Source: Macrostomum hystrix (lineage: Eukaryota; Animalia; Platyhelminthes). From it: 64,000 bases of DNA. The DNA lies in contig CATNEN010000011.1 of NCBI GenBank assembly GCA_950097015.1, positions 2,542,001 to 2,606,000 on the forward strand. Direction: 5' to 3'. The notes beneath the pieces are model-generated. The model was given only the letters and a program-made list of their open reading frames with translations. It was not told where the DNA came from and made no database searches. The position numbers were made by a program, and so were the translations under genes. Of this stretch, positions 1 to 64,000 are shown in pieces (the first letter of the stretch is position 1; each line of letters starts with the position of its first letter).

Positions 1-68
1 ATTTCTACATTGCTAGCACACCATATTAGACAGTCTTGAACCCTCACCTGACCCTATCGCATTCGCAG

Positions 69-3000
69 GTAAACGTATTCCAGAACCTCATCTTCTACCT
101 GGAGCGGGCCTACCGCATTCCTGACTTCGGCATGTGGGAGCGCGGCACCAAGCAGAACACCGGCAGCGTGGAGCTGCACGCCAGCTCCGTCGGGTTCGCC
201 AAAGCCGCCCTGGAAGCCGCCAACAGTTTCAACGTGTTCGGCCAGTCTGGCGATCACACCACCGTCATCCACGTTGACATCGATGCCCACTCTAGGAATC
301 GAATCATTTTAACAAACCTGCTGCCAAGAGAGAGTGCTACCAAGGGATGCGACAGTTCGCTAATTCCCACCCTGTGCTGGCCAGGTCATGCTACTCACGA
401 ACCGGTTAGGAGGGCCGCCCTGCAGAATGTATTTAACAGATTCCGTGGAGAATACGGCTTTAAAAGATTCTCCAGAGATGGCTACGGCAGCGCCATGGAG
501 ACTAGTGGAGTTGGGCCGCACAGGCGAGCCCAGTATTCTCACGGCGAATTGAAGAAATTCGAACAGGTCGAATGCCAATGGCCAATTTTCTACGCCTTTC
601 TCATCATTGAGCATTGCCTGCAGGGCGATTTCAAAATTGCCGGCGCTTATAAACGAAAACTGGACTCACTGCTGCTAGAGGCAGATTCTGGAGTACCCCT
701 GTGAGTTGCTGAAGGAATGTAGGAATGAGGAATGTAGAGAATGGGAAGAATGTAGGAATGAATAATGTAGGATAGAGAATGGGAAGAATGTAGGATAGAG
801 AGTGGGAAGAATGTAGCATAGAGAGTGGGAAGAATGTAGGATAGAGAGTGGGAAGAATGTAGAATAGAGAGTGGGAAGAATGTAGGATAGAGAGTGGGAA
901 GAATGTAGGATAGAGAGTGGGAAGAATGTAGGATAGAGAATGGGAAGAATTTAGGATAGAGAATGGGAAGAATGTAAGATAGAGAGTAGGAAGAATGTAG
1001 GATAGAGAGTGGGAATAATGTAGGATAGAGAGTGGGAAGAATGTAGGATATAGAATGGGAATAATGTAGGTTAGAGAATGGAAATAATGTAGGATAGAGA
1101 GTGGGAAGAATTTAGGATAGAGAATGGGAATAATGTAAGATAGAGAGTAGGAAGAATGTAGGATAGAGAATGGGAATAATGTAGGATAGAGAGTGGGAAG
1201 AATGTAGGATAGAGAGTGGGAAGAATGTAGGATAGAGAGTGGGAAGAATGTAGGATAGAGAGTGGGAAGAATGTAGGATAGAGAGTGGGAAGAATGTAGG
1301 ATAGGTATATTGAATTGAGGTGGATGGTGCATTACATAAGAAATCATACCGCCACTGCCTGTAGCAGCCAGCCTTGGGACTCAGCATCGCCCCAGCAACA
1401 GCAGCAGCAGCAGCAGCAACGCCGCTGGATGCCGAAGTTCTACTTTGTTCCTCGCGACTATGTTCAAGAGGAGCGTGACAAACCGGGCAGCCAATCGCGT
1501 CGCTCGAATTTCGATTTGGGCGATCCGATATTTCTCTGGGGCGAATCCGTGCTACTCATAGCCGACCTCATGGAGTCCGGTTACCTCATGGCGCACGATT
1601 TGGATCTACTGCGCCGATACAAACCGTTTCACGAACGACCCTTGGATATGTCCAGGCGGGTACCGTTCGTTAACAAGCTGCAGGATCTGGTGGTACAGGT
1701 CGTGCTTATTTCCGAGTCCGTGCGATTGCAACAAATGTTGGCCACGTTTGGAGTGCAAAGTCAGACTCCTACTCAGGTCTGTGCTGCTTTGACTTGCATG
1801 TTTGATCCTCTGTTCACTCAGTCCATTCACGCCAGTATTAACTATTCACTCTAACATCCCCTATTCACTCCAGCATCCCCTATTCACTCCAACATCCCCT
1901 ATTCACTCCAACATCCCCTATTTACTCCAATATCCCCTATTCACTACAATATCCCCTATTCACTACAATAGTCCCTATTCACTACAATATTCCCTATTCA
2001 CTACAATATCCCCTATTCACTACAATATCTTCTATTCACTACAATATATTCTATTCAATCTAACATCTCTCTTGTCTATTCACCCTAGTGTCCCATTTTC
2101 TCAATTTTCTCTAATATCCCCTTTCCTTAAAATTGCAACATACCAATTTCCCAAATCCCAATAGCACCGATATGAAATTGTTCCCACTTTTAACTGCCGC
2201 CCAGGTGGAGCCCATCACCTTGTGGCCGTCCAAGAATCTAATTAAGGTGCAAGAGTGCCTCGGCCGGTGCGACAGTCTCGGCTTGTCCGGCCGGCCTCCG
2301 CGACCAATCGGCCAGCTGGGCACGGCCAAATTCTACAGGGTACCTGGCCGGACTGTGCTCTGCTATCCGCTGCTGTTTGAGATGCGCGATTTTTACCTGC
2401 TGCACGATATGGACATGGTCATTGACGAGGTGAGCTGGGGGGCTTCTTCTAGCATCAAGACTGCGTTTCTTGAGTGCTTCTACCTTAGATTTTTTTAAGC
2501 TTCATAGACTTCAGATGAAACACCCAAGAGGTCAGGAGTTCGATTCCCGGCGCAAGAGAAACAATTTCTGTTCCTGAGCAAATAAAATAAATACTTAGCA
2601 TCAGCTGGGAGTACGAAATTTGACCAAGTGTGGTGCCTCCACAACTGTCCACGGACTGAACACCTGTACGCAGCGTTTCAAAATCCCTTTAAATAGCGTG
2701 AGGATTGTAATAAAATTGATTCCTGACTCGTGAGCACACACGCGCACAGATACTGTTCACAGGCACACGCCCTGGGTGTGTACATCTGCCCTGACTTCCT
2801 CATCGTCATTCAGTGTACACATTATGTGTGAATTCCGTACCCTAAGAAATAGTCTGAAAAGTTAGCATGGCAACTAACTATCATCACCTTGGCCAGGTGC
2901 GAACGAACCTATTATTCTTATCAACCTGGTGGCGACTGAAGGGCCGTCCAACATTCTGCTTCCTGCTGCGCGAAGACATGATCCGCGCAGCCGGAGCTAA

Positions 3001-6000
3001 GCAGCTCATCGCCTTCCTAACCAGCATGCGCACAGGTCGGGTGAACGACGTTCGCGTGTTGCTAGGCAGGGCGCAGAATCTGCTGGCCAGCGCCTGCCTG
3101 GACCACCTTGACTACCTGCAGGATCACGGTCACGCCTTTCGCAATCTGTCAGGCATTGAAGAGCTCAGCGTTGAAAAATCATTTCGCTCCCTGATGAACA
3201 TTCAGGGCCACGCGGCCGTAGCCATCGAGCAGGAGGAATGGATCGATACGAAACGAGTCGACTCAAGCAGCTCCGAGCAGCTGTGCCAGTTGATTGACAC
3301 CGCCTCGTTGAACATGGGACCAAGGATTCAGCTGCTGCACATTCTGGTTGATCGCCACGGTGTGGAGTATGTATTGCCAGGTAGGCTAATTATAATAATA
3401 ATAAAAATAATTGCAGGAGGGCTGCGGGCAATGGCACATCATTTGGTGACACTAGACCCGCAGCCAGCGAGGAGGCAATTCTGCCCATTTCGCTGACTCC
3501 TGAGCACACACTCACACAGATACTGTACGCAGGCACACGCTCACACAGGTGTGTACATCTGCCCTGACTTTCTCATCGTCAGGCAGTGTACACTGTCACA
3601 GTGCCTTGGAGGTTGGCCCTCAAGGGCGTAAATTGCACGACAAACCCCCAAGCCTTCTCTCCACGGCTGCGCCCTAAGTAAATGTGGCCTCGCCGCGGAA
3701 TCGAGCTTAGGGGACATTAGTGCGAGAGGCAAACGCGTCAACCGCTCTGCCACCGAGCACCTGCCATGTAGGTTGCTTGGATGTAAATCATTTTAAGACC
3801 CTAATTTAGAAGCAGTGCAGTTTTTTCGATTTGTAATTAATTGCAATGGAAGTGTTTAGAAATGGGAAGAAAAAAGTTGGAGAGTTAGTCACTTTTTCCC
3901 CGGTACAAAACTGTCCTATTTCTCCGGAATTTCTGCCGAATTCTTGACTAGTAAATTATGAAATAATAATTTAAAAGCTCATGAAGCTTATCTAAATGAA
4001 AATGACAGCCTAAAAGCGATGACGCTCGGTCTATTGACACTGTCCTGTGAAAATAAAATAACAATTTTAATAGTGTTATGCAGCCAAATCATGTCATGTC
4101 ATATCAGCCAACAATCTGACCAAAGCATCGACACAGAAGTCAACTGTCGTTTAAAAATATTTTTAAGTAAGAACGGAAGCATTGTTTTACAAGCTCACGG
4201 GCCTTTTTTCTCGTTAACGACACAACGATGACACACAATCGTTTCATTTTTGTTTAAACGAACCCGGAAGGATTCTTCATAAAAAATGATGGTATCGTCG
4301 TTTATGTGTCGACAGGCTGCTTTGCCCCGTTCAGCTCATTCAGAAACAGCTGGCCATTGTAAACAGATGCGGCAGCAGCGATGGACATGTGATATTTGAT
4401 CGTTGGCATCCTCAAACTAACACGGATATTCGTGGGCTATAGCTGGATGTTTTTTCCCCACGCTGATGCTGAAATGAATTTTTGCGTCTTGGACGGCTGG
4501 CAGTCCTATTGGTCGCATTCTTGAAGCGGACCCTCCTGGCTAAAGTCGCGCCGTTTCGCCACACCTAGTGTACGCTCGGTGTAGTTCAGCGTTGCTATGG
4601 CATACAACCATGATATCGAAAATCGAAAAAAAATAATGATGAATTATCCATGAATGAAGCGTTCTAAAATTTGTTGAAGCAACATGTTTTGCAAGATATA
4701 TTAAAAGAACAGAATTGGGTCTGCTTCCAATAAAACATTATCGATATTTTAATTTTCCTATCTCGCTGGAGCATTTCCCCCCGTGAAAATGAGCCTTTAA
4801 TAAATTTTCCAAGAAACAAAGTGTCCTGTGCTTCTTCTAGTAGTCCTTAGTGTACATTATAAGAAAATAAATTAAAAAAACTAATAGTGAGAACATCATA
4901 TTCAGAAGAAATGTACAAAAAGGAAAAATCGGTGAAAAAACGATTTGTAACTTGTCCAAAGTTGACCCGACATTCACCTTGCACAGACACTGTAAATTTC
5001 GGTGAAAATCATACAAATATCGCTACAAAATCTTTCCGAACTTTTCAATTGTTGGAAATGGTATTATTAAAAACCCTTCCAACACTGGCCTAACAACTGG
5101 AAAACAATGTCAGAGTTAATCACCAGCGGATTCCAGATCCTCATTTAATAATGATTGAAAATTTGCCGCCAGGTGCCAACGAAACCGTTTCTCAACGCCT
5201 CGAAGAGCTGAGCAGAACAGCCGGTGTTCAACAGCGCTGGGCCATTGTTCGCTACGCATCGGCCATTCTGCGCAAAGAGGTTGACAGCCTGGCTCCGTCT
5301 CTGTCCAATGTCATCGTTGCCGGCAAGCGTATCATCATCGGCACAGACATTGTCATCGATAGGCCGCTGACACCCAAGGAGCTCTGTCAGATTCTCTACG
5401 CCCAATACCCGCCGGGACCGTCTGGCAAGGCGGTGCTGCTGCAGGAGCTCATCCTGTTCCTCGGCTCTCTGATCTGCCGTGACAGCGCCCTGTTCTGCGG
5501 CATCCACTATATTAGATTAGATCCGCTTATTGAAGCCTTGGACATTGAACTAGCCAGCGTTGATGACCCATTGTATGGCGGCTGCAAGATTCTACAGAAT
5601 CTATCGCCTTACAAGGTTAGTTGTAGCTTGAATGACTGCTCATGCAGTGATCATTAATGACTGCTCATACTATGATAATTAATGACTGCTCATACCGTGA
5701 TCATAAATGACTGCTCATACCGTGATCATTAATGACTGCTCATACCGTGATCATAAATGACTGCTCATACTATGATAATTAATGACTGCTCATACCGTGA
5801 TCATAAATGACTGCTCATACCGTGATCATTAATGACTGCTCATACCGTGATTATTAATGACTGCTCATGCAGTGATCATTAATGACTGTTTATACGGTGA
5901 TCATTAATGACTGCTCATACTGTGATCATTAATGACTGCTCATACTGTGATTATAAATGACTGCTCATGCAGTGATCATTAATGACTGCTTATACTGTGA

Positions 6001-7766
6001 TCATTAATGACTGCTCATACTATGATAATTAATGACTGCTCATACTATGATTATAAATGACTGCTCATGCAGTGATCATTAATGACTGCTTATACTGTGA
6101 TCATTAATGACTGCTCATACTATGATAATTAATGACTGCTCATACTATGATTATAAATGACTGCTCATACTATGATAATTAATGACTGCTCATACTGTGA
6201 TCATTAATGACTGCTCATACTATGATAATTAATGACTGCTCATACTATGATTATAAATGACTGCTCATGCAGTGATCATTAATGACTGCTTATACTGTGA
6301 TCATTAATGACTGCTCATACTATGATAATTATTGACTGCTCATACTATGATTATAAATGACTGCTCATACTATGATAATTAATGACTGCTCATACTGTGA
6401 TCATTAATGACTGCTCATACTATGATAATTAATGACTGCTCATACTATGATTATAAATGACTGCTCATGCAGTGATCATTAATGACTGCTCATACTGTGA
6501 TCATTAATGACTGCTCATACTGTGATCATTAATGACTGCTCATACTATGATAATTAATGACTGCTCATACTATGATTATAAATGACTGCTCATACTATGA
6601 TAATTAATGACTGCTCATACTGTGATCATTAATGACTGCTCATACCGTGATAATTAATGACTGCTCATACTATGATTATAAATGACTGCTCATGCAGTGA
6701 TCATTAATGACTGCTCATACCGTGATAATTAATGACTGCTCATACTATGATTATAAATGACTGCTCATGCAGTGATCATTAATGACTGCTTATACTGTGA
6801 TCATTAATGACTGCTTATACTGTGATCATTAATGACTGCTTATACTGTGATCATTAATGACTGCTCATACCGTGATCATTAATGACTGCTTATACTGTGA
6901 TCATTAATGACTGCTCATACCGTGATCATTAATGACTGCTTATACTGTGATCATTAATGACTGCTCATACCGTGATCATAAATGACTGAAAATGACCTCT
7001 CATAAAAGTGTATCTTGATAGGAATGACCTGTCATAAAACTGTATCTTGATAAAAATGACTGCTCATAGAACTGTATCTTGATATGACCGCTCATAATAT
7101 GCTACCTTGTAAATAACGACCTGTTGAGTCACAGCTTACGGTCACACCCAGTCATCCCATGGCTTTCCTATTCCCGCAATTGTCCAGGTGCAATCGCTTC
7201 TAGTCTCAATTCTGCGTCTAGATCGACCTCGCGCTCCCTACTGGCAGCGCCGCATCGACGGCTGCCTCTGCCGCGTCCCCACGGGCTTCTACGAAGGCGT
7301 CTACGGCGTTTTAGAGGCCTGCTCCGGCGGCATCCGGATTGGCAACACTCTGGTTGAGCAGTACCCCTGCCTAAATGACATGTCTCGCAATGATGCCAAT
7401 TTCGTGTTCGCGGTTCAATCCACTCTGGCTAGGGAGACAGCTAACCCGGCCCTGCGCCAGATGATGGTTGAGACTCTAGTCATTCTTGAGCTCATTCTGC
7501 AGCGCAATCCGGAACTGACCGTCACCGAAGAGCTGGACGTGTTGCGCATTATCGACGAAGCTTGGCGCGATTTCAAAATCGAACACGGCCTAACCGGACC
7601 GGAGGTGGACAAATCCATGAACCTGTTCTACCAAACTGAAGCTGTTGTCTCGCGTGGCACTTCCAGTTTCATAGCCAAATCGGCGCTTAATTTTCTATTG
7701 AAAGGTGACATCACTCTAGATAAGAGTAAACAGCTAGATAGTACGAGTACTTGCTCGCTGTCTTGA
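69..7766 (+). CDS. PHKB: Phosphorylase kinase regulatory subunit beta, 5'-truncated by the window. Exons 69-700, 1365-1776, 2205-2429, 2897-3380, 5173-5615, 7188-7766
   Basis: Motifs FYLERAYRIPDFGMWERG, ELHASSVGFAKAALEA, DAHSRNR..LLPRES and YGFKRF.RDGY are closer to the beta than the alpha subunit. All junctions are GT-AG and frame-compatible. The C-terminal CAAX box CSLS* fits the known farnesylation of PhK alpha/beta. Confidence 0.9.
709..1303. repeat. 23-bp purine-rich minisatellite (gaatgtaggatagagagtgggaa) filling PHKB intron
   Basis: Direct tandem periodicity starting just after the donor at 701. Confidence 0.95.
1845..2055. repeat. 19-bp minisatellite (cactccaacatcccctatt) in PHKB intron
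   Basis: tattcact recurs at 19-nt spacing (1862, 1881, 1900...). Confidence 0.9.
2525..2690 (+). mobile_element. Degenerate copy of tRNA-derived SINE family 1
   Basis: B-box ggagttcgattcccg plus family segments catcagctggg and gtccacggactgaacacctgtacgcag. Confidence 0.6.
3390..3760 (-). mobile_element. tRNA-derived SINE family 2, near full length, (TTA)n tail
   Basis: The minus strand starts gtgctcggtggcagagcgg (A-box) with a B-box-like gctcgattcc. It is near-identical to the copy at 57883-58240; a fragment also lies at about 2725-2830. Confidence 0.85.
5630..6990. repeat. 25-bp minisatellite (aatgactgctcatactgtgatcatt), about 54 copies, PHKB intron
   Basis: Direct periodicity; the units are partly palindromic. 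Confidence 0.97.
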
Positions 7767-8417
7767 CTAACGATTCATTCACTTAAATTGATAACAAAAT
7801 TAACGATAAAACACGTCTAAGCTACTTGTTTGTTAGTAGCGTGAACGAGTATTTTTGTAGTTAACTATTGGTTGCGAATTACACCGTGATTTATAAAGTA
7901 ATTTACTGATCACTGTACACAAAATATTCTTTTTTATTTCTACCTACCTAACCAGTGGAAAGTGGTAGAAAAACTTTTATTAAAGTTAAGAAGGTACAAT
8001 TTATTTAGAAACGGACTAGCTACTAACAGTAGTCAAGTATTTTGTTATTGCGATAAAAAAGTATATTTTTGTATGCCTCATCCGCCAGAACTTTTGTCAT
8101 AACTCAAGTCGTGCAAATCATGTAATTAGATATTACTATACAGTAATTCTCATTAACAAAAATGCGTTTTTTATGATTTTTTGTCACAGGCTTTCCACAA
8201 ATTTCCTACTATTTGTGTGCTTCTATATATAATGAATTTACGATTCTGCCAATTAATAAAGAATTATTTTTATATGTTTACTATTCATAGTACAGTCATT
8301 TTTGTGATCATTTGAAGCTCCTGTGTCGTTCTGGCCAAGATAAACTGGTGCTTGGTAGTTTAATGAAGTTAATGAACTCTCGTTCTTATTATTATTTGTT
8401 AATTTATCATTGTATTA

Positions 8418-9440
8418 GGCCCTACACTGATTCTAAGATCCCTGTACTGATTCTAAGATCCTTGCACTGATTCTAAGATCCCTGTACTGATTCTAAGATC
8501 CCTACACTGATTCTAAGATCCTTGCACTGATTCTAAGATCCCTGCACTGATTCTAAGATCCTTGCACTGATTCTAAGATCCCTGCACTGATTCTAAGATC
8601 CTTGCACTGATTCTAAGATCCCTGCACTGATTCTAAGATCCCTGTACTGATTCTAAGATCCCTACACTGATTCTAAGATCCTTGCACTGATTCTAAGATC
8701 CCTGCACTGATTCTAAGATCCCTACACTGATTCTAAGATCCTTGCACTGATTCTAAGATCCCTGCACTGATTCTAAGATCCTTGCACTGATTCTAAGATC
8801 CCTGCACTGATTCTAAGATCCCTGTACTGATTCTAAGATCCCTGCACTGATTCTAAGATCCCTGCACTGATTCTAAGATCCCTGCACTGATTCTAAGATC
8901 CTTGCACTGATTCTAAGATCCCTGCACTGATTCTAAGATCCTTGCACTGATTCTAAGATCCTTGCACTGATTCTAAGATCCCTGTACTGTTTCTAAGATC
9001 CCTACACTGATTCTAAGATCCTTGCACTGATTCTAAGATCCCTGTACTGATTCTAAGATCCTTGCACTGATTCTAAGATCCCTGCACTGATTCTAAGATC
9101 CTTGCACTGATTCTAAGATCCCTACACTGATTCTAAGATCCCTGCACTGATTCTAAGATCCTTGCACTGATTCTAAGATCCCTGCACTGATTCTAAGATC
9201 CTTGCACTGATTCTAAGATCCCTACACTGATTCTAAGATCCTTGCACTGATTCTAAGATCCCTACACTGATTCTAAGATCCTTGCACTGATTCTAAGATC
9301 CCTACACTGATTCTAAGATCCTTGCACTGATTCTAAGATCCCTACACTGATTCTAAGATCCTTGCACTGATTCTAAGATCCCTACACTGATTCTAATATC
9401 CCTACACTGATTCTAAGATCCCTACATTGATTCTAAGATC
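8418..9440. repeat. 20-bp minisatellite (cactgattctaagatccctg), about 50 copies, intergenic
   Basis: Exact 20-nt column periodicity. Confidence 0.97.
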
Positions 9441-9624
9441 CCTTACACGCATACTAATATCCTTGCAGATATTCTAAGATCTCAACTCAGATTATAACTT
9501 TAAATTGTAGTTTTTTTGACCCTTTGTTTTACAACTAATGACTTTTTCTTTCAGTAAGCTACACATACTACTGCTATTCTAAAGGATCTAAAAAAGTCTA
9601 CTCTAAACAAACCCAAAAAAGAAG

Positions 9625-12600
9625 ATGGTTCCGCCATGCAACAATGGCGAGGAGTCTAGTCAGCAGCAGCAGCAGTCGCAGTCGCCTCCGCCACCGCCAC
9701 CGTCACCGCAGCTGACTATAGCCTACGGCAGCGAGACTGGTGTTGCCCAAGACGCCGCCCTGACTCTATACAACTTTGCCAGATCGCACGGCATCAGTTG
9801 TCATTTTGGATCGCTCGACGATGTCGGCATTGTTGCCATGGAAACCGCTGCCAATACTGAAGCTCAACATCGTCAACAACTTCTCATAGCCGCTTGTTCT
9901 ACTACGGGGCAAGGCGATCCGCCTGCCAATATGAAGCGATTCTGGAGACTGGCGATGAGTCGCAGAATGACTCAGGGCTGTCTGGCTGGCCCAGGGGGCA
10001 GCGGTAAGTTTAGCAGTGTGTTTCACTGCTAATCTCCCATGATCCCACATGATAATCTCCCATGATTCCACATGATAATCTCCCATGATCCCACATGATA
10101 ATCTCCCATGATTCCACATGATAATCTCCCATGATCCCACATGATAATCTCCCATGATCCCACATGATAATCTCCCATGATCCCACATGATAATCTCCCA
10201 TGATCCCACATGATAATCTCCCATGACTCCACATGATAATCTCCCATGATCCCACATGATAATCTCCCATGATCCCACATGATAATCTCCCATGATCCCA
10301 CATGATAATCTCCCATGATCCCACATGATAATCTCCCATGATCCCACATGATAATCTCCCATGATCCCACATGATAATCTCCCATGATTCCACATGATAA
10401 TCTCCCATGATCCCACATGATAATCTCCCATGATACCACATGATAATCTCCCATGATCCCACATGATAATCTCCCATGATTCCACATGATAATCTCCCAT
10501 CATCCCATATGATAATCTCCCATGATCCCACATAATAATCTCCCTTGATCCCACATGATAATCTCCCATGACTCCACATGATAATCTCCCATGATCCCAC
10601 ATGATAATCTCCCATGATCCCACATGATAATCTCCCATGATCCCACATGATAATCTCCCATGATCCCACATGATAATCTCCCATGATCCCACATGATAAT
10701 CTCCCATGATCCCACATGATAATCTCCCATGATTCCACATGATAATCTCCCATGATCCCACATGATAATCTCCCATGATACCACATGATAATCTCCCATG
10801 ATCCCACATGATAATCTCCCATGATTCCACATGATAATCTCCCATCATCCCATATGATAATCTCCCATGATCCCACATAATAATCTCCCATGATCCCACA
10901 TGATAATCTCCCATGACTCCACATGATAATCTCCCATGATCCCACATGATAATCTCCCATGATCCCACATGATAATCTCCCATGATCCCACATGATAATC
11001 TCCCATGATCCCACATGATAATCTCCCATGATCCCACATGATAATCTCCCATAATCCCACATATAATCTCCCATGATCCTACATGATATCTCCCATGATC
11101 CCACATGATATCTCCCATGATCATACATAATAATCTCCGATGATTCCACATGATAATCTCCCATGATCCCACATGATAATCTCCCATGATCCCACATGAT
11201 AATCTCCCATGATCCCACATGATAATCTCCCATGATCCCACATGATAATCTCCCATGATTCCACATGATAATTTCCCATGATCCCACATGATAATCTCCC
11301 ATGATACCACATGATAATCTCCCATGATCCCACATGATAATCTCCCATGATTCCACATGATAATCTCCCATCATCCCATATGATAATCTCCCATGATCCC
11401 ACATAATAATCTCCCATGATCCCACATGATAATCTCCCATGACTCCACATGATAATCTCCCATGATCCCACATGATAATCTCCCATGATCCCACATGATA
11501 ATCTCCCATGATCCCACATGATAATCTCCCATGATCCCACATGATAATCTCCCATGATCCCACATGATAATCCCCCATAATCCCACATATAATCTCCCAT
11601 GATCCTACATGATATCTCCCATGATCCCACATGATATCTCCTATGATCATACATAATAATCTCCGATGATCACACATGGTAATATCCCAGGATCATGCAT
11701 GATAATCTCCCATGATCCCACATGATAATCTCCCATGATCCCACATAATAATATCCGATGATCTCACATGATATCTCCCATGATCATACATAATAATCTC
11801 CGATGATCACACATGGTAATATCCCAGGATCATGCATGATAATCTCCCATGATCCCACATGATAATCTCCCATGATCCCACATGATAATCTCCCATGATC
11901 CCACATGATATCTCCCATGATCCCACATGATAATCTCCCATGATCCCACATGATAATCTCCCATGATCCCACATGATAATCTCCCATGATCCTACATGAT
12001 AATCTCCCATGATCCCACATGATATCTCCCATGATCCCACATGATAATCTCCCATGATCCCACATGATAATCTCCCATGATCCCACATGATAATCTCCCA
12101 TGATCCCACATGATAATCTCCCATGATACCACATGATAATCTCCCATGATCCCACATGATAATCTCCCATGATCCCACATGATAATCTCCCATGATCCCA
12201 CATGATAATCTCCCATAATCCCACATATAATCTCCCATGATCCTACATGATATCTCCCATGATCCCACATGATATCTCCCATGATCATACATAATAATCT
12301 CCGATGATTCCACATGATAATCTCCCATGATCCCACATGATAATCTCCCATGATCCCACATGATAATCTCCCATGATCCCACATGATAATCTCCCATGAT
12401 CCCACATGATAATCTCCCATGATTCCACATGATAATTTCCCATGATCCCACATGATAATCTCCCATGATACCACATGATAATCTCCCATGATCCCACATG
12501 ATAATCTCCCATGATTCCACATGATAATCTCCCATCATCCCATATGATAATCTCCCATGATCCCACATAATAATCTCCCATGATCCCACATGATAATCTC

Positions 12601-15600
12601 CCATGACTCCACATGATAATCTCCCATGATCCCACATGATAATCTCCCATGATCCCACATGATAATCTCCCATGATCCCACATGATAATCTCCCATGATC
12701 CCACATGATAATCTCCCATGATCCCACATGATAATCCCCCATAATCCCACATATAATCTCCCATGATCCTACATGATATCTCCCATGATCCCACATGATA
12801 TCTCCCATGATCATACATAATAATCTCCGATGATCACACATGGTAATATCCCAGGATCATGCATGATAATCTCCCATGATCCCACATGATAATCTCCCAT
12901 GATCCCACATAATAATATCCGATGATCTCACATGATATCTCCCATGATCATACATAATAATCTCCGATGATCACACATGGTAATATCCCAGGATCATGCA
13001 TGATAATCTCCCATGATCCCACATGATAATCTCCCATGATCCCACATGATAATCTCCCATGATCCCACATGATATCTCCCATGATCCCACATGATAATCT
13101 CCCATGATCCCACATGATAATCTCCCATGATCCCACATGATAATCTCCCATGATCCCACATGATAATCTCCCATGATACCACATGATAATCTCCCATGAT
13201 CCCACATGATATCTCCCATGATCCCACATGATAATCTCCCATGATCCCACATGATATCTCCCATGATCCCACATGATAATCTCCCATGATCCCACATGAT
13301 AATCTCCCATGATCCCACATGATAATCTCCCATGATTCCACATGATAATCTCCCATGATCCCACATGATAATCTCCCATGATCCCACATGATAATCTCCC
13401 ATGATCCCACATAATAATATCCCATGATCTCACATTCTCACATGATATCTCCCATGATCATACATAATAATCTCCGATGATCACACATGGTAATATCCTA
13501 GGATCATGCATGATAATCTCTCATGATCCGACATGATAATCTCCCATGATCCCACATGTTAATCTCCCGATTCCTCAGCTGGTCACCATGGCAACGCAGC
13601 CGACGCAGCCGCCGCTCGTCTCCGATTCTGCCTAATCGGTTTCGGCGACTCCAGCTATTTGCAGTACAATTTCGTTGCCAAGAAACTGCACCGCCGGCTC
13701 AGCCTGTTGGGCGCTCGGCCGGATGCTCCGCTAGCCCTGGCCAACGACCAGGACGATCAGGGACCCGACCAGGCTTTCCTGCCGTTCGCTGAGCGAATCT
13801 CTGCTTTACTCACCGACACGTACAGTGTGCGCTGCGCCTGCGTCGGCAGCTGCCTGGATGCGCCACTGACTCCGCTGTACCGGGTTGTCACCCTGACTGC
13901 TGCCAGGCCAGTTCGGCTGCCAAATTATCGATTGCCCCAGTCCGGAGACCTTACTGATTTTCAATTGGCTAGAATTGTTGCTAATCGACGGATGACTGCT
14001 GAAGACCATTTCCAGGTTAGCCTTGGTATCTACCCGCTGATCTGCCCCTAATCTACATGTGATCTACCCGCTGATCTGCCCCTAATCTACATGTGATCTA
14101 CCCGCTGATCTGCCCCTAATCTACGTGTGATCTACCCACTGATCTATCCCTAATCTACGTGTGATCTACCCACTGATCTATCCCTAATCTACATGTGATC
14201 TACCCACTGATCTGCCTCTAATCTACATGTGATCTACCCACTGATCTATCCCTAATCTACATGTGATCTACCCGCTGATCTGCCCCTAATCTACGTGTGA
14301 TCTACCCACTGATCTATCCCTTATTTACGTGTGATCTACCCGCTGATCTGCCCTTAATCTACGTGTGATCTACCCACTGATCTATCCCTTCTTCAGATGT
14401 TTATCAGATGTTTATCTGTAATTATCTAACCTCGCAGGACACCCGGCTGCTCACCCTTAGCCCCACCGGCGACAACTCCCAGCTCTGGCGTCCATTCGAA
14501 CCTGGCGACGTACTCCAAGTGTTGCCTAGCAACAGCGACGCTACCGTTAACAGCCTGTTGACTACATTGAGTCATCTTGACCCCGACACTCGACTAGTTT
14601 TATCTCAGGCCGACCCGAATTTTCCTACGCCAAAAGATCTGCCAGCTGACGGTGCCACCCTGCGCTGGCTGCTAACTCACTATTTCGACATCAGCTGCGT
14701 GCCGCGGCGAAGCTTCTTTGAAACTCTTCGCCGCATCGCCATGGGCATCGGGGACGGCGAGAGTGACGCCGACTTAAAAGTTAAAGCAGCGACGGATTCT
14801 GAACGATTAGAAATGGAAATCGACCGGCTGGGCGAATTCGTGCGCGACGTCGATGAATTATTAGCCTATTGCAATCGCCCTCGCCGTACTGTAGCCGAAA
14901 CATTGCGCGACTTTCCAATCTCGGCTTCTAGGATTAGTTTGAGTCGCCTATTCGACCTGCTCAGACCCATCCAGCCTCGCAGCTTCTCCATCGCCAGCCT
15001 CGGCCGAGCAGGCTGTCGCGAGCTCGACCTATTAGTAGCCGTTGTTCGCTACAAGTCCAGCCTGATGTCCGAGCCCAGACTCGGCCTGTGCTCAAATTAC
15101 CTGGCCTGCGCTCAACCAGGAAGTCTTCTTTCCGTTCGCCTTCAACGCGGCACCCTTCGCGTGCCCCCAAACCAAGTACCAGTCATTCTGGTCGGCCCCG
15201 GCACTGGAATAGCTCCGTTTCGAGGCCTCGTACAGTTGCGACACGGCTCTGTGTGTAATGGCGACGGCGAGGGCGAGAATCGCCAGGCCGAGGGCGAGGG
15301 CGAGAATCGCCAGGCCGAGGGCGAGGGCGAGAATCGCCAGGCCGAGGGCGAGGGCGATAACAATGAAAGCGCGGAGACTCTAGTATTCTTCGGTTGTCGC
15401 CATGCTGAAAAGGATTTCTATTTCAAATCTGAATGGCTGGAATGGATGCGGGCCTCTCGTAACCGGTTCAAACTGGTTCCGGCCCATTCTCGGCCAACTG
15501 GTGTGGGTGAGCACGGCTGCTACGTTCAGGCTCGAATTCGTGAGCACGGCCCTCAGGTGGCCAGAATGCTGCTACAGAACGGCGGCGCTGTCATTGTGGC

Positions 15601-15748
15601 GGGCAGCTCCGGTGCGATGCCGCGCGATGTACTAGCCGCAGTGCAGGCCGCCCTAACTGAGCACGGCGGTTGCGATGACGTCACAGCTGCCGGACTCTTA
15701 GCCGAATGGCAGAGAACTGGCCGCTACCAGATGGAGACTTGGTCCTGA
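9625..15748 (+). CDS. NDOR1: NADPH-dependent diflavin oxidoreductase 1. Exons 9625-10003, 13579-14015, 14438-15748
   Basis: Flavodoxin motifs YGSETGVAQD, CSTTGQGDPPANMKRFW and GFGDSSY..YNFVAKKLHRRL; FAD motif PRSFSIAS; GLCSNYL; VGPGTGIAPFR; FFGCR...DFYF. The C-terminus METWS matches the NDOR1-type ETW ending. Junctions are frame-compatible GT-AG. Confidence 0.9.
10031..13560. repeat. 23-bp minisatellite (aatctcccatgatcccacatgat), about 150 copies, NDOR1 intron 1
   Basis: Direct periodicity with repeated variant blocks. Confidence 0.97.
14025..14390. repeat. 34-bp minisatellite in NDOR1 intron 2
   Basis: atctacatgtg recurs at 14051 and 14085 and onward. Confidence 0.93.
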
Positions 15749-15919
15749 ACTCTCTCTGCAATCACTCTGTGGCCACTCTGCTGACTAGAGACTAGCGATT
15801 CATGATTGCTTTGTGTTCCATTGACCAGCTTGTTGGCATTTGATCTTTGCCGACACCATCAATGCATTCCCGTTATCTGTCTTTATGTTTTTTTAACTTC
15901 ACAGTTAAAAAATCCAAAT

Positions 15920-16500
15920 TATCCTTTGATGTCCTGCCGCCGTTAGTTTTCCTACAACCCTAGATGATCCTTTAATGTGCCGCCGACGTTAATTTTCCCA
16001 CGACCCCGGATGATCCTTTGATGTGCCGCCGCCGCCACTTTTCCTACAATCCCGGATGCTCCTTTGATATGCGGCCGCCGCCGTTAGTTTTCCTATAATC
16101 ATGGATGATCCTTTGATGTCCTGCCGCCGTTAGTTTTCCTACAACCCTGGATGATCCTTTAATGTGCCGCCGCCGTTAGTTTTCCTACGACCCCGGATGA
16201 TCCTTTGATGTGCCGCCACCGCCACTTTTCCTACAATCCCGGATGCTCCTTTGATATGCGGCCGCCGCCGTTAGTTTTCCTATAATCATGGATGATCCTT
16301 TGATGTCCCGCCGCCGTTAGTTTTCCTACGACCCCGGATGATCCTTTGATGTGCCGCCGCCGCCACTTTTCCTACAATCCCGGATGCTCCTTTGATATGC
16401 GGCCGCCGCCGTTAATTTTCCTACGACCCCGGATGATCCTTTGATGTGCCGCCGCTGCCACTTTTCGCACAATCCCAGACGATCCTTTGATGTGCCGCCC
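15920..16500. repeat. About 46-bp minisatellite downstream of NDOR1
   Basis: Recurring gatgatcctttgatgtgccgccgccg..ttttcctac units. Confidence 0.9.
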
Positions 16501-17399
16501 CTTATTCTTCAGCCTTGAATGAACCTCAGAACCGCCGGGATCCCTTGAACCATGGTTTTCAACCTCTTTCATCTCATTGGTTTAAACGAAAACTTATTTA
16601 GATGCATAAATAGCTTCATTATTAATTAAAAAGCGCCTATTTTGATTTTTAAAAACGATCGACACGAAAAGTTCAAGCGGCAAATCAACAGTTTTTTACT
16701 ATTTGACTATAACAAAAGTTATTTTGTTATGTTAAAGTTGCAATTCTTGAGTATTTTTTGGCTTTTTTTAGTCGGTGCTTTGTCTTGTTAGCAGTGCAGT
16801 ATTGCTTAATTTGAAATGGGTGTAGCAGTGTTATAGACAACAATTTCGCGACCAATTACACAGCTTGCTTAATACTTATGTTTTCTTGCCTATAAATTTA
16901 GTTTGTTTGATTTCTGTTTGATTTAGCAGCTTTCAGACAAGATGCCTACTGGCTTGTGACCTCGATGGATAAAACACTCATTTATTTACTCCAGATTGTC
17001 ATTATCAATTTTTCCATGATTGCTTTCATAGAATTGACTGCTAAATAACTTTAGAAAGAATAATTTTATCTCCTAATTAACCTTATAAATATAAGCTATA
17101 ACCTTAAGAACCCCAGGTAATATTGTGGGGTGCACCTCTTTGTAGAATTGTTGATACGAAATAAAATTATCTCAGTGCATGTATCATGTGAGACATCATT
17201 TTGAAAGGTAAAATTTTTCTAAAAACTGTATAGCTTTTTGAAACAAGCAAGCCTAAAGGAGTTGATAGTCTTTTTCAACATTTTTTTTTGGACAATAGCA
17301 AATGACCATAAGATACTGATATTACTTATATAACATCCGCTAAGGTTGACTGTTTCTGAAATCCATGACTCCGTGTCAGAGAATCTGTAGCTGTTGCGT

Positions 17400-18110
17400 C
17401 CCAAAGTATATAGTTGGAATTATCCCAAAGTTAGTTGGAATCGTCCAAAAGTATGTAGTTGGAATCGTCCCAAAGTATGTTGTTGGAATCGTCCCAAATT
17501 ATGTAGTTGGAATCGTCCCAAAGTATGTAGCTAGAATCGTCCCAAATTATGTAGTTGGAATCGTCCCAAAGTATGTGGTTGGAATCGTCCCAAAGTATAT
17601 AGCTAGAATCGTCCTAAAGTATGTAGCTAGAATCGTCCCAAATTATGTAGTTAGAATCGTCCCAAAGTATGTAGTTGGAATCGTCCCAAAGTATGTTGTT
17701 GGAATCGTCCCAAATTATGTAGTTGGAATCGTCCCAAAGTATGTAGCTAGAATCGTCCCAAATTATGTAGTTGGAATCGTCCCAAAGTATGTAGTTGGAA
17801 TCGTCCCAAAGTATATAGCTAGAATCGTCCTAAAGTATGTAGCTAGAATCGTCCCAAATTATGTAGTTAGAATCGTCCCAAAGTATGTAGTTGGAATCGT
17901 CCTGAAGTATGTTGTTGGAATCGTCCCAAATTATGTAGTTGGAATCGTCCTGAAGTATGTTGTTGGAATCTTCCCAAGTTATGTAGTTGGAATCGTCCCA
18001 AAGTATGTTGTTGGAATCGTCCCAAAGTATGTAGCTAGAATCGTCCCAAAGTATGTAGCTAGAATCGTCCTAAAGTATGTAGTTGGAATCGTCCCAAAGT
18101 ACGTATGTAG
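17400..18110. repeat. 24-bp minisatellite (gttggaatcgtcccaaagtatgta)
   Basis: Direct periodicity; it is the source of the spurious VVGIVPKY ORF. Confidence 0.95.
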
Positions 18111-20159
18111 TTGGAATCTTCACAAACTATGCAGCTTAAGTATTCGCTGATTCATTACAATGTTACTTTTTATCATATCATTGTCAGAGATACTAGAAAA
18201 AACAGTTTTAAGGCAACTTTTTATGCAAAATATAAGTTGGGTATTTTCATTGACATGTACTTTTTATCTAGCTGTAAAAAAGAAACTAACATACTACTTA
18301 TATATAGTAGAGTGTGTCAAATAAATTTAAAAAAATTATGAATCACGGCTTTTACGATAAAAAGGAGAAGAGAGCAGAGAGATCGAAAAAATTGGTGGAT
18401 GATAGAATTGGGGAAGTGATGCCAGAAAATATAGATGAAACTAACTTGGATAGAGAAGATATCGTAGCAGTAAATGAAGGCAATACTCGCAGCAATGCTC
18501 TTGATGTTTTATAAATGGTTGGCGAGTCCGTTGGTTGGCCATTTATCGATCGGTCAAAAAAAGCAATTTCAGAAGCTAATCTATGGAAATCAGATTTCTA
18601 CTATAGATAGCAAGAGTGTGTGCCGGCCTCTTGGTATCGATCGGGCCAAGTTGCCATCTCGCTGATTCATTCATTATTCATTCAGCAAACTGAGCTCAGT
18701 GCGAGGCTGAGTCCACTCACTCCCTAGGACAGAAATCGATCTTCAAGATGCTTGGCCTCTTCTAGACTTTTTTGCTTCGTGTTTCTTTTGCGATGTTGTG
18801 TCCCGAGCTCGACGCGTAATCGAATTCGTTTGAGACCGTCCTTTGAGAGGCTCGGAGAAATTGGGGATAGGATAAATTGGGAGAATTCTTAAGGGCGAGA
18901 GAAGCGAGAAAGAGAGACAGGCAGTGAGAGAAAGATTTGCTGAGGAAAAATAATTAAAGCAAGCTTGAGTAGGCGGTGGCGGTCCTTAGTAGGAGAGAGT
19001 TTTAGGAAGTTTGCGTGCTCACACTAGACTCAACCACGCACACACCCACATATACACCCACGCATACTGCCACTTAGTACTAGGCTTGTTAGGTCTAGTG
19101 CAAGCCTAGAATAGACTTGTGCTTATTTAGAACACCCAATCCATATGCTGCAGTGCTTAAACAGAACCACGTGCTAAATCATGAGTAACCATGAGTAAGC
19201 TCTGTTCGTTTCTAAAGAAGCCGGTCGTTTTTGAGTTGCTAACTGCAAGCGCTTGTGCGCTAATTGGGAAAATCAATTTCAACTTTAGGAATTCATCTTA
19301 GACAGCTGTATGCTGCTTCTGCTTACTTTGTGGCTTTTCTTGTGTGTTTCCTAGTGTTGTGTCTTTGTTATAGTGACATGTCTTTGTTTGTGTCATGTGC
19401 TAGTTATCGTGATGTGTTTGTTAGTGCCATCTGTTTTTTTAGTGTCATGTGCTTGTTATCGTCATGTACTTTTTTAGTATTGTCTGTTGTTGTCGTGTCT
19501 TTGTTGTTGTCGTGTCTTTGTTGTTGTCATGTCTTTGTTGTTGTCATGTGTTTGGTTGAGTCGTGTGTTTAGTTTGTGTAAAATAAATTTTATATTGTCA
19601 TGATAAGACATAAATAGACAGAGATTCAAAATGTGTGCCATGTCCTGATTTATCGAATTGTCAAATACAGCAAATACTGCAGTACCGAAAAACACACACC
19701 AGACTTTTATATTTTGTAAACATAATTACGCTCGTAATAAGTTGCAAGAAAATACTTGTTAAACGACTTGCTTATAATTTTTTATACAGGTAAATCACAG
19801 TGATGAAGCATGCTTAGGTGAGGTATAATGTGAGCTAGAAATTTCTTATTGATCACACTTACCTAAATTTAATTTCCGCTACTTATGTGATATGATGACA
19901 ACAAAGTGAGAAATCAGCTATGTACATTATATTATGCCAAGATCACGAAAGTCGATAACGCAGTAAGCACATTGAGTTGCTTACAGACGTGATAGTACAG
20001 TTAAGTCAACTAAAAAAGCAGGTAAAAGCTATTTAATAAAATTTTTTGATTTTTAAAAAACGTAAACTTCGCTAAAATGACGCCACGAAACAAAAAGTCA
20101 CATCTCAACGAAAGAAACTAGCTAAAAAGAGTTAGATGCAATGATCAAGAGACTAAAAA

Positions 20160-20945
20160 TGGTTGCGGTGGGGCACATTAGACAAAATGGGGTGGTGGGG
20201 CTTAGCAAACAAAATGGGGTGGTGGGGCTCACAAGACAAAATGGGGTGGTGGGGCTCACAAGATAAAATGGGGCGGTGGGGCTCACCAGACAAATTGGGG
20301 TAGTTTGTCACTCCAGTTAAAATGGGGTGGTGGGGCTCACCAGACAAAATGGGGTGGTGGGGCTCACCAGACAAATTGGGGTAGTTTGTCACTCCAGTTA
20401 AAATGGGGTGGTGGGGCTCACCAGACAAAACGGGGTGGTAAGGCTCGACAGACAAAATGGGGAGGAGGGTCACACCAGCCGAAATGGGGTGGTGGGGCTC
20501 ACCAGCCTAAATGGGGTGGTGGGGCTCGCCAGACAAAATGGGGTGGTGGGGCACACCATACAAATTGGGGTGGTGGGGCACACCAAACAAAATGGGGTGG
20601 TGGGGCTCACCAGCCTAAATGGGGTGGTCGGGCTCGCCAGACAAAATGGGGTGGTGGGGCACACCAAACAAATTGAGGTGGTGGGGCACACCAAACAAAA
20701 TGGGGTGGTGGGGCTCGCCAGACAAAATGGGGTGGTGGGGCACACCAAACAAATTGAGGTGGTGGGGCACACTAAACAAATTGAGGTGGTGGGGCACACC
20801 AAACAAAATGGGGTGGTGGGGCTCGCCAGACAAAATGGGGTGGTGGGGCACACCAAACAAATTGAGGTGGTGGGGCACACCAAACAAAATGGGGTGGTGG
20901 GGCTCGCCAGACAAAATGGGGTGGTGGGGCTCACCAAACAAAATG
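20160..20945. repeat. 30-bp G-rich minisatellite (ggggtggtggggctcaccagacaaaat-type) at the CCN 3' end
   Basis: Direct periodicity. Confidence 0.93.
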
Positions 20946-21019
20946 GAGTGTTGGTGCACACTTTGCTAAGCTGTCAGTTGACAAACTTTTGAAATAAAAA
21001 ATACCAATCATGACAGGAA

Positions 21020-24000
21020 TCATTCATCGCATCCTCTATTAGTGCAGATGCACCTCTTGATCCAGGCCCACTGTCTGACCCTGCCGATGCCATCGTCGCA
21101 CTGAAATTCCACAGTTTTTGTCTTGACCTTCAGTGGACGGCAGCATCGCCTGCGCGGACAGCCGGAGCAAAATTTGGGCTTCCAGAGGCGCACACTGCGA
21201 CACACGACAGCCGATGTTGAGCCACCTGGCGTGGGAGAAGCTTCGTCCTCCGTGTAGGTGAGTCGCATTGGTTGCTGAGCTCGGATAGTCGACCTGCAGT
21301 TCTGCTCCTCCTGAGAAAATTGTTTAAGCATTGCATTCTTTAGATTTCTATATGTGTCGTCTATAGCGAGCTAGCCGACAGGACATGTATATATGCATGC
21401 ACGTGTGATATGCGATACCCCAAGGTGATCAAGTAAGGCCTGATTCCCACACCAGGTTTTCGTTTTGCGACTATATACGCCTGGCAATGGGGAGTATGGT
21501 GAGTCATGGAGACAAGTCCTCGCAAAACCCCCATATTCCGGACAAGTGTGGGCTGACTGGCTAGCCCAAAAATACACTGGGCATATAGGAAATTCGGATG
21601 CGCTACCTGTAGAAAAACACCGATAACGGAATATAGTGCAACAGATTTTCGAAATGTTAGTTTCGCTTGAAAACTGAATAAATTCTCTACATTTTAGCTA
21701 AAGCTTCTGCATCTACCTGTTTTAACCTGTGAGCTGTGCTTAAATAGAGTTTAAGGATGACGAAAATGACAACTCACTTTGTCACTTTGTCACTTTCCCC
21801 CCCCTCGTGGCCTAGGCCGCTCTAATTTCGGGGCGCGTACGTAGCCAAGGCCAAAGGGGCTTGTCGTGCAATTTAAACCCGTCAGGGCTAACCCCCGCTT
21901 CAAGGCTCAGTTAAGAGTGTGTTTGGGAGCCAGTCTACTAAAAGTGCAAGTCCTCATTCCTCTCTCACCATAGCCGGATCAGCAACGCACTCCGCCATCA
22001 TACACAGTCGGGTCTCGCGAATGGTCTTACACTCGGCGTTGTCGTTTGTCAGCCTCGAGGACTGACCGATGCCGCAGGTTGCCGAACAGGAGGACCATTT
22101 TGTTATGACCTTGTTCTGCTGGGGACAGCCGGCGAGATCGGAGTGCCGGACGTCCGGGTTGCTGCTTTGTTGCTGGCCTGGAAACGGTTCGCATGTGATC
22201 GACAGCTCGGTTACGACTCTCGCAAGACGACAAATTATCCTCAAGGTCCTCTAGTCTGATTCTGAAGGTCTCATGGTGTAGCTCTCAAGGTCATTTTGTA
22301 GTTCTCAAGGTCATTTAATGTGGTTCTCAAGGTCATGAGGTGTGATTCTCAAGGACATGCGGTGTGATTCTCAAGGACATGAGGTGTGATTCTCAAGGAC
22401 ATGCGGTGTGATTCTCAAGGACATGAGGTGTGATTCTCAAGGACATGCGGTGTGATTCTCAAGGTCATTAAATGCGGTTCTCAAGGTCGTATGTTTTGAT
22501 TCTCAAGGTCCTATGGCATGATTCCCAAGGTCATTGTGCTATTCTCAAGGTCCTATGCTGTGGTTCGCGTGGAAAATAAAAGAATTATCGATACAGCAAT
22601 AGATAGTTGTAGTATTTCTTTACTAATTAGCTCCCGTCACGATAGCAACGTGGGACTCACCGTGCCGACTTTTCCTAGCCACCACGGCATCATCGTCTGC
22701 GGCTGTTGGCGTTTCCGTCGCGGAAGCGACATGAGCTGCAGCTGCAACATTGTCGCAGATCCACTCCTTGCAACAACGACCTGGAATGGGCACCAGGCTG
22801 CTGTGACGGCACACTGATGCCGGAGGTCGCCTTGTCTGGTGCCAGCAGACGTCCGAGCAGGCGACTCGGCCGTCCTGACACAGGCAGCGATATCGACAGG
22901 TTGAGTTAAACGCTTGGCCGTCTAGATAGACGTGTCCGTTGACGTGACAACTGAGACCACCTGTGCGCTCTGGATTTAAAAAATGGTTCTCAATCAATTG
23001 GAATCTTAAAATCGAAAACAGCGAAATCAATAAGGACAATTCTCAGAAGACATGCTGACTTAATTGGACGATGTTCAGAAGACACTGAGCTAATTGGACG
23101 ATGTTCAGAAGACACTGAGCTAATTGGACGATGTTCAGAAGACACTGAGCTAATTGGACGATGTTCAGAAGACACTGAGCTAATTGGACGATGTTCAGAA
23201 GACACTGAGCTAATTGGACGATGTTCAGAAGACACTGAGCTAATTGGAAGATGTTCAGAAGACACTGAGACAATGAGGTAGGTTCATACTCTCCATAAAA
23301 CGGCTACTTACTGCGACAGAAGGCGGCACCACCGCTGGGATCTCGGGCGCAGATCAGATCCCCAGCCGGGTCGCAAGGAAACCGCTCGTCGCAGTCTTCG
23401 CCCTGCTGTCTGGCGCACACCTGGCAGCATCCGCAGCCGTCTGTCACGGTGCTGACACCTGCGTGACATTGCGGAGGCTGGCTGAAGCAGCTGCAAGGCT
23501 GCGGACAGCTGAACGGCGTCTGTTGAAGAAATAAAGAATTTTGTGGTATCCCATGGGATTTTGCGGGATCCCATGGGATTTTGTGGTATTCCAAGGGATT
23601 TTGTGGGGATAACACGGACAAGGGATTTTGTCTTGGACAAAAGACAAATAAGAATCCCACAAGATCCAATGAAATCCAATCGAATCCCACAAAGTCCCGT
23701 GTTATCCCCACTAAATCCCTTGGAATCCCAAGAATTCCTTGGAATTCCTTAGAATTCTTCTGTCCTTAGGATTCGTAAGAATTCTGTCGGATTCTGTGAG
23801 ATTCCAATTGGGATTCCGTAGGATTTTTAGGATTTCTTAGGATTATGTAGGATTGGAATTTCTTTGGGATTCTGTAGGATTCCTTGGGATTCTGTGGGAT
23901 TCCTTGGGATTCTGTGGGATTCCTTGGGAGTCTTTATGATTCATTAGGATTCTGTGGGATTCCTTGGGATTCCTTGGGATTTCTTGGGATTCTTTAGGAT

Positions 24001-24276
24001 TCCTTAGGATTCTTTGGGATTATGTAGGATTCCTTGGGATTCTGTGGGATTCCTTGGGATTCTGTGGGATTCCTTGGGTAGATTTGATACCTGACCTCAT
24101 GCTACCTTAGGAATAATCAATGATATTTGAGTCCCTATAAAACTTACCCTTCTGGACACAACCACTGGCCATGCAGCAAGGCCAGCTGTCTGAGCAGTGT
24201 CAACACTTAACAGCAAATAGCTGAAGCCAAAGAGAAACTTCAGCAGAAGATCAGACGACAATGACTTCCAACACAT
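21020..24276 (-). CDS. CCN family (CYR61/CTGF/NOV-like) matricellular protein. Exons 24276-24148 (signal peptide), 23519-23312 (IGFBP), 22969-22661 (VWC), 22177-21969 (TSP1), 21310-21020 (cystine knot)
   Basis: IGFBP GCGCCQVCARQQG; VWC CRYRCLCQDG..C..PGRCCKEWIC; TSP1 WSSCSATCGIGQS.R; 10-Cys CT domain. One module per exon, as in CCN genes. A hydrophobic first exon (MCWKSLSSDLLLKFLFGFSYLLLSVDTA) splices in phase 0. Confidence 0.88.
22270..22560. repeat. 22-bp minisatellite (ttctcaaggacatgcggtgtga) in CCN intron
   Basis: Direct periodicity. Confidence 0.85.
23045..23268. repeat. 30-bp near-perfect minisatellite in CCN intron
   Basis: agaagacactgagctaattggacgatgttc repeated about 7 times. Confidence 0.95.
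23540..24080. repeat. Degenerate 10/20-bp repeat (gggattcctt/gggattctgt) in CCN intron 1
   Basis: Direct periodicity, with an inverted (aatccc) segment in the middle. Confidence 0.85.
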
Positions 24277-25920
24277 TTGACAGAGTTCAATTGTTGAAAT
24301 CTGTAAAATCTGCTTCTATTTTCAAAGGCTCTAGATTTGGCGCATCATTTGTAAGCCGCACCAAACTGTGTCTTCCTGCGTGCGTTCACGCGCAATAAAT
24401 CAGTTGGACTTGAGTTGCCTTCAGTTTGAGCTGTTATTTGGCTGGAATGGAGTGAAGGCCTGACAGTATAGATGATTTACGACGCCGAAATAACAACCCC
24501 CCCAGACAAGCCAATCACAGGCCATCTATAGTATTGTGCATCAGATTGGATATAAGCATGCCTGAACAGAGAGAAATATCATTATTTTATGTATAAAACA
24601 CACTTTACAAAAGTTTTACCTATATTAAACTAAACTATAATGTCTGCACAATTTAGCAGGACATTGTTGTGCGCGGTCATGGCCGGTGATTTCCGTCACC
24701 TACTGAATAAACTAAAAGCCAATGTAAGACGAAGGAAGTGCTAAGGCCTTCTTCGTGACCTGATTCAGAACCTGTCCCCTATACATCGTGCTACTCTCCT
24801 GCGCCTGGTAACTCTCACTTTGGCACCCGATAGATCGCATGCCAATCTCCTTATGTAGAGAAGCATTTCTTCCCCAAAACCTCTTCTCATCTGTAGCCGC
24901 CCGCTCTGCTCAGAAAATTATTCTATTGCATTTGTGTTTCTTATAGTCGGAGAAGCAGAAGACCTCTGAGCACAACTCACCGGCCATCATCAAGATTTTT
25001 ATTCTGCAGATCTGCTAGTAGGGAGGGCATCATCTATCAAGCTTCATCAAGACTCCCTGTCCTCAAGGGGAAACTTCGAAATAAAAGAATTGGAATCAGA
25101 GGACGCTTATACCTTCTTCGGAAAGAAATCAGAAAAGCAGACTCATCACAGACCTAATACTGCAACACCGCCGCGCACACCTATGCACACAATTCTTCAT
25201 CGCTCAATGTCGAGAAATTGAGTAGGCCAAAATCATTGTTCCAAAAAGGAAGTAAAATTAAGGATGAAAGATTTATAAGGCCGAAATTATAATACAATAT
25301 AATGACTATGACTATATTAACGAGAGGCAGTTGCACTGTGATCGATGAGAGAAAAAACTGAGTTTTGAGATACCTTCAAGTCTATACATGGGCAATCATT
25401 GGTTGGGAGTTTGAGGTCGACACGAAGAACCAGTTGAGAATAGGATCACATGATACAGATGGCCTACCTCACAGACAGTTTGCTAGAGGTAAGAAATTTG
25501 AAACTGAAAAAATACGGATTAGGGCGTAGGAAGGAAATGAAGCATTTTTGTGACAACAGTTTCTTCTAGCCATGAGTATCATGAGTCTCATCTTGTTGTG
25601 AATGGTGTCAGTTTCCATGCTATGATGCTATATAGAGTTAGTATATAGCATTGTGAGACACCAGGATTGCATGACAATGAAGTATTATGATTGTCCAATC
25701 TTTATAGTCTATTATAACTAGTCACTGATCTGACCTATGAACCAATAGAATCTTGAAAGAGTAACCGGAATAACTGCTTTAATCTGCTTTGAATGAACTC
25801 TTGGTGTTTAGTGTGGGTCAGGACAACTCAAATTGATTTTTAGTGTCGAGGTGGGTCATAACCTCCCTGCAAAGAATGTATAGAAAGAGCCACGAGGGGG
25901 GGTCATGACCTCTCTACATA

Positions 25921-26210
25921 ATTGATTACACCTGCCCCAATTGGGTCAGATGTGCAGCCGACAGCACAGCCGCAGCTAATGCGCGGCGCATCTGAAGGCT
26001 GCGTACAGCTGTTCAGTCCACGGACTGGGGGGACGCCACACCCACCTTCAATTATCCCAGCTGATGCTGGTACCCATTTAACAGCTGGGTGAACTGAAGC
26101 AATGCAGAGTTAAGTGTCTTGCTAAAGGACGCAAATTGTTCCAGTGGAGTCGGGAATCGAACCCCCGACCTTCAAGTCGTGGGTCCGACGCCCTAACCAC
26201 TAGGCTACAA
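25921..26210 (-). mobile_element. Full-length SINE family 1 (tRNA head + CORE-like domain) with 12-bp target-site duplication
   Basis: A-box tagcctagtgg and B-box ggttcgattcc. It is flanked by cctctctacata at 25909-25920 and 26211-26222 and is near-identical to the copy at 44345. Confidence 0.9.
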
Positions 26211-26229
26211 CCTCTCTACATATAATTCA

Positions 26230-26440
26230 AAAAGAGCCAAGAGGGGTTCATGACCTCCCTAATAGCACCCTATATATAGAATTATAAGTGGGGGTCATGA
26301 CCTCCCTACATAGAATTCAGATTGAGCCAAGAGGGGGTCATGACCTCCCTACATAGAATTCAGATTGAGCCAAGAGGGGTTCATGACCTCCCTACATAGA
26401 ATTCAGATTGAGCCAAGAGGGGGTCATGACCTCCCTAATA
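26230..26440. repeat. About 42-bp tandem repeat (ggggtcatgacctccctacatagaattcagattgagccaaga), interrupted by the SINE
   Basis: Related units also occur at about 25850-25920 on the other side of the SINE. Confidence 0.8.
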
Positions 26441-27544
26441 TCTCTGCATGCAGCAGAACGCAGGTGTCAATATGCGGTCAGTGCTAGTATATAGCTAGGT
26501 GGACAATGCGAGTTACAAAAGCAATAATTACTTTAGTTTAACAATATAGATTGAATGTCCAATTATAGACAATGGCATAGCCGCCTTTTGGCTGCATACA
26601 TGGCTGATCGTCATGACTAAGACTATATATATAGGTAACTTTTTGGGGAGAATATATAATTTGTGAAACATGGCACACCGGCGGGATAATTAATGGCTTG
26701 AGCACTGCTCATACAATGCTCAATATGTTAACGAACTAATGCGTATAATTAATCCAGGGTTTAGTGCGTGAATGACAATATACACTTTGTTGTAAATTAG
26801 TTCTAATTATATACTTGTGTGGAATGAAGATGTGTAAAAAAGTTTTTTCCGACGCCGCGAATCTATTATTCCTAAATTTCAGGTAGTTGTTATGTTAGAG
26901 AGACCAGTTTTATTGTCGATTCAGGCTATTATCGAAAAATGGATAATTAGGTGATCATGCACCCGTGTATTGTGCTAATGTAAAGTTTCAGGACGCATCG
27001 CTAGCATTATATGAGCAGGGACATCGTTAGTACTATGACTCATAATCACTAATCACACATGTAAATTTTCTGCCCCTCTGAACTCTTTTTAGACTTACGG
27101 AGGTCTTTGTACCCTATGAGATCTTTCTAGATTTTTAAGGGGAGGCCATTGCTCCCTCTGAACTATTTCAGATTTAAATGGGAAGGTCATTTGCCCCTTT
27201 GAAGTCTTTCTGCATTTTAATTATGGAGGATCTTCGCTATTGTAACATTTACGAATAACATTAACATAATGTCAACAAAATATAAAAAATAACATTAACG
27301 TACATTTTTACGAACTGCCTTATAGTGATGTGAGCCTAACTGGTGTGAGTTTTCACAAGGCCAGTTAAAAGTACATCGATCTTTAAACATATGTCTAAGG
27401 CTGATGCGGAACTAGCAATACCTTGTTAGATTATCATTTCCAATTGGCTACTTATTTATTTGCTTTTCTACGTTTCTCAGCCTGAAGTGGGCACTGCAGA
27501 GAGATTTGCAGTTAATTTGAACAAAATGCAGCGGCCGCGGTTTA

Positions 27545-27835
27545 CAGGTGTCGGACTCATATCTTATATTGGAGGTTCGATTCCCCACTCCACTGAAACA
27601 CTTTGCGTCCTTTAGCAAGACACTAAACTCTGCATTGCTTCAGTTCACCCAGCTGTTGAATGGTTACCAGCACCAGCGGGGATAATTGAAGGTGGGTGTG
27701 GCGTCCCCCGAGTCCGTGGACTGAACAGCTGTACGCCGCCTTCAGATGCGCCGCGCAATAGCTGCAGCTGTGTTATGGGCTGCACATCTGGCCCAATTGG
27801 GGCAGGTGTAATCAGTAGTTTTATTTATTATCATC
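27545..27835 (+). mobile_element. SINE family 1 copy with a diverged 5' end
   Basis: ggttcgattcccc, tcctttagcaagacactaaactctgcattgcttcagttcacccagctg and the family 3' end cccaattggggcaggtgtaatc. Confidence 0.85.
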
Positions 27836-28809
27836 ATGCAATGATAGATGCAATCTATAAATGTAATGTTTAGTTTTTTACAGCCGGTTTTTACTTTTTA
27901 TTATAGTCAAACAAATTTTGTTAGGATTTTTTCTTTTTAATATAGGAATAGCTTTAAATAAAAATGTATGAGAATTTAAGTTACTTTTATTGTAAAGCTT
28001 TTTAGAGATCAGCATTATGGGTTTAGATATCTTCAGGGCGGTCTTTAAAGCTTCCCTATGACTAATAGCTATTTATATATATTAATACAATTGACGTTCA
28101 CATTAATAATTCTGCTTATTTATCACTGACTGAGATCTTGAACTAATCCGTCCAGTAGAAGCCTGGATGTAAATAATCAGTGCATTTGCCATTGGATTTT
28201 ATAAATAATCAGTATAAAAACATTCAGTTAAAGAACAGTTATTATTACGTTTTTAATTAGTCCTAGTAAAATTTAGTTTTGAAAAAGACAATATTCTTAT
28301 TAATTTTATACAATTAGGCCCCTAGCCCACTACTTCTTCAGAATTAGGACTTTGCTAGAGTAAAAATAGTCAATACCAAGATTTTTAGTCTAGCCTAGTC
28401 TTGGCCTAGGTGCTTATATTTCCCTTTAAATTTACACTTATATGTAAATAGCTTAGTCTAGGCCTATCCCTATATTTACCATATGATTATGTTGGTTCAT
28501 TATTCATGAGTAGTTTCTAGCTAGGTTTGAAGTTTGAAGTTTTAGTTTTAAGGAAACCAGTTTTATTGTAATTATTGTTCTTGGAAACCTGTTATGCTAA
28601 TTGTAATAGGGTCCTTGTTGAATGAAAAGAACAAAAATTCAGCAAAATAATAGTAGGCCTACTATTGCTGCTGCCTGCTGGGGGGAAGAATTAGTTCTCT
28701 GCTGCTGGGGGGAAATTAGTTATTTGCTACTGAGGGGACATTAGTTCTCTGCTCCTTGGGGGACATTGGTTTTTTACTGCTGAGGGGATAGTATTCACAT
28801 GTACCTAAG

Positions 28810-29224
28810 GGTAGGCCTACCTGGACACTTCATCATCTTACAACTTCGTCATCCAGATGACAATCTGTCCAATATCTTAGAGGGTGGATGATGAAGAGAC
28901 TTAGACTTGTGGACACTTTGTCATCTATAAAACAAAAGTTTTCAAAGTTAGAACAGAAATGCCCCTCCTCACATGGTGTTGGCACCTATCTTTCAACTCT
29001 TATAATGGAATCAGTTTTGACACCTCTTTTTGACAATTTAGAGTGTGAACACACCTGTTTTAGTGTGTTCACACCTCTGCCCCACCACCCACCCTCACTT
29101 TATTGATGATGAACTTGATTGCTTGTTATTAGTAGATGACAAACTGACCAAAATTAAAAGCATGCCAATTGGCTGGATGACAAAGTGTCCTACCTTAAAA
29201 ATGGATGACGAAGTGTCTAGGATC
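28810..29224. mobile_element. Candidate MITE with sub-repeated inverted ends
   Basis: cctggacacttcatcatc is inverted to gatgacgaagtgtctagg, and ggacactttgtcatc to gatgacaaagtgtcc. It is flanked by the direct repeat tgtacctaag. Confidence 0.5.
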
Positions 29225-29633
29225 TGTACCTAAGTAGCATCAAGCTGAATTGTATCAAACGTAAGTTACTTATGTAATTTTGACCCAATGGGGCTCTTGG
29301 TGTACAGAGCGGATGTCTCAGAATGTATTCAAGCTCAGACTGACTATTTTTGTATTTAGTGAGAATTATAATTCTTGTTGAATCACAATCATGTATATTT
29401 GCAATCAGGGAAATTATTACTGATGAAATAAGTTTCGTTTTTGTTTGCTTTCAGGTGTGTTTTGTCCTTCTGCATTACACAATATTTTTTGTCTGACCAG
29501 TAGTGCTCTCTGATGAAGGGGGGCAAAACTTGCTAGTTACCCTACTATAAGTGTAAGACAATTATTGAAAAAGTACTTCCATTCATTTAGTAAAGCTACA
29601 TATAAAGTTAAAATTCTATTTTTTTCTAGCTAG

Positions 29634-32149
29634 ATGGCAGATAATAGTTCAGAAGTCAAGTCCCCAGCCACTAGCAACAATGATGCCACAGATGCTGGCA
29701 GCAGTGGCCTCTTCAAGCGATCTTCAGTTGCTGCAGTGCAGCCATATCCGCAGCCTCTGCCACCTAGTGCACTAGAGGACATTGATCTGGAATACCGCAT
29801 GGATTATCCAAATCGTGGATACTGCCTGATTTTCAATCATGTATGATGTCACATTTGATCTATATCTATTAAATTAAATAATATGTATTGATATTTATAT
29901 TATTTGCTTCGCTTAAAGCATTGCTACTTGTCTAATTGATACTTTTCATTCTTTTTCTAATCAACCTGACCTCCCATCACCTTCATCTATCAGGCTTGCC
30001 ACCATCCTTGTTGATTTTCTTGCTGTTTCATCTTGCCTAATCCCTCTCCCCAACTCGCCTTAATTATCTTGTATTCACCCATTCCCTCTTGCTTTCAGCC
30101 ATTCCCTCTTGCTTTCACCTATTCCTTCTTATCCTATCCCTCTCACCTTCACCCATTCCCTCTCAACTTCACCCATTTCCTCTCACCTTCACCCATTTCC
30201 TCTCACCTTCACCCTATCACTCTCACCTTCACCCATTCCCTCTCACCTTCACCCATTTCCTCTCACCTTCACCCATTTCCTCTCACCTTCACCCATTCCC
30301 TCTCGCCTTCACCCATTTCCTTTCACCTTCACCCATTTCCTCTCACCTTCACCCATTCCTTCTCACCTTGACCCATTCCCTCTCACCTTGACCCATTTCC
30401 TCTCACCTTCACCCATTTCCTCTCACCTTCACCCATTCCTTCTTGTCCTATCCCTCTTGCTTTCACCCTATCCCTCTCGCCTTCACCATATCCCTCTCGC
30501 CTTCACCAAATCCCTCTGGCCTTCACCCTATCCGTCCTTCCTTTTTCCAAATCCTTCTCGCCTTCACTATTTCAATGTGGCCCTCTCGCTGTGTCCTTAA
30601 ATATTCCTAATAAAATATCTAAATCTCAGCTGTACTGTTCGCCCTCAAGGTGAACTTCCGCAGCACGACTCGTCAGCCGGCTCGGGACGGCTCAGACATT
30701 GATGCCAGCGGTCTCGAAAAAACTTTTAAACGCCTCGGCTTCGACGTGCGCAACTTTCGCGACCTGTCCGCTAGCGATCTGGCCGACGTTCTTAGGGAGT
30801 ATCGGATTAAGAATCACTCGGACAATGACTGCCTTGTTGTTATTATCCTGTCACACGGCTACGAAGGACATTTCTACACCCATGACCGGGATCTGCCCAT
30901 AGACTATGTGGTGCAGCACTTCAAACCCGATGCTTGTCCGACACTGGCTGGCAAGCCTAAACTGTTCTTCATTCAGGTTTGACAATTCGGCTCTTAAGTA
31001 TTAAGAATCATAATTCATAATGCTTAATTTAATAGGCTTATTCACAATAGCAGTTGTTATAATCACTCAACAATAATCCGATAGTCCCAGACCGTTTAAT
31101 CCATGTTCCTAATTCTATAATCCTCATTTTCCAGCCATAGTAATCCATTCTCATAATTATTTAATCCTCATTTTCCAGCTATATTAATCCATTCTCATAA
31201 TTATTTAATCCTCATTTTCCAGCCATATTAATCCATTCTCATAATTCTTTAATCCTCATTTTCCAGCCATAGTAATCCATTCTCATAATTATTTAATCCT
31301 CATTTTCCAGCCATAGTAATCCATTCTCATAATTATTTAATCCTCATTTTCCAGCCATAGTAATCCATTCTCATAATTATTTAATCCTCATTCTCCAGCC
31401 ATAATAATCCACTTTCCTAATTCTATAATCGTCATTTTCCAGCCATATTAATCATTTTTCCTAATTCTATATTCCTCATTTTCCAGCCATATTAATCCAT
31501 TTTGTTAATTTTATTATCCTCAAATCAGTTATCCTAGTTCATGAATCCGATCAAGGCACTTCCCAGGCCATAAATTCTGAACATTTTAATCCTAATATCG
31601 TAATCTTTTCAACCTCGCTTGAAACTACGTTTCTAAGCCCTTAATTCTCAAATTGTAATCTCCCTAATCCTTTAATTTATCATTTCAATTTCATTCTTGG
31701 TTCTTAAACCAACGAAATTTCGCTATTTTTATGACTATTTAATACAGGCCTGCCGCGGTGACAATTTCGACCCCGGCTTTGAAGTTGCCGACAGTGGCGA
31801 CAGCGACGACTTGGACGCCCTGCCGCCGTCCGGTGGGGCCGCCTCCTCGGGTCGTCGCCTGCGCGTCCCGCTCGAGTCAGATTTCTTCTTCTTCTATTCA
31901 ACGCCGCCTGGATATTTCAGCTGGCGCAACAGTCAGCGCGGCAGCTGGTTCGCCCAGCAGCTGACGGCGCTGCTGGATAGACACGGTGACAAGCTGGAGT
32001 TGCAGCACCTGATGCTTATGGTTCAACGCCTGGTGGCTTCGGGCTACGCCAGCGACACTGGGGACTCCAGCAGTACAGGTATGAAACAGATGCCCGTGAC
32101 TGTGTGCCAACTGCGTAAGCTGCTCTACTTTCGACCTAAGAGTCGTTGA
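29634..32149 (+). CDS. Effector caspase (caspase-3/7-like). Exons 29634-29840, 30650-30976, 31748-32149
   Basis: Motifs YRMDYPNRGYCLIFN, R.GSDID, ILSHG (catalytic His), KPKLFFIQ|ACRG (QACRG split by an intron), SWRNSQRGSWF and KQMP..LRKLLYF. The prodomain is short, with DxxD sites DATD and DDLD. Confidence 0.92.
30120..30500. repeat. 20-bp pyrimidine-rich minisatellite (tctcaccttcacccatttcc), caspase intron 1
   Basis: Direct periodicity. Confidence 0.9.
31120..31510. repeat. 44-bp minisatellite, caspase intron 2
   Basis: cctcattttccagccatagtaatccattctcataattatttaat units. Confidence 0.9.
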
Positions 32150-32324
32150 AATTGGCTGAACTGAATCTGATTTACTGTCTCGTTTTGAACTCGTTTTTTA
32201 TGTTTCGCTTTGTTGCTTAAAAAGTGGTGCAGATTTTTCTTGAAGTTTGTTGTAATTAGCCCAAATTTTTAACCCATAGTTGGGTTCTGATTGGCTAAAT
32301 GCCTTAATACTCGATCGTTTTTGT

Positions 32325-32695
32325 GCCTTTTTTGATTGGCCTAAAGCTTTAATCCTCCGATCATTTTGATTGGCCCAAAGCTTTAATCCTCCAATCATTT
32401 TGATTGGCCCAAACCTTAAATCCTCCGATCATTTTGATTGGCACAAACTTTTAATCCTCCAATCATTTTGATTGGCCCAAAGCTTTAATCCTCCAATCAT
32501 TTTGATTGGCCTAAAGCTTTAATCCTCCAATCATTTTGATTGGCCCAAACCTTTAATCCTCCAATCATTTTGATTGGCCCAAAGCTTTAATCCTCCAATC
32601 ATTTTGATTGGCCCAAAGCTTTAATCCTACAATCATTTTGATTGGCCCAAAGCTTTAATCCGCCGATCATTTAGATTGGCCCAAAGCTTTGATTG
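32325..32695. repeat. 34-bp minisatellite (ttttgattggcccaaagctttaatcctccaatca) 3' of the caspase stop
   Basis: Direct periodicity. Confidence 0.92.
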
Positions 32696-33211
32696 GCAGA
32701 TCGATTTTTATTAGTTTAAAACTTTAATTATCTGATTGTATTCTTATCTGAATCTTGGATTTATTTCATTAAATTTAACCAAATTTCTGTCTGAGCATGT
32801 GTTGGTATTGTTACTGTATAACATTGGCATAAACAGCTTCTATTTATTTATCTATATTTTTTAAACTAATATAGTGTTTTTGCTGATATAAAACATCTGA
32901 TATTTTAATTTTAAATTGATTAACGTTCCATTTTTCTATATTTATATTTTTAAGCGCTTTGTTTTGTTTTAAATAGAATGCTTTGTTATCCCGAACAAAT
33001 TATAGTTTTTATTGCATAGGCACTGCTTGTTAGACAGCTTAAAATTACTGTCTATTTGGACCAAATGCTGTTTGTAACGAAAATAAATATATCCCATTTT
33101 TGCGTTGAATTTTTTCTGCACACAAATCTTAATAGCCTTATTATTTAATAAGAGTTCATTAACACTAGAAAGAATGCCACAGTTGGCTATTACATGGCTG
33201 TTCTAACAGTA

Positions 33212-33803
33212 GAACTACCAAGGGGGGGAATTCCTGACAATTTTTTTGCTGCACCCGAACGGAACAATGCAAGCACACGAAACTCAAGAACACGGGCCAA
33301 CTTTTTGTTGCGCATCTTCTGAAACAAGAAACAAGTCGCCAGCTCTTCAGACCGTCGAGATATTCAATGTTTCTGGCCGAAGGTCCGATTTTTCCCATAA
33401 GAGCTAGTGTATTTCATACACCCCTATACACGAATTTGCACTGCGCCTCAGTGCGGCCTTTCCAGACCTTCAAACTTTATCAGCATGTCACCCGAATGTG
33501 CCTGCATCATCTCCGACTTCGGCGGTCACCGACCTTTATCTAGATCTATCTCTCTTATCCATCTAGACCTTCAAGAGCTACAACAGGTGGAACTAAGCCA
33601 CTATGGACACCCTGACGCGAATTTCTCCAATTTCACTGTTCAAGCCTAACTATTAGGCGCAGCTCAACCACAGGACACCCTCGCCTAGTCTGTCAACCAA
33701 TCAGTCACCCCCAAAGCATTCAGGCGCTGGCAAAAACATTTTCAGGGGGGGAATTCCCCCCCCCCTTGGTATAAAAGCGGGCGGCAAAATGGCTTGGTAG
33801 TCC
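33212..33803. mobile_element. About 590-bp MITE-like element with short TIRs and TA flanks
   Basis: TA|gaactaccaag ... cttggtagtcc|TA, with subterminal gggggggaattcc. A second, inverted copy lies at 41452-41905. Confidence 0.7.
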
Positions 33804-34129
33804 TAATGTTAAGGCATAATTTCATCGTGTTGCTGATAGTTTTATTATTGAACCAATATGGATTCGCCATAATATAGAGAAATACAGAGAAATGTTAGTA
33901 GTTGACTTTATCACCAGGGTCTTCGACAAGAATCGCTGAATATATCGACGATGCTAACGTCGGGCGGCCTTGAAAGTTGGGTCATTGTTAAGGGCAGAAA
34001 ATTTCGATCCATATGGTGAAATTTCATGAAAATCGGTCATTCGGTTGGGAGCTATCGTGAATTTGGGAGTGGCAATTTGAAGTACTCCCACGGCATTGCT
34101 GCAATAAATAGATTTTAATTGTTTTGCCT

Positions 34130-36398
34130 ATGCGAGTTTGTTTCGCATTGCAGCCGGGCCATTGTTATCCAAAGCATCACGCCAAGCAGGGGCCGTGCTA
34201 TGATCGGCCGCCTTATAGAGATGGCCGACGGAAGACCGCTGTGAAGGTGAGGCAATGCTGAGTGACCAGTGATTTTCTGATTGGTCAGAAGAGTTAGACC
34301 AGCGACGCTCTGATTGGTTGAAAAGAAGAGAGCGCTCGGCGGCTTCGTAATTGGCTAGGGAAGAAATTGTAGCAAGTCTCTGATTGGTCAGGAAAGAATT
34401 AGCATATTAATTATAACAAATACAACTTTTCCTAAAAATTGTCAGGCCTACTGCATCTCAGACGAATCTAAGTATTTGCAAATCTACGGTGTTCCGGCTA
34501 TCGGCCTAACAGATCACCTGACTTCCACAGCCGGTCGCTACGGTCGTGTCGAATGGGTTAGTCGCCTTAATCCGAATCCATCAGCCACAGTTACAGCTGA
34601 AGCATTTACGGACACATTTGCTGTTAAATTTGCCAACATCAATTGTGCAAGGTTAGTCTAATGGTTTCTGTCACCTGTACTCTATTTAAAATGTAGATTT
34701 TGTAAAAATCAGGAAACACATTTCTAGCTCAAAGCTAAGCCAAACCCAAGGTTGTTTAATAGCATCTGGCGCCAACACTAACGGCAGTTAAAATGGTACC
34801 CTTTTTTTCAAAACAATTGAGACCTATTTTGCTAAGAAATCTCTTTTAGACAATAAATTACTACTTTGAATATATTACAAGTCTACTTCATGGAACTGAG
34901 GTAGTCTACTTCATGGAACTGAGGTAGTCTACTTCATGGAACTGAGGTAGTCTACTTCATGGAACTGAGGTAGTCTACTTCATGGAACTGAGGTAGTCTA
35001 CTTCATGGAACTGAGGTAGTCTACTTCATGGAACTGAGGTAGTCTACTCATGGAACTGAGGTAGTCTAATTCATGGAACTGAGGTAGTCTACTTCATGGA
35101 ACTGAGGTAGTCTACTCATGGAACTGAGGTAGTCTAATTCATGGAACTGAGGTAGTCTACTCATGGAACTGAGTTAGTCTACTCATGGAACTGAGGTAGT
35201 CTACTGCATGGAACTGAGGTAGTCTACTGCATGGAACTGAGGTAGTCTACTCATGGAACTGAGGTAGTCTAATTCATGGAACTGAGGTAGTCTACTCATG
35301 GAACTGAGTTAGTCTACTTCAAGTCAAATATAAAGACGGTGTCAAGTCATCTTTTAAAAAAGGCAATTTTTCCTGGTTAATATTGCCAGTGTGTTCTGTT
35401 GCTTCAAACAAAGAAGCTATTTTCCTTAACTCGAATCGATAACCAATCGAATTCGATGGTCTTTAACTGGCTACGTCAGACACGCCAAAAGGCGCATGGA
35501 CGATATGAACTTTTTCGGCGGCTCGCTACACGTTGTCTATGCTCCGGAGATGGAGTCCGTTGAAGAGTGCCGACTGAAATTAAAGCACCGTTGTCAACAG
35601 GTGACCTCGAGGCTGACAATCAGTAAGAATTTATTTTACCTAACATTATTTATAACCATATCATTATTTTACTATTGCGATTAACGAGTTTGTTGAATTC
35701 GTGAAGTTTTAGGAAGCTTGGTAGTATAGTAGTTAGAGCTGTTGATTTCTGACTAAGACGTCGGGAGTTCGAATCGTGGCTTATTGCTTCAGCTCACCCA
35801 GCTGTGAAATGAGTACCAGCTTTAGATAAGGTAGAAGAAGATGAGATAAGATATATAACATAACAGATTTAGAGATAATTTACTCTACTTTCTGCTGTAA
35901 GTAGGCTGATAATAAAATAACTTTTATTTATTTTCCGCAGAAGTGGCTCACATGGCCAGGGAGGATGGCAACAGCGCCAGATTAGTGCCGGATGCGCAAT
36001 GTCGTCAGGACTCGAATTATGAATCGGGATTTGAGCACAGCAGCCATCACAGCTCAGCAACCAATCCGAAACGGGTGGATTCAGCATCGACAGCTAAACA
36101 CGACAGTCCATCCAACGATCATCAGCATCCAGCAGTGCTGCAGGCTCGTCTAGCAATGTCTAGCCAACAATTTCCCACCGGCTCTACTGCCAGTAGCTTG
36201 AACGAGCATCGCCCAACCAGCTTGTCAACTGGCCACAGAGAACAGAAGAGAGCATTGAAACGAACTGCCGGAAATCCCAATGGCTCTGCGCAATTAATCG
36301 GTCCGTCTCGTCCGGCACCGACAAAATATTATCGAAGACAAGGACCTGCTCCAACTGCAATTCGCTCGCCTGCTTTAGCAACACCTGCAGTAGTGCCA

Positions 36399-36431
<33 letters not shown>

Positions 36432-36491
36432 AATCTAAAGACACTGCTAGCAATGCGTCCGCGACAGTTGGTACTGATAAAACGAAAATGA
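34130..36491 (+). CDS. RBM48: RNA-binding protein 48 (minor-spliceosome factor). Exons 34130-34246, 34446-34651, 35480-35622, 35941-36491; start codon uncertain
   Basis: Reconstructed sequence HH....C..RPPYRDGRRKTAVK|AYCISDESKYLQIYGVPAIG, then F.DTFAVKF....AR|HAKRRMD...FFGGSLHVVYAPEMESVEECR.KL, matches the RBM48 N-terminal block and atypical RRM. The C-terminus is low-complexity. Confidence 0.85.
34880..35320. repeat. 22/23-bp minisatellite (gtagtctacttcatggaactgag), RBM48 intron 2
   Basis: Direct periodicity. Confidence 0.95.
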
Positions 36492-36744
36492 ATAATAATT
36501 TTCGAAAACCAACATTTTTAAACAATAAATATTTTGTTATAATATACTTTCGACTATGTAAGTAGAAATACAAAAATGAAAAAAGTATGACAATAAACTT
36601 CAAGTTGCCATGCATAAATAATATATTTAAATTACAAAACAATTTATATCAACTTTTGTAGTCTAGCTAGTATTTCACAGCAGATTTTTGTACTTTTAAG
36701 TGGCTACCAAACACTTGACTGAACTGGTGTCTGCACAGTATTCC

Positions 36745-36960
36745 GTGGCACCCAACTTGCATCACCTGGCACTCCACTTGCATCACCTGGCACCCAACTT
36801 GCATCACCTGGCACTCCACTTGCATCACCTGGCACCCAACTTGCATCACCTGGCACTCCACTTGCATCACCTGGCACCCAACTTGCATCACCTGGCACCC
36901 AACTTGCATCACCTGGCACCCAACTTGCATCACCTGGCACCCAACTTGCATCACCTGGCA
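36745..36960. repeat. 21-bp minisatellite between the convergent RBM48 and RJL 3' ends
   Basis: ggcacccaacttgcatcacct repeated about 10 times. Confidence 0.93.
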
Positions 36961-37020
36961 TCGTGTGCCGAAAGTGGGTCCTAAGTCCCAGCTCAGTCAC
37001 AAAAGTCCCAGCTGCTGACT

Positions 37021-37988
37021 TTATTCCATCTTGACGCCTCTGGCCGCCCACGCCTGACGATTCTTCTGCACAATGCGCTCCAGTAGGTCGCGAAACGCCT
37101 TGTCCACACCTTCGCCAGTGGCCGCCGATGTCTCGTAGACTTTGAGCTTGTGCTTGGCTGCTGCTTTTGCCGCGTCGGCTGGTGTTACCTGGACAAAAGT
37201 TAGTTAGTAAATTACACGTAATAGTAATAAAAAATTACACCTGCCCAAATTGGGCCCGACATGTTGCGGGGCGCCTCTGAAAAAAGCGTACGAACAGTCG
37301 TTCAGTCCATGGACTGGTGGGATGCCACACCCAGCCTTAACTACCCCAGCTGATGTTGGTACTCATTTAACAGCTGGGTGAACTCAGAGTAAAGTGGCTT
37401 TCTAAAGGACACAAATTGTTCCAGTAGAATCAAGAATCGAACCCCCGACCTTCAAGTCGCTCTAACCACTAGGCTACAACTCCAAATCGAGTATTTACGC
37501 CTGCATCTATAACTGGTAACCTGTCTTTTCTCCTTGAGATCGGATTTGTTGGCTAACAGAATGATTTCCGGCATCGTAGATGGCTGCTGCTGCTGCTGCT
37601 GCTGCTGCTGCCCTGGCCCAGTGCAGTACTGGGCAATCTCTCGCATCCAAGCGTCTAGATTCGACACCGATTTTGAGTCGGTCAGATCCAGGGTGAGCAG
37701 GATTCCGTCGCTCCCAGCGTACAGTTCGTTGCGAACCTCCACATACTCAGGATAGCCGGACAGGTCCCACAGGTTGACGCGTAGGTCAACGCCGTCAACT
37801 CTGAACACCTTGAAGCCGTAGTCTGCGCCCACCGTTGGCTGGTAACCTGGCGAGAAGCGGCTGTCGCAGAAGTGTTTGATTAGGCACGTCTTGCCGGAGC
37901 CGGGGTAACCAGCTGACACCAGCTTGACCCAGGCTAAACAGCTGGTGAAGTCGGGCAAATCTTGCTGCGTCGACAAATCTCTGCTCAT
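37021..37988 (-). CDS. RJL-family small GTPase (DNAJC27/RBJ-like, no J domain). Exons 37988-37521, 37188-37021
   Basis: G1 GYPGSGKT, then CLIKHFC..RF, G2 PTVGADYG, G3 WDLSGY, EVRNELY (RJL-like), G4 NKSD and G5 ETSA. Exon 2 reads VTPADAAKAAAKHKLKVYETSAATGEGVDKAFRDLLERIVQKNRQAWAARGVKME*. Confidence 0.78.
37240..37480 (-). mobile_element. SINE family 1 copy in the RJL intron
   Basis: gaatcgaacccccgaccttcaagtcg, cagctgggtgaact and acacctgcccaaattggg match the family. Confidence 0.8.
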
Positions 37989-38329
37989 CTCTGCTCATTC
38001 GAGGTTTGTTGCTGCTAAGAAAGGCTTAACAACTGCATGGCTCACTTAGAGAAAGCGAGTTATTTAGAGAGAACAATGAGACTGTCTTGAGCTGCGTGCC
38101 TAAATAATCTTGAATTGAACGCTAGTGAGTGTACATCAGCTAGATTTCCTACAAATGTATAACAATCTGTGCACTGAAACTGTGCAAAGCTCGAAAGGTT
38201 TTTAGTCCGAGTATTTTGTGTCTCTAACTTATGAGTTGCTAAGTCTATAACTGTACACGTTGGTCTGAAGTATACGCAAAATTAGGAGTAGAATTTTACC
38301 TGAATTGTGTGTCAAGATGTGGTGAGTTT

Positions 38330-39200
38330 CTAGAGATTACAGGTGCTTTATGATGTAATGTTTCAGAGATTACAGGTGTGTAATGATGTGGTAATGTTTC
38401 AGAGATTACAGGTGTGTAATGATGTGGTAATATTTCAGAGATTACAGGTGTTTCATGATGTGGTAATGTTTCAGAGATTACAGGTGTGTAATGATGTGGT
38501 AATGTTTCAGAGATAACAGGTGTGTAATGATGTGGTAATGTTTCAGAGATTACAGGTGTGTCCTGATGTGGTAATATTTCGGAGATTACAGGTGTGTAAT
38601 GATGTGGTAATGTTTCAGAGATTACAGGTGTGTCCTGATGTAGTAATATTTCGGAGATTACAGGTGTGTAATGATGTGGTAATATTTCGGAGATAACAGG
38701 TGTGTAATGATGTGGTAATGTTTCAGAGATTACAGGTGTGTCTTGATGTGGTAATATTTCAGAGATTACAGGTGTGTAATGATGTGGTAATGTTTCAGAG
38801 ATTACAGGTGTGTCCTGATGTGGTAATATTTCGGAGATTACAGGTGTGTAATGATGTGGTAATATTTCGGAGATAACAGGTGTGTAATGATGTGGTAATG
38901 TTTCAGAGATTACAGGTGTGTCTTGATGTGGTAATATTTCAGAGATTACAGGTGTGTAATGATGTGGTAATATTTCAGAGATTACAGGTGTGTAATGATG
39001 TAATATTTCAGATATTACAGGTGTGTAATGATGTGGTAATTTTTTTGAGATTACAGGTGTGTAATGATGTGGTAATATTTCAGTGATTACAGGTGTGTAA
39101 TGATGTGGTAATATTTCAGAGATTACAGGTGTTTCATGATGTGGTAATATTTCAGAGATAGCAGATGCTTAATGATGTAATGATGTTTTAGAGATTACAG
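38330..39200. repeat. 36-bp minisatellite (agagattacaggtgtgtaatgatgtggtaatgtttc)
   Basis: Direct periodicity. Confidence 0.95.
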
Positions 39201-39996
39201 GTGTGTCATTGACAGTGTGGCATGTCAAGTTGTTGTTATGTTTCAGAAAGCATATGACTTAGAAAAGCAGAAACCTGTTCGGGCAAGTTGTCTTGTAAAA
39301 TTTACATCACAAAAATCAGACAGAAAGCAGACAACTAAATACAGTTTTCGTATGTCTAACTATATAGAATTCAGATAATAAAAGTCCAGTTATTGTGGTT
39401 ATTTTTTTCCTAAAATTGTTTGTTTACTAGTAATTGCGCATGCACTAGTAGGTGTGCCATTAAATAGTTTCTGGCCGCATAATATGACAACAAATAATGT
39501 TCTCGTTACTTAATTGTTTCGATACATACTATATACTGTCAAATTTTAGAACGCAACAAATAATTACTTCGTATTTGGATGTTTAAATATGCAAAGAAGA
39601 ACTCATGAAAGTGACTAGAATGTGTTGCACAAGGTTAGACATATCAAAATAGTGTTATCCTATAGAATAGGAGAGGTAAACAGGATCACACAAGTGTGTA
39701 CCAAGGACCCCTACTGTACATACAGAAAACAGTAAACAAGTGGTCTTCCTACGTTAATAAATCTTTCTAGAAACAGTGTCCCGTCCTTCTTCTTCTAGTG
39801 GTCCATGGTGAGTCCATTTGACCAGACTAACTCATTGTCAGGCAGTCCACATCGTTGTTGCACTTAGGGTGTAAGTTAATCCATGGTCTCACCGCACATT
39901 GGCAAAGAACGACTTTGGTGAGAAGGAATTAGGATGAAGGTTCAACATAAGGTCATTGTCTCGATCAATAAACTCTGTCCGAGTGATTCGAGTCTG

Positions 39997-42900
39997 TCAT
40001 CCTTTGAATACATCCGGAGCCGAGAACAGAATGGCGCAGGTTGCGATGACGGTGAAGCAGGAGAACAGGATGAGGCACAGCCGGTCCACAACTCTGGCTG
40101 CGAACTTCCACTCGCTGCTTACTTCACCGTCGGCAACGTCGTCTGAAATTTTCTGCGTTATGATGCGCAACTCGTGCACAATGGACTCCAGGTCGCTGCG
40201 GACACTGCAGGGCTGCTGTTGTAGTAGAAACTGGCCATTCGGATGCTGCTGCTGCTGCTGCTGCTGCTGTTGTTGCTGCACGTCGTCATAAACTGGCGGC
40301 AGTCTGGAAGTGGCCGCCGCAGCCGCGGCTCGGAAATTGTCCTCCAAATCCAGGACGTTCGCCAGCAGCGACTTCGACGATCGTTCGCGCAGTTCCAGCG
40401 GCGCCGCGTGCTCCGCGGCCAGCAGCTCCCGGTGATGCTCGGCGAAACCGGAGGCTGCCGAGGCGCTGGAGCGGAAGGCGCCCATCTTTGAGCCACCGCC
40501 GCCGCCACCTGCGGCGAAACTGCTGCGAGTTCGGCGACGTCGCAATCGTATCGGCTCAGCGTCTTCGTCTCTACGCAGCCGGCGCATGCAGAGAATGCTG
40601 GCCAGATAGGTGCAAATGAACTGACGGACCTGCAGATTGGGTTGGACACAGCACCTGTTAGACAGGAGCCCTACCTGTTAAACAGGATCCCTACCTGTTA
40701 GACAGGAACCCTACCTGTTAGTCAAGCACTCTACTTGTTATACAGGTGTTAGGCTAACGACTAAGTTAAGAATGTCACGTGTTAGACAAGTACTTTTAGT
40801 AATTTTTAGGAGGTGTTTTATTATTGACTCACCCAGTTAGGAATGGGGTGTGATTCAGCATCCCTGTGATGATAATTGAGCACAATGACAGTGAAGACAA
40901 CCGATAAGCTGCACATGATCATTGTGCAAGCAAAGTACATGCCTGAAATTTTCAAAGGATTCGAAATATTTCTTTAATTTGATACCATAGTGATCGATTT
41001 GATAATAAGGCGATAAAATCTGCTTAGTAAAAGTACAATGATGTTCAATTACTAACCAACATTATTCTAGGACACTTTTGTAGGAAAACGCATTTCATGG
41101 TACTTTCAGTAGATGTCCGTTGTTAAATATTAAAACAAGAAAATAATGAAGTTTTAAGATCGTAAATTCAACACGAGTATAGGGAGTGTCTGAAATGGCT
41201 GGTAGGCCATGGTGTCGTGCTTGGCCAGGTACCGCTAGCCAATTAGGACCTCAGAGAACTATGTTACTTAGAAAAGGTTTCGGAGGCTGGCTTCGCTGAA
41301 AACGGCGCTACGGAGATAAACTTATATTTTTGGAAGTTTATTCAAAGCTCTTTTTCTGTGTAACTAACCCAAAATGTTGCTCCGATAAATTTTACAAAGA
41401 TTTCAGCTTTTAAAGTTTATCTTTATACTATCTTATTCTTTACTAACGGTAGGACTACCAAGCCATGTTGCCGCCCGTTTTAATACCAGGTCGAATTCCC
41501 CCCTGAAGTTATTTTTGGCAGCGGCTGAATGGTAACAGCGTTGAGTGGTGTCTAATTGGTTGACAGACTAGCCGATGGTGTCCTGTGGTTGAGCTGAGCC
41601 TAGTATTTAGGTTTGATCAGTGAAATGGGAGACATTCGCGTCAGGGTGTCCATAGTGCCTAGTTCAGTTCCATCTGTTGTAGCCTTTGGAGGTCCAGCAA
41701 ATCCGTCTAGATAAAGGTAGGTGACCACCGAAGACGGAGATGATGCAGGCACATTCGGGTGCCATGCTAATCAATTTTGAAGGCCTGGCAAGGCCGCACT
41801 GAGGCGCAGTGCTAATTCGTGTATAGGGGTGTATGAAATACATAAGCGCTTATAGGAAAAATCTGACCTTAGGCCAGAACGATTGAATGTCTCGACGGTC
41901 TTGAAATAGTTGTTTTTATAAATTAAGCTTGATAAAAAGCTAATACAATCAAATAAAGTCGCGAAATTTGTCCCAGAAAGATCGTGTAAATTTTTTAATT
42001 CCCGTAGTGCATTTTCGGCGAAAATAAACCAGCCTCTTAAACTTTTCTAAGAAACATCGATTTCCCGTTCCGACCAATTTTAAAAAATGCTAAAGCGGAT
42101 TTTGCTCACCGATCACTGGTACAGAGTCTGAGGTAGGCGGCATGGCCTCAGCAACCATCATTAGAAAAACGGTCAACGATAGTAGGATAGTCACACCTGC
42201 GTCGCGTTAACAATCAAAATAATTTTCTACATTTGACCCGTCACAATTTGTTATAATTCCATTAATGAACACCGGAAATTGTGGACCAGCGAGCAAGCGA
42301 CAACAAAAAAACGAAAAAAACAAAAAAACAAAAAAGTAAATACAACACCGAAAATTTCACCTTAATTCTCGCGTGTAAAAATGCATTCCAGCAAGGTTCT
42401 TACCAATGAGAGGCAGAGCCTCAGATGTCTGCGGCATTGCGTCCGCCACGAGCAGTAAAAACATGGTCAGCGATAGCAGAATTGTGACGCCTGCGTCGAA
42501 ATTTAGTTAATTGTGCTTTGTGCGTTGTGCGTTGTGTAATGAGTTCAATTTTATCTTAGCGAAACATTCTGAGGAGGTTCAGTTTCTGGTTTGAGTTTCC
42601 TAGAAACATGCAATTTTTTAAAAATTTCTGCCGTTTTAAAACTCAAGCCCGTTTTTCCTTCTACTGATTCGAGAAAATTTCGCTGTTGCTTCATTCTATC
42701 CCTTATCTAATCTCTCGCCGTTGCTTCATTCTATCCCTTATCAAATCTCTCGCCATTGCTTCATTCTATCCCTTATCAAATCTCTAGCCGTTGCTACATT
42801 CTATCCCTTATCCAATCTCTCGCCGTTGCTACATTCTATCCCTTATCTAATCTCTCGCCGTTGCTTCATTCTATCCCTTATCAAATCTCTCGCCGTTGCT

Positions 42901-45900
42901 TCATTCTATCCCTTATCAAATCTCTCGCCATTGCTTCATTCTATCCCTTATCAAATCTCTAGCCGTTGCTACATTCTATCCCTTATCCAATCTCTCGCCG
43001 TTGCTACATTCTATCCCTTATCTAATCTCTCGCCGTTTCTTCATTCTATCCCTTATCCAATCTCTCGCCGTTGCTTCATTCTATCCCTTATCAAATCTCT
43101 AGCCGTTGCTACATTCTATCCCTTATCCAATCTCTCGCCGTTGCTACATTCTATCCCTTATCTAATCTCTCGCCGTTTCTTCATTCTATCCCTTATCAAA
43201 TCTCTAGCCGTTGCTACATTCTATCCCTTATCCAATCTCTCGCCGTTGCTACATTCTATCCCTTATCTAATCTCTCGCCGTTTCTTCATTCTATCCCTTA
43301 TCAAATCTCTCGCCGTTGCTACATTCTATCCCTTATCTAATCTCTCGCCGTTGCTACACTCTATCCCTTATCAAATCTCTCGCCGTTGCTACATTCTATC
43401 CCTTATCAAATCTCTCGCCGTTGCTACATTCTATCCCTTATCTAATCTCTCGCCGTTGCTACATTCTATCCCTTATCTAATCTCTCGCCGTTGCTACATT
43501 CTATCCCTTATCAAATCTCTCGCCGTTGCTACATTCTATCCCTTATCTAATCTCTCGCCGTTTCTTCATTCTATCCCTTATCAAATCTCTAGCCGTTGCT
43601 ACATTCTATCCCTTATCTAATCTCTCGCCGTTGCTACATTCTATCCCTTATCTAATCTCTCGCCGTTGCTACATTCTATCCCTTATCAAATCTCTCGCCG
43701 TTGCTACATTCTATCCCTTATCTAATCTCTCGCCGTTGCTACATTCTATCCCTTATCAAATCTCTCGCCGTTGCTTCATTCTATCCCTTATCCAATCTCT
43801 CGCCGTTGCTACATTCTATCCCTTATCAAATCTCTCGCCGTTGCTTCATTCTATCCCTTATCAAATCTCTCGCCGTTGCTTCATTTTATCCCTTATCAAA
43901 TCTCTCGCCGTTGATTCATTCTATCCCTTATCAAATCTCTCACCGTTGCTCCATTCTATCCCTTATCCAATCTCTCGCCGTTGTTTTATTATTTTTCTTA
44001 TCCAATCTCTCGCCGTTGCTTTATTATTTTTCTTATCCAATCTCTCGCCGTTGCTTTATTATTTTTCTTATCCAATCTCTCGCCGTTGCTTCATTCTATC
44101 CCTTATCCAATCTCTTCCCGTTGCTTTATTATTTTTCTTATCCAATCTCTCGCCGTTGCTTCATTCTATCCATTATCCAATCCCTCGCCGTGGGATATTT
44201 TCTTTAATTTTTTAGTAAGCTTGGCGCGAAGTTTAAGCTGCAATATCAGCGATCAGTTATAGTCAGTGGATTATATCGAATATGCATTGTATTTTTGGTA
44301 TGATTGCGCATTTAAAAAATATAGTTGTGAAAAAATTCCAGAAGAGGTTGTAGCCTAGTGGTTAGGGCGTCGGACTCACGACTTGAAGGTCGGGGGTTCG
44401 ATTCCCGACTCCACTGGAACAATTTGCGTCCTTTAGCAAGACACTTAACTCTGCATTGCTTCAGTTCACCCAGCTGTTAAATGAGTACCAGCATCAGCTG
44501 GGATAATTGAAGGTGGGTGTGGCGTCCCCCCAGTCCGTGGACTGAACAGCTGTACGCAGCCTTCAGATGCGCCGCGCATTAGCTGCGGCTGTGCTGTCGG
44601 CTGCACATCTGACCCAATTGGGGCAGGTGTAATCAATTATTATCAATTATTATTATTGTATGCAAGCATTGAAATTGGTGATACCAGTTGCTAACTGTTT
44701 TTGTTTTACTGGCCCGTAGATTAAAACAGTCTGGAAAACGATTTACTGTCGCCATTGTTAATATAATTCAAGTAATAACAGCTGGAAAGGGGTAGGCTTA
44801 TATGCTTGATTAATACTCTTTAGGTTTAGTTTATTTATTAAGTCATCGTAGAGTAAAGTCCTAATGAAATTACTGCACTTATCTAATAGATAATGCGACT
44901 ACACGATTTCAAAGAGGCAAAATTTCTGTCTAACAGGTCAGTATCCATATCTAACAGGTCAGTATCCATATCTAACAGGTCAGTTCCCATATCTAACAGG
45001 TCAGTATCCATATCTAGCAGGTCAGAACCCATATCTAACAGGTCAGTATCCATATCTAGAAGGTCAGAACCCATATCTAATAGGTCAGTATCCATATCTA
45101 ACAGGTCAGAACCCATATCTAACAGGTCAGTATCCATATCTAGAAGGTCAGAACCCATATCTAACAGGTCAGTATCCATATCTAACAGGTCAGTATCCAT
45201 ATCTAACAGGTCAGAACCCATATCTAGCAGGTCAGTGTCCATATCTAACAGGTCAGTATCCATATCTAACAGGTCAGTATCCATATCTAACAGGTCAGTG
45301 TCCATATCTAACAGGTCAGAACCCATATCTAGCAGGTCAGTGTCCATATCTAACAGGTCAGAACACATATCTAACAGGTCAGTGTCCATATCTAACAGGT
45401 CAGTGTCCATATCTAACAGGTCAGTATCCATATCTAACAGGTCAGTGTCCATATCTAACAGGTCAGTGTCCATATCTAACAGGTCAGTATCCATATCTAA
45501 CAGGTCAGTATCCATATCTAACAGGTCAGTGTCCATATCTAACAGGTCAGTATCCATATCTAACAGGTCAGTATCCATATCTAACAGGTCAGTATCCATA
45601 TCTAACAGGTCAGTATCCATATCTAACAGGTCAGTGTCCATATCTAACAGGTCAGTATCCATATCTAACAGGTCAGTATCCATATCTAACAGGTCAGCAT
45701 CCATATCTAGCAGGTCAGTATCCATATCTAGCAGGTCAGAACCCATATCTAACAGGTCAGTATCCATATCTAACAGGTCAGAACCCATATCTAGCAGGTC
45801 AGTGTCCATATCTGACTGGTTTTTATGTTCATTATGTTGCGTCATTGCGGTAAATCACAGGCACAATACAACAACCGCCTCACCTAGCGATATCTTCTCT

Positions 45901-48900
45901 CCAGCATCCGGTGGCAGCATGAAAGTTAGCAGGGCCATAGATGAGATCAGAACGCATGGAATGATGAGGTTGAAGCCGTAGTACAGCGTCCTCCGGCGTA
46001 TCTTGATCCAGTACTTCAGATCGACGAATGGAAACGGACAGCAGTCGTACACTAAGGCGGTTCTAATTCCGGGCATTCCTGAGATAAACAAATGTTTTTT
46101 ATCTGCGTAATTTATGATGCACATACAAATTTGACAATTCATTTATTCCAGAAAGTCAGCTTTGACCCCTGTTCCTTCAGGAAGTCCGGTTTCATCCCCT
46201 GTTCCTTCAGGAAGTCTGGTTTCATCCCCTGTTCCTTCAGGAAGTCCGGTTTCATCCCCTGTTCCTTCAGGAAGTCCGGTTTCATCCCCTGTTCCTTCAG
46301 GGAGTCTGGTTTCATCCCCTGTTCCTTCAGGAAGTCTGGTTTCATCCCCTGTTCATTCAGGAAGTCCGGTTTCATCCACTGTTCCTTCAGGAAGTCGGAA
46401 GTCTGGTTTCATCCCCTATTCATTCAGGAAGTCCGGTTTCATCCCCTGTTCCTTCAGGAAGTCTGGTTTCATCCCCTGTTCCTTCAGGAAGTCTGGTTTC
46501 ATCCTCTGTGCCTTCAGGAAGTCGGAAGTCTGGTTTCATCCCCTATTCATTCAGGAAGTCCGGTTTCATCCCCTGTTCCTTCAGGAAGTCTGGTTTCATC
46601 CCCTGTTCATTCAGGAAGTCCGGTTTCATCCCCTGTTCCTTCAGGAAGTCTGCTTTCATCCCCTGTTCATTCAGGAAGTCTGGTTTCATCCCCTGTGCCT
46701 TCAGGAAGTCCGGTTTCATCCCCTGTTCATTCAGGAAGTCCGGTTTCATCCCCTGTTCCTTCAGGAAGTCTGGTTTCATCCCCTGTTCCTTCAGGAAGTC
46801 TGCTTTCATCCCCTGTTCCTTCAGGAAATATGGTTTCATCCCCTGTTCCTTCAGGAAGTCTGGTTTCATTCCCTGTTCCGTCAGGATGTCTGGTTTCATC
46901 TCCTGTTCCTTCAGGAAGTCCGGTTTCATCCCCTGTTCCTTCAGGAAGTCTGCTTTCATCCCCTGTTCCTTCAGGAAGTCCGGTTTCATCCCCTGTTCCT
47001 TCAGGAAGTCCGGTTTCATCCCCTGTTCCTTCAGGAAGTCCGGTTTCATCCCCTGTTCCTTCAGGAAGTCCGGTTTCATCCCCTGTTCCTTCAGGAAGTC
47101 CGGTTTCATCCCCTGTTCCTTCAGGGAGTCTGGTTTCATCCCCTGTTCCTTCAGGAAGTCTGGTTTCATCCCCTGTTCATTCAGGAAGTCCGGTTTCATC
47201 CACTGTTCCTTCAGGAAGTCGGAAGTCTGGTTTCATCCCCTATTCATTCAGGAAGTCCGGTTTCATCCCCTGTTCCGTCAGGATGTCTGGTTTCATCCCC
47301 TGTTCCTTCAGGAAGTCTGGTTTCATTCTTTGTTCCTTCAGGAAGTCTGGTTTCATTCTTTGTTCCTTCAGGAAGTCTGGTTTCATTCTTTGTTCCTTCA
47401 GGAAGTCTGGTTTCATCCCCTGTTCCTTCAGGAAGTCTGGTTTCATCCCCTGTTCCTTCAGGAAGTCTGGTTTCATCCCCTGTTCATTCAGGAAGTCTGG
47501 TTTCATCCCCTGTTCCGTCAGGATGTCTGGTTTCATCCCCTGTGCCTTCAGGAAGTCTGCTTTCATCCCCTGTTCCTTCAGGAAGTCTGGTTTCATTCCC
47601 TGTTCCTTCAGGAAGTCTGCTTTCATCCCCTGTTCCTTCAGGAAGTCTGGTTTCATCCCCTGTTCCTTCAGGAAGTCTGGTTTCATCCCCTGTTCCTTCA
47701 GGAAGTCTGGTTTCATTCCCTGTTCCTTCAGGAAGTCTGCTTTCATCCCCTGTTCCTTCAGGAAGTCTGCTTTCATCCCCTGTTCCTTCAGGAAGTCTGG
47801 TTTCATCCCCTGTTCCTTCAGGAAGTCTGGTTTCATCCCCTGTTCCTTCAGGAAGTCTGCTTTCATTCCCTGTTCCTTCAGGAAGTCTGGTTTCATCCCC
47901 TGTTCCTTCAGGAAGTCTGCTTTCATCCCCTGTTCCTTCAGGAAGTCCGGTTTCATCCCCTGTTCCTTCAGGAAGTCTGGTTTCATCCCCTGTTCCTTCA
48001 GGAAGTCCGGTTTCATCCCCTGTTCCTTCAGGAAGTCTGGTTTCATCCCCTGTTCCTTCAGGAAGTCTGGTTTCATCCCCTGTTCCTTCAGGAAGTCTGG
48101 TTTCATCCCCTGTTCCTTCAGGATGTCTGGTTTCATTCCCTGTTCCTTCAGGAAATATGGTTTCATCCCCTGTTCCTTCAGGAAATGATATTTAAACTGC
48201 GTTTTTTATATTAAAACTAAAATTATCCCTATGTTAATGTTAATTAATGTTATTAACAATTAACAAACGGTTTTCGAATCGATAATCAATACTTCTTCAA
48301 AAGAGTTATCGGTAATATATATAGTGTAATTTGTGTACGGGTGCTGTCTGTGTGCTTGTGTCGTATTTTCATTGATATTCGCTCAGGCGCTTAAGTTGAA
48401 TAATAATTTTGTGTCCTCAAATCGGTGACATTTTTGCTGCTGGAACGCTTTTGTGGTGCGACAAGACCGGAAAAATAATGAATTTTTTCTTTCTTAGAAA
48501 TTTCTGATTCAATTTTTAACAAATTTCGTGCTACGAGTAGTAACATCAAGCAACAATTAACTAATTAAAAGAAATATGTTTAAATATTGACGTATTCTAT
48601 TTAGCAATTTTTCCAGAATAGATGAATATATAAAAATATATGAAAACCATAAAAAAGTAAAAAGACTAACATTTAAGAAAGTAACGAAGTTTTGGAAAAA
48701 GTAACTTTTTTCAATATTTTAAATATTTCACTTATTTCACTTATTTTGTGCAAGCCGTGGAGTATAAAATATTTTACGCATATGCGACAGAAGTAGCTTT
48801 GCTTGCCGTCCATAATTTCCCGACTTTTGTTATAATTAAATCGCTTAATTATAACAAAACAATTTGAAACGAATCTGCCGCATACCAAAGCTAACTTTCT

Positions 48901-51900
48901 CTCCAGCATCCGGTGGAATGATGAAGCTTAACAAAGCTAAAGACGACAGAAACGAGCACGGACCAACCAGATTAAATACGTAATACAGCTTGCGCCTACG
49001 GATGAGCAGGTGAAATTTTAAATCGATGAACGGATGGGGACAGCAGTCGTAGATGATGCTGGTTCGGATCCCGGGCAGTCCTGCAAGCGTGTGGTGTCAA
49101 ACTGTTGTTGAGTCTATAGCGTAAAAAATTGATAATTTCTGGCATCTTTTCTTGACGTCAGCATCGTCGTCGAGATTCAGCGATTCATTCAGAAAAATGA
49201 AAAATGTGAAAAATTTGACATAGCCCGTGATCTTTCTACAGTTCAGCTGATGTTCTAGATGACACCTACCTGTAGTCCATGAAGTTGGGCCAGACTTACA
49301 GGCAGTGGCACAACTGCTGCTATTACAAATTTGTTTCCAAACCTGGTGTACAACCGTTCAGTCCATGGACTGGGGGGCTGCAACATCGACCCAAATTTTA
49401 CAGCTAAAAAATGTTGAATACAAGAAAAAGGTTAAGAGATTTTCTCTGCTACGCCACGTACCCAACACCCAATAATCCCAGCTAATGCTGGCACCCGTTT
49501 ATCAGCTGGGTGAACTGAATCAATGCAGAGTTAAGTGTCTTGCTAAATGGCACAAATTGTTTCAGTCGAGTCGGGAATCGAACCCTTGACCTTCAAGTCC
49601 GACGCCCTAACCACCTGGGTTTTTTAAATAGGCATTTGAGCAGGAACTTACCCTCTAGATTCCATTCGCCACTCTCAACGTAGGTGGTGACATCTCCTGA
49701 GCCCTTCTCAGAGCAGCCCTCCGGGTCCTGCAGGATCTTCTCAGTCGTATCCAAGCTGGCGTTGTCGCATTTGAATCTCAAATCAACTGTGCCGCCATCG
49801 TATGACCAAGAGCCGAATTTCAATTCGCACTTTTGCGTATCAAATGGAAACCAGGTAATATCTATTTTGCAGGTAGATTTGAACATTCCAGGCGGTATGT
49901 AGTTCATTGAACCCGAGTGATTTATGACCACATTAGTCGGGAATGTGCCATCGAATTTCTCATCGGCACTGGAAGTTTGAAAAGCAATTTGTTGACTAAT
50001 TCTCAGTTTTAATTACGCGCGTATTTCGATTAAATTATTAGATTACTACTTTAAGTAGCGCAACTCGCCTATTGTAAAGTAGAATGTCAGGTTTCCAAAC
50101 GCGACTCGGATCGATATTAATCTTCGTGATGTTGCCATATTCAGCTGGATTCCATTTGAAATGATAGTCGCTCCACGTCTGGAATTTTAAATAAACGTTT
50201 ATTGCTCTTGTCTTTCATTACATCTGTTATTTTTAGTTGTGTCATTTTTATTTCCAGATCTAACAAGATGCTTTATGCACATGCGTTCGCGTACATCTTA
50301 CGCTGTACGTAACAGATGCTATTTTTAGTAACAGGACAACCGTGCCTAGGGTCCTCCTCTGAGTCATCTGACGTCATATTCTATTTTTAGAAAATGTGTT
50401 GCCTTATGTAATGAACGAATATTTTAGGTTGAGTTTATGTGCTTTGTGTAAGATTTCTGCTACGTCTGCAGCAGTAAGCTGTGCTTAAACTTCAGGTAGG
50501 TGAAATTAGCTCAAAAATACTTATTGAACACATAAACATTACTGTCTGACCATGAATCGAAGGAAAAAAATAATAACGCTAAGCAAACATTAGATCCGAG
50601 CCACTCTGCATAATTTAGGCTTGCTGAAGCTCAAGAAAGGCCAACATTAATTGAGTCTGATCAAACATTATATCAGCTGTGTAGTCGATAAGTATTAGTA
50701 CTCAGGAGGCAGCTCACCAGATCCAGCCAGATGTTTGAGAACAGAATCTGGTTCTTTTCGTCCTGCATAAAAATGGGAAGCGGGAGTTTACAGATGGGAT
50801 CATTTTGCATTAGATTTACATGATTAACGCAAGTCAGTAATTCAGTCAATCACTGTAAGCATTATCAGTTTATGCTATACAAAGCCCAGAAAGCATGTTT
50901 TGATTCAGTATTTTTCTGCTAGCATTTCTTCCAACTAACTACGAGCTAAAAAAGCAAATAAATGATTTGACTAAAGTTTGATATGGCATTCATTTCTGTT
51001 CTCTCGTATGCTTTGCACCAGCTTGTGAACCATTGCTACAAAAGTTACGAGTATGTTACACCAATGGTTTAGCTGAGGCATTCATGCAAAACAGATTGAG
51101 TTGGCAGTGATTCCTTCAGCAAACTGTTCCATACCATTGCTCAAATGCACAGCTGACTGGAAAAGTATTTCTTAGTAAGATTTATTGGATAGCAAAAATT
51201 TGGATTAAAGAAACCAGCTGTTACTCGTACATATACTTTCACGTTTCAGAACTTTCAAAAAACTAAATTTTTGTTAGATAAACCGAAAAATAATTAAAAC
51301 GAATCGAGTTAATACGAAATTGTGTTACTAAGAACTGGATTCTTCTAAAAGCGCAATGTTTCTACGAACTGGATTCTTCTAAAAGCGCAATGTTTCTAAG
51401 AACTGGAGCTTCTAAAAGCGCAATGTTTCTAAGAACTGGATTCTTCTAAAAGCGCAATGTTTCTAAGAACTGGATTCTTCTAAAAGCGCAATGTTTCTAA
51501 GAACTGGATTCTTCTAAAAGCGCAATGTTTCTAAGAACTGGATTCTTCTAAAAGCGCAATGTTTCTAAGAACTGGATTCTTCTAAAAGCGCAATGTTTCT
51601 AAGAACTGGAGCTTCTAAAAGCGCAATGTTTCTAAGAACTGGATTCTTCTAAAAGCGCAATGTTTCTAAGAACTGGATTCTTCTAAAAGCGCAATGTTTC
51701 TAAGAACTGGATTCTTCTAAAAGCGCAATGTTTCTAAGAACTGGATTCTTCTAAAAGCGCAATGTTTCTAAGAACTGGATTCTTCTAAAAGCGCAATGTT
51801 TCTAAGAATTGGATTCTTCTAAAAGCGCAATGTTTCTAAGAACTGGATTCTTCTAAAAGCGCAATGTTTCTAAGAACTGGATTCTTCTAAAAGCGCAATG

Positions 51901-52649
51901 TTTCTAAGAAATGGAGCTTCTAACGGCGCAATGTTTCTAAGAACTGGATTCTTCTAAAAGCGCAATGTTTCTAAGAACTGGATTCTTCTAAAAGCGCAAT
52001 GTTTCTAAGAACTGGATTCTTCTAAAGCGCAATGTTTCTAAGAACTGGATTCTTCTAAAAGCGCAATGTTTCTACGAACTGGATTCTTCTATAAAAGCGC
52101 AATGTTTATAAGAACTGGATTCTTCTAAAAGCGCAATGTTTCTAAGAACTGGATTCTTCTAAAAGCGCAATGTTTCTAAGAACTGGAGCTTCTAAAAGCG
52201 CAATGTTTCTAAGAAATTGAGCTTCTAACGGCGCAATGTTTCTAAGAATTGGGTTCTTATAAAAGCGCAATATTTGTAAAAATTCAACTGAGAGTAGAAA
52301 CCAATAGTCACTCATTTAACTTAGCCCAGCTCAGATCGAGTATAATTCTAAGGTTGAGCACACTCACAACGTCGATAATCTGCTGCAGAGACACCTTGAA
52401 CCAGACGTAGAGCACAGCCGAATCGTTCTCAACCGGTCGCTCCATCGGGTTGTGCTTCTTGTTCTCGTCCTTGTTCTCGAATAGTTCCCGAAGGAGTCGC
52501 TTCTCGTGCCTGCCAGCCAGGGCGCCTTCGCGGATTATTGTGAATTGGGGGCTAAATTGATTGGCATAGTTTACTTGGAGAATCACGGCTGAGGTACGTG
52601 ACAGCACCAGCTCAGAGATAATCAATGATGGGCCAAGTAAGCCTTGCAT
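39997..52649 (-). CDS. Nicotinic acetylcholine receptor alpha subunit, alpha7 type. Exons about 52649-52368, 50762-50718, 50178-50069, 49968-49652, [49080-48886 or 46078-45884], [42490-42404 or 42196-42110], 40942-40833, 40629-39997
   Basis: Motifs [30 protein letters not shown], Cys-loop [15 protein letters not shown], loop B WSY, vicinal CC, GEK ring and TM4 [13 protein letters not shown]. Exon sizes 45/110/195/87/110 match the CHRNA7-type structure. The signal-peptide junction is uncertain. Confidence 0.93.
40650..40745. repeat. Five-copy 20-bp repeat (acctgttagacaggagccct) in the last nAChR intron
   Basis: acctgttag-like units at 40654, 40674, 40694, 40714 and 40734. Confidence 0.75.
41452..41905. 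mobile_element. Truncated inverted copy of the 33212-33803 element in an nAChR intron
   Basis: Begins TA|ggactaccaag and is colinear in reverse complement with about 33345-33803. Confidence 0.75.
42110..42196 (-). CDS. nAChR alternative TM2 exon 8b (87 nt): [29 protein letters not shown]
   Basis: cgacgcag|GT ... ATCG|gtgag, phase 1-1, open frame. Confidence 0.9.
42404..42490 (-). CDS. nAChR alternative TM2 exon 8a (87 nt): [29 protein letters not shown]
   Basis: cgacgcag|GC ... ATTG|gtaag, phase 1-1, open frame. Confidence 0.85.
42680..44180. repeat. 35-bp minisatellite (tctcgccgttgcttcattctatcccttatcaaatc) between exons 7b and 8a
   Basis: Direct periodicity, decaying toward 44180. Confidence 0.96.
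44345..44655 (+). mobile_element. Full-length SINE family 1 copy with (ATT)n-like tail
   Basis: gttgtagcctagtggttagggcgtcggactcacgacttgaaggtcgggggttcgattccc head, followed by the CORE-like block and tail. Confidence 0.92.
44930..45815. repeat. 21-bp minisatellite (tccatatctaacaggtcagta) just downstream of exon 7b
   Basis: Direct periodicity, about 42 copies. Confidence 0.97.
45884..46078 (-). CDS. nAChR alternative exon 7b (195 nt; loop C, TM1, M1-M2 linker): [65 protein letters not shown]
   Basis: tctcag|GA ... CTAG|gtgag, phase 1-1. Confidence 0.92.
46165..48185. repeat. 30-bp minisatellite (ttcaggaagtctggtttcatcccctgttcc), about 67 copies, between exons 7a and 7b
   Basis: Direct periodicity. 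Confidence 0.97.
48886..49080 (-). CDS. nAChR alternative exon 7a (195 nt): [65 protein letters not shown]
   Basis: ttgcag|GA ... TTTG|gtatg, phase 1-1, no stops. It is absent from the ORF track because it lacks a start codon. Confidence 0.85.
49355..49613 (-). mobile_element. Diverged SINE family 1 copy upstream of exon 7a
   Basis: cagctgggtgaactgaatcaatgcagagttaagtgtcttgc...gggaatcgaaccc matches the family. Confidence 0.8.
51330..52265. repeat. 34-bp minisatellite (aagaactggattcttctaaaagcgcaatgtttct), nAChR intron
   Basis: Direct periodicity. Confidence 0.96.
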
Positions 52650-52914
52650 GAACCTGTATGAACTTCTGTTCCGATAGATTTTTTCTAACAGGATCGTATA
52701 TATTCTGCTGCAACAGTATTGCTTTTTTCTAAGTTTGACGAAAAAGAAATACAAACTATAGAGATGCTATTTTTTCAGTAACAAAAGAGCTTTAACTTTC
52801 TTGAACGCTTTAGGGTTCAAAAACAATTTATAAAAAAAAACTTCTAAATTAACACAAAAATTCAAATTTTTCATTATTGAAAAGTTTCGGGGTTAAGAAG
52901 CTTCGCGGTTGAAA

Positions 52915-53810
52915 AGTTTCAGGCTGACAATTAGTTACGGAGTTCACAAGTTTCAGGCTGACAATTAGTTACGGAGTTCACAAGTTTCAGGCTGACAATT
53001 AGTTACGGAGTTCACAAGTTTCAGGCTGACAATTAGTTACGGAGTTCACAAGTTTCAGGCTGACAATTAGTTACGGAGTTCACAAGTTTCAGGCTGACAA
53101 TTAGTTACGGAGTTCACAAGTTTCAGGCTGACAATTAGTTACGGAGTTCACAAGTTTCAGGCTGACAATTAGTTACGGAGTTCACAAGTTTCAGGCTGAC
53201 AATTAGTTACGGAGTTCACAAGTTTCAGGCTGACAATTAGTTACGGAGTTCACAAGTTTCAGGCTGACAATTAGTTACGGAGTTCACAAGTTTCAGGCTG
53301 ACAATTAGTTACGGAGTTCACAAGTTTCAGGCTGACAATTAGTTACGGAGTTCACAAGTTTCAGGCTGACAATTAGTTACGGAGTTCACAAGTTTCAGGC
53401 TGACAATTAGTTACGGAGTTCACAAGTTTCAGGCTGACAATTAGTTACGGAGTTCACAAGTTTCAGGCTGACAATTAGTTACGGAGTTCACAAGTTTCAG
53501 GCTGACAATTAGTTACGGAGTTCACAAGTTTCAGGCTGACAATTAGTTACGGAGTTCACAAGTTTCAGGAATGACAATTAGTTACGGAGTTCACAAGTTT
53601 CAGGCTGACAATTAGTTACGGAGTTCACAAGTTTCAGGCTGACAATTAGTTACGGAGTTCACAAGTTTCAGGCTGACAATTAGTTACGGAGTTCACAAGT
53701 TTCAGGCTGACAATTAGTTACGGAGTTCACAAGTTTCAGGCTGACAATTAGTTACGGAGTTCACAAGTTTCAGGCTGACAATTAGTTACGGAGTTCACAA
53801 GTTTCAGGAT
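52915..53810. repeat. Near-perfect 34-bp minisatellite (agtttcaggctgacaattagttacggagttcaca)
   Basis: About 26 almost invariant copies. Confidence 0.97.
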
Positions 53811-54680
53811 TGACAAATTTCGAGTTTGAGTAGTTTTGCGGCTGACAAGTTTCGGGATAAAGAAGTCGTTTTTGGGTTTGAGAAGTTTCAGGTTGACAAG
53901 TTTCGGGGTTGACAAGTTTCGAGATTGACAAGTTTCGGGATTGACAAGTTTCCGGATTGACAAGTTTCGGTATTGACAAGTTTCGGGATTGACAAGTTTC
54001 CGGATTGACAAGTTTCGAGATTGACAAGTTTCGGTATTGACAAGTTTCGGGATTGACAAGTTTCGGTATTGACAAGTTTCGGTATTGACAAGTTTCGGTA
54101 TTGACAAGTTTCGGTATTGACAAGTTTCGGGATTGACAAGTTTCCGGATTGACAAGTTTCGAGATTGACAAGTTTCGGTATTGACAAGTTTCGGGATTGA
54201 CAAGTTTCGGTATTGACAAGTTTCGGGATTGACAAGTTTCCGGATTGACAAGTTTCGAGATTGACAAGTTTCGGGATTGACAAGTTTCCGGATTGACAAG
54301 TTTCGAGATTGACAAGTTTCGGTATTGACAAGTTTCGGGATTGACAAGTTTCGGTATTGACAAGTTTCGGTATTGACAAGTTTCCGGATTGACAAGTTTC
54401 GAGATTGACAAGTTTCGGGATTGACAAGTTTCGGGATTGACATGTTTCGTGATTGACAAGTTTCGGGATTGACAAGCTTCGGGATTGACAAGCTTCGGGA
54501 TTGACTAGTTTCGGGATTGACTAGTTTCGGGATTGACAAGTTTCCGGATTGCGAAGTTTCGGGATTGAAAAGTTTCCGGATTGAGAAGTTTCGAGGTTGA
54601 CAAGTTTCGGGATAGACAAGTTTCGGGGTTGACAAGCTTCGGGATTAACAAGTTTCAGGATTAACAAGTTTCAGGATTAA
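53810..54680. repeat. 16-bp minisatellite (gattgacaagtttcgg)
   Basis: Direct periodicity, abutting the 34-bp array. Confidence 0.95.
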
Positions 54681-55218
54681 AAAGATTTCAAAGTCAAAGT
54701 AATTAGACCTTCTAAAAGAGCTTGATCAATAGTCGTAATGGCTTCGGTAATTTCAACAGAAGGCTGTTGAAATTGTAATTTTGTTAACCCCCTATAGAAA
54801 AATTGTTGGTTAAAAGCTACGGGTTTTGAAACAGCTTCGATTCATAAAGAAATGTTTCTTCGGCTAAATGTGTTTTTTTCTGTAAATTTTCTTCTTAAAT
54901 CCATTTGGGACCATTGACTAGAATATGAAGGTTACCTGTTTAGTCCCAGCTTTAATGCCCATCAACGCTGGGTCACTAGCTGATCCCTTATCTGCTAATC
55001 TTCCCCGATTTCCCCTTTAGGGTTAGATATAGATTTGCGGTGGGATTTGGCTTATCCTGCGTCGATATCTCAAAATATCCCATGCACACATCGATTGTTG
55101 AGAAGCGATCCTCTCAGTGGCATTGCCTCTCCTGCCTTTCACTCGAGTTCTCTACCTCAGGTGCTTTGGTCTCCTAGTTATTTTACAGCACTCGTTATAT
55201 ATCCGTCTGCCTTGTCTG

Positions 55219-55565
55219 TTGTGTAGCTTAGTGATTGGACCGTCGGTCTCACGACTTGAAGGTCGGGGGTTCGATTCCAGACTCCAGACGAAGGAACAGC
55301 AAGGCACTTAACTCTGCAGCATTGATTCAGTTCACAGCTGTTAAATGTGTACCAGCATGAGCTGGGGTAATAGAGGGTGGGTGTGCCGTTACCCCAGTCC
55401 ATGGACTGCAGCTGACGCTGGTACCCATTTAACAGCTGGGTGAACTGCATGAAGCAATTCAGAGTTAAGTGTCTCGCTAAAGGACACATATAGTTTCTGT
55501 TGAGTCGGGAATCGAACCCCCGACCTTCAAGTCGTGAGTCCGACGCCCTAAGCACTAGGCTACAA
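55219..55565. mobile_element. Two SINE family 1 5' halves in tail-to-tail inverted arrangement
   Basis: A + copy at about 55219-55407 is followed by a - copy at about 55408-55565. Confidence 0.88.
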
Positions 55566-57541
55566 GGGCTTAAAAAATAGCGATAAAATTTAAAAAGTTT
55601 CAAATGCCTAGAGAAACGTTTCTTTTTTACCGTGTAACTTCTCTTGAAATGTAATAACTCGCTACTTTCTAAACTGCTGAAGATCGTTAAATTAACGAAG
55701 TTGCAAAAACTAACGATTAACTTTAACGAATTTATTTTGACGCGCAATTACAATTCTAAAATATACTGTAGAAATACTCTGTAGGCTTCCATTTAATCTG
55801 AAAAAAGTTTTCTTATTTTCTTGAATAAAAATATCTAATGCTCAAAGTTTTCGGAACTAACCTTGCAGTCCAGCGCCAATTAGCAGTACAGCACCTGTCA
55901 GCAGAAGGAACACGGCTACTGTTGACAAAGACTGTGACTTCCCAAGGCAGTACAGCATGCTTCCTGTTGAACTCTCGCCAAATAGGTATATTTCTGAATT
56001 CTAATATGCCGAATTGTGCCTCTATAGTTATTACAGCTCGCATTGCGGACTGAATTTCAGCTTCAGCGAAATGAGAGTTCAGAGTTTCAAGCACCCACAT
56101 AAGGGTCGCGTGCTGATTGGCTGGCTGTCAGGTCGAACCAATGGAAGTTTGTGATGCATTTTAGCCTGTTAGCCATTCAGATCATTTTTTATCGAAACCC
56201 AGATTTTTAATTATACCGTCTTTTAGGTCATTCTAAGAAACGGTACAGAACAGAAAGCCCTTTTAATTGCCTGTTTTAAACTATGCATTAGAAGAATTGT
56301 TAGTATCAGGAAAGTTGACGATTTTATTAACAATCGCCATTTTCCTCTTTCAATGTTTCAAAGATGGAAAAGAAAAAATTCATAATATAAAAGCGGACTC
56401 AAAAAGGAGTGACTTGATCAAAAGACGTATTGTATGGAGATAAGATTGATAATTCCATCTGCTCCTGACTTTCTACTGTGCTTGTATTCAGGAAATTGAG
56501 CTTTTTCGGGCGAAGAGACACACTCCCACAGCGAAAGTATTTCCTATTACAGCTTCAATACAGACGCGCTAAAAGCATTGCCTCTTGGCTCACTCATCCA
56601 TTATAGTATCCTATTTTCTCTCTGTAAGTAAGTAGCCCTGCATACATTCGTGCGTAAGGACACTATATAAATGATTTTTTTGCAGCATCAAATATTCCCT
56701 GGAAATTGTGCTCACAAGCATTTTTAATTGGGCCAACGGAAATCGCATGGTTAAAGTGCGCAGGAAGAGAGACCATGAGAGTAAGAGAGAGAGCAGCTAG
56801 AGATGCTGGCATGCTAGCAGAAATTGAAACACGCCTCGTCATATTTTTCTCTCTCGCTTTGGTGCAAAAAAACTGTCCATACAAATCAGCCCCAGATACC
56901 CTCTAGGCAACCAACTCGATTTTGCCGCGCAGTGACTGCGCAGAAGACTTGGGAGATTTTAGTTAGCTTATAGCTTACTCCCATCGGGGTTAGAGGTTGA
57001 CTGTCCGGCAGATCTCTTTCTTAAAACTCAACTTTCACTCACACTCCCTCTGACTCGTTGGTATGCAAAAGAAGCAAGCAATGAACACACACACTCACAC
57101 ACACCGACACTCCCTCACTCTTTAATTATCCCCCCGAAAGAAGCAGTAGGTTTTAGAAGAGCGAAGATCGATAGAAATCAATAAGTATAGAGGAAGAGAG
57201 ACGAAGTGTGGGCGGAGGGGGGAAGCACCCCTTTGTGGGGCAGGTTGGGATTTCTTTCGGGTGGCAACGGCTCAAAGTGTGTGCTCACTCTCTCTCTCTC
57301 TCTCTCGGTTTGTATGCTTAAGGATTGTGTATTTCCATTTGCAATATCGCGAGCGTTGCAGCGGGTCTCTCGGAGAATTTCTATAGTATTTAGTCGAGTT
57401 AGTTAATCGGCAGCAGAACAGAACTCGATGCACTCGACACTGGCTCCAACGATTGTGTGCAACAGTTTGACTTCAGTCGATCGAGACTTCACACTAGCTC
57501 TTGATCGCTGATTTTGATGCGTGACGAGGTAAAGCGGCTGC

Positions 57542-57542
57542 A

Positions 57543-57584
<42 letters not shown>

Positions 57585-57597
57585 GCGGCGGCGGCGG
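57542..57597. repeat. (GGC)n microsatellite
   Basis: Trinucleotide run. Confidence 0.9.
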
Positions 57598-57879
57598 CAA
57601 AAATAAAATAAAAATCTTTCTACTTGACCGTAATAATCCATGAGAAAGTTTATGTTCAGACCAAAGTGGTCAATACACGAAATATAATTCAAACATGGAT
57701 ATTGAGCACAGCAAAGTGCGAAATAAAACATTCATAGTGGCTCACAACTTATTACTGACACAAAACATTTCAATTTAGTTGCAGTTTATATTTTCGATAT
57801 TAAAATATGGAATTTTGGTGTAGTTTCATAAGTAACTGAAACTTCGTCCACTCTGGTAAAGTTGCGAGGAGAATATAGC

Positions 57880-57882
<3 letters not shown>

Positions 57883-57920
<38 letters not shown>

Positions 57921-58240
57921 TGCAGGAGGGCTGCGGGCAATGGCACATCATTGTGTGATACTAGACCCACAGCCAGCGAGGAGGCAATTCTGCCCATTTC
58001 GCTGACTCCTGAGCACACACGCACACAGGTATGTACATCTGCCCCGACTTTCTTATCGTCAGGCAGTGTACATTTAACTGTGCCTTGGAGGTTGGCCCTC
58101 AAGGGCGTAAATTGCACGACAAACCCCCAAGCCTTCTCTCCGCGGCTGCGCCCCAAATAAATGTGGCCTCGCCGCGGAATCGAACTTAGGGACCGTGGTG
58201 CGAGAGGCAAACGCGATAACCGCTCTGCCACCGAGCCCCC
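57883..58240 (-). mobile_element. Full-length SINE family 2 with (TTA)n tail and probable 10-bp TSD
   Basis: Head gggggctcggtggcagagcgg...aagttcgattcc. atatagcata occurs at 57873-57882 and 58245-58254. Confidence 0.88.
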
Positions 58241-58578
58241 TAGTATATAGCATAGAAATAGCTAAAATAAGTTTGAGAAAAATATTACCAAAATTGACAA
58301 AAATGGTCACACACATAAATTTCTGCCAACAAAGACCACCAATTAGTTTCTAGATGGACAAAAAACAAAGACTTTTGTAGGGCTCATAGAGTTAGCAGGC
58401 TTTTAATACAATAAAATACATTAAATAGATACATAGAAATAGATAGAAAAACCGCTTACAAAGAATTTAAATTAGAACAAATTAGCAGGAATTTATAGTT
58501 TTTCGATAAATAAAATGAAAATAGGATCCTGATGTGAATTTCAGGTTCTTAAGAAAATTAGACAGATTTTTTCTTCAA

Positions 58579-61500
58579 TCAATCTCGCAGGTATCGCCGG
58601 TAGAAGTCGCGGACATCCAGCATCACCTTTGAGTTGTCACGCATTCTCACCTCCACAGCCTCAATGCTGGGCAGGTAAACTTCGCGCTGTCCAAGCCGGA
58701 CTGGTGGTAGCTGTGGCTCCAACGGCTGCTGCGGCGGCGGCGGCGGCTGCGATGACAGATGCTGCAGTTCTAGCTGCCGCAGCTGCTGGGATTGGGGCTG
58801 CGGTGCCGGAGGCGTCAGCGGTGGATCAGCTCGACCCCGGCCGGTGTAGGTCTCGGGGTTCGACCGGTAGGCGCCGAGGTCTGGCGGGGGCGGCGGACTT
58901 CGTGACCGCGAAATCCGGTACTGATACGGCTCCTGCATCGCTGATGTCGAAGGCGGCGGCAGCTCCTGTTGAAGTACTTGACGCTGCATCGAAGGCGGCT
59001 CCGTTGACATCAACGAGGACTTTCCAACGCCCCGATAGCGCTCCAAGGAGGCTGGCGGTGGTGGCCCTCTGACACTGTCCGGACGCTGCCTGTCTGACAA
59101 CTCGCCCGCATCCGGACGCAGCTCCGTCGGAGGCGAAACCGGCGGAGACTCGAGCTCCAGCTGACTCGAGGTCGGCTGAAGGGGTGGCAGATGATGCGGC
59201 GGCAGTGGCTGCTGGTAATAGCTCCCGTTTGTCCCGTATCCGTAGTTGTCCAGACCACTGTCCAGTCCCTGCGTCGGCTGCTGCGAATCTTGCTGCCCAA
59301 ATCGGGCCTGCATTGGATGACATTTCGAGACGGGATAGATCAACGATATGAAATATTGCTATTCAACACATTTAATAAAAATAAAAATATCTGTACGAGG
59401 GCCGTTTTCACTGAAATCATTTGGTGACACTAGATCCGCAGCCAGCAGAGGCAATTCTGCCCATTTCGCTGACCCGGGAACACACACGCACACAGATACT
59501 GTACGCGGGCACACACTCACACTGGTGTACATCTGCCCTGACTTTCTCATCGTCAGACAGCCTTTCAATGTGCCTTGGAGGCTCGCATTCAAGGGCGTAT
59601 ATGCTAGATGAGCCGGCAAGCCTTCTCTACACGGCTGCACCCCATAGATGAGACACGGGATAGATGAGACCGAGGAGAGATGAGACACTGGATAGATGAG
59701 ACCGAGTAGAGATGAAACACGGGAGAGATGAGACACGGGAGAGATGAGACACGGGAGAGAAATGAGACACGGGAGAGATGAGACACGGGAGAGAAATGAG
59801 ACACGGGAGAGATGAGACACGGAAGAGAAATGAGACACGGGGGAGAGATGAGACACGGGAGAGATGAGACACGGGAGAGATGAGACACGGGATAGATGAG
59901 ACACAGGAGAGATGAGACACGGGAGAGAAATGAGACACGGGAGAGAGATGAGACACGGGAGAGATGAGACACGGGAGAGATAAGACACGGGAGAGAAATG
60001 AGACACGGGAGAGAAATGAGACACGGGAGAAATGAGACCGAGGAGAGATGAGACTAAAGATCTTAATCCTTAATACCTAGATGAATTAATATCCCTATAC
60101 CAGCAGTCCGAAAAAAATAATTCACAAAGACGTGAAATTCCAATAATAAAGAAACACTTGAGAAGTCTAACATCTGCTTAAAGTTTCGGAAATCAAGCTG
60201 CTGTATTAATATTTCCCCCGTCGCTATCGAAAATAGGCATCATAAGTTCGTGGGAGAAATAAGTCAGATAAGTCAGCACAGGTCAAGTGCAAGTCTGGAC
60301 TCGCTGAAACTCGACATTCGAAGTCGATTCCTAGACTCAATCTTCCCCATCCAATTATCGATTAGTTCCACTCGACAGGGCGAAGTCGCTGAAAACTTCA
60401 TCAAGATCTAAAGAAAAAAAATAGCTGCCAGAAGTTTAAACAGACCCTGAAACCCGGCTTCTGACTCTGCATCTAGTCATGACCTTTTAACTCGCTAGAG
60501 AGAAAGAAGTATTTAACAATTTCTGGCGTATTGACAAAATCCATTCAAGTCGCCGTCCATTCGACTCTATCGACGTGTTTTCATCGACAGTCGAGTGAGA
60601 TTTTCGACTTGTGTTTGGCGAATGATGAAATCGATGGATGCTGCACGCTGGGAACTGGGTCTAGTAAAACTTTTTCAGAATTGGAAATCTGAAGAATGAT
60701 TAAATTCGCATTCTACTTTGTATTTTAGCTCGGATAAAGAAAGACTGCTTGCGTTTTACACATTTTTCCGTTCAATTTCAACAAAACTGGCATTCAATTT
60801 CGGCAAGCCGACAATCAAATTCGTCAGTTTATATTTAGCTTGACAAAAAATCAACATTCGATTTCGGCAACTGGCATTCGATTTCATACAGTCACAAAAG
60901 CTATTGTACTGTCTATGGTAAAAGGGGGTTGCAGCGTGTAGGACTCTCATTCGATTTCATACAGTCACAAAAGCTATTGTACTGTCTATGGTAAAAGGGG
61001 GTTGCAGCGTGTAGGACTCTCATTCGATTTCATACAGTCACAAAAGCTATTGTACTGTCTATGGTAAAAGGGGGTTGCAGCGTGTAGGACTCTCATTCGA
61101 TTTCATACAGTCACAAAAGCTATTGTACTGTCTATGGTAAAAGGGGGTTGCAGCGTGTAGGACTCTCATTCGATTTCATACAGTCACAAAAGCTATTGTA
61201 CTGTCTATGGTAAAAGGGGGTTGCAGCGTGTAGGACTCTCATTCGATTTCATACAGTCACAAAAGCTATTGTACTGTCTATGGTAAAAGGGGGTTGCAGC
61301 GTGTAGAACTCTCATTCGATTTCGGCATCTTGCATTCAATTTCAACCATAGATATCCCAATCACATCCATGCAACATGTACAGACCATAGAGCCCGATAG
61401 AGATAGAGTCCATGGTTGAAGCTTGATGCCCATGAGAGCGGGCAAGACTTGTCTGCCTTGCAAGACTCATGAATATCAGTAGATCGACTGCATATTTCAT

Positions 61501-62564
61501 CGTACGATCAGGTCGTCGCGAACGGTACAACCACTACTACCCCTGTAAAAAATTCGGCTGCTTCTTCGGCGGGTTTTTTGTGCAAAATAGGAGTGGAATC
61601 TACCAAAATCCCCCCTATCTTGCAAGAGTTAAAGAAACCACCCAGGAAGCAGCCGATGTAACCGTAAATTGTGCGGAAACCGCCGAAGAATCACCCGAAC
61701 CAGTGGCCCATGGGACAACCAGAGAATTATTTACGGGCGATTCCTCGGCGGTTTCTGAGCATGGAATCTTCCGAACTGGAGGATTCTTTGGGTGATTCCA
61801 TTTCGCACCGAGAAAACGCCCAGTTGGGTAGATTCCAAGCATGGAATCATCCGATTGGTATGTTTCCAGCGTTCGGCTGTTTCTTTTTCTGGAAACACCG
61901 CAGATTCCAACTGGAATCACCCAAAGAAACATGTCTATTTTTTAGCGGGACAAGCCGAAATTTTAATGTTGCTTGTTGAATTTGAATGTGCGTTTGCTGA
62001 ATTGGAATGTTGACTTGTCAAGCTAAATATAAACTGACAAATTTAATTGTCGGCTTGCCGAAATTGAATGCGAGTTTTGTTGAGATTGAACGGAAAAAGG
62101 TTTAAAGATTTGAATGAGTAGAAAGCGTATCCTGAGGATCTTGAACAGTTCTAAGGACATGTGGAGGATTTGGGTACTGAGGACCTCCTGGGGATCTGGG
62201 GAAGTTTTGAATAGGAACTGACAATGTTCTGAAGACGTCTCGAGAACCAAGAAGGATTCCAATTGCCATTAACAGAAGGAAGAACAAAGAGAATCTGATA
62301 AGCGAGGCCCACCTGCTGCAGCTCAGCGCGCTGCTCCTGCAGTCTGGAGAAGCCCGGCGGCGCTCTATAAAACTGTCCGTCGCGTCGAAGAAAGTCGCCA
62401 TACTCGGCCGCCGTTGTCGGAGAGCCAGCTTTGCGCACGTCCAAATCGTAGTTTTTCAATCGTTCAGGCACGGTGATAAGCGACACCTTGCTAGCGTCAT
62501 AGAAGTTGCCGTAGGTGTCATTGCTAGTGAATGCTGGCACATAGGAATTTCGATAGAAGGCCAT
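58579..62564 (-). CDS. Hypothetical Pro/Gln-rich protein of about 326 aa. Exons 62564-62313 and 59307-58579
   Basis: GC-rich, exon-like composition. The phase-0 donor CAG|gtggg joins the phase-0 acceptor atgcag|GCC to give an open frame ending DFYRRYLRD*. No family recognised. Confidence 0.65.
59415..59645 (-). mobile_element. Partial SINE family 2 copy
   Basis: catttggtgacactagatccgcagccagc...gtgtacatctgccctgactttctcatcgtcag matches the family. Confidence 0.8.
59645..60055. repeat. 16-18-bp minisatellite (gagatgagacacggga)
   Basis: Direct periodicity; the reverse-complement array is at 63510-63965. Confidence 0.93.
60763..62098. mobile_element. Foldback-like non-autonomous element with about 110-bp terminal inverted repeats
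   Basis: tttttccgttcaatttcaacaaaactggcattcaatttcggcaagccgacaat...tttatatttagcttgacaa is mirrored at about 61995-62098. Confidence 0.8.
60877..61322. repeat. 73-bp tandem repeat, about 6 near-identical copies, inside the foldback element
   Basis: ctcattcgat at 60946, 61019 and onward (73-nt spacing). Confidence 0.95.
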
Positions 62565-63425
62565 TTCACTGTTGCCGGGTGCGTGCGCTTACCTTTCTAA
62601 ACTCAAATGCCGCTTCTAATGCTAGTCTACGATATTAGAATACGGTTTTAAAGGCTGTGAAGAGGGTCTCTCAGGTAGAGACCATGCACCATGGCAACAA
62701 AAGGCGTTTAGAATAGTTTGCCTAGGCGAGTGGTCTCAAACTCAACTCTGCCATACTCAACCAGTGTACGTGGACACTTATTGTGTTGATGAAGATCTAG
62801 ATTAGAGAAAAACCTTAGGAGACTTAGAGACAGTTGATTAAATTAAGGAATGAAAAACTGAATAATGAACGCTACAAGCCTATTCACAAACAGCGACTCG
62901 GGGCTGCACAGAGTAAAATTGTTTGCTCATTTTAAAACTCATATGAGCAGTTGGTCTGAGTACTCGCGTGCGCGTGCACACACATACACACACGCAACTA
63001 ATAGAAGACTTTGCTTATATACTCGTAGTGTTTCTTCTGACCGTTCAACAGCTTCTAGAAGTTTCCAGTGTCAAACGCATTGAGAAGGGTAAATTGATGA
63101 ACAAAATTACACATAGTTTTTAATTATGTATTCGACAGCACAGAAACATTTCTTCGGAAAATTCCAATATTGCTATTGATTGCTGTGTAGCCAGGCTACT
63201 GATAAGTAGTCTGAATTGTTCATATCGTTTGTGAATGGAAGGAAAAACTGTATTGTTAAGCTTAAATTTTAAATAAGAAATAATAACAGATAACGCTTGT
63301 TTTATTAGAATTGGCATAAGACTAGTGTTTCTAGCAGCAAAATACAGCAAGTAGTTTTTATGACAAAATGTACTTTTTTCGTAATTCCTAAATCGATGGG
63401 CTGATTAACTGACCTTATGCTAGGA

Positions 63426-63500
63426 CAGGGGTCGGCAAACTCCGGCCCGCGGGCCAGATGCGGCCCTCGAAGCTCCCAAATCCGGCCCGTTGCCCCTTCT
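63426..63500 (+). mobile_element. Left end of a hAT-Charlie (MER58-like) non-autonomous element
   Basis: caggggtcggcaaactccggcccgcgggccagatgcggccc resembles the MER58-type terminus from memory. The preceding 8 bp (tgctagga) contain a CTAG core. Confidence 0.65.
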
Positions 63501-63509
63501 GACATCTAC

Positions 63510-63965
63510 AGTGTCCTGTTTCATCTCTCCCGTGTCTCATCGCTCTCGTGTCTAATCTCTCCCGTGTCTAATCTCTCCCGTGTCTAATCTCTTCCCTATC
63601 TTATCTCTCCCGTGTCTCATCTCTCTCGTGTCTCATCTCTCTCGTGTCTCATCTCTCCCGTGTCTCATCTCTCTCGTGTCTAATCTCTTCCCTATCTTAT
63701 CTCTCCCGTGTCTCATCTCTCCCGTGTCTCATCGCTCTCGTGTCTAATCTCTCCCGTGTCTAATCTCTCCCGTGTCTAATCTCTTCCCTATCTTATCTCT
63801 CCCGTGTCTTATCTCTCCCGTGTCTCATCTCTCTCGTGTCTCATCTCTCCCGTGTCTAATCTCTCCCGTGTCTCATCTCTCTCGTGTCTCATCTCTCCCG
63901 TGTCTCATCTCTCTCGTGTCCCATCTTTCCTGTGTCTCATCTCTCCCGTATCTCATCTCTCCTCT
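63510..63965. repeat. 16-18-bp minisatellite (tctcccgtgtctcatctc)
   Basis: Direct periodicity; reverse complement of the 59645-60055 unit. Confidence 0.93.
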
Positions 63966-64000
63966 ATCTCATATTTATACAGTCAATGCGGCCCGCTGTC

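Follow-up and report, generated by a model that had tools for sequence, protein, structure and literature searches.

Two tandem exon pairs, probably used one copy at a time, in an alpha7-type nicotinic acetylcholine receptor gene of Macrostomum hystrix

Gene structure and classification

The window, that is, the whole 64-kb stretch of Macrostomum hystrix DNA analysed here, was found to contain exons 2–10 of a nicotinic acetylcholine receptor (nAChR) alpha subunit gene on the minus strand (Table 1), the map starting at exon 2. Pfam analysis revealed the Neur_chan_LBD domain on exon 5/6 (E 3.7e-23), where the 13-residue Cys-loop motif also lies, and the Neur_chan_memb domain on exons 7b and 10. 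The vicinal Cys-Cys of alpha-type subunits was present as YDCC in loop C of both 7a and 7b, and both exons ended in PPDAGEK, the signature of a cation-selective pore (GEK ring, -1'/0'). Searches against the PDB gave 62–80 bits for alpha7 and at most 54 bits for other subunits, and the named database matches of the gene were alpha-7, acr-16 or alpha6. The closest protein was the Macrostomum lignano "alpha-7" (P0001), with approximately 90% identity. Judged by these sequence characters, the gene is an nAChR of the alpha7/ACR-16/insect alpha5-7 type. Its loop F, encoded by exon 5/6, carries an insertion of approximately 21 residues with two extra Cys, and a motif scan of this gene revealed no second copy of exon 3.

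Table 1. Coordinates of the exons of the nAChR gene and of the intron features in the window
Feature	Position	Strand	Description
Exon 2	52368..52553	-	N-terminal ligand-binding domain, ends ...QQIIDV; tblastn with P0151, P0160, P0174; 5' limit approximate; GTGAGT donor after 52368
Exon 3	50718..50762	-	45 nt, one copy
Exon 4	50069..50178	-	110 nt, GC donor (GCGAGT); frame checked
Exon 5/6, fused	49652..49968	-	317 nt; Cys-loop; tblastn, Pfam
Exon 7a	48886..49080	-	195 nt; divergent type (RRRK...)
7a-7b intron minisatellite	46160..48190	.	30-nt unit, occupies most of the 2807-nt intron
Exon 7b	45884..46078	-	195 nt; canonical type
7b-8a intron	42534..45845	.	Two minisatellites and a tRNA-like SINE copy
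Second, short-unit minisatellite in 7b-8a intron	~44883-45845		
tRNA-like SINE copy in 7b-8a intron	44344-44555		
35-nt minisatellite in 7b-8a intron	~42534-44260		
Exon 8a	42404..42490	-	87 nt; flatworm type
Exon 8b	42110..42196	-	87 nt; canonical protostome/alpha7 type
Exon 9	40833..40942	-	110 nt, TM3; exon 9-10 joint in RNA contigs of X3, X5
Exon 10, coding part	39997..40629	-	Cytoplasmic loop with poly-Q, TM4; stop 39997-39999; Pfam Neur_chan_memb

Structure of the two exon pairs

Re-reading of the sequence returned the four exons 7a, 7b, 8a and 8b with the positions, lengths and strand given in the preliminary description. All four are open, lie between AG and GT, and have phase 1-1, the open frame beginning two bases into each exon (phase 1 for the introns on either side). 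The donors are GTATGC (7a), GTGAGG (7b), GTAAGA (8a) and GTGAGC (8b), and the splice signals of 7a, which include the donor GTATGC and a poor pyrimidine tract, are the weakest of the four. The proposed arrangement, in which two exons of one alpha7-type gene were each duplicated separately and in tandem to give the order 7a-7b-8a-8b, was borne out; neighbouring homologous exons that match in length and phase and have their own splice sites were found here and also in an M. lignano paralog (L002), in Capitella (L004) and in a eukaryote contig (L001).

Both 7a (62.4 bits, E 3e-16) and 7b (79.6 bits, E 1e-21) aligned end to end with human alpha7 residues 178–241, while 8a (approximately 28 bits) and 8b (approximately 32 bits) aligned with residues 242–270. 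These bit scores agree with the earlier statement that in each pair the downstream copy is nearer to vertebrate alpha7 and the upstream copy more divergent. Within the pairs, DNA identity was only 63–68%; 7a and 7b differ at 23/64 residues, and 8a and 8b at 9/30, including pore positions 13', 16', 17' and 20'. Hallmarks of 8a are M13', L16', L17', D20' and PQTSEALP, and those of 8b are V13', M16', M17', E20' and PPTSDSVP.

Loop C, beta10, pre-M1 and TM1 are encoded by exon 7 together with pore positions -1' to 3', and exon 8 encodes TM2 from 4' on and the start of the M2-M3 linker. The TM1 half of 7b was 97% identical to those of Capitella and Lineus. The preliminary description held that the gene could vary both its agonist site and its pore. 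Differences at pore positions were indeed found in both pairs, but variation of the agonist site was overstated, since 7a and 7b share the loop C Tyr and the Cys-Cys, the main acetylcholine (ACh) contacts, and differ mostly in beta10, pre-M1 and TM1 and at positions 1' and 3' of the pore. All four combinations with a single exon 7 and a single exon 8 have an uninterrupted reading frame between exon 3 and the stop codon.

Transcript evidence and isoform use

RNA mapping covered 8a, 8b and exons 9–10 in four low-depth runs. The exon 9-10 junction could be confirmed in the RNA contigs. A contig of X5 (record 31) covered 8a and was spliced at the 8a acceptor, with 27 upstream letters unaligned. 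Its alignment passed this acceptor by exactly AG, the two letters in which 7b (..CTAG), unlike 7a (..TTTG), terminates; the contig thus fits a joint of 7b to 8a, a reading that depends on the 2-nt overhang. As the contig extends 5 nt into the intron past 8a, it comes from a partly processed transcript. For 8b, zero depth was recorded in the four runs, in which the neighbouring exons reached only a depth of 1–4. The M. lignano model P0154, which belongs to L002 and to the RNA-seq-derived GenBank annotation Mlig_3_7 (PMC5730564), consists of exon 6-7b-8a-9.

RNA and transcript support was found for the 7b-8a form only. This is the form seen in RNA; the divergent 8a seems to be the default in flatworms, and 7a most likely acts as a minority exon whose inclusion is regulated. 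The conservation of the exons and the analogy with the isoforms of Lineus suggest that 7a and 8b are used, that the copies of a pair exclude each other and that the "four receptors" of the preliminary description are made. Several database models include both copies (P0001, P0151 and many arthropod RefSeq models), so annotation alone is no proof of exclusion.

Conservation and alternative explanations

The paralog L002, which stems from an independent assembly, shows the order 7a-7b-8a-8b, the same exon lengths and AG/GT sites. Measured against this paralog at a near-saturated dS of 0.9–2.3, dN/dS was 0.10 for 7a, 0.06 for 7b, 0.10 for 8a and 0.03 for 8b. Dead pseudo-exons with neutral dN/dS, one outcome foreseen at the outset, were thus not what was found; these ratios indicate that each of the four exons is under purifying selection and that none is a dead copy. 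All four exon types are also present in the model of a third M. lignano paralog (P0151).

It is nevertheless conceivable, if improbable, that 7a and/or 8b are silent relics in the Macrostomum gene and that the gene never yields any form but 7b-8a, like the M. lignano paralog L003 and the trematode genes, in which 7a and 8b have been lost. The restriction of transcript support to 7b-8a and the weak splice signals of 7a speak for this, and loss does occur, as L003 and Paragonimus retain only a 7b and an 8a-type exon and 7a is visibly degenerate in a tubeworm-like contig (P0007). However, neither 7a nor 8b has lost its frame, length or splice sites; both are approximately 90% identical to their M. 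lignano counterparts and kept their low dN/dS against the paralog across a dS of approximately 2, with 8b the best conserved of the four. Moreover, one M. lignano model (P0156) joins a 7a-type exon straight to an 8b-type exon.

Routine co-inclusion of both copies would lengthen the subunit and repeat some of its segments, as happens in P0001 and P0151, two ab initio models. The frame would be kept, 195 and 87 being multiples of three, and both copies do stand together in many database models, including arthropod RefSeq models. Pentameric ligand-gated ion channel subunits, however, have an established four-helix topology, which a doubled TM1 or TM2 would break. The transcript-derived P0154 omits 7a and 8b, the X5 contig runs from an exon ending in AG (7b) to 8a and then into intron rather than into 8b, and the Lineus isoforms of equal length have one exon 7 each; co-inclusion as a routine is therefore very improbable. 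An assembly artefact, in which two paralogs or haplotypes were interleaved, hardly deserves belief even though the introns are full of minisatellites and, in M. lignano, the genome was duplicated recently and the assemblies are redundant (PMC5730564), because the same order, lengths and splice sites recur in the independent L002 contig, contrary to the misassembly of paralogs considered earlier, the 7a-7b order is also found in Lineus, Capitella and L001, and the copies, at the DNA identity given above, are far too different for haplotypes.

Proposed isoforms and exclusion mechanism

The locus is thus probably best explained by two tandem exon duplications with four working exons, of which one exon 7 and one exon 8 would enter each mRNA, giving up to four subunit isoforms. 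One copy per pair would be expected because a doubled or absent TM1 or TM2 breaks the four-helix topology. Differences among the isoforms would be concentrated in the TM1/TM2 core and in the lining of the pore (1', 3', 13', 16', 17', 20'), with little change in the ACh contacts, and the isoforms may differ in function.

As the preliminary description pointed out, neither the reading frame nor nonsense-mediated decay (NMD) can enforce exclusion with exons of 195 and 87 nt. Comparison of the introns and scoring of the fold gave no evidence of the active mechanism that it had called for. The introns between 7a and 7b (2807 nt) and between 8a and 8b (207 nt) are too long for steric hindrance; all four donors are of the GT type with no U12 consensus, which speaks against U2/U12 incompatibility; the fold z-score, +0.58, gave no sign of competing RNA pairing of the docking/selector kind; and no conserved intron blocks were found. 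Many mutually exclusive pairs have no known mechanism, so this result lowers none of the functional claims. Exclusion would most likely be achieved by splice-site competition together with trans-acting regulators, and mis-spliced products would be lost at the protein level.

A bolder and rather unlikely reading is that both cassettes may be very old in the protostome alpha7-type receptor and that their choice is coupled, 7a with 8b and 7b with 8a. The loop C/TM1 pair would then predate the nemertean/annelid/flatworm split, and the TM2 pair and the exon 8 variants of arthropods would go back to one origin. If the choice were coupled, one gene would give two co-adapted TM1/TM2 channel cores and not four free combinations.

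If one copy per pair is the rule, the paired cassettes would offer a natural experiment on TM1-TM2 co-adaptation, and many public gene models for alpha7-type receptors would wrongly fuse both copies. Alpha7-type nAChRs are drug targets, and insect alpha6 is the target of spinosad. In flatworm neurobiology and in work on anthelmintic targets, the receptor sequence would depend on exon choice.

Comparison with related genes

Exons 7, 8 and 9 of vertebrate CHRNA7 measure 195, 87 and 110 nt, as do those of the Macrostomum gene, whereas exons 5 and 6 are fused only in the latter. We know of no tandem alternative exon 7 or 8 in CHRNA7.

A 7a upstream of 7b was found in Capitella (L004), Owenia (P0168), Lineus (L005) and the eukaryote contig L001. 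The loop C/TM1 cassette, first presented as a feature of one gene, is thus common to nemertean, annelid and flatworm genes. In the phylogenetic analysis, the nine spiralian 7a copies all lay to the same side of a moderately supported branch (77/89.8 with the complete exon, 87/81 with its TM1 half), and the Lineus 7a grouped with the Macrostomum 7a (97/80). When the Lineus copy was left out of the tree, one common origin for the spiralian 7a copies came close to rejection (AU p 0.066, and 0.046 for the loop C half). The 7a copies may thus also have arisen by independent duplications with convergent changes in TM1; the exon 7 pair, which keeps its order across Nemertea, Annelida and Platyhelminthes, seems to be old.

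The alpha7-like gene of Lineus longissimus shares the 7a-7b order and the 7a hallmark residues (RRRK...), and also the pattern of use proposed here, in that isoforms of equal length in the X1-X6 set have one exon 7 each. The RefSeq isoforms X1–X4 and X6, which are automatic predictions, are all 480 aa long, and X3 and X6 swap 7b for 7a; no paper on these isoforms was found. The Lineus gene differs from the Macrostomum gene in its single exon 8 and in its paired exons 3 and 4. The annelids Capitella teleta (CAPTEDRAFT_221893) and Owenia fusiformis have tandem 7a-7b in the same order, those of Capitella being 195 nt each and flanked by AG/GT, but their exon 8, of the 8b type, is single, as it is in the nemertean, and their gene models co-include both exon 7 copies. 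The Capitella 7a-7b intron is only approximately 150 nt long, compared to 2807 nt in Macrostomum.

Models of pancrustacean alpha7-type genes (Timema, termites, locusts, Nilaparvata, barnacle, isopod and lobster) likewise carry a tandem exon 7 beside multiple exon 8 copies. In them the canonical exon 7 precedes the divergent one, the reverse of the Macrostomum order, and all models examined with two exon 7 copies co-include both. Since the pancrustacean copies group within the arthropods, their duplication is probably independent.

Insect alpha6 has mutually exclusive cassettes at exon 3 (3a/3b) and exon 8 (8a/8b/8c) (PMC1919356). It belongs to the same receptor subgroup as the Macrostomum gene, and its exon 8 is likewise 87 nt long, encodes TM2 from 4' together with the linker, has the same phase and occurs in tandem copies that the reading frame cannot police. 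One insect exon 8 type (..ADALPQTSEAIPLL) resembles the flatworm 8a and was its sister (83/80) in a tree of 30 columns; a flatworm 8a clade to which only Timema_8_4, the closest-looking insect copy, was added was not rejected (AU p 0.47). Two trematodes have a single exon 8, with which the Macrostomum 8a grouped (88/84.8), and the exon 8 pair is, on this sequence evidence, at least as old as the Macrostomum-trematode split. In P0258, a database entry under the name [quoted passage not shown], exon 8 is present twice, a sign that exclusion in the Dalpha6 system may be leaky.

Insect alpha6 belongs to another phylum, and exon 3 is paired there, as in Capitella and Lineus, while it is single in the Macrostomum gene. 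The exon 7 cassette, present in the Macrostomum gene, is not mentioned in the alpha6 papers searched, and the preliminary description, which knew of no described loop C/TM1 cassette, was not contradicted by any of the papers searched. The TM2 cassette occupies the site of the insect alpha6 exon 8 cassette and parallels that known case. Alternative exons of insect alpha6 shape receptor diversity and resistance. A conserved loop C/TM1 alternative exon, if true, would provide a second, undescribed axis of diversity beside the alternative TM2 in several worm phyla.

Gene structure and exon copies

The exon map of the receptor gene was built by tblastn, using as queries P0001 (a Macrostomum lignano protein model), a second M. 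lignano paralog, and Capitella and Lineus proteins. Reading and translation of the minus strand confirmed what the preliminary description had proposed for the four duplicated exons: each is open, is bordered by AG upstream and GT downstream, and lies in phase 1 on both sides, the frame opening two bases into the exon.

Exons of the alpha7-type receptor gene in the window
Feature	Position (nt)	Strand	Evidence
Exon 2	about 52553-52368	minus	tblastn
Exon 3, 45 nt	50762-50718	minus	tblastn
Exon 4, 110 nt, GC donor	50178-50069	minus	tblastn and sequence reading
Fused exon 5/6	49968-49652	minus	tblastn
Exon 7a, 195 nt	49080-48886	minus	sequence reading and translation
Exon 7b, 195 nt	46078-45884	minus	sequence reading and translation
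Exon 8a, 87 nt	42490-42404	minus	sequence reading and translation
Exon 8b, 87 nt	42196-42110	minus	sequence reading and translation
Exon 9, 110 nt	40942-40833	minus	tblastn
Exon 10, coding part	40629 to stop at 39997-39999	minus	tblastn

Both 7a and 7b align end to end with residues 178-241 of the human alpha7 chain, which comprise loop C, beta10, pre-M1, TM1 and the M1-M2 linker, while 8a and 8b align with residues 242-270, that is, TM2 and the start of the M2-M3 linker. The downstream copy of each pair had been described as the more canonical one, and the alignment scores against human alpha7 agree (79.6 bits for 7b and 62.4 bits for 7a; about 32 bits for 8b and about 28 bits for 8a). Ligand-binding and membrane domains were both found in the gene by Pfam, and all four combinations taking one exon 7 and one exon 8 keep the frame open to the stop. 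The best match of 7b among the protein representatives was P0001, a 481-residue protein named alpha-7 and approximately 90% identical to the window gene over exons 6-10; this match assigns the window to Macrostomum, a free-living flatworm genus.

Exons 7-9 of vertebrate CHRNA7 measure 195, 87 and 110 nt, the same sizes as in the window gene; exons 5 and 6, which are separate in the vertebrate gene, are fused here. An insertion of about 21 residues, two extra cysteines among them, lengthens loop F in the fused exon; it is common to the M. lignano paralogs but absent from the annelid and nemertean orthologs. The intron after exon 4 opens with GC (GCGAGT, 50067-50068) and would be a GC-AG intron if the boundary of the 110-nt exon 4 is right.

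Conservation of the four exon copies

An independent M. lignano contig holding the paralog Mlig026469 (L002) revealed all four exons with the order, lengths and AG/GT borders seen in the window. Synonymous sites between the two genes are near saturation (dS 0.9-2.3) and dN is low, giving dN/dS values of 0.10 for 7a, 0.06 for 7b, 0.10 for 8a and 0.03 for 8b. The preliminary description had named neutral dN/dS, together with a lack of reads splicing into 7a or 8a, as the mark of dead pseudo-exons; the values of 0.03-0.10 against this paralog indicate purifying selection. The reading of 7a and 8b as dead pseudo-exons is unlikely: such copies would not have stayed intact, as all four have, across a divergence with near-saturated dS. 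All four exon types are present in a third M. lignano paralog model (P0151), and in a further model (P0156) a 7a-type exon is joined straight to an 8b-type exon.

Real loss looks unlike the intact copies of the window. Only 7b and one 8a-type exon are retained in the M. lignano paralog Mlig029137 (L003) and in the trematode Paragonimus. Short degenerate repeats that look like the beginning of exon 8 (GVMIMLSHTVMIMLSH..) could be seen at 13982-14107 of L003, just upstream of its single 8a-type exon. In P0007, an ENA contig whose 7b is identical to that of the tubeworm Ridgeia, 7a is strongly degenerate (PC to PS, GEK to GEN) and has a very long branch.

Distribution of the exon 7 pair in other animals

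A 64-residue 7b query matched twice in each top protein representative, which pointed to other genes with a tandem exon 7. In Capitella teleta (L004), Owenia (P0168), a eukaryote contig (L001) and the nemertean Lineus longissimus (L005), 7a precedes 7b. Among the hallmarks shared by the 7a copies are RRRK for RRRT, YY[V/I]F for YYGF and Leu for the Met of SSM; the 7a copies of Lineus and Macrostomum share an identical 11-residue ending. Each of the Lineus RefSeq isoforms X1-X4 and X6 has 480 residues, with 7a replacing 7b in X3 and X6, so that exon 7 use is either/or at the annotation level in this species.

The exon 7 tree including Lineus 7a placed all nine spiralian 7a copies on the same side of one branch (whole-exon support 77/89.8), a split also recovered from the TM1 half (87/81); Macrostomum and Lineus 7a grouped together with support of 97/80. 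In the tree without Lineus, 7a of Macrostomum clustered with 7b of the same genus, and a single clade of 7a copies came close to rejection (AU p 0.066, with p 0.046 for the loop C half and p 0.39 for the TM1 half). In the loop C half of exon 7 the signal is thus one of lineage, through co-evolution or gene conversion, and in the TM1 half one of exon type. As judged from these trees, the spiralian 7a and 7b probably go back to one ancient duplication, a reading that we hold with reasonable rather than high confidence.

Pancrustacean alpha7-type gene models also show a tandem exon 7, but with the canonical copy first, and the copies group within arthropods; this order and grouping point to a separate duplication. 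All of the examined pancrustacean models and arthropod RefSeq isoforms with two exon 7 copies co-include both and are uninformative on exclusive use. Exon 7 and/or exon 8 copies were likewise found joined in tandem in P0001, P0151, P0160, P0168 and many arthropod RefSeq isoforms. Such co-inclusion in public models probably reflects prediction errors arising from in-frame duplicated exons.

Distribution of the exon 8 pair in other animals

Annelids, the nemertean and Limulus each possess one exon 8 of the 8b type, identical among them, and trematodes possess a single exon 8 of the 8a type. The Macrostomum 8a copies form one group with the trematode exons (88/84.8), which places the 8a/8b duplication before the split of Macrostomum and trematodes. 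This flatworm 8a group was sister to one insect exon 8 variant type (..ADALPQTSEAIPLL) with support of 83/80 over only 30 columns, and adding Timema_8_4, the closest-looking insect copy, alone to the flatworm 8a clade was not rejected (AU p 0.47). A shared origin of 8a/8b with the arthropod exon 8 cassette is, from these alignments, possible but unproven.

Transcript evidence

Five small RNA runs of one study contain parts of the gene, and their contigs were aligned to 39900-42530, an interval with exons 8a to 10, where depth over the receptor exons was 1-4. The 7a-7b and 7b-8a introns, upstream of this interval, are long minisatellite arrays. The joint of exons 9 and 10 was confirmed in two runs, skipping 40630-40832 with GT..AG on the minus strand. 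A 121-nt contig of one run (X5) covers 42399-42492 with no mismatch and carries 27 more upstream letters that are absent from the window, which shows that the contig is spliced at the 8a acceptor. It overruns this acceptor by AG, which fits the end of 7b (..CTAG) and not that of 7a (..TTTG). At its other end the contig reads 5 nt into the intron (GTAAG, differing from GTGTG at 8b and GCATG at exon 9), so the molecule was still unspliced downstream of 8a. No coverage of 8b was seen in any of four runs, which at a depth of 1-4 is weak evidence.

RNA-seq and transcriptome assemblies underlie the GenBank annotation of the Mlig_3_7 assembly (PMC5730564), in which the model for L002 (P0154) joins exons 6-7b-8a-9. 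The 7b-8a form is therefore observed in two paralogous genes, in the window gene by way of the 2-nt contig overrun; the same combination is what L003 and the trematode retain. A protein search for Macrostomum transcript fragments with the 7a-8b junction gave no match above 60% identity, and the Capitella 7a region as a protein query returned only P0160 and P0001, with no close Macrostomum transcript fragment.

RNA contig depth at 41484-41923, in the intron separating 8b from exon 9, was approximately 400-1600, compared to 1-4 on the receptor exons. The contigs there are many and short and extend into unrelated sequence; the signal resembles that of a highly expressed repeat family or other abundant RNA within the intron.

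Residue differences and their likely effect

The copies 7a and 7b differ at 23 of 64 residues, and 8a and 8b at 9 of 30, including pore positions 13', 16', 17' and 20' and also the linker. In loop C, 7a and 7b share the Tyr, the Cys-Cys pair and the Phe at the second aromatic position; their differences concentrate after loop C and in TM1, with V/I at 1' and F/L at 3' in addition. Variation of both the agonist site and the pore had been suggested earlier; the differences at 1', 3', 13', 16', 17' and 20' bear on the pore part, and the agonist-site part is overstated, the key loop C residues being the same. Beyond loop C, the exon 7 product forms beta10, pre-M1, TM1 and the cytoplasmic mouth of the pore. 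From established pLGIC architecture, exon choice likely affects gating, desensitisation, conductance, assembly or modulator sites of the TM1/TM2 core more than agonist recognition.

Intron repeats and how exclusion may be maintained

A four-helix subunit would have to take one exon from each pair. We agree with the earlier argument that frame and NMD are unable to enforce this; of the active mechanism it called for, no sign of any known kind was seen in the introns, donors, folding or intron conservation. Steric hindrance was rejected for the window gene, in which the 7a-7b intron (2807 nt) and the 8a-8b intron (207 nt) are too long; it is conceivable in L001, with a 7a-7b intron of about 75 nt. 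No U12-type splice sites were seen by eye at the four exons, all donors being ordinary GT types. The region from 8a through the intron to 8b folds no better than shuffles (z = +0.58), and blastn of the window against L002 aligned exons only, with no conserved intron blocks.

The weakest splice signals among the four exons belong to 7a (donor GTATGC, poor pyrimidine tract). The 7a donors of L002, Capitella and L001 deviate from GTRAGT at +4 (GTAGGG or GTAGGT); the same holds for 7b in L002 and Capitella. Our best guess is that 7b would be the default and 7a the regulated exon, and that exclusion may be leaky, with misassembled products disposed of.

A tRNA-like element occurs in two copies of opposite orientation, at 44344-44555 (+) and 49348-49614, with longest arms of 130 nt that are 89% complementary. 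The two bracket the exon 7 pair, being located in the introns that precede 7a and follow 7b, and they could pair in the pre-mRNA and loop out both exon 7 copies; the element is absent from L002. Rfam analysis of 39500-50500 gave the tRNA-like SINE as the sole match, with the tRNA hit at 44344-44413. Long minisatellite arrays with units of 30 nt, 35 nt and a shorter one occupy the receptor introns at 46160-48190, 42534-44260, 44883-45845 and about 53750-54650; being open in several frames, they produce long spurious ORFs.

Comparison with known cassettes

Mutually exclusive use of exons 3 and 8 in insect alpha6, mentioned in the preliminary description, is documented (PMC1919356). The TM2 cassette is of this known kind; the phylum is new. 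Exclusion may be leaky in the known insect system as well, as suggested by the two exon 8 copies of P0258, a database entry under the name of a Drosophila Dalpha6 variant.

For the loop C/TM1 cassette, no description was found in searchable papers, as had been supposed; yet it is visible in the public annotation of Lineus and is not special to the window gene. The 'alternative exon 7' of Bombyx was rejected as a precedent, since it is part of another gene, alpha8, and spans TM2/TM3.

A second exon 3 copy was sought in the window gene and none was found, unlike the Capitella and Lineus orthologs, which have tandem exon 3 copies as does insect alpha6. The Lineus ortholog also has tandem exon 4 copies, alternative in its RefSeq isoforms. 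Both of these duplications were either lost by the window gene or never present in it. Exon 7 and exon 8 cassettes side by side, as in the window gene, also occur in arthropod gene models.

Follow-up and report, generated by a model that had tools for sequence, protein, structure and literature searches.

An alpha7-like receptor gene with two paired exons

The window, a stretch of 64,000 nucleotides of the Macrostomum hystrix genome, carries on its minus strand a gene that, judged by its domains and closest relatives, is a nicotinic receptor subunit of the alpha7-like type and resembles alpha7 more than the other nicotinic subunits (Table 1). It is one of five alpha7-like paralogs in this genome. 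Comparison with Pfam profiles matched its exon pieces to PF02931 (at 82.5 and 40.2 bits) and to positions 1-29, 30-58, 61-95 and 150-232 of PF02932. The Cys-loop (C-x13-C) lies in the fused exon 5/6, and both copies of exon 7 have the vicinal cysteine pair in loop C (YDCC) that is the mark of an alpha subunit. Exon 7b reaches E 1e-21 against human alpha7 vs 1.6e-13 against alpha3, and exon 8b E 9e-8 against alpha7 vs 6e-4 against other nicotinic subunits. Exons 4, 7, 8 and 9 of its vertebrate homolog CHRNA7 measure 110, 195, 87 and 110 nt, and the flatworm gene has exons of precisely these sizes. In the flatworm gene, exons 7 and 8 are each present as two tandem copies. We searched the host gene for a second copy of exon 3 or exon 4 and found none. 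RNA contigs of two runs, X1 and X2, show exon 9 spliced to exon 10 (joint 40629/40833, with GT..AG ends on the minus strand). The intron between exons 8b and 9 also contains an expressed repeat, for which no matching Rfam family was found.

Table 1. Features of the alpha7-like host gene, with positions as numbered in the window.
Feature	Position	Strand	Length	Content
Exon 4	50069..50178	-	110 nt	Contains WKPDILLYN; GC donor
Fused exon 5/6	49652..49968	-	317 nt	PF02931, 82.5 bits; 15-residue Cys-loop and family-specific insert
Exon 7a	48886..49080	-	195 nt	Alternative copy for loop C, TM1 and M2 start (GEKVSF)
Exon 7b	45884..46078	-	195 nt	Canonical type: loop C (YDCC), TM1, M2 -1' to 3' (GEKISL); human alpha7 residues 178-241, E 1e-21
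Exon 8a	42404..42490	-	87 nt	Phase 1 to phase 1; M2 from 4' on and M2-M3 loop; M13', LL 16'/17', D20', Q24', E27'
Intron 8a-8b	42197..42403	-	207 nt	GT-AG (U2-type) ends
T-rich tract in intron 8a-8b	42295..42342	-		62-109 nt past the 8a donor; seen in the sequence only
Exon 8b	42110..42196	-	87 nt	Phase 1 to phase 1; canonical-like type: V13', MM 16'/17', E20', P24', D27'
Exon 9	40833..40942	-	110 nt	TM3
Exon 10, coding part	39997..40629	-		PF02932 positions 149-232; intracellular loop, TM4, stop codon

The paired pore exons and their conservation

A first-pass annotation of this DNA had described duplicated TM2 exons with nine differences in 29 residues, and our reading of the minus strand agrees with the quoted peptides exactly. 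At the nucleotide level, 8a and 8b are 68% identical, and the nine differing residues are those at 13', 16', 17' and 20' along with five positions in the loop. Both exons match the same positions of PF02932 (30-58; 8a with 30.8 bits and 8b with 29.3 bits, both beyond the curated cut-off of Pfam) and are thus duplicates of a single receptor segment, their likeness being no coincidence. We set the prime numbering by aligning 8b to human alpha7 residues 242-270, in which L247 is the invariant 9' position, and this alignment bears out the invariant 9' leucine as well as the previously noted changes at 13' (M/V), 16'-17' (LL/MM) and 20' (D/E). Human alpha7 itself has V13', LL and E20' and shares 21 of the 29 residues with 8b and 19 with 8a. 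The varied positions had been highlighted for their known effects in alpha7, and the literature indeed reports that L247, V251, L254 and L255 affect its desensitisation, that E237, L254 and L255 influence its Ca2+ permeability and that a 10-residue stretch matters to modulation by PNU-120596 (PMC4959957). The changes from LL to MM and from D to E between 8a and 8b are conservative, and what they do to the channel cannot be predicted from sequence.

The pair recurs in the same order, 8a type and then 8b type, in the paralogs on C24, C39 and C37 (four paralogs counting the host gene), all with good splice sites, and in gene models of Macrostomum lignano. Another paralog, C7, has only the 8a type, together with an exon 7 of the 7b type. 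Across paralogs, exons of the same type differ at pS 0.45-0.88 and pN 0.02-0.17, with 8b of the host gene reaching pN 0.02-0.05 at pS 0.64-0.88 against its counterparts, and 8a and 8b inside the host gene compare at pS 0.70 and pN 0.17. Given that silent sites are near saturation and the protein has barely changed, both exon types must be old and constrained. Judged by these rates, both 8a and 8b are under long-term purifying selection, although a measurement across paralogs would hide a recent loss of 8b use in the host gene alone.

Probable splice choice between 8a and 8b

The two exons have the anatomy of a mutually exclusive cassette, being tandem and homologous, equal in length and phase, and each equipped with AG and GT sites of its own. 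They are best explained as copies that arose in tandem from the ancient exon 8 of alpha7-type genes, with 8b close to the ancestral protostome sequence and 8a as the derived flatworm type. We consider it probable that one or the other is spliced into each mRNA, because the subunit has room for a single M2 and both exons have long been kept intact. The products would differ in the upper pore (13', 16', 17' and 20') and in the loop through which binding is coupled to gating, and in combination with the neighboring 7a/7b pair up to four different subunits could be made. For the host gene, we infer that 8b is used, that it excludes 8a and that the choice may change conductance, Ca2+ permeability or desensitisation.

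The RNA evidence comes from three small runs that contain the gene at a coverage of about 3x. Record 7 of the X1 contigs has the 8a acceptor in spliced form, preceded by sequence that differs from the genomic upstream sequence, so that the possibility of 8a never being spliced, which the first-pass annotation had kept in view, falls away. The AG before 8a in this contig fits the end of exon 7b (...CTAG) and not that of exon 7a (...TTTG). The contig then continues for 5 nt (gtaag) into the intron between 8a and 8b, and use of the 8a donor was not seen. At the same coverage, no read or contig of the three runs covers 8b or spans a junction from 8a to exon 9 or from 8a to 8b. Searching a protein collection with exon 7b for Macrostomum transcript fragments yielded only arthropod genomic exon fragments of at most 73% identity.

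Taken at face value, these contigs with 8a alone would agree with a scenario in which the host gene uses only this exon and 8b is a silent relic, either a pseudo-exon kept by chance or an exon recently lost from use. The orthologous gene model of M. lignano (P0003), which has an identical 8a amino-acid sequence and runs from 8a to exon 9 without 8b, points in the same direction, as do the C7 paralog and all Neodermata genes examined, which have the 8a type alone. We nevertheless regard this scenario as quite improbable. Exon 8b is intact and flanked by proper AG and GT sites, a relic of such age would have decayed instead of showing its low pN against high pS, and the gene model of a paralog in M. 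lignano (P0294) employs an 8b-type exon. Absence from three small runs at about 3x coverage means little.

The length of 87 nt is divisible by three, and including or skipping both exons would hence preserve the reading frame. This property would also suit a situation where 8a and 8b are commonly spliced together or both skipped, with non-conducting or regulatory subunits as the products. Databases do contain proteins with a doubled TM2, including a Drosophila alpha6 variant named from cDNA (type V, P0395) with two exon 8 copies in tandem, which suggests that such cassettes can be leaky. However, most of these double-TM2 proteins are automatic gene models, and in those of M. lignano (P0290, P0291 and P0308) the two copies are parted by a spurious, non-receptor peptide. 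Two M2 helices would moreover invert the topology after M2, and the strong selection on the pore residues of each exon fits use in a pore, so that we find common joint inclusion or skipping very unlikely.

If the exons are spliced one per mRNA as we propose, nonsense-mediated decay cannot police the choice because the both-in and both-out forms stay in frame, and this explanation of exclusivity is ruled out. Incompatible spliceosomes are excluded as well since all donors and acceptors are GT-AG sites of the U2 type (donors G/gtaaga for 8a and G/gtgagc for 8b). The first-pass annotation gave the length of the intervening intron correctly as 207 nt, but was not justified in calling this too long for steric exclusion, as it is the distance between 5' splice site and branch point that counts. 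It had further pointed to acceptors ending in cgacgcag without a polypyrimidine tract. Both acceptors indeed share this form (...cgacgcag/G), yet the tract is also weak at the acceptors of exons 7a and 10 and at most acceptors of the paralogs, and the octamer is not kept in the paralogs.

The 8b acceptor lacks a pyrimidine tract of its own and a T-rich tract lies near the 8a donor instead, opening the possibility of a distal branch point. Just upstream of this tract we found two candidate branch-point motifs, uuuuAcac (A at +28) and uauuuAcu (A at +67), and the tract may mark a distal branch point that serves the 8b acceptor. Exons 2 and 3 of rat alpha-tropomyosin are mutually exclusive by steric hindrance through such a distal branch point. 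Like the flatworm gene, they are separated by an intron of about 200 nt with a long pyrimidine-rich tract that is near the upstream donor and far from the downstream acceptor. Unlike in rat, the flatworm branch point is only a candidate, and the paralogs, whose corresponding introns measure 432-749 nt, show no clear conservation of the tract.

We also searched for competing docking and selector structures in the RNA and obtained no support for them. Inverted repeats between 40900 and 42720 occur at chance level (three perfect 10-mers vs an estimated ~1.6 expected), and the paralogs have no equivalent of the repeat reaching into 8a (42480-42489 with 42239-42248). No complement to the acceptor octamer occurs in the pre-mRNA, nor is the octamer enriched (10 matches vs 5.8 expected), and the local fold is no stabler than that of shuffled sequences (z +1.18).

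Relatives of the cassette in insects and parasitic flatworms

To our knowledge, insect alpha6, the target of spinosad, is the only alpha7-like receptor for which alternative pore exons are textbook matter. The boundaries and the 87-nt length of exon 8 are identical in loci of a louse, a wasp, a spider, an annelid, a nemertean, a brachiopod, a gastropod and a trematode; going by this shared structure, it is the same orthologous exon that was duplicated in the flatworm gene and in insect alpha6. In both, the copies lie in tandem with the same phase and boundaries and code for M2 and the M2-M3 loop in an alpha7-like subunit, with the 9' leucine kept and the upper pore and loop varied. In contrast to the two flatworm copies, insect alpha6 has three, as in a louse alpha6 locus with three such 87-nt exons. 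The flatworm pair is further distinguished by its presence in four paralogs of one genome and by its place directly after a 7a/7b cassette, which insect alpha6 lacks, whereas alpha6 has exons 3a/3b and exon 3 is single in the flatworm gene. While mutual exclusion of exons 8a/8b/8c in Drosophila Dalpha6 and its orthologs is a result of RT-PCR (Jin et al. 2007, PMC1919356), that of the flatworm exons is what we infer. In vertebrate CHRNA7, the best solved homolog (PDB 7KOO and 8UT1), to which exon 7b aligns at residues 178-241 and 8b at 242-270, exon 8 is by contrast single and constitutive.

The first-pass annotation regarded the flatworm pair as convergent with that of insect alpha6, which is plausible, with evidence on either side. 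In its favor, exon 8 is single, with no duplicate found, in the loci of two annelids (Capitella and Owenia), a nemertean (Lineus) and a brachiopod (Lingula), and the variant exon precedes the canonical one in flatworms but follows it in insects. Against it, a maximum-likelihood tree of 42 TM2 exons joins the flatworm 8a clade to insect alpha6 8c and an insect alpha7-like variant with support of 94/91, though this tree is based on 29 columns only. The exon 8 pair could thus date back to the protostome ancestor, with 8a orthologous to insect 8c and a loss in annelids, nemerteans and brachiopods. Shared derived states at D20', Q24' and partly E27' (ADA-PQTSEA-PL) would suit this history, and old cassettes evidently can persist in this gene given that the exon 7 pair is common to flatworms, annelids and a nemertean: in Capitella, Owenia and Lineus, copies of the 7a type (RRRKLYY..., GEK[VL][ST][FC]G) precede those of the 7b type, and the brachiopod locus has two copies of exon 7 as well. 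Besides insects, a gastropod, a barnacle and chelicerates have tandem exon 8 copies. Those of the gastropod count in favor of shared ancestry; against it, the variants of gastropod, tick, spider and barnacle are of other types, which points to repeated duplication. An AU test rejects neither history and keeps a clade of flatworm 8a and 8b alone (p 0.29), and the spider locus stops before exon 9 and is uninformative on a second exon 8 there. With the opposite exon order and the four single-copy loci in mind, we deem a common origin rather unlikely, though worth serious consideration. In either case, these loci suggest that tandem copies of exons 3, 4, 7 and 8 occur in varying sets among the alpha7-like genes of protostomes; our literature search found no paper describing such copies for flatworm alpha7-like genes.

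What the flatworm gene adds to the insect example is the same exon duplicated and retained in four paralogs at once, with its derived 8a type being the sole pore exon, and an invariant one, in schistosomes, liver flukes and a tapeworm. Like 8a, the neodermatan alpha7-like protein V9TII8 of Schistosoma mansoni has a TM2 with M13', D20', Q24' and E27'. This S. mansoni TM2 recurs unchanged in 18 of 19 trematode sequences and in one from a cestode, with Paragonimus differing by one residue. At the Paragonimus locus, unlike in M. hystrix, exons 7 and 8 are each single and no alternative of the 8b type was found. M. hystrix thereby offers two natural pore variants within the same genetic background, in which the parasite-type pore can be probed for Ca2+ permeability, desensitisation and drug modulation.

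We finally considered that the choices in the two cassettes might be linked, so that 7b goes with 8a and 7a with 8b in two co-adapted TM1/M2 modules and not in four free combinations. This appears unlikely to us, but several observations hint at it. In M. lignano, P0292 is a clean 7b+8a+9 model of one paralog and P0294 a clean 7a+8b+9 model of another, and the AG in front of 8a in the RNA contig is of the same kind. A splice from 7a to 8b would take out 7b and 8a as a single intron. Under such coupled choice, it may be the 7b+8a module that the single-exon paralog and all parasitic flatworms have retained as their fixed form; both in C7 and in Paragonimus, an exon 7 of the 7b type is combined with an exon 8 of the 8a type.

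Duplicated exons in an alpha7-type receptor gene

Reverse-complementing 42050-42560 of the window and reading its minus strand yields two open segments, exons 8a and 8b, whose peptides exactly match those of the first-pass annotation and which, judged from the sequence, form a real and well-conserved pair of putative alternative pore exons. This kind of cassette is already known from insect alpha6, while its occurrence in a free-living flatworm is new; the flatworm has two copies where louse alpha6 has three (8a, 8b and 8c), all of them 87 nt long with the same boundaries. In both flatworm copies, the first two bases complete a Gly codon and the last base opens a new one, and both are directly preceded by ...cgacgcag; their donors are gtaaga (8a) and gtgagc (8b), and the intron between them measures 207 nt. 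They differ at 9 of 29 residues (68% DNA identity) and match the same stretch of Pfam domain PF02932 (positions 30-58), both above the curated cut-off, and thus represent a single receptor segment in duplicate. Alignment of 8b to human alpha7 also bore out the earlier prime numbering, with L247 as 9'. This Leu is invariant between 8a and 8b, whereas 13' is M/V, 16'/17' are LL/MM and 20' is D/E, with five more differences in the M2-M3 loop.

Exons of the host gene, with positions in the window
Exon	Position	Strand	Length	Features
2	about 52311-52460	minus		
3	about 50721-50765	minus	45 nt	loop D
4	50069-50178	minus	110 nt	GC donor
5/6 (fused)	49652-49968	minus	317 nt	Cys-loop (15 residues)
7a	48886-49080	minus	195 nt	loop C, TM1, start of M2
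7b	45884-46078	minus	195 nt	loop C, TM1, start of M2
8a	42404-42490	minus	87 nt	M2 and M2-M3 loop
8b	42110-42196	minus	87 nt	M2 and M2-M3 loop
9	40833-40942	minus	110 nt	TM3
10	from 40629 to stop at 39997-39999	minus		intracellular loop, TM4

The gene model rests on open frames between minus-strand stop codons, on inspected splice sites and on Pfam, and homology searches run exon by exon identify it as an alpha7-type nicotinic subunit gene. Its best solved relative is human alpha7, with which exon 7b aligns end to end at residues 178-241 (E 1e-21; alpha3 E 1.6e-13) and exon 8b along the 29 residues 242-270, and its closest proteins are Macrostomum lignano "alpha-7" entries (89% identity across exon 5/6). 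Since M2 positions -1' to 3' come from exon 7 (GEKVSF in 7a versus GEKISL in 7b), cassettes 7 and 8 jointly build the pore helix. The intron after exon 4 opens with GC (AG/gcgagt; 50067-50068, minus strand) and is a GC-AG intron; those around 7b and 8a consist mostly of long minisatellite arrays (42554-44250, 44886-45854 and 46142-48205) with units of about 35, 21 and 30 nt, the second giving MDTDLLD in one frame and the third a ten-residue peptide. The downstream neighbor at 37455-37994 (minus strand), read by eye, is what we take to be a Rab-type GTPase exon, DNAJC27/RBJ-like and with a poly-Q insert.

Transcripts and exon choice

Only three small RNA runs, all from one study, contain the gene, and their contigs are spliced. 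The junction of exons 9 and 10 (40629/40833, GT..AG on the minus strand) is present in contigs of two runs, and a single 121-nt sense contig includes the whole of exon 8a. The first 27 letters of this contig mismatch the genome upstream of 8a, showing that the 8a acceptor is used, and the AG directly before 8a is compatible with how 7b ends (...CTAG) but not with how 7a ends (...TTTG). The first-pass annotation had named a never-spliced 8a as the outcome that would speak against it; splicing is indeed seen at the 8a acceptor but not at the donor, since the contig terminates in gtaag, the start of the downstream intron. Coverage of exon 8b is zero, which says little for a gene covered only about three-fold. 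Within the 8b-9 intron, roughly 480 nt (41428-41907) reach RNA contig depths of 190-1900 with contigs 90-95% alike and look like an abundant transcribed repeat family, for which a comparison with Rfam matched no family.

All donors and acceptors of the pair are ordinary GT-AG, and as 87 nt stay in frame, exclusivity cannot be enforced through nonsense-mediated decay. The earlier argument that 207 nt rule out steric exclusion fails: a T-rich tract lies 62-109 nt past the 8a donor, motifs resembling branch points immediately precede this tract, and the 8b acceptor has no pyrimidine tract. In alpha-tropomyosin exons 2/3, a distal branch point is located close to the upstream donor; a candidate distal branch point near the 8a donor would block 8a-to-8b splicing. 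The 8a-8b introns of paralogs (432-749 nt) have no layout in common. Competing RNA structures found no support as a basis of exon choice, with inverted repeats no more frequent than chance, a shared acceptor octamer that has no complementary sequence within the pre-mRNA and is missing from the paralogs, and a local fold not better than shuffled sequence (z +1.18).

Conservation and likely function of the exon pair

A six-frame search of the genome revealed four further alpha7-like paralogs on contigs C7, C24, C39 and C37. The ordered pair is repeated in the latter three (tblastn with exon peptides), with AG and GT boundaries at every copy, an upstream copy always of 8a type (M13', LL at 16'/17', D20', PQTSE) and a downstream copy always of 8b type (V13', MM, E20', P[PA]TSD); C7 carries one exon of 7b type and one of 8a type. 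Protein identity between paralogs is 76-93% for 8a-type and 83-97% for 8b-type exons versus 52-72% between 8a and 8b, and this greater closeness of same types across genes, together with the retained order, indicates that the exon duplication is older than the gene duplications. Silent (pS) and protein-changing (pN) DNA differences between same-type exons of paralogs amount to 0.45-0.88 and 0.02-0.17, respectively (pN 0.02-0.05 for the host gene's 8b against other 8b exons), and to 0.70 and 0.17 between 8a and 8b inside the host gene. These values point to long-standing purifying selection on both exon types, and the same comparison of paralog exons gave no sign of gene conversion between 8a and 8b. 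Like insect alpha6, the C24 and C39 paralogs have the 45-nt exon 3 (loop D) in duplicate (L008, G000:C24:4958229-4959222; L012, G000:C39:13206061-13207293); a scan of the host gene found a single copy only.

In M. lignano, the ortholog of the host gene (P0003) has a protein-identical 8a, and two different paralogs provide clean 7b+8a+9 (P0292) and 7a+8b+9 (P0294) models. Models P0289, P0290, P0291 and P0308 read through both exon 8 copies in tandem, which is a predictor artefact yet shows that the exons exist.

In alpha7, desensitisation is altered by residues L247, V251, L254 and L255, Ca2+ permeability is set by E237, L254 and L255, and a ten-residue stretch is important for modulation by PNU-120596 (PMC4959957). 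The residues that set the 8a and 8b types apart lie at 13', 16'/17', 20' and in the PNU-120596 stretch and are fixed across paralogs, which makes it reasonable to infer that the exons switch gating kinetics, permeation or modulation.

Origin of the exon 7 and exon 8 cassettes

Loci around homologs in other animals were scanned with the same exon peptides.

Exon copies at homologous loci
Locus	Exon 3	Exon 4	Exon 7	Exon 8
Louse alpha6 (L015)			1	3
Capitella	2	1	2	1
Owenia	1	1	2	1
Lineus	2	2	2	1
Lingula	1	1	2	1
Gigantopelta (gastropod)	2	1 full + partial-repeat run	1	2, variant first
Paragonimus (trematode)	not matched	1	1	1 (8a type)

In flatworms, the annelids Capitella and Owenia and the nemertean Lineus, the 7a type (RRRKLYY..., GEK[VL][ST][FC]G) is found upstream of 7b, and Lingula has two exon 7 copies, too (exon 7 was compared at loci L018, L019, L021 and L022); the exon 7 cassette appears to be pan-spiralian and to have arisen before the exon 8 pair. 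The 29-residue exon 8 peptide is identical in spider, Capitella and Lineus and presumably represents the ancestral protostome state, from which 8b differs at 3-7 positions across paralogs (5 in the host gene) and 8a at 6-9, making 8a the derived copy. An invariant 8a-type peptide of 29 residues is found in 18 of 19 trematode sequences and one cestode, with Paragonimus one residue off. Database models of barnacle, tick, spider and insect alpha7-like genes likewise contain more than one TM2 copy, and these copies are of various types.

We consider it fairly probable that the flatworm and insect exon 8 duplications are independent, given that four other spiralian loci have only one exon 8, that flatworms carry the variant copy upstream and insects downstream, and that exon 8 variants of other lineages belong to unrelated types. 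Against this stands the exon phylogeny, proposed in the first-pass annotation as a check of convergence. In an ML tree of 42 exon peptides, the 8a clade of flatworms groups with alpha6 8c of insects and a 29-residue insect alpha7-like variant (support 94/91), as a common origin of the cassettes would predict, and D20', Q24' and, in part, E27' are common to flatworm 8a and the insect variants. However, with only 29 columns this grouping could equally reflect functional convergence, and a tree with all flatworm exons as one clade is not rejected by the AU test (p 0.29). If the duplications are indeed independent, the same three substitutions arose twice, which would itself be of interest.

Hemimetabolous insect alpha7-like (not alpha6) models P0295-P0297, P0304, P0306, P0310, P0328 and P0333 apparently contain exon 7 in duplicate and three or four types of TM2 exon, arranged as canonical, then QVSD type, then PQTSEA type; this arrangement mirrors alpha6 8a/8b/8c and points to an origin of the insect exon 8 cassette before the alpha6/alpha7 split. 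In Gigantopelta aegis, the intron that follows exon 4 (L023, 16220-17242) contains a tandem series of about 25 partial copies of that exon's end (RxWKPDILMYNR).

Follow-up and report, generated by a model that had tools for sequence, protein, structure and literature searches.

The vertebrate alpha7 nicotinic acetylcholine receptor (nAChR) gene has a single exon 7 and, to our knowledge, its alternative forms are of the cassette or partial-duplication kind (CHRFAM7A), with no mutually exclusive pair of M1 exons. In insects, alternative exons are a main source of nicotinic receptor diversity, and the choice of exon in alpha6 alters insecticide sensitivity. In the insect nAChR alpha6 gene, the exons for loop D (3a/3b) and for M2 (8a/8b/8c) each form a mutually exclusive set (PMC1919356, PMC6393475). 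More widely, tandem duplicated exon substitution involves ancient homologous exons of the same length in ion-channel genes, of which one structural module is swapped (PMC9741552, PMC5740500), and the locus described here has these same properties.

Here we analysed a gene of the flatworm Macrostomum hystrix in which the exon for loop C and M1 is duplicated (henceforth referred to as 7a and 7b). The gene, like insect alpha6, is related to alpha7 and has homologous exons in tandem that agree in length and phase; in each of the two genes one version appears to predominate strongly in use and to be better conserved than the rest, and the duplication predates the orders compared (PMC1919356, PMC6393475). 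The M2 exon pair that adjoins 7a/7b (henceforth 8a/8b) is a second cassette and represents the same 87-nt exon that insects have triplicated. In contrast, the 195-nt loop C/M1 exon duplicated here is single in insect alpha6 as described, and the insect set (exon 3, loop D, 45 nt; exon 8, M2, 87 nt) has no counterpart of the exon 7 pair, which occurs in a flatworm and also in annelids. A second loop D exon was not seen in the alpha7-type gene of the window, i.e. the whole 64-kb stretch of DNA that was analysed. Further, whereas use of the minor copy of insect alpha6 has been documented by RT-PCR, the flatworm pair is known from sequence, with RNA that probably carries 7b only. We found no description of an alternative loop C/M1 exon pair in the literature.

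Results

The host gene encodes an nAChR subunit of the alpha7 type. The ligand-binding and membrane domains occur in one gene, since Pfam searches of individual exons detected Neur_chan_LBD in exon 6 (E 4e-24) and, in 7a, 7b, 8a, 8b and the last exon, Neur_chan_memb. The 15-residue Cys-loop (C-x13-C) lies within exon 6. The top PDB matches of both exons 7 are all alpha7 structures (E 1e-16 to 1e-21), with 79.6 bits for 7b and 62.4 bits for 7a against 54 and 47 bits for the next best subunits, and positions 178-241 of the human alpha7 chain align with either copy without gaps. Human CHRNA7 is the best structural match for both copies, and across M1 there are few positions at which 7b departs from it. 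The exon sizes of 110/195/87/110 nt agree with those of the vertebrate alpha7 gene. Exon 6 ends in GEWNLE and the first base of a split Gly codon, followed by the donor GTAAGT; RNA contigs match it with 0 mismatches and splice it to exon 4 over a GC-AG intron. The features of the locus are listed in Table 1.

Table 1. Exons and repeats at the duplicated loop C/M1 locus (positions in the window; a dot marks features given without strand).
Feature	Position	Strand	Evidence
Exon 6, constitutive, upstream of the pair: loops B and F, Cys-loop	49652..49968	-	sequence, Pfam, RNA contigs
Exon 7a (K-type), divergent first copy: loop C, pre-M1 RRRK, M1, GEKVSF	48886..49080	-	
Exon 7b (T-type), second copy: loop C, pre-M1 RRRT, canonical alpha7-like M1, GEKISL	45884..46078	-	
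Exon 8a (M2, first copy), 87 nt	42404..42490	-	AG/GT sites, Pfam Neur_chan_memb
Exon 8b (M2, second copy), 87 nt	42110..42196	-	AG/GT sites
30-bp minisatellite, 66.6 copies, 91% matches	46166..48184	.	Tandem Repeats Finder
21-bp minisatellite, 42.5 copies, begins 64 nt past 7b donor	44929..45820	.	
tRNA-derived SINE, intron before 7a	49470..49599	.	
Inverted copy of the SINE, intron after 7b	44380..44509	.	

The two exons 7 are each 195 nt long and in the same phase, with AG before and GT after each; in each, the first two bases complete the split Gly codon and the last base opens the next split codon. They are identical at 124/195 bases (63.6%) and 41/64 full codons, a resemblance far beyond chance, and by the NG86 method dN is 0.31 and dS about 3. 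The preliminary description of this locus had put the difference at about 23 of 65 residues, which agrees with our count of 23/64 full codons (23/65 if the shared split Gly is included). The motifs it quoted are all present, namely the two ten-residue loop C readings, RRRK versus RRRT before M1 and VGPCSF versus IIPCVL within M1. The vicinal cysteines of loop C that mark alpha-type subunits (YxCC, here YDCC) and the cation-type GEK ring before M2 (here PPDAGEK) were also borne out in both copies, as was, by alignment to human alpha7, a Phe in 7a and 7b at the position of the second loop C Tyr of alpha7. Outside the exons, the intron sequence around 7a shows no similarity to that around 7b, which indicates that the duplication is old.

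To establish the extent to which the pair is conserved, we compared the paralogs of the gene in the M. hystrix genome. Paralogs B (contig C39) and C (C24) have the order ex6-7a-7b-8a-8b seen here with 7a intact, and in both of them 7a and 7b are of equal length (195 nt) and phase and have their own acceptor and donor. Paralog E is without 7a, and in paralog D 7a has decayed, having lost the half that encodes loop C, acquired a stop codon and changed GEK to GEM. Of the M2 pair, 8a is kept in paralogs B, C, D and E and 8b in B, C and D. Among the paralogs the 7a copies differ at 0.76-0.89 of synonymous sites (pS, saturated) and at only 0.13-0.17 of nonsynonymous sites (pN), on par with the pN of 0.12-0.13 among 7b copies. 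These substitution patterns indicate that 7a and 7b are both under purifying selection, with the relic in paralog D as the contrast.

The pair is also found in other species. The M. lignano orthologues A0A1I8HTP0, A0A1I8H5A2 and A0A1I8H9W9 keep both exons, with 7a intact in all three, and the identity to M. lignano is 58/64 for 7a (tallied on P0003/A0A1I8HTP0) and 60/64 for 7b. In the annelid Capitella teleta (CAPTEDRAFT_221893) a K-type exon precedes a T-type exon across an intron of 150 nt, and each is 195 nt long and bounded by AG/GT sites; a contig from ENA, probably annelid, has the same arrangement with an intron of 75 nt. A search for the duplication in other flatworm or spiralian genes had been proposed, and such a pair is present in M. 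lignano, Capitella and the contig from ENA. Frame-breaking changes in 7a, which the preliminary description regarded as evidence against a functional exon, are confined among these copies to paralog D, 7a being intact in paralogs B and C and in the three M. lignano copies. Overall, the anatomy and the conservation of the pair in paralogs, Macrostomum species and annelids strongly support the view of one locus with two alternative exon versions.

Having aligned these copies, we determined where the two types consistently differ. Twelve positions split all 7a from all 7b copies: none is in loop C, one is in the preceding strand and the remaining 11 belong to pre-M1, to M1 or to the opening residues of M2. 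Among the 34 variable positions, 1/17 extracellular positions were type-specific compared to 11/17 in pre-M1, M1 and the start of M2 (Fisher p 0.0008), and K-type and T-type exons are separated at ten positions across the flatworm and annelid copies. A helical-face arrangement was rejected, since the eight type-specific positions within M1 are not gathered on a single side of the helix (resultant 0.33, P 0.30).

These results bear on the proposal that the pair exists mainly to provide two alternative ligand-binding faces through loop C, and hence two agonist pharmacologies. There are differences in its favour: in this gene the tips of loop C differ by His/Phe and Ile/Val between 7a and 7b, the flanking strands differ too, and the M. 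lignano orthologue has Tyr in 7a and Phe in 7b at the second loop C aromatic. However, no loop C position separates the exon types, and at the His/Phe position H, Y, F or L occurs within both types among paralogs and M. lignano. Since gene-specific loop C differences exist, the swap may affect agonist binding, but given the distribution of type-specific positions we consider it unlikely that this is what the pair is mainly for. The alignment places the conserved difference between 7a and 7b in the membrane helix and not in the ligand-binding loop.

To investigate whether both exons are transcribed we used the RNA data available, which comprise three small runs (44-48 million letters) from one study in the form of contigs only, in which rare forms are dropped. 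The contigs were compared with positions 48190-50900 of the window, and the 2-kb minisatellite and 7b lie outside that stretch. The gene is expressed with an exon 7 other than 7a: in two of the three runs a contig (X1 record 6 and X3 record 19) leaves exon 6 at 49651/2 without continuing into 7a. X1 record 6 (371 nt) contains a 20-letter piece identical to 7b and its length fits exon 6 plus 7b, with one exon 7 only; from the length and the exact 20-mer we infer an exon 6-7b joint. No contig in the three runs covers 7a; in an X3 contig two short stretches coincide with 7a, and its best fit is to 7b of paralog B. Word searches for short or mid-length 7a-bearing proteins from RNA contigs returned no Macrostomum fragments, only UniRef models and unrelated contigs. 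The junction check thus showed contigs leaving exon 6 and none entering 7a. One M. lignano model, P0158, reads ex6-7a-8b-ex9, but it is weak evidence for the use of 7a because the M. lignano models are in part ab initio.

We considered whether 7a of this gene could be silent, a relic that is skipped in every mRNA and has yet to decay. The RNA contigs are consistent with this, 7a can be lost, as in paralogs D and E, and its donor (TTG/GTATGC) is farther from the consensus than that of 7b (TAG/GTGAGG). In marked contrast to what a relic would lead one to expect, 7a has stayed intact in three paralogs despite saturation at synonymous sites, with a pN equal to that of 7b, as well as in the three M. 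lignano copies; a neutral frame of 64 codons would have stayed open with a chance of about 5% per copy, and the one copy that is clearly unused, in paralog D, is already wrecked. We therefore regard a silent 7a as quite improbable.

That 7a and 7b are included together, so that loop C and M1 would each occur twice in the subunit, is hardly credible. In favour, 195 is 3 x 65 and the frame stays open, and UniRef models P0003, P0153, P0154 and P0155 and Capitella model P0156 are so written. Against this, a second M1 would flip the topology of M2-M4, we know of no pentameric channel with such a layout, and X1 record 6 fits a single exon 7. Joining duplicated exons that remain in frame is also a routine outcome of gene prediction, and in model P0155 even the intron that separates 8a from 8b is read through.

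Gene models in public databases for M. lignano, Capitella and two crustaceans give a single protein in which both copies are joined and M1 occurs twice; for M. lignano these comprise three models with 7a and 7b in tandem and one with all four cassette exons. Such tandem-copy models represent a practical annotation error, which we flag here.

The introns were then searched for elements that could control the choice of exon. The intron between 7a and 7b is 2807 nt long, compared to 751 nt in paralog B and 1333 nt in C, and most of it is occupied by the 2-kb array of a 30-bp minisatellite that had been reported between the exons. We rejected this array as a functional element, as about 25 minisatellite arrays occur in the 64-kb window and the introns of paralogs B and C are too short to contain it. 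The two SINEs, which flank both exons 7 in opposite orientation, are 89% identical over their 130 nt and include 27 nt of perfect complementarity; the depth of RNA contigs for the SINE runs into thousands, which indicates many copies genome-wide, and the sole Rfam hit in 44000-50500 is to the tRNA-like portion of a SINE. Docking or selector elements were not found in the introns of paralogs A, B and C, which share no 11-mer and no blastn match except for the SINEs, and apart from the inverted SINE pair no complementary stems around 7a/7b exceeded shuffled controls. A mechanism that would enforce exclusive use was likewise not found at this locus, where the intron is 2807 nt, every splice site is of the GT-AG type and the exons keep the frame. 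As 195 nt is a multiple of three, exclusivity cannot be imposed by nonsense-mediated decay. Unlike tandem duplicated exon substitution events described elsewhere, exclusivity here can thus use neither frame disruption nor, in Macrostomum (751-2807 nt), a short intron, and steric exclusion is a plausible option for the annelid-type contig alone, given its 75-nt intron.

Discussion

The favoured explanation is that 7a and 7b are probably mutually exclusive alternative exons that swap the core of the channel, with 7b as the default and 7a as a regulated minor form. Each mRNA would contain one of the two between constitutive exon 6 and an M2 exon; only one can serve, as both together would add a second M1 helix. 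Exon 7b, with its canonical alpha7-like M1 and as the sole form detected so far, would be the default, and 7a would probably be confined to certain cells or stages. From the constraint on both copies we infer that 7a is spliced in; its exclusive use and the functional consequences considered below are predictions of the same reading. The swap would turn RRRT into RRRK at the junction before M1, alter about eight residues of M1 itself and change positions 1' and 3', which lie at the inner pore mouth, and would leave loop C almost unchanged. Effects would be expected on gating or desensitisation, conductance, sensitivity to modulators at membrane sites or subunit packing, and not mainly on agonist recognition. 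In combination with 8a/8b, one gene could encode four channel cores.

The age of the pair is less clear. A maximum-likelihood tree of 31 exon copies places all K-type copies together (support 96/96). Given 64 columns, the AU test rejects neither the tree that joins flatworm 7a with the annelid first copies (p 0.19) nor the tree that groups all Macrostomum copies (p 0.44), so that the K/T pair may have had a single origin or two separate ones. It is possible, although we would put it at somewhat below an even chance, that the K/T M1 module was born once, before flatworms and annelids split, and has acted for more than 500 million years as a mutually exclusive core switch, which together with the M2 switch would give four pore/gating variants per gene in at least three Macrostomum genes.

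Most likely, the M1-exon pair is a variant of the exon-3/exon-8 principle of insect alpha6 in which the core is swapped and not the ligand-binding face. What appears to be swapped is M1 together with the inner mouth of the pore and the junction to the ligand-binding domain, and this module occurs in spiralian animals. If 7a is used, the pair would constitute a natural experiment on the role of M1 in alpha7-type gating and in the action of drugs that bind between helices in the membrane. If the ancient origin is true, the M1 and M2 switches would parallel subunit diversity at the level of splicing, in a class of receptors to which some drug targets in parasitic relatives belong.

Results

The gene carrying exons 7a and 7b contains a Cys-loop, the YDCC motif and the GEK ring, and Pfam Neur_chan_memb matched 7a, 7b, 8a, 8b and the last exon. 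In searches run one exon at a time, or with natural database proteins, the closest public proteins were Macrostomum lignano alpha7 models. Both exons align without gaps to positions 178-241 of the human alpha7 chain and their top PDB matches are all alpha7; 7b scores higher (79.6 bits) than 7a (62.4 bits), which makes 7b the canonical and 7a the divergent copy. Each opens with two bases that complete a split Gly codon and closes with a single base that starts the next split codon. The copies agree at 63.6% of their bases and in 41 of 64 full codons, bearing out the 23 residue differences of the preliminary description, and every motif quoted there was found in them, as was the 30-bp minisatellite between them. 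Base differences fall 25/11/35 by codon position, the third being highest, with a dN of 0.31 and a dS near 3 (NG86). When the flanks of both copies were compared, no similarity was found outside the exons.

Features of the alpha7-type nAChR gene (paralog A, window positions) and of its M. hystrix paralogs
Feature	Position	Strand	Length or copies	Remarks
Neur_chan_LBD exon	49652-49968	minus		Pfam
Exon 7a	48886-49080	minus	195 nt	AG before, GT after; first in transcription direction
30-bp minisatellite	46166-48184		66.6 copies	in 7a-7b intron
Exon 7b	45884-46078	minus	195 nt	AG before, GT after
21-bp-unit minisatellite	begins 64 nt past 7b donor
Exon 8a (M2)	42404-42490	minus	87 nt	AG/GT sites; Pfam Neur_chan_memb
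Exon 8b (M2)	42110-42196	minus	87 nt	AG/GT sites; Pfam Neur_chan_memb
Paralog B	contig C39		cassettes 195 or 87 nt	exon 6, 7a, 7b, 8a, 8b, exon 9; four cassette exons intact, AG/GT
Paralog C	contig C24		cassettes 195 or 87 nt	exon 6, 7a, 7b, 8a, 8b, exon 9; four cassette exons intact, AG/GT
Paralog D	contig C37			7b, 8a, 8b and decayed 7a
Paralog E	contig C7			7b-type exon and 8a-type exon only

Adjoining 7a/7b on the minus strand is the tandem M2 pair, 8a and 8b, with 207 nt between them. Paralogs B, C and D retain this pair; of the two types only 8a is present in paralog E, and the single M2 exon of Capitella is 8b-like. Neighbouring genes, judged by eye, are a caspase (30650-32149, plus strand; two ORFs with the motifs SHG ... 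QACRG) and a small Rab-like GTPase containing a poly-Gln stretch (37452-37988, minus strand).

A six-frame search of the M. hystrix genome with 7a recovered four further alpha7-type genes (paralogs B to E). The three intact 7a copies differ with a saturated pS of 0.76-0.89 and a pN of 0.13-0.17, and the matching 7b copies with a pN of 0.12-0.13; 7a is thus as constrained as 7b, the exon known to be in use. The outcome once constraint is lifted is shown by the 7a relic of paralog D (L037:5776-5886, between exon 6 and 7b), which carries an in-frame stop, has lost RRRK and reads GEM for GEK; its loop C half is lost, and the half for M1 can still be recognised.

When the three 7a copies served as query in an exhaustive profile search, the highest-ranking proteins were ones with two stretches of exon 7. 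The window's gene has orthologues in three M. lignano models, A0A1I8HTP0 and two that are nearly the same, which carry 7a (58/64 identical) and 7b (60/64) in tandem; in P0158, orthologous to paralog B and also from M. lignano, the order is exon 6, 7a, 8b, exon 9. As these gene models are partly ab initio, and one strings together all four cassette exons, they are evidence for intact exons in a second species and not for splicing. Frame-broken 7a orthologues, named in the preliminary description as an outcome that would speak against its reading, were not what these models contained, 7a being intact in them. The duplication, for which a search in other flatworms and spiralians had been proposed, was also found in Capitella teleta (CAPTEDRAFT_221893), where the first exon has RRRK and a divergent M1 (K-type, as 7a) and the second RRRT and a canonical M1 (T-type, as 7b), and, in the same layout, in a 205-kb ENA contig that is probably of annelid source. 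All these copies are 195 nt with AG/GT sites, spaced by 150 nt (Capitella) and 75 nt (ENA contig). In the nAChR genes of marine animals on metagenome contigs L042, L044 and L045/L046, a K-type exon (RRRK ... GEKISF) is the sole exon 7.

Two tandem exon-7 copies also occur in Amphibalanus amphitrite (P0006, KAF0300447.1), in Armadillidium vulgare (P0008, KAL7640434.1) and in P0005 and P0007, which belong to the crustacean or other arthropod-like alpha7-type models and contigs. Because both copies group with arthropod canonical exons, this duplication of exon 7 in the barnacle, the isopod and the other models looks independent. Both exon-7 copies are chained in one protein in M. lignano P0003 (A0A1I8HTP0), P0153, P0154, P0155 and P0157 and in C. 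teleta P0156, and both exon-8 copies likewise in P0155 and P0157; such models with a duplicated M1 or M2 are very likely annotation artefacts of in-frame alternative exons.

In a tree of 31 exon copies (64 columns), one side, with 96/96 support, united the 7a copies of Macrostomum, the first copies of annelids and the metagenome genes whose sole exon 7 is K-type, and every T-type copy, human alpha7 included, fell on the other. Ten positions tell the two types apart across both phyla, and the order K-then-T is common to the flatworm and annelid pairs. An AU test on the 64 columns rejected neither separate origins in each lineage (p 0.44) nor a single origin (p 0.19); we lean somewhat towards one origin that predates the divergence of flatworms and annelids. 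As a minimum age, the pair is firmly older than the divergence of paralogs A, B and C from one another and of M. hystrix from M. lignano.

Comparison of all Macrostomum 7a with all 7b copies identified 12 type-specific positions: one in the strand ahead of loop C (Ser/Ala), one at the pre-M1 residue, where 7a has K or S and 7b has T, eight M1 residues (211, 216, 219, 220, 221, 224, 228 and 231 in alpha7) and, following GEK, residues 1' and 3' (V.F in 7a, I.L in 7b). None of the 12 lies inside loop C, and at the loop C tip, where the two copies of the window's gene differ, either exon type may have H, Y, F or L. Among 34 variable positions, 1/17 extracellular and 11/17 in the membrane part are type-specific (Fisher p 0.0008). 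The conserved theme of the pair is thus a second version of M1 and its junctions, not of the ligand-binding face, and M1 should replace the earlier emphasis on two ligand-binding faces. In individual genes the copies do differ in loop C, and these differences could have a pharmacological effect in addition. The type-specific M1 positions showed no clustering on one helical face (P 0.30).

RNA data came from three runs of one study (44-48 million letters), kept as contigs and aligned to 48190-50900, a stretch that excludes the 2-kb minisatellite and hence 7b. Contigs spliced in all three runs, with 49969-50068 and 50179-50717 removed and zero exon mismatches, show that the gene is expressed. 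The intron at 49969-50068 (minus strand), between a 110-nt exon and the next exon, is GC-AG with donor GCGAGT and was removed in 3/3 runs. One 371-nt contig (run X1, record 6) lies on 49651-49824, and its remaining 197 letters do not match 7a except for a 20-letter piece, which is an exact match to 7b; its length equals the sum of 173 nt from exon 6, 195 nt and a further 3 nt. From this length and the exact 20-mer we infer that exon 6 is spliced to 7b. Another contig (run X3, record 19) departs from the exon at 49651, its remaining 85 letters matching nothing in 48190-50900, and a third with two short pieces on 7a fits 7b of paralog B better (92% and 90%). The absence of 7a transcripts had been named as a further argument against alternative pharmacology from this locus, and indeed no 7a-bearing RNA was seen among the contigs aligned to 48190-50900; as contigs from such small runs lose rare forms, the result marks 7b as the major transcript form and not 7a as silent. 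A genome-unique stretch of 212 nt in the 7a-7b intron (48311-48522) is matched exactly by an RNA contig of one run, X3, at depth 3.4, and 7a, 364 nt away, has no RNA cover; this RNA may stem from pre-mRNA, or else represent a small exon or transcript of its own.

Inclusion of both 7a and 7b keeps the frame but brings a second M1, so only one of them can yield a working subunit. Comparison of the 7a-7b introns, splice sites and paralogs found no element enforcing exclusivity in Macrostomum, and no intron element common to the paralogs; the intron measures 751-2807 nt in Macrostomum copies and all splice sites are GT-AG. Steric exclusion could operate across the 75-nt intron of the annelid-type ENA contig. 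The sole strong complementarity in the gene is an inverted pair of tRNA-derived SINEs (49470-49599 and 44380-44509; 89% over 130 nt, 27-nt perfect complement) in opposite orientation bracketing 7a and 7b, which could pair in the pre-mRNA and loop out the cassette, but is probably incidental. More copies of this SINE lie at 26049, 27574, 37385 and 55409. The 64-kb window holds about 25 minisatellite arrays (units 16-46 bp, up to 3.5 kb), four in introns of the nAChR gene and two just upstream (52914-54678); given this number, and a paralog B/C intron too short for one, we treat the 30-bp array as incidental. Many arrays also appear among the listed ORFs as long, artefactual open frames.

Discussion

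In insect alpha6 genes, exon 3 (loop D) and exon 8 (M2) each come in mutually exclusive versions, of which one dominates, and these versions have been conserved for ~300 million years (PMC1919356; PMC6393475). The Macrostomum pair follows the same alternative-exon principle in a related subunit class and adjoins an insect-like M2 pair, 8a/8b being the same exon that is triplicated in insect alpha6 genes, but the exon affected is exon 7 and not exon 3 or 8. Full-text literature searches found no description of an alternative exon 7 in nicotinic receptors, nor any for receptors of flatworms or lophotrochozoans that mentions alternative exons, and a survey of lophotrochozoan nAChRs leaves splicing unmentioned. 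As a reading of sequence evolution, the proposal that 7a and 7b are alternative exons is well supported, and it is unproven at the RNA level. M1 rather than loop C should be stressed as the part that such a pair would swap.
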